From a virus (Duplodnaviria; Heunggongvirae; Uroviricota; Caudoviricetes), in IMG/VR virus record IMGVR_UViG_2690316345_000016: a stretch of 8,088 nt of DNA; one strand, 5' to 3'. The notes beneath the pieces were generated by a model, which worked only from the letters and a program-made list of their open reading frames with translations, ran no database searches and was not told the origin of the DNA. Shown piece after piece: positions 1 through 8,088 of the stretch. Numbering within the stretch: position 1 is the first letter of the stretch; each line of letters opens with the position of its first letter. Both the position numbers and the translations under genes were made by a program.

Positions 1-102
1 CCGGAGAGTAACGGCATAGCAGAGAGCTTCGTGAAAACGATAAAGCGTGACTACATCAGTGTCATGCCCAAACCAGACGGGTTAACGGCAGCAAGCCAGT
101 AA
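1..102 (+). CDS. IS3-family (IS2 InsD-like) transposase OrfB, C-terminal fragment; 5' part lies outside the window and the end is apparently truncated by an internal deletion
   Basis: Frame-1 translation of 1-99 is [33 protein letters not shown], stop at 100-102. The [19 protein letters not shown] motif is characteristic of IS2 InsD. Confidence 0.65.
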
Positions 103-147
103 TGGGTTAAGTGATAACAGGTGTCTGGAAATATAGGGGCAAATCCA
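1..147 (+). mobile_element. IS2-like (IS3-family) insertion sequence, right-hand end only; the element continues leftward beyond the window
   Basis: Bases ~100-147 (taatgggttaagtgataacaggtgtctggaaatataggggcaaatcca) match the IS2 right terminal inverted repeat as I recall it, ending in GGGGCAAATCCA at 136-147. The upstream coding sequence is an IS2 InsD-type transposase C-terminus. Compared with recalled canonical IS2, about 100 bp just before the terminus appears to be missing; this is from memory, not computed. Confidence 0.7.
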
Positions 148-150
148 GCT

Positions 151-180
151 TTGAACTGGTTAACATAGTGGGATTATAAG
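151..180 (+). promoter_or_regulatory. Candidate sigma70 promoter for the HNH operon, directly abutting the IS2 terminus
   Basis: TTGAAC at 151-156 (5/6 to TTGACA), 18-bp spacer, TATAAG at 175-180 (5/6 to TATAAT); followed by SD AGGAGG at 201-206 and ATG at 211. Confidence 0.3.
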
Positions 181-210
181 CACCGAAGTAGTACTTCAGC
201 AGGAGGCGAT

Positions 211-939
211 ATGAACAGAAAGCAATTCATCCAGTCACACGGAGCTACTTGCAGTAACTGGACGTGGAGTTGGTCATTTGTTAACCATGAAAAGAAGATG
301 GTCATCTTTGGGTCATGGGATGTTGAGAGTGAGCATGAGCGATCTGTAATACTCCGTGAGAAATGGGAATACAACTCAAACAACAAAAAACAACCGGGAT
401 ACACCCAGGCTCTGGAACACATCAGGTTAGTCCATGAAGGCTACGAACTTTACACCTTCAATATGGTTTTCGCAGAACATCCGGATAATCCCGAAATTGC
501 AGTAATCAAAGATTTTGAGCGTAAATTAAACAAGCGATATCTTCGTAAAGAAGGCGTTGTTTGGTATGCAGACTTCTTACCTAATCCATTCCCCGATGAA
601 ATTCCTTCAGGAGAGAGTTTTGTTGAAGGTGCAAAGACTCAAGTAACAGTGAACTACTACGAACGCGATCCAAAGGCCAGACAAGCCTGCATCCAGCATC
701 ACGGTACTACCTGTAAATGCTGTGGCTTCGATTTTGAGAAGGTCTATGGTACACATGGCCGTGGGTTCATTCATGTACATCACATCAAGCCGCTTCATAC
801 GATTGGGGAAAACTATGTAGTAAACCCCGTAACAGATATGATCCCATTATGTCCAAACTGCCATGCAATGGTACATCGTGGAAGCGGTGTACTTCCAATT
901 GCAGACTTGAAAAAGAAAATGACATTATGGAGCGAGTAA
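211..939 (+). CDS. McrA-like HNH endonuclease with a distinct Trp-rich N-terminal domain (candidate type IV / modification-dependent restriction nuclease)
   Basis: 242-aa ORF with strong SD (AGGAGG) before the ATG. The C-terminus CKCCGF...GFIHVHHIKPL...ENYVVNPVTDMIPLCPNCHAMVH is a classic zinc-finger HNH motif (CxxC...HH.xP...N...LCPNCH..H), very close in pattern to E. coli McrA (recalled). The N-terminal ~160 aa (GATCSNWTWSWSFVNHEKKMVIFGSWD...) is aromatic-rich and unassigned. Confidence 0.8.
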   Translation: MNRKQFIQSHGATCSNWTWSWSFVNHEKKMVIFGSWDVESEHERSVILREKWEYNSNNKKQPGYTQALEHIRLVHEGYELYTFNMVFAEHPDNPEIAVIKDFERKLNKRYLRKEGVVWYADFLPNPFPDEIPSGESFVEGAKTQVTVNYYERDPKARQACIQHHGTTCKCCGFDFEKVYGTHGRGFIHVHHIKPLHTIGENYVVNPVTDMIPLCPNCHAMVHRGSGVLPIADLKKKMTLWSE

Positions 940-1731
940 ATGGATTTATCACAATTGAGTAACGTCGAATTGATGCAACTGAATCAGTTGACGCTTGATG
1001 AGTTAGAACGACGAGAGGTTATCAGAACCAGAAACAATCCTATCAGTGAGTACACTGAATGGCTGATTGCGGAAAAGATGCAAATGGTACTGGCTGCACC
1101 TAGTACTAAAGGGTATGACGCTACAACGATTGATGATCGAAAAATTCAGATTAAGTCTCGTAAGAATAATTTAAAAAACCGAACGTTAATTCTTGGAATT
1201 ATCAGAAATTATGATCTGAACCAATTCGATGAACTCATTGCCGTAATATATAACCATGATTTCTCAATTCGTTATGCTATATCCATACCACATGGATTAG
1301 TGAAGGAATATGGTTTTTATAATGAGCACCAGAATGGTTACACTCTAAGAATCAGCAATTTATTACTTAATGATCCACGTGTAACAGATATCATTGAATT
1401 CATTGATCCAGACACTGAACGTTCAAAGGAAGAGATCACGGTGAAGCCAGATTCAAACACTATTCGGGATGTACAGACAATAGGAATGCAGACATTTGTT
1501 GAGTACTATCAATATGTTGAAGGTGGAATGGACACAACTGATCTTGTTGAAAAGATGATAACTGACCATCCAGAGTGGAAGGAAAGTACTGCAAGAACAA
1601 AGGCATCTTCAATGCGAAGAGTATTCAAGAATGGCGACAACATTGAGGTACTAAAAATCATCTATAAGTCGAATCACCCAGCAATAACGCATGAGATTAA
1701 GAGTAAACTGATGACGCTTTGGGATAAATGA
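940..1731 (+). CDS. Hypothetical protein translationally coupled to the HNH gene; N-terminal PD-(D/E)xK / Mrr-like nuclease motif suspected
   Basis: 263-aa ORF; its ATG at 940 immediately follows the HNH stop TAA at 937-939. Residues ~57-72 TKGYDATTIDDRKIQIKSR (nt ~1108-1165) fit a D-x9-QxK arrangement after a Glu-containing helix (EYTEWLIAEKM), resembling PD-(D/E)xK cores. AT-rich codon usage, distinct from the HNH gene. Confidence 0.65.
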   Translation: MDLSQLSNVELMQLNQLTLDELERREVIRTRNNPISEYTEWLIAEKMQMVLAAPSTKGYDATTIDDRKIQIKSRKNNLKNRTLILGIIRNYDLNQFDELIAVIYNHDFSIRYAISIPHGLVKEYGFYNEHQNGYTLRISNLLLNDPRVTDIIEFIDPDTERSKEEITVKPDSNTIRDVQTIGMQTFVEYYQYVEGGMDTTDLVEKMITDHPEWKESTARTKASSMRRVFKNGDNIEVLKIIYKSNHPAITHEIKSKLMTLWDK

Positions 1732-1775
1732 ACAAAGTTTGGGTTATATTTTTGACACAAAAAGATATAATTGTA

Positions 1776-1830
1776 GTACTTCCACCATTCGCATTTGGGT
1801 AGGTTTGTTTGGGCGATTGGTGGAAGTGTA
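1776..1830. repeat. Imperfect inverted repeat (14-bp arms, ~20-nt spacer) between convergent genes
   Basis: Left arm cttccaccattcgc (1779-1792) and right arm gcgattggtggaag (1813-1826) are reverse complements with one central mismatch; extendable by wobble pairs to ~1776/1830. It sits at the switch from AT-rich to ~balanced GC DNA. Confidence 0.5.
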
Positions 1831-2142
1831 TCAAAACGGTAATTCTCCCTGCTCACAAAACCATCCATCTTTATCATGCTGCTTATAGACTGCATTCTCA
1901 CTACTCAGATATTGCAAACCTTCCAGTACTGAACATAGCTGCGTTTCCAGTATGAACACGAAGCAAACACGCTCAATCGTGCCTAACCAGTAAGTACCTT
2001 GCTGGTGCTGGAAGAATACGCGATCCCCATATACAAACTTATCAAGGCTGTATCCCCAATAGCAGACAGTAGCCCACTTGCCTAAATGTTCAAACTGCTG
2101 TGTACCGCTTTTGATTGCCGGATCAAAACCATTCTTGCCCAT
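1831..2142 (-). CDS. Hypothetical aromatic-rich 103-aa protein
   Basis: Minus-strand ORF (MGKNGFDPAIKSGTQQFEHLGKWATVCYWGYSLDKFVYGDRVFFQHQQGTYWLG...). Upstream on the minus strand is GAGGGTG, 7 nt before the ATG. No recognisable family motif; composition differs from its neighbours. Confidence 0.5.
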   Translation of the reverse strand: MGKNGFDPAIKSGTQQFEHLGKWATVCYWGYSLDKFVYGDRVFFQHQQGTYWLGTIERVCFVFILETQLCSVLEGLQYLSSENAVYKQHDKDGWFCEQGELPF

Positions 2143-2322
2143 GTTACACCCTCGCTACCGATACTGTTTATCCATACAGTTTGTCACCACATTTCGCACA
2201 GATCCAGCCATCAAGAGCACTTACCACTAAAAATGGTAGAAATTAAAATATCGATCATTTTAATTTGATCATAAGTTAAAAGTGATTAATTATCAATCAG
2301 TTATGGAAACTGAGAGAGCAAC

Positions 2323-2832
2323 ATGAAACTCGAACATTTGGCAATTCCGATCACTTCATTGAATGGAAAATTACTCGGCGTTGAGCTGGAAACACGTGTA
2401 CTTATAGATGGTTGCCGGGTGTTGGTTGGTATAGGTAAGGAAAGTGAATACATACGTCACGTGGTCTATCAGAACCAGCTAAGAATGATTCAGGGCAAAG
2501 CCGCATGGTTTAAAGAAAAGGGGCTGTTGTGCGTGCTCAGTACTGGCAGGGGTACACGGTATGACGATCTACCATTCATACGGTACATGGCTGCTGAACC
2601 ACTGCTAACCGACGGTTACGACGTAATACGACTAAATAGACGGTTCACTGAAGAACACATCGAAAGGCTGATTTTCCCGGTACTCATCAAGAACATCATG
2701 CAGTACTGCGACAAGGTGATCGTACAAGTCACTGGCAATAACAATCACAGGATTCTACGAGAGTCGGGGATATGGGCAGTACAGGGAGAGTACAGGCCAA
2801 TCCGCTTTGAACAATGCGAACAACTTCTATAG
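2323..2832 (+). CDS. Hypothetical 169-aa protein; tentatively a degenerate, shortened EAL-like (YdiV-like) domain
   Basis: The N-terminus LAIPITSLNGKLLGVELETRV resembles the start of EAL domains (QPIvdL.tG.lvGvEaL.R; compare recalled YdiV FLPIRDNQQVLVGVELITHF). The C-terminus KVIVQVTGNNNHRILRESGIWAVQGEYRPI resembles the EAL tail (vvAEGVEt..q...l...G.d..QGy...P), but the catalytic acidic residues are replaced and the protein is ~70 aa shorter than a full EAL domain. Confidence 0.55.
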   Translation: MKLEHLAIPITSLNGKLLGVELETRVLIDGCRVLVGIGKESEYIRHVVYQNQLRMIQGKAAWFKEKGLLCVLSTGRGTRYDDLPFIRYMAAEPLLTDGYDVIRLNRRFTEEHIERLIFPVLIKNIMQYCDKVIVQVTGNNNHRILRESGIWAVQGEYRPIRFEQCEQLL

Positions 2833-2842
2833 GGAAATAACA

Positions 2843-3166
2843 ATGAAAATACTAATCGTCATGTTGGTAGTACTGCTCACATGCTGCGGCAGCGTACATC
2901 ACTCATTCATGGATAAAGCCTTTGTAGGCACCGTAGATAACAAAGCTACAATAGTACTGTTCGACGCTGGCACACGAAACGGGGTGAAGTACTACCGGCC
3001 TCAGTTTCATAGTGATTGTGGCCGCACCTACAATCCGATTTACCAGGTGGACAATGGCAGTACTATGTGCTTAATACGAGATACACGTATTACTCATTTA
3101 AAATTATACAATATGTATATGGTTAAAGTTATTCCCAATGCAAACGACAGTATCTATGAGAGGTAA
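2843..3166 (+). CDS. Small exported protein or lipoprotein (107 aa)
   Basis: Begins MKILIVMLVVLLTCCGS, a signal peptide with Cys residues after the hydrophobic core (non-canonical lipobox). GGGA lies 9 nt upstream of the ATG at 2843. The ORF track's upstream start at 2807 would overlap the previous gene and place the signal peptide internally, so 2843 is preferred. It starts 10 nt after the stop of the 169-aa gene. Confidence 0.55.
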   Translation: MKILIVMLVVLLTCCGSVHHSFMDKAFVGTVDNKATIVLFDAGTRNGVKYYRPQFHSDCGRTYNPIYQVDNGSTMCLIRDTRITHLKLYNMYMVKVIPNANDSIYER

Positions 3167-3343
3167 GGGGATAAAGACTGTGGTTGTATGTAATTAACAA
3201 TCAATAAAAGAATACACTTAATCCTTCTAATATGGCTCTGACACCTGATGTAACTTTTTAGTTGCAAAGTAAAATTTATGGTCCATAATCGATTTATATT
3301 GCTGGTTGGAGCAGGTTTAAACTAAGATAATTAATGGTGCGAA

Positions 3344-3805
3344 ATGAAAATTACAGAAGAGTTAATTTATAAAACATTCAGTAATACCTTTGAAGGAACA
3401 ATGATATTATTAAAGATTTCAATTCTTAGTACACTAATAACTTTATTCATTCTTATTAATGGTGCAGATCCTGGGGCGATAGAATCCATAAAGGTGGTCT
3501 TTGCTACACTTGCATTGTATGCGATGTCTGTAGGGATTGGCTTAGGTGCAATGTTGCTTTCACCAATTACCTATAAAGTGGCTGATTGTTTCGAACTTAA
3601 AGCAAATAGCCCCTTATGCAAAGTGATTAGTATCGTATATGGGATGGTGTATTTTGCTACAACATATGTAATAGCTACTTATTTGACTTATCTGATTACT
3701 GATAGTTATAGGACAGGAAAAGAATTAGTAGCTGTTTACGTAATTAGTACTGTGACAATATCTTTTATCCAAGCACGTCGTCTCTATAAACTCATTGGTC
3801 AATAA
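3344..3805 (+). CDS. Integral membrane protein, ~4 predicted TM helices (153 aa)
   Basis: Four hydrophobic stretches (approx. residues 20-40, 50-76, 95-118, 127-142) in MKITEELIYK...MILLKISILSTLITLFILING...IKVVFATLALYAMSVGIGLGAMLL... Very AT-rich. Only a weak SD (GGTG). Confidence 0.55.
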   Translation: MKITEELIYKTFSNTFEGTMILLKISILSTLITLFILINGADPGAIESIKVVFATLALYAMSVGIGLGAMLLSPITYKVADCFELKANSPLCKVISIVYGMVYFATTYVIATYLTYLITDSYRTGKELVAVYVISTVTISFIQARRLYKLIGQ

Positions 3806-3834
3806 ACTGGCCGTGGTTATTGATGATTTAGTAA

Positions 3835-3854
3835 AGGCCCACAGAAGCGGGCCT
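3835..3854. terminator. Hairpin between convergent genes (probable bidirectional intrinsic terminator)
   Basis: aggccc (3835-3840), 8-nt loop acagaagc, gggcct (3849-3854); flanked by A/T-rich sequence on both sides, with TTTAC immediately following the stem on the minus-strand transcript. Confidence 0.45.
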
Positions 3855-3871
3855 GTTAATAATATATCAAA

Positions 3872-4231
3872 TTAAAATTCATCTAAAGTACTTCTTTTCT
3901 CGTCTATTACATTAAACTCTAAAAGTCCATCATTAACCTCAAAAGTAACGGTGGTTGAATATGAATCATCAATATCCATATCCTTACACATGTTATAAAT
4001 GAAGTAGCTAATGCTATAATGCAAAACGTAGATATTTTCGTCTAAGTATTCAATATCATCTATAATGAAATAGTCAGTAGATTGTGCTCTTGAATCAATG
4101 AAATCTAAATCAATATCCAAAATCTTTTTTAAAGTTATGTCACTATGATTTTTATCTAAGTAGTCATAGAGAATTTTTTCAGCTTCTTTCCCGTGGGTTG
4201 GAAGTGTTAAATTGAATGGATAGGTAGTCAT
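3872..4231 (-). CDS. Strongly acidic small protein (119 aa), function unknown; candidate DNA-mimic or immunity-type protein
   Basis: Minus-strand ORF MTTYPFNLTLPTHGKEAEK...; by my count 18 Asp + 8 Glu versus 7 Lys + 2 Arg. SD-like AAAGG ~10 nt upstream of the ATG on the minus strand. Extremely AT-rich. Confidence 0.55.
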   Translation of the reverse strand: MTTYPFNLTLPTHGKEAEKILYDYLDKNHSDITLKKILDIDLDFIDSRAQSTDYFIIDDIEYLDENIYVLHYSISYFIYNMCKDMDIDDSYSTTVTFEVNDGLLEFNVIDEKRSTLDEF

Positions 4232-4405
4232 TACATAAACCTTTAGTCAAATAATTAATGGTTAACTTTATAAGTACTAAAATAGCATGATGAATTAAAA
4301 TATTCAATGAAAAGAGAAGGTACTCCCAACACAACTACCAATACGCGAGTTTTCGGCACCGAATGCTTTCATTCGTATGTGACATTTTAGATGTACACAA
4401 AACAT

Positions 4406-6845
<2,440 letters not shown>

Positions 6846-6857
6846 TAAGGATATTAA

Positions 6858-8088
<1,231 letters not shown>

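What the first reader, a model, noticed from the sequence alone, without database searches (positions are those of the whole stretch)
2323..3166. Miniature degenerate EAL-like protein paired with a small exported or lipoprotein
The 169-aa protein shows the characteristic start (P-I-x-x-L-x-G-x-L-G-V-E-L) and end (V-I-x-x-x-T-G...G-I-x-x-x-Q-G-E-Y-x-P) of an EAL domain but lacks the catalytic acidic signature and is about 70 aa too short. This would make it a non-enzymatic, YdiV-style EAL derivative, possibly a regulator or c-di-GMP decoy carried on mobile DNA. It is followed 10 nt later by a gene for a small signal-peptide-bearing protein, suggesting a two-gene unit whose product acts at the envelope.
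Basis: inference. Interest (0 to 1): 0.5.

Follow-up and report, generated by a model that had tools for sequence, protein, structure and literature searches.

The report
Prophage mini EAL-like protein plus lipoprotein
A defective E. coli prophage carries a shrunken, catalytically dead relative of the Salmonella flagella-repressing protein STM1697, always followed by a small lipoprotein gene and preceded by an SOS (LexA) box, which suggests a phage tool for re-programming the host cell surface, although its target is untested.

Summary
ORF 2323-2832 encodes a 169-aa protein, and 10 nt later ORF 2843-3166 encodes a 107-aa protein with a signal peptide.

- **What the 169-aa protein is.** It gives no Pfam EAL hit. 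It is nonetheless a clear homologue of the degenerate EAL-like anti-FlhD4C2 factor STM1697 (PDB 5hxg, E=3e-17; family profile 4e-30) and more distantly of YdiV. Its AF2 model (pLDDT 83.5) matches 5hxg best, then YdiV, then canonical EAL domains.
- **What it has lost.** It lacks about 55-60 internal residues, including the whole DDFGTG segment, and 7 of 11 catalytic or metal-binding positions. It still evolves under purifying selection (dN/dS 0.13-0.20).
- **What it keeps.** Eight of the 11 STM1697 positions that contact FlhD are present, including the hot-spot residues F160 and L173.
- **Context.** It sits in a serine-recombinase prophage. In this window the prophage is cut by IS2 and IS1 and has a frameshifted terL. 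In 14 of 16 loci across at least 10 enterobacterial genera the same lipoprotein follows an EAL-like gene. A conserved LexA box and a divergent 103-aa gene lie upstream.
- **Best reading.** A non-enzymatic protein-binding adaptor, most likely anti-FlhD. The caveat is that a 176-aa form is common in non-flagellate Klebsiella.

I rate it a new variant of a known kind, of moderate interest.

The parts
2323..2832 (+). Gene for the 169-aa miniature, catalytically degenerate EAL-like protein of the STM1697/YdiV clade
   Evidence: ORF. PDB 5hxg_A E=3.3e-17; short-family profile 4e-30. AF2 pLDDT 83.5 and Foldseek top hit 5hxg_A at 4.9e-11. Catalytic positions and FlhD-contact positions. dN/dS 0.13-0.20.
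2843..3166 (+). Gene for a 107-aa signal-peptide protein from a lipoprotein family. It starts 10 nt after the EAL-like stop and is probably co-transcribed and translationally coupled. The mature part has two conserved Cys (C59, C76).
   Evidence: An EAL-like gene lies immediately upstream in 14 of 16 loci. No Pfam, PDB or fold match.
2164..2179 (.). LexA (SOS) box CTGTTTATCCATACAG in the divergent intergenic region
   Evidence: It is the only match in the window, against 0.09 expected. CTG..CAG is invariant in 7 diverged intergenic regions. The strict box is found in 13 of 16 loci, 11 of them beside the module. It lies 18-33 nt from the (-) gene start and 119-179 nt from the EAL start.
2250..2297 (.). 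Cluster of four TGATCAAT-like (GATC-containing) sites, a candidate operator in front of the EAL-like gene
   Evidence: The 'AAAATGATCAAT' block just upstream of the EAL-like gene is conserved in all relatives, and also in L025. Predicted sigma-70-like hexamers lie at 2221-2249 (+) and 2296-2268 (-); these are consensus matches only.
1831..2142 (-). Divergently transcribed conserved 103-aa gene (phrog_2100, unknown function). Its start codon lies 21 nt from the LexA box. It is a neighbour of the module and a possible SOS-controlled phage regulator.
   Evidence: dN/dS 0.06-0.44.

Best explanation
The 169-aa product is a stand-alone, catalytically dead and internally truncated EAL-fold protein. 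It belongs to the STM1697/YdiV ('EAL-like anti-FlhD4C2 factor') clade and is carried as an accessory gene by a serine-recombinase temperate phage of Enterobacteriaceae.

Shown here:
- Homology and EAL fold.
- Loss of 7 of 11 catalytic or metal positions and of the whole DDFGTG strand and loop.
- Purifying selection.
- Prophage location.
- A conserved operon-like pairing with a lipoprotein gene.
- A conserved LexA box in the upstream divergent promoter region.

Inferred: the protein cannot bind or hydrolyse c-di-GMP and works as a protein-binding adaptor through the retained helix (window residues 115-128, R-LIFPVLIKNIMQY). This helix corresponds to the FlhD-binding helix alpha7 of STM1697. The most likely target is the FlhD subunit of the flagellar master regulator FlhD4C2. 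Expression would then lower class II flagellar transcription and flagellation. Possible benefits are less flagellin exposure, lower energy cost, or loss of the receptor for flagellotropic phages.

The co-transcribed lipoprotein is exported. With no Asp at +2 it is predicted to go to the outer membrane. It probably provides a second, independent alteration of the cell surface. The SOS box suggests that at least the divergent 103-aa gene, and possibly the operon, responds to DNA damage and prophage induction.

The confidence given (0.45) is for the full mechanism including FlhD as the target. That the protein is a non-enzymatic EAL-like adaptor of this clade I put at about 0.9.
For: Homology and fold:
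- phmmer to the PDB gives STM1697 (5hxg) at E=3.3e-17 in two blocks, query 5-78 and 90-169.
- The profile of 18 short proteins gives STM1697 at 4.1e-30 and YdiV at 1.2e-4; the next hit (DosP EAL) is at 0.32.
- The AF2 model has pLDDT 83.5 and pTM 0.80. Foldseek gives 5hxg_A at 4.9e-11 with TMq 0.69, then YdiV 3tlq/4es4, then RocR, LapD, MorA, YkuI and others.
- STM1697 and YdiV both bind FlhD, and neither binds nor cleaves c-di-GMP (PMC5622320).

FlhD-contact positions:
- Eight of the 11 contact positions of STM1697 exist in the window protein. They read L95, F108, R115, V120, L121, K123, N124, Y128 against V147, F160, K167, L172, L173, K175, H176, Y180. The hot-spot pair F160/L173 is identical.
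- The best-conserved block between the two proteins is exactly this region (45.5 of 66 bits).

Dead active site.

Selection: dN/dS is 0.13-0.20 within the 169-aa subclade and 0.09-0.20 to 182-184-aa relatives.

Context:
- Prophage setting.
- Pairing with the lipoprotein in 14 of 16 loci from E. coli, Klebsiella, Lelliottia, Pantoea, Scandinavium, Buttiauxella, Phytobacter and Enterobacter sp. R1; cluster members are also named from Kosakonia, Cedecea and Pseudescherichia.
- A full-length 213-aa EAL-like gene occupies the same slot before the same lipoprotein in Enterobacter sp. R1. This shows the short forms derive from a full-length phage-borne gene.
- LexA box.
Against: - No experiment or complex model was possible, so FlhD binding is an inference from homology.
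- Three of the 11 FlhD contacts (V115, L116, L136) lie in the deleted segments.
- F160, K167 and L173 are also conserved in an ordinary EAL domain (P0256). Their retention is therefore not specific evidence for FlhD binding.
- A 176-aa member of the short clade is an intact ORF on 723 Klebsiella contigs. Its dN/dS against the E. coli copy is about 0.19, from only 10 synonymous and 7 non-synonymous changes. K. pneumoniae is classically non-flagellate and lacks flhDC (textbook knowledge, not tested here). That variant also has S, Q and C at the K167, K175 and Y180 positions.
- The AF2 model is weak (pLDDT 58-65) across residues 71-100, around the deletion junctions.
- Pfam EAL gives no hit at E<=1.
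- Whether the operon is expressed in lysogens or only on induction is unknown.
Confidence: 0.45

Rival explanations
1. It is the same kind of non-enzymatic EAL-like adaptor, but its partner is not FlhD. The partner could be another host regulator, or a phage protein such as the SOS-linked 103-aa neighbour or a phage repressor. [quoted passage not shown]
For: The 176-aa form is maintained in non-flagellate Klebsiella. Three FlhD contacts are deleted, and several polar contacts vary across the short clade. The constant neighbourhood with the 103-aa gene and the LexA/GATC-rich control region hints at a phage-internal role. Other degenerate EAL domains bind unrelated partners (PMC3509220, abstract listed).
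Against: The only two solved relatives by sequence both bind FlhD (PMC5622320). The most conserved block is the FlhD-binding helix. In L025 and L014 the EAL-like gene and the 103-aa gene occur without each other, so they are not obligate partners.
Confidence: 0.33
2. It is a cyclic-dinucleotide decoy or sponge. A dead EAL pocket would sequester c-di-GMP or a defence-system cyclic nucleotide, changing biofilm and motility signalling or blunting CBASS-type immunity.
For: It has an EAL fold. E21, R25, E92 and Q154 of the substrate site are retained. It is phage-borne, and phage nucleotide sponges are an established concept (general knowledge).
Against: The DDFGTG strand and loop and the N, K and EGVE positions are deleted or replaced. 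The much more complete relatives STM1697 and YdiV do not bind c-di-GMP (PMC5622320). There is no PADLOC or anti-defence family hit.
Confidence: 0.07
3. It is a decaying remnant of a full-length phage EAL-like gene with no present function, riding in a defective prophage.
For: The prophage in the window is defective. It has a terL frameshift, and IS2 and IS1 cut both ends. The gene has suffered stepwise deletions, from 213 to about 190, then 176, then 169 aa. It is truncated to 129 and 89 aa in two genomes, L021 and L024.
Against: dN/dS is 0.13-0.20 among the 169-aa copies, so purifying selection continued after the last deletion. The ORF is intact on 164 contigs for the exact sequence and on many more contigs for variants. 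The AF2 model is confident and compact. The deletions are in frame and remove whole structural elements.
Confidence: 0.06
4. It is an active c-di-GMP phosphodiesterase of unusually small size.
For: Only the weak C-terminal similarity to PdeH (NF008617, E=1.9e-6, 27 bits against a cut-off of 190).
Against: Seven of 11 catalytic or metal positions are missing, including both Asp of DDFGTG, the Lys of KxD and the EGVE glutamates. There is no Pfam EAL hit.
Confidence: 0.01

Closest known systems
Salmonella STM1697 (PDB 5hxg), an EAL-like anti-FlhD4C2 factor
   Same: It is the closest relative by sequence (E=3.3e-17; profile 4e-30) and by fold (Foldseek 4.9e-11). Both are stand-alone single-domain proteins with a degenerate active site. 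The FlhD-binding helix motif F-P-[VL]-L-[IV]-K-x-I-x-x-Y-C-D-K is conserved, and the hot-spot residues F160 and L173 are identical.
   Different: It is 169 aa against 235 aa. Two internal deletions remove about 13 aa after the degenerate 'N' strand and about 37 aa covering the helix after the ExxE strand plus the DDFGTG strand and loop, and with them three FlhD contacts. It is prophage-borne, paired with a lipoprotein and preceded by a LexA box. STM1697 orthologues sit alone between fabI and sapF on the chromosome, with no LexA box.
E. coli YdiV / RflP and Salmonella STM1344 (PDB 3tlq, 4es4)
   Same: It is also an EAL-like, non-catalytic FlhD-binding protein. It is the second-best hit by profile (1.2e-4) and by fold (6.8e-6, TMq 0.68-0.70).
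   Different: It is much more distant (13-15% identity in the structural alignment). According to PMC5622320 the key YdiV interface residues (F155, F168, F181, A184) are already not shared with STM1697. YdiV is full length and chromosomal.
Canonical EAL c-di-GMP phosphodiesterases (Pfam PF00563; e.g. RocR, PdeH/YhjH, YkuI)
   Same: They share the overall fold family (Foldseek E 1e-5 to 1e-3), the N-terminal 'G-V-E-L-x-x-R' motif and the C-terminal 'Q-G' motif.
   Different: There is no Pfam hit. It is about 65 aa shorter, and 7 of 11 catalytic positions are lost. It should not be filed as a phosphodiesterase.
Phage surface-modifying lipoproteins (Cor of phi80/N15, Llp of T5, Bor of lambda): a functional analogy for the downstream gene only
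   Same: It is a small phage-encoded lipoprotein with conserved cysteines, located in an accessory slot near the packaging genes.
   Different: tblastn against 50,697 phage records finds only one hypothetical gene, in jumbo phage EJP2. No PDB sequence or fold match was found. Membership is not supported, and the analogy is a lead only.
Other prophage-encoded regulators of flagella (TldR RNA-guided repressors, AppY, PchE)
   Same: The concept is the same: temperate phages re-tune host flagellar expression (papers listed, e.g. PMC13418256, PMC10057817, PMC7369912).
   Different: These are unrelated proteins with different mechanisms (DNA-binding regulators rather than a FlhD-binding EAL scaffold).

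Membership tests
EAL domain c-di-GMP phosphodiesterase (Pfam PF00563) | Score above the Pfam gathering threshold (31.3 bits) | tested here: not met
   No hit at E<=1 for the window protein. The 184-aa relative P0005 scores 13.7 bits, while the 229-aa Citrobacter relative P0023 scores 41.1 bits.
EAL domain c-di-GMP phosphodiesterase (Pfam PF00563) | EAL (TIM-barrel-like) fold | tested here: met
   An AF2 model with pLDDT 83.5 matches about 50 EAL structures at Foldseek probability 0.97-1.00, with TMq 0.43-0.70. About two beta/alpha units are missing.
EAL domain c-di-GMP phosphodiesterase (Pfam PF00563) | Catalytic, metal and substrate residues: E(AL), R, N, ExxE, DD(FGTG), KxD, EGVE, Q(G) | tested here: not met
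   Only E21, R25, E92 and Q154 remain. The others are replaced by S73, M89, R103, N105, Q135 and T137, and DD is deleted.
STM1697/YdiV-type EAL-like anti-FlhD4C2 factors | Significant sequence homology to STM1697 or YdiV, closer than to catalytic EAL domains | tested here: met
   5hxg at 3.3e-17. The short-only profile gives 5hxg at 4.1e-30, YdiV at 1.2e-4 and DosP at 0.32.
STM1697/YdiV-type EAL-like anti-FlhD4C2 factors | Stand-alone EAL-like domain with a degenerate active site | tested here: met
   Single-domain 169-aa ORF with a degenerate site.
STM1697/YdiV-type EAL-like anti-FlhD4C2 factors | Complete EAL-like domain of about 230-240 aa | tested here: not met
   169 aa, with internal deletions relative to P0120 and 5hxg.
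STM1697/YdiV-type EAL-like anti-FlhD4C2 factors | FlhD-contact residues of STM1697 (V115, L116, L136, V147, F160, K167, L172, L173, K175, H176, Y180; PMC5622320) | tested here: inconclusive
   Eight of 11 positions are present: 4 identical, 3 conservative and one H-to-N change, which is also N in the Citrobacter orthologues. Three are deleted. F160, K167 and L173 are also conserved in an ordinary EAL domain.
STM1697/YdiV-type EAL-like anti-FlhD4C2 factors | Binds FlhD and represses class II flagellar genes and motility | not testable with these tools
   This needs a complex prediction or wet-lab assays. The occurrence of the 176-aa form in Klebsiella argues for caution.
Bacterial lipoproteins (downstream gene) | N-terminal signal peptide with positive n-region and hydrophobic h-region | tested here: met
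   M-K-ILIVMLVVLL.
Bacterial lipoproteins (downstream gene) | Lipobox [LVI][ASTVI][GAS]-C | tested here: inconclusive
   The window copy reads L-T-C-C, with Cys at -1, and fails the PROSITE-type (PS51257-like) lipobox pattern I ran. Five relatives (LLTGC, LSVGC, LLTAC, FTTSC) pass. The Cys is nearly invariant in 40 homologues.
LexA-regulated (SOS) promoters | CTGT-N8-ACAG box, conserved among orthologous regions | tested here: met
   One match in 8 kb against 0.09 expected. It is invariant in 7 diverged regions. The strict box is found in 13 of 16 loci, 11 of them beside the module. It is absent upstream of chromosomal STM1697 orthologues.
LexA-regulated (SOS) promoters | LexA binding and DNA-damage induction | not testable with these tools
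   This needs EMSA, or mitomycin C treatment followed by RT-qPCR.
Degenerate c-di-GMP-binding EAL receptors (LapD, FimX type) | Retention of the nucleotide-binding pocket despite loss of catalysis | tested here: not met
   The pocket elements N, DDFGTG, K and EGVE are deleted or replaced. The fold match to LapD and FimX is weaker than to STM1697.

The most novel reading that the evidence does not exclude
The EAL fold has been whittled down repeatedly in one group of temperate phages. At least three lineages carry different in-frame deletions, giving forms of 169-200 aa from a 213-aa phage-borne ancestor. The result would be a minimal protein-binding scaffold. Together with an outer-membrane lipoprotein, it would form an SOS-linked 'surface shut-down' cassette. 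On DNA damage or prophage induction, or at a basal level in lysogens, the cassette would switch off flagella through FlhD while the lipoprotein masks an envelope receptor. That would give superinfection exclusion against flagellotropic and other phages, or immune stealth for the host. It would be the first phage-encoded anti-FlhD4C2 factor and the smallest functional EAL-derived domain.
Probability: 0.2. Interest if true: 0.7.

Novelty: new variant of a known kind. Interest (0 to 1): 0.55.

Why it matters
Degenerate EAL proteins such as YdiV and STM1697 show how enzyme folds are recycled into protein-protein regulators of motility and virulence. Several points would follow if the reading is right.

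- **A smaller functional unit.** A phage-borne, SOS-associated version only 169 aa long would extend that idea to viruses. It would also define which part of the EAL fold is sufficient for partner binding: the N-terminal hairpin, the alpha7 helix and the C-terminal QG unit.
- **A new route for phage control of flagella.** This has consequences for flagellin-triggered immunity and for susceptibility to flagellotropic phages.
- **An annotation gap.** The family is invisible to Pfam and is annotated 'hypothetical protein' in hundreds of E. coli and Klebsiella genomes, so c-di-GMP and EAL censuses miss it.
- **A clue from Klebsiella.** Its presence in non-flagellate Klebsiella, if the protein is functional there, would point to a second, unknown target of this protein class.

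Tried and rejected
- Pfam scan of the 169-aa protein gave no family at E<=1. NCBIfam gave only a sub-threshold PdeH match.
- PHROGs gave phrog_32988 (unknown function), which turned out to be the full-length STM1697-like family.
- Megablast of the window against phage records matched only the IS2 and IS1 ends. tblastn of the three module proteins against 50,697 phage records gave one weak hit each. This prophage lineage has no sequenced isolate in that collection.
- Foldseek of the EAL-like model against viral structures (BFVD) gave nothing below E=0.35.
- The lipoprotein has no Pfam, PDB-sequence or fold match. Its AF2 model is only pLDDT 70 and Foldseek gave nothing below E=1.7. I therefore rejected any claim that it is a Cor, Llp, Bor or spanin homologue. 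A spanin or lysis role was also rejected because lysozyme genes lie elsewhere in related prophages and the protein has no C-terminal transmembrane segment.
- The 103-aa divergent protein has no Pfam, NCBIfam, PADLOC or PDB match, and all 63 homologues are either unnamed or called 'hypothetical protein'. An antirepressor role is only a guess from the LexA box.
- PADLOC gave no defence-system match for the module.
- Rfam gave no RNA family in the window.
- Literature searches for a prophage EAL-like/FlhD link found nothing. Two related searches listed nothing relevant by title or abstract. The one candidate paper read (PMC5425062) concerns an unrelated prophage gene.
- I tried to assign the LexA box to a specific promoter by hexamer geometry. 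The candidate -35/-10 pairs were weak and conflicted with the ribosome-binding site, so the assignment is left open.
- The 81-aa gene call in L012 looked like a truncation. The DNA is 100% identical to the window, so it is a gene-caller artefact.
Full report
**1. What is in the window**

The 8,088-bp window is a prophage fragment bounded by insertion-sequence ends. IS2 occupies 1-149 and IS1 occupies 7970-8088. Between them lie the following genes:

| Coordinates | Strand | Product |
|---|---|---|
| 211-939 | + | HNH endonuclease |
| 940-1731 | + | DUF6998 protein; matches PADLOC methyl-directed restriction enzyme models at E=3e-61 |
| 1831-2142 | - | conserved 103-aa protein |
| 2323-2832 | + | the 169-aa ORF of the finding |
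| 2843-3166 | + | 107-aa signal-peptide protein |
| 3344-3805 | + | 153-aa membrane protein |
| 3872-4231 | - | 119-aa protein |
| 4441-5022 | + | terminase small subunit |
| 5066-5458 and 5433-6842 | + | terminase large subunit, split by a +1 frameshift |
| 6858-7388 | + | head-tail joining protein |
| 7373-7978 | + | lambda-type portal, cut by IS1 |

In intact relatives the element starts with a large serine recombinase next to yeaG. It continues into capsid and tail genes.

**2. Checking the observation**

The coordinates, the 10-nt spacing and the quoted motifs are all correct.

Both ORFs are real genes.
- The exact 169-aa sequence occurs on 164 E. coli contigs.
- dN/dS against 89%-identical copies is 0.20 and 0.13, and against 182-184-aa relatives it is 0.09-0.20.
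- The exact 107-aa sequence is listed in 167 blocks of the collection.

**3. Identity of the 169-aa protein**

Pfam finds nothing at E<=1. NCBIfam gives only a sub-threshold PdeH match over residues 99-168.

A search of PDB sequences is decisive. STM1697 (5hxg) matches at E=3.3e-17 in two blocks, query 5-78 to STM1697 5-81 and query 90-169 to STM1697 142-223. To avoid circularity I built a profile from 18 short proteins only. It hits STM1697 at 4.1e-30, YdiV at 1.2e-4 and nothing else below 0.03.

An AF2 model built on the family alignment is confident (pLDDT 83.5, pTM 0.80), except around residues 71-100. Foldseek ranks the STM1697-FlhD complex first (4.9e-11, TMq 0.69), then YdiV, then dozens of canonical EAL domains.

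**4. What has been lost and what has been kept**

I aligned the protein with STM1697, its Citrobacter orthologues and a canonical EAL fragment. The window protein has two in-frame deletions.
- About 13 aa are missing after the strand that carries the degenerate 'N' position.
- About 37 aa are missing that cover the helix after the ExxE strand and the whole DDFGTG strand and loop.

Relatives of 176-193 aa still have 'WLDDxG'. Only the 169-aa subclade has lost it. That subclade comprises the window, P0002, and L020 from Scandinavium.

Of 11 canonical catalytic, metal or substrate positions, only E21, R25, E92 and Q154 remain. Hydrolysis can be excluded on sequence grounds. c-di-GMP binding is unlikely, since the more complete STM1697 and YdiV neither bind nor cleave it (PMC5622320).

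The strongest conservation with STM1697 lies in residues 90-169 (45.5 of 66 bits). This stretch contains the FlhD-binding helix. PMC5622320 lists 11 STM1697 residues that contact FlhD. Eight of these positions exist in the window protein:

| STM1697 | V147 | F160 | K167 | L172 | L173 | K175 | H176 | Y180 |
|---|---|---|---|---|---|---|---|---|
| Window | L95 | F108 | R115 | V120 | L121 | K123 | N124 | Y128 |

The mutationally validated hot spot F160/L173 is identical. V115, L116 and L136 fall in the deletions.

There is a caveat. F160, K167 and L173 are also conserved in an ordinary EAL domain, so they are partly structural residues.

**5. The family and its history**

An exhaustive profile search of 1.84 billion representatives finds only 146 clusters at E<=1e-3. 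Most are 219-246 aa long. Seven clusters are complete proteins of 200 aa or less.

Chromosomal STM1697 orthologues in Citrobacter sit alone between fabI and sapF, with no lipoprotein and no LexA box.

In Enterobacter sp. R1 (L025) a full-length 213-aa EAL-like gene occupies the phage slot, in front of the same lipoprotein.

A rough neighbour-joining tree shows three groups of shortened proteins:
- the 169-193-aa clade;
- a 194-200-aa pair, which groups with the full-length L025 protein;
- a divergent 173-184-aa group in Pantoea and Phytobacter. This group keeps the middle of the domain but has lost the EGVE-to-QG unit.

The fold has therefore been shortened more than once, and differently each time. 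Two genomes carry truncated copies of 129 and 89 aa, so the gene is dispensable in some hosts.

**6. The partner gene and the neighbourhood**

The 107-aa protein belongs to a family of 88 or more proteins of 90-125 aa. The family has a signal peptide, a lipobox Cys, two further conserved Cys and a 'YYRPQF' core. In the window copy the residue before the lipidated Cys is Cys rather than Gly, Ala or Ser, so lipidation of this particular copy is uncertain. It has no detectable relative of known function or fold.

In 14 of 16 non-redundant loci from many genera an EAL-like gene lies immediately upstream. The two exceptions are Enterobacter cloacae L014 and Pluralibacter L022, which have the lipoprotein alone. 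The pairing is real, but the lipoprotein does not strictly depend on the EAL-like gene.

Downstream of the pair is a variable cargo slot. It holds DUF3800, Hcp, mSLOG/DUF488/DuOB genes, or the membrane protein seen here.

**7. An unexpected regulatory feature**

An alignment of seven diverged intergenic regions revealed an invariant CTG-N10-CAG palindrome. In the window it reads CTGTTTATCCATACAG at 2164-2179.
- It is the only CTGT-N8-ACAG match in 8 kb, against 0.09 expected.
- The strict box is found in 13 of 16 loci. In 11 of them it lies next to the module.
- Two more loci carry a one-mismatch variant in the same intergenic region (seen in the alignment for L002).

This is the LexA (SOS) box consensus (established knowledge). 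It lies 18-33 nt from the start codon of the divergent 103-aa gene and 119-179 nt from the EAL-like start.

In L025 a perfect box precedes the full-length EAL-like/lipoprotein pair, with no 103-aa gene present. In L014 the box travels with the 103-aa gene, without an EAL-like gene. The sequence therefore does not settle which unit LexA controls.

A second conserved block, 'AAAATGATCAAT' plus several TGATCAAT-like sites at 2250-2297, lies just before the EAL-like gene and may be an operator.

**8. Most likely mechanism**

What is shown is a dead, shortened EAL-fold protein of the anti-FlhD4C2 clade. It is under purifying selection, encoded by a prophage, and linked to a lipoprotein gene and an SOS box.

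What is inferred is that it acts by binding a protein through the retained alpha7 surface. FlhD is the best candidate, because both characterised relatives bind it. The outcome would be reduced class II flagellar transcription.

The main argument against FlhD as the universal target comes from Klebsiella. The 176-aa form is an intact ORF on 723 Klebsiella contigs. Its dN/dS against an E. coli copy is about 0.19, though from few substitutions. K. pneumoniae is normally non-flagellate (textbook knowledge, not tested here). That variant also differs at three polar or aromatic contact positions.

My estimates are:
- about 0.9 that it is a non-enzymatic EAL-like adaptor of this clade;
- about 0.45 that FlhD is its target in E. 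coli;
- about 0.33 for a different partner;
- 0.07 or less each for a nucleotide decoy or a functionless relic.

**9. Novelty and verdict**

No paper in the searchable library links a prophage to an EAL-like/FlhD factor. Two related searches listed nothing relevant by title or abstract. Phage control of flagella is known only through unrelated regulators. BFVD contains no EAL-fold viral protein that resembles this one.

I classify the finding as a new variant of a known kind. It is a miniaturised, phage-borne, SOS-associated branch of the STM1697/YdiV family. Interest is moderate (0.55). The homology is solid and the reduction of the fold is striking, but the function remains an inference.

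Noticed in passing
window 2164-2179: A canonical LexA (SOS) box, CTGTTTATCCATACAG, lies between the divergent 103-aa gene and the EAL-like gene. It is invariant across diverged relatives and absent upstream of chromosomal STM1697 orthologues.
   Followed up: yes
window 1831-2142 (-): A conserved 103-aa gene (phrog_2100, all homologues 'hypothetical' or unnamed) has its start codon 21 nt from the LexA box. It may be an SOS-controlled phage regulator or antirepressor, but it has no family, PDB or defence-system match.
   Followed up: partly
window 2250-2297: A cluster of four TGATCAAT-like, GATC-containing sites lies here, and a conserved 'AAAATGATCAAT' block lies just upstream of the EAL-like gene in all relatives. 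It is a candidate operator or a Dam-sensitive element.
   Followed up: partly
window 5066-6845 (frameshift near 5451-5457): The terminase large subunit is split into 131-aa and 471-aa pieces by a one-base insertion relative to the intact 587-aa gene of L002. The same frameshift is present in L009-L011, so a whole E. coli lineage carries this defective prophage.
   Followed up: yes
window 1-149 and 7970-8088: An IS2 end and an IS1 end bound the prophage segment. IS1 truncates the portal gene, and IS2 replaces the left part of the prophage that is present in L009.
   Followed up: partly
window 211-939 and 940-1731: An HNH endonuclease gene abuts (939/940) a DUF6998 gene. The DUF6998 product matches PADLOC 'Type II methyl-directed restriction enzyme' at E=3.4e-61. 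This is likely a prophage-encoded anti-phage defence pair.
   Followed up: partly
window 2843-2890: The lipobox of this copy reads LLTC-C instead of LLTG-C (Gly to Cys at -1) and fails the PROSITE-type lipobox pattern I ran. This exact protein is nevertheless the common E. coli allele (listed in 167 blocks of the collection).
   Followed up: partly
window 3344-3805 (+) and 3872-4231 (-): A 153-aa protein with about 3 hydrophobic segments and a 119-aa protein (phrog_13663) fill a variable cargo slot. In relatives this slot holds DUF3800, Hcp, or mSLOG/DUF4326/DUF488/DuOB genes instead.
   Followed up: partly
window 4406-4435: A strong 12-bp GC-rich hairpin with T-runs on both sides (a bidirectional terminator-like site) lies immediately upstream of the terminase small-subunit gene.
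   Followed up: no
L025 1504-3380: Enterobacter sp. R1 carries a full-length 213-aa EAL-like gene behind a perfect LexA box (TACTGTATATGTATACAGTA). It is followed by the lipoprotein homologue and two further small signal-peptide proteins. This looks like the ancestral-type arrangement.
   Followed up: partly
L001 13557-17037: In E. coli AREA_C483 an IS3 copy carrying a group II intron (ltrA) is inserted between the DUF6998 gene and the 103-aa gene of the same prophage type.
   Followed up: no
L021 2424-2813; L024 2431-2700: The EAL-like gene is truncated to 129 aa in a Buttiauxella MAG and to 89 aa on a Pantoea plasmid, while the lipoprotein gene downstream is kept.
   Followed up: partly

What the first reader, a model, noticed from the sequence alone, without database searches (positions are those of the whole stretch)
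3344..4231. Very AT-rich islet with a 4-TM membrane protein and a convergent, highly acidic small protein just upstream of the packaging genes
This stretch is the most AT-rich part of the window and holds two convergent genes sharing a terminator hairpin. One encodes a small polytopic membrane protein, a type often seen as superinfection-exclusion or abortive-infection effectors, or as holin-like proteins. The other encodes a 119-aa protein with roughly three times as many acidic as basic residues, a hallmark of DNA-mimic anti-restriction proteins (Ocr/ArdA-like) or immunity proteins. Positions just upstream of the terminase genes in lambdoid phages are classic moron and lysis-gene sites.
Basis: partly seen in the sequence, partly recalled or inferred. 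Interest (0 to 1): 0.5.

Follow-up and report, generated by a model that had tools for sequence, protein, structure and literature searches.

The report
Two orphan genes beside phage terminase
An AT-rich gap in a crippled E. coli prophage carries two unrelated accessory genes: a rare four-helix membrane protein, and a very acidic small protein whose distant relatives sit inside bacterial anti-phage nuclease operons (Gabija, Mrr-type, OLD-type), which makes it a candidate nuclease partner or inhibitor.

Summary
Window 3167-4440 is the most AT-rich stretch (28-34% GC against 39% overall). It carries two convergent genes just upstream of terS: TM153 (3344-3805, +) and acid119 (3872-4231, -; 26 D+E against 9 K+R).

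Both genes are under purifying selection. They are not a functional pair: they co-occur only in copies of this one prophage.

**TM153** matches no Pfam, PHROG, PADLOC, NCBIfam or PDB entry.
- It moves as a single-gene cassette.
- Homologs occur in a second integrative element and in Cronobacter plasmids, there next to small exported proteins.
- It never lies next to an endolysin, so it is not a canonical holin.
- A lysogen-expressed envelope or exclusion protein is the best guess, and it is untested.

**acid119** belongs to an unannotated family of about 115-124 aa.
- Acidity is conserved (median net charge -16), as are an NGCxDMDxDD loop and a C-terminal [DE]E[FLI] tip.
- The model is a loosely NTF2/cystatin-like cone and does not resemble Ocr or ArdA.
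- Beta-proteobacterial relatives are translationally coupled to GajA-GajB, Mrr-type or OLD-type genes, often inside DUF1156-DUF499 (Hma/BREX-related) islands.
- In a syntenic Pseudocitrobacter prophage slot, the relative follows a Nuc-like PLD endonuclease.
- The window copy is solitary.

My best reading is an orphan nuclease-partner or inhibitor protein. The mechanism is inferred, not shown.

The parts
3167..4440 (.). AT-rich islet (32% GC) between the lipoprotein gene and terS. It is part of a variable slot between the phage HNH gene and terS.
   Evidence: Composition. In the syntenic slot of the related prophage L016 the content differs: HNH, a 139-aa gene, the acid homolog, Nuc-PLD, terS.
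3262..3289 (+). Promoter-like site for TM153 (TTGCAA-16-CATAAT), 55 nt upstream of the ATG.
   Evidence: Consensus scan, 9/12 matches. Weak evidence only.
3344..3805 (+). TM153: 153-aa basic (pI 8.8) inner-membrane protein with four predicted helices. Likely N-in/C-in by the positive-inside rule. It moves as a single-gene cassette.
   Evidence: - Hydropathy and AF2 helices at 5-40, 43-82, 89-119 and 122-152.
- DNA homology to L006-8 is limited to window 3328-3809.
- dN/dS is 0.16.
- A 29%-identical full-length homolog lies on a Cronobacter plasmid.
- No family hit in Pfam, PHROGs, PADLOC, NCBIfam or PDB.
3835..3854 (.). GC-rich hairpin between the two convergent stop codons. A likely terminator for acid119 and a weak one for TM153.
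   Evidence: RNA folding: - strand -18.8 kcal/mol, z -3.4; + strand z -1.4.
3872..4231 (-). acid119: 119-aa acidic protein (net -17, pI 4.1). Solitary member of an unannotated family associated with nuclease operons.
   Evidence: - phrog_13663, E 1e-5.
- 22 cluster representatives among 1.84 billion proteins.
- Alignments A1 and A3.
- Model with pLDDT 81.8.
- Gene contexts.
4279..4307 (-). Promoter-like site for acid119 (TTGAAT-17-TATTTT with an upstream TG), about 48 nt upstream of the ATG at 4231.
   Evidence: My own scan, 8/12 matches. Weak evidence only.

Best explanation
The islet is a pair of independent single-gene accessory cassettes (morons). They lie in the variable slot between the HNH gene and terS of a defective E. 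coli prophage. That prophage has a gpA-type terminase and a serine recombinase.

**(1) acid119.** It belongs to a previously unannotated family of very acidic proteins of about 115-124 aa.
- The fold is alpha+beta 'cone' (two helices packed on a curved four-stranded sheet).
- An N-G-C-x-D-M-D-x-D-D loop is conserved.
- The extreme C-terminus is conserved and modelled as disordered: R-x-T-x-[DE]-E-[FLI].
- Elsewhere the family is encoded as a tightly coupled small ORF within DNase-based defence modules: after GajA-GajB, before Mrr-type PD-(D/E)XK enzymes or OLD-type ABC ATPases, and after a Nuc-like PLD endonuclease in a syntenic prophage slot.

I infer that it binds such DNA-processing enzymes and restrains or regulates them. 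The likely means are its acidic surface and its acidic tail ending in an aromatic or aliphatic residue, in the manner of an immunity protein, antitoxin or DNA mimic.

The window copy has no partner nuclease beside it. It is therefore an orphan that can neutralise a cognate nuclease made in trans, either by the host or by a competing element. Alternatively it is simply what remains after the nuclease gene was lost.

**(2) TM153.** This is an inner-membrane four-helix protein restricted to enterobacterial temperate elements. It is probably expressed from its own promoter in the lysogen. It probably acts at the envelope, by superinfection exclusion or abortive infection, possibly together with small exported proteins.

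**Shown:** gene reality, family membership, conserved acidity and motifs, gene contexts, and the independence of the two genes.

**Inferred:** binding or inhibition of nucleases, orphan status as functional, and any exclusion phenotype.
For: **Real genes**
- dN/dS is 0.16 for TM153 and 0.18-0.30 in the acidic family.
- The exact proteins were seen on 128 and 134 E. coli contigs.

**acid119 family**
- 22 cluster representatives at E <= 1e-3 among 1.84 billion proteins, all 82-142 aa, with no fusions.
- Conserved motifs.
- Acidity is a family trait: median net charge -16 and median pI 4.2 over 42 members.
- Model pLDDT 81.8, pTM 0.72.

**acid119 contexts**
- GajA-GajB-acid with a 4-nt overlap: L011, L013-15, L022-24, L036-39. 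GajA and GajB were confirmed by PADLOC in L013 at E 1e-230 and 1e-246.
- DUF1156-DUF499-acid-Mrr_cat with start/stop overlap: L018, L019, L025.
- A stand-alone acid-Mrr_cat pair: L035.
- acid followed by an OLD-like ABC ATPase: L011, L040-42, and Acidovorax plasmid L043.
- A 523-535-aa unknown gene followed by acid: L012, L021, L040.
- A Nuc-like PLD endonuclease followed by acid in the same HNH-to-terS slot of a Pseudocitrobacter prophage: L016/L034.
- Clades of the small protein track partner type.
- A published survey describes exactly these nucleases as auxiliary effectors recruited by DUF499-centred BREX-related systems (PMC12839542).

**TM153**
- Single-gene cassette.
- Homologs lie between the integrase and cI of another element and on Cronobacter plasmids.
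- A shared small exported protein family (phrog_33226) lies nearby in both of those contexts. A lipoprotein gene lies upstream in the window.
Against: **acid119**
- No experiment and no complex prediction links it to any nuclease.
- The window copy is only 22-35% identical to the operon-embedded clades, so function may have diverged.
- Partners vary even within the 118-aa clade, whose members are 74-84% identical. That argues against a strictly one-to-one inhibitor.
- Some GajAB-acid operons have no gene after acid. There a positive role (sensor or adaptor) fits as well as an inhibitory one.
- Enterobacterial chromosomal copies are solitary. A stand-alone function unrelated to nucleases is therefore possible.
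- Fold searches gave only generic matches.

**TM153**
- The evidence for an exclusion or Abi role is purely positional.
- Truncated variants are common in E. coli assemblies.
- The prophage is decaying: it has IS1 and IS2 insertions and a split terL.
Confidence: 0.4

Rival explanations
1. acid119 is a classical phage anti-restriction DNA mimic (Ocr, ArdA or Arn-like). It blocks type I or type IV restriction enzymes or BREX by imitating DNA.
For: - The negative charge is strong and conserved across the family.
- The gene sits in a prophage.
- Relatives lie in islands rich in R-M and BREX-related genes.
- DNA mimics are structurally diverse, so the lack of a fold match is not decisive.
Against: - No Pfam hit to Ocr or ArdA families and no PDB sequence hit.
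- No structural match in PDB or in the viral BFVD library.
- No tblastn hit in 50,697 phage or 72,556 plasmid records.
- Most relatives are co-transcribed with host, ICE or plasmid defence genes, not placed in early or leading regions.
- The gene is antisense to the late operon, not in an early operon.
Confidence: 0.15
2. The acidic family is a positive component of nuclease-based defence: a sensor, adaptor, activator or assembly factor. On this view the solitary prophage copy either works with the HNH and mREase_II-like genes of the same prophage or is an inert remnant.
For: - It is translationally coupled to the 3' end of GajB or the 523-535-aa gene, and in several loci nothing follows it.
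- The same clade occurs with different partners.
- The window prophage carries an HNH enzyme (Pfam HNH, E 2.4e-6) and an mREase_II-like gene (PADLOC PDLC03212, E 3e-61) 2-3 kb away.
Against: - Canonical Gabija works with GajA and GajB alone (established knowledge; the published mechanism is summarised in PMC13069673).
- The acid-before-Mrr order with overlapping stop and start resembles an antitoxin-toxin layout.
- Solitary copies persist under purifying selection in Kluyvera, Phytobacter and Citrobacter chromosomes without adjacent defence genes.
Confidence: 0.2
3. TM153 is a holin, or another lysis-timing protein, placed upstream of the packaging genes as in lambdoid lysis cassettes.
For: - It is a small polytopic membrane protein with a short basic C-terminus.
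- In lambdoid phages the position just before terS is where lysis genes lie (established knowledge).
Against: - No endolysin, spanin or holin family hit among the window ORFs I scanned.
- Homologs sit between the integrase and cI (L006-8) and beside phoH on a plasmid (L026), never in a lysis cassette.
- It has four helices and 153 aa, unlike class I-III holins.
- It has its own promoter-like site and an AT-rich moron composition.
Confidence: 0.05
4. TM153 and acid119 form a toxin-antidote pair: a membrane toxin with an acidic antitoxin or immunity protein, convergently arranged.
For: They are adjacent, have similar AT-rich composition and share a hairpin.
Against: - They co-occur only in copies of this prophage.
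- The TM homolog loci L006-8 and L026 lack any acid homolog. About 30 acid homolog loci lack any TM homolog.
- DNA homology for TM153 stops 4 nt after its stop codon.
Confidence: 0.04

Closest known systems
Small acidic nuclease inhibitors, immunity proteins and antitoxins encoded next to their nuclease (e.g. barstar/barnase, colicin DNase immunity proteins, NuiA/NucA)
   Same: - Small, strongly acidic and stand-alone.
- Encoded immediately adjacent to a DNase gene, often overlapping it (Mrr_cat, OLD-like, Nuc-PLD).
- Orphan copies exist without the nuclease.
   Different: - No sequence or fold homology to any of these.
- Partners belong to several unrelated nuclease superfamilies.
- Inhibition has not been shown.
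- In many loci the upstream partner is a UvrD-type helicase (GajB).
DNA-mimic anti-restriction proteins (T7 Ocr, ArdA, T4 Arn)
   Same: High density of Asp and Glu (net -17 in 119 aa). Carried by a mobile element. Relatives lie in R-M and BREX-type islands.
   Different: - An alpha+beta cone fold instead of the Ocr or ArdA folds.
- No homology.
- Mostly encoded inside defence operons, not in phage early or plasmid leading regions.
Gabija (GajA OLD-type ATPase/TOPRIM nuclease with GajB UvrD-like helicase)
   Same: The 118-aa clade of the family is the third gene of GajA-GajB operons, overlapping the GajB stop codon by 4 nt.
   Different: - Canonical Gabija has two genes.
- The window has neither gajA nor gajB.
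- The published 'GajC' of type II Gabija is a MazF-like effector, not this family (PMC13069673).
Acidic C-terminal tips of single-strand-binding proteins (E. coli SSB ...DDDIPF, T7 gp2.5 C-terminal Phe). This comparison rests on my own knowledge and is a lead only.
   Same: A conserved, disordered, acidic extreme C-terminus ending in Phe, Leu or Ile ([DE]-E-[FLI]-COOH). This is the kind of peptide that docks into DNA-enzyme partner pockets.
   Different: No OB fold and no evidence of DNA binding. The resemblance is limited to a 3-5-residue tail.
Prophage superinfection-exclusion or Abi membrane proteins (P22 SieA, lambda RexB and SieB, T4 Imm)
   Same: TM153 is a small polytopic inner-membrane protein. 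It is encoded as a moron in temperate elements with its own promoter-like site. RexB also has four TM helices and is of similar size (144 aa, my own knowledge).
   Different: No sequence similarity to any of them (no Pfam, PHROG or PADLOC hit). No RexA-like partner. The phenotype is untested.

Membership tests
Ocr/ArdA-type DNA-mimic anti-restriction proteins | Strongly acidic protein surface | tested here: met
   26 D+E against 9 K+R, pI 4.1. Family median net charge is -16. The surface distribution on the model was not computed.
Ocr/ArdA-type DNA-mimic anti-restriction proteins | Sequence or fold homology to Ocr, ArdA or another solved mimic | tested here: not met
Ocr/ArdA-type DNA-mimic anti-restriction proteins | Inhibits type I R-M or BREX by occupying the DNA-binding groove | not testable with these tools
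   Needs restriction-alleviation assays or binding studies.
Nuclease immunity or antitoxin-like inhibitors | Encoded directly adjacent to, and co-transcribed with, the nuclease it controls | tested here: inconclusive
   Met in relatives: Mrr_cat, OLD-like, GajA-GajB and Nuc-PLD neighbours, often with overlapping stop and start. Not met in the window, where acid119 is solitary.
Nuclease immunity or antitoxin-like inhibitors | Physically binds and inhibits the cognate nuclease | not testable with these tools
   No multimer prediction or biochemistry was available.
Gabija defence system | GajA (OLD ATPase-TOPRIM) and GajB (UvrD-like helicase) present in the locus | tested here: not met
   None of the six window proteins scanned with PADLOC matches GajA or GajB. 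Only distant relatives of acid119 lie in GajAB operons.
Holins | Membership of a known holin family, or adjacency to endolysin and spanin genes | tested here: not met
   No Pfam or PHROG hit for TM153. No lysis genes lie beside it in the window, L006-8 or L026.
Holins | Small membrane protein with one or more TM segments and a charged C-terminus | tested here: met
   Three to four hydrophobic helices, with C-terminus ...QARRLYKLIGQ. The feature is generic and not discriminating.
Superinfection-exclusion or Abi membrane proteins (SieA, SieB, RexB, Imm) | Homology to a characterised exclusion protein | tested here: not met
   No hit in Pfam, PHROGs, PADLOC or NCBIfam.
Superinfection-exclusion or Abi membrane proteins (SieA, SieB, RexB, Imm) | Lysogen-expressed moron of a temperate element that blocks infecting phage | not testable with these tools
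   The moron-like features fit: AT-rich, single-gene cassette, own promoter-like site, occurrence in three different temperate or plasmid elements. Expression and phenotype were not tested.
Toxin-antidote pair TM153/acid119 | Conserved co-occurrence of the two genes | tested here: not met
   They co-occur only in copies of this prophage and are independent elsewhere.

The most novel reading that the evidence does not exclude
The acidic family is a built-in 'safety catch' or decoy. On this reading it docks through its acidic surface and C-terminal [DE]E[FLI] tip onto several unrelated defence DNases and helicases: Gabija, Mrr-type, OLD-type and Nuc-PLD. Temperate phages would then have captured orphan copies, such as acid119, as broad-spectrum anti-defence genes that switch these nucleases off in trans. 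That would be a defence-derived anti-defence protein of a new fold family.
Probability: 0.2. Interest if true: 0.8.

Novelty: new variant of a known kind. Interest (0 to 1): 0.55.

Why it matters
If the acidic family regulates or inhibits Gabija, Mrr-type, OLD-type and PLD-type nucleases, three things would follow.
- A missing third component would be added to a subset of Gabija and BREX-related (Hma) operons.
- It would help explain how self-toxic nucleases are kept silent next to an adenine methyltransferase.
- It would provide a compact, transferable inhibitor, with orphan copies in prophages acting as candidate anti-defence genes.

The family is absent from Pfam, NCBIfam, PADLOC and the PDB, so current defence-finder pipelines do not see it.

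The membrane protein matters less. It adds one more rare, unannotated envelope moron to the list of candidate exclusion factors.

Tried and rejected
**Apparent links that failed**
- A link between TM153 and the upstream 169-aa gene. L006-8 also have a 169-aa gene before the TM homolog, but it is an unrelated protein, homologous instead to a 174-aa gene of L001.
- A TM153/acid119 functional pair, rejected by the lack of co-occurrence.
- 'GajC' in the literature is a MazF-like effector of type II Gabija, not this family.

- Viral-contig scans found only the same prophage, or the L016-type prophage for P0005. P0007 gave only a 30-residue partial match (L020), and P0008 and P0010 gave nothing.
- tblastn of acid119 against the phage and plasmid collections gave no match.
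- tblastn of TM153 and of its Cronobacter homolog against phages gave no match.
- The afdb50 fold library was not available.
- Rfam and tRNA scans of the window found nothing relevant.
- A literature search for an acidic third Gabija gene returned only irrelevant papers.
- The 287-aa and 523-535-aa neighbours of acid homologs have no Pfam or PDB match. Their nature stays unknown.

**Results too weak to use**
- The TM153 model was too poor (pLDDT 51) for a fold search.
- Megablast of the islet against 5,426 complete E. coli genomes matched only the terS end, although the exact proteins occur on more than 120 draft contigs.
Full report
**What the window is**

The window ends in an IS2 fragment (1-148) and an IS1 fragment (7970-8088). 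Between them, positions 148-7976 are 99.97% identical to an E. coli prophage seen intact in GCA_023542835.1 (L001) and in other assemblies.

Gene order on the + strand:
- an HNH enzyme (211-939);
- an mREase_II-like gene (940-1731; PADLOC PDLC03212, E 3e-61);
- a 169-aa STM1697-like degenerate EAL protein (2323-2832; PDB 5hxg, E 3e-17);
- a lipoprotein-like gene (2843-3166);
- TM153 (3344-3805);
- acid119 on the opposite strand (3872-4231);
- terS (4441-5022);
- a split gpA-type terL (4937-5461 and 5430-6845);
- a head-tail joining gene;
- a lambda-type portal gene cut by IS1.

In L001 a large serine recombinase lies at the far left and capsid and tail genes continue to the right.

**Checking the observation**

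- The islet holds the lowest-GC windows of the sequence, at 0.28-0.29.
- The two ORFs are at the stated coordinates.
- The acidic protein has 26 D+E against 9 K+R.
- The membrane protein has three strong hydrophobic segments and one weaker one. AF2 gives four helices at low confidence.
- A GC-rich hairpin lies between the stop codons. It folds significantly on the - strand (z -3.4) but weakly on the + strand (z -1.4).

Both ORFs are real genes. dN/dS is 0.16 for TM153 against a 73%-identical homolog. It is 0.18-0.30 within the acidic family. The exact proteins occur on 128 and 134 E. coli contigs, always annotated 'hypothetical protein'.

**The two genes are independent**

- DNA similarity between the window and the second TM-carrying element (L006-8) covers only 3328-3809. 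That is the TM gene with its ribosome-binding site.
- Across the 43 loci fetched, TM homologs and acidic homologs co-occur only in copies of this same prophage.

**TM153**

There is no hit in Pfam, PHROGs, PADLOC, NCBIfam or PDB sequences. Only three clusters were found among 5.8 billion proteins.

Homologs:
- A 73%-identical homolog lies between the serine recombinase and the cI/cro genes of a different integrative element. That element is inserted beside a radical-SAM/TRAM gene.
- A 29%-identical full-length homolog lies on Cronobacter sakazakii plasmids, among small hypothetical genes next to phoH.

In both of those contexts a small signal-peptide protein of one family (phrog_33226; 34% identity between the two, E 5e-19) lies within two genes of it. 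In the window an unrelated lipoprotein gene lies just upstream.

No endolysin or spanin is adjacent anywhere, so a canonical holin is unlikely. The positive-inside rule favours N-in/C-in, since the C-terminus RRLYK and the 74-93 loop are basic (read directly from the sequence).

The best available reading is a lysogen-expressed envelope protein of the exclusion or abortive-infection type. This rests on position and protein type only.

**acid119: the family**

Word-indexed search found only near-identical E. coli proteins. PHROGs gave phrog_13663 (unknown function, E 1e-5). The exhaustive HMMER scan of 1.84 billion representatives found 22 relatives, all 82-142 aa.

Conserved features:
- the motif Y-x-I-Y-N-G-C-x-D-M-D-x-D-D;
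- an extreme C-terminus R-x-T-x-[DE]-E-[FLI].

Acidity is a family property: median net charge -16 and median pI 4.2 over 42 members.

An AF2 model built with 25 sequences is reasonably confident (pLDDT 81.8, pTM 0.72). It shows a short strand, two helices, then a curved four-stranded antiparallel sheet, with the last eight residues disordered.

Fold and sequence searches:
- Foldseek against PDB and BFVD gives nothing at E < 0.001.
- There is no Pfam or PDB sequence hit, even with the family profile.
- There is no credible PADLOC match. Two of 25 members hit a REase_II model at E 0.0045 at best, which I treat as noise.

The family is therefore unannotated and structurally unassigned. It does not resemble Ocr or ArdA.

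**acid119: genomic company of its relatives**

Beta-proteobacterial relatives are always the small ORF of a defence operon.

| Arrangement | Loci |
|---|---|
| GajA-GajB-acid, with the acid start overlapping the GajB stop by 4 nt. GajA and GajB confirmed by PADLOC in L013 at E 1e-230 and 1e-246. With or without an upstream DUF499 ATPase | L011, L013-15, L022-24, L036-39 |
| DUF1156 methylase, DUF499 ATPase, acid, Mrr_cat enzyme, with overlapping stop and start | L018, L019, L025 |
| Bare acid-Mrr_cat pair | L035 |
| acid followed by an OLD-like ABC ATPase | L011, L040-42, Acidovorax plasmids |
| A 523-535-aa unknown protein followed by acid | L012, L021, L040 |

A recent survey describes PD-(D/E)XK, OLD/TOPRIM and HKD nucleases as auxiliary effectors recruited by these DUF499-centred BREX-related (Hma) systems (PMC12839542). 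It does not use the word 'acidic'. The two sections I read (29 and 35) describe no small accessory protein of this kind.

Clades of the small protein follow partner type:
- the 118-aa clade goes with GajAB or the 534-aa protein;
- the 115-aa clade goes with Mrr or OLD.

**acid119: the closest relatives**

A 53%-identical relative lies in a distantly related Pseudocitrobacter prophage (the same protein cluster is annotated in Citrobacter). It sits in the same slot between the HNH gene and terS. There it directly follows a 312-aa Nuc/NucT-like PLD endonuclease.

Relatives that are 42-44% identical, in the cluster annotated in Kluyvera, Phytobacter and Citrobacter, are solitary chromosomal genes. 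The context was read from metagenome loci, for example between a GST gene and a rimO-like gene.

The window copy is likewise solitary. A 209-bp gap separates it from terS, and no trace of the PLD gene remains.

**Interpretation**

Four observations point the same way:
- conserved extreme acidity;
- small size with no fusions;
- tight coupling to three unrelated DNase superfamilies and a helicase;
- the existence of orphan copies.

Together they are best explained by a protein that binds DNA-processing defence enzymes and restrains or regulates them, in an immunity, antitoxin or DNA-mimic-like way.

The conserved acidic C-terminal tip ending in Phe, Leu or Ile recalls the partner-docking tails of SSB and T7 gp2.5. 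This comparison is from my own knowledge and is a lead only.

The prophage copy would then be one of two things: an orphan inhibitor useful against nucleases supplied in trans, or a leftover after the nuclease was lost. A positive role (sensor or adaptor) cannot be excluded, nor can a nuclease-independent stand-alone role.

No step of the mechanism has been shown. I put 0.4 on the overall statement. I put much higher confidence, about 0.85, on the descriptive parts: real genes, independent cassettes and a defence-operon-associated family.

**Novelty and score**

The membrane gene is an ordinary unannotated moron.

The acidic gene exposes a family that current annotation and defence-finding resources miss. 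That family recurs as an extra gene in Gabija, Mrr, OLD and BREX-related operons. It is a new variant of a known kind, namely a small acidic partner of nucleases, and it is readily testable.

Interest: 0.55.

Noticed in passing
window 1-148 and 7970-8088: IS2 and IS1 ends flank the window. IS1 truncates the lambda-type portal gene (7373-7978). The uninterrupted prophage exists in L001 and L002, 99.97% identical over 148-7976.
   Followed up: partly
window 4937-5461 and 5430-6845: The gpA-type large terminase is split into two overlapping ORFs in different frames. Gene calls show the same split in L002, and in L001 no terL gene is called across that region. The related prophage L016 has a single 642-aa terL. 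This is either a pseudogene or a frameshift, so the prophage is probably defective.
   Followed up: partly
window 2323-2832 (+): A 169-aa protein homologous to Salmonella STM1697, a degenerate EAL-like protein (PDB 5hxg, E 3e-17). It is about 60 residues shorter in the middle. Possibly a prophage-borne regulator of the EAL-like kind.
   Followed up: partly
window 2843-3166 (+): A 107-aa protein with a lipoprotein-type signal (MKILIVMLVVLLTCCGS) directly upstream of TM153. It has no family hit and is another envelope-directed moron.
   Followed up: no
window 211-1731 (+): An HNH enzyme (weak type IV REase-like PADLOC hits) is followed, with abutting stop and start, by an mREase_II-like protein (PDLC03212, E 3e-61; phrog_24787). 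This is a probable two-gene restriction-like module. An HNH homolog also borders the variable slot in prophage L016.
   Followed up: partly
window 4406-4435 (+): A perfect 12-bp hairpin followed by U6 ends 5 nt before the terS ATG and contains its AGGAGG (z -6.6). A promoter-like site lies at 4379-4408. Positions 4343-4500 are 97.5% identical in an E. coli G3/10 prophage. This may be a terminator or translational control point for the late operon.
   Followed up: partly
L006 5307-5606 and L026 3766-4050: A family of small signal-peptide proteins (phrog_33226; 34% identity, E 5e-19) lies near the TM153 homologs in two otherwise unrelated elements.
   Followed up: partly
L006-L008: The second element carrying a TM153 homolog is a serine-recombinase element next to a radical-SAM/TRAM gene. 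It also carries cI/cro-like genes and SLATT_5, 8xMP, DUF3800 and a small resolvase gene, so it looks like a defence-rich island.
   Followed up: no
L012 4397-6004, L021 3433-5004, L040 3397-5001: A conserved 523-535-aa protein (93% identity between two copies) with no Pfam or PDB match is translationally coupled upstream of the acidic family gene in three contexts. It is an unknown defence-island component.
   Followed up: partly
protein clusters of TM153 and acid119: Many E. coli assemblies hold truncated or partial versions of both proteins (45-133 aa), several at contig ends. This suggests frequent disruption, or IS-associated breaks, in this region.
   Followed up: no
window 1831-2142 (-): A 103-aa ORF on the opposite strand, also called in L001 and L002, sits in a stretch with reversed GC skew between the mREase_II-like gene and the EAL-like gene. 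It has no family hit.
   Followed up: no
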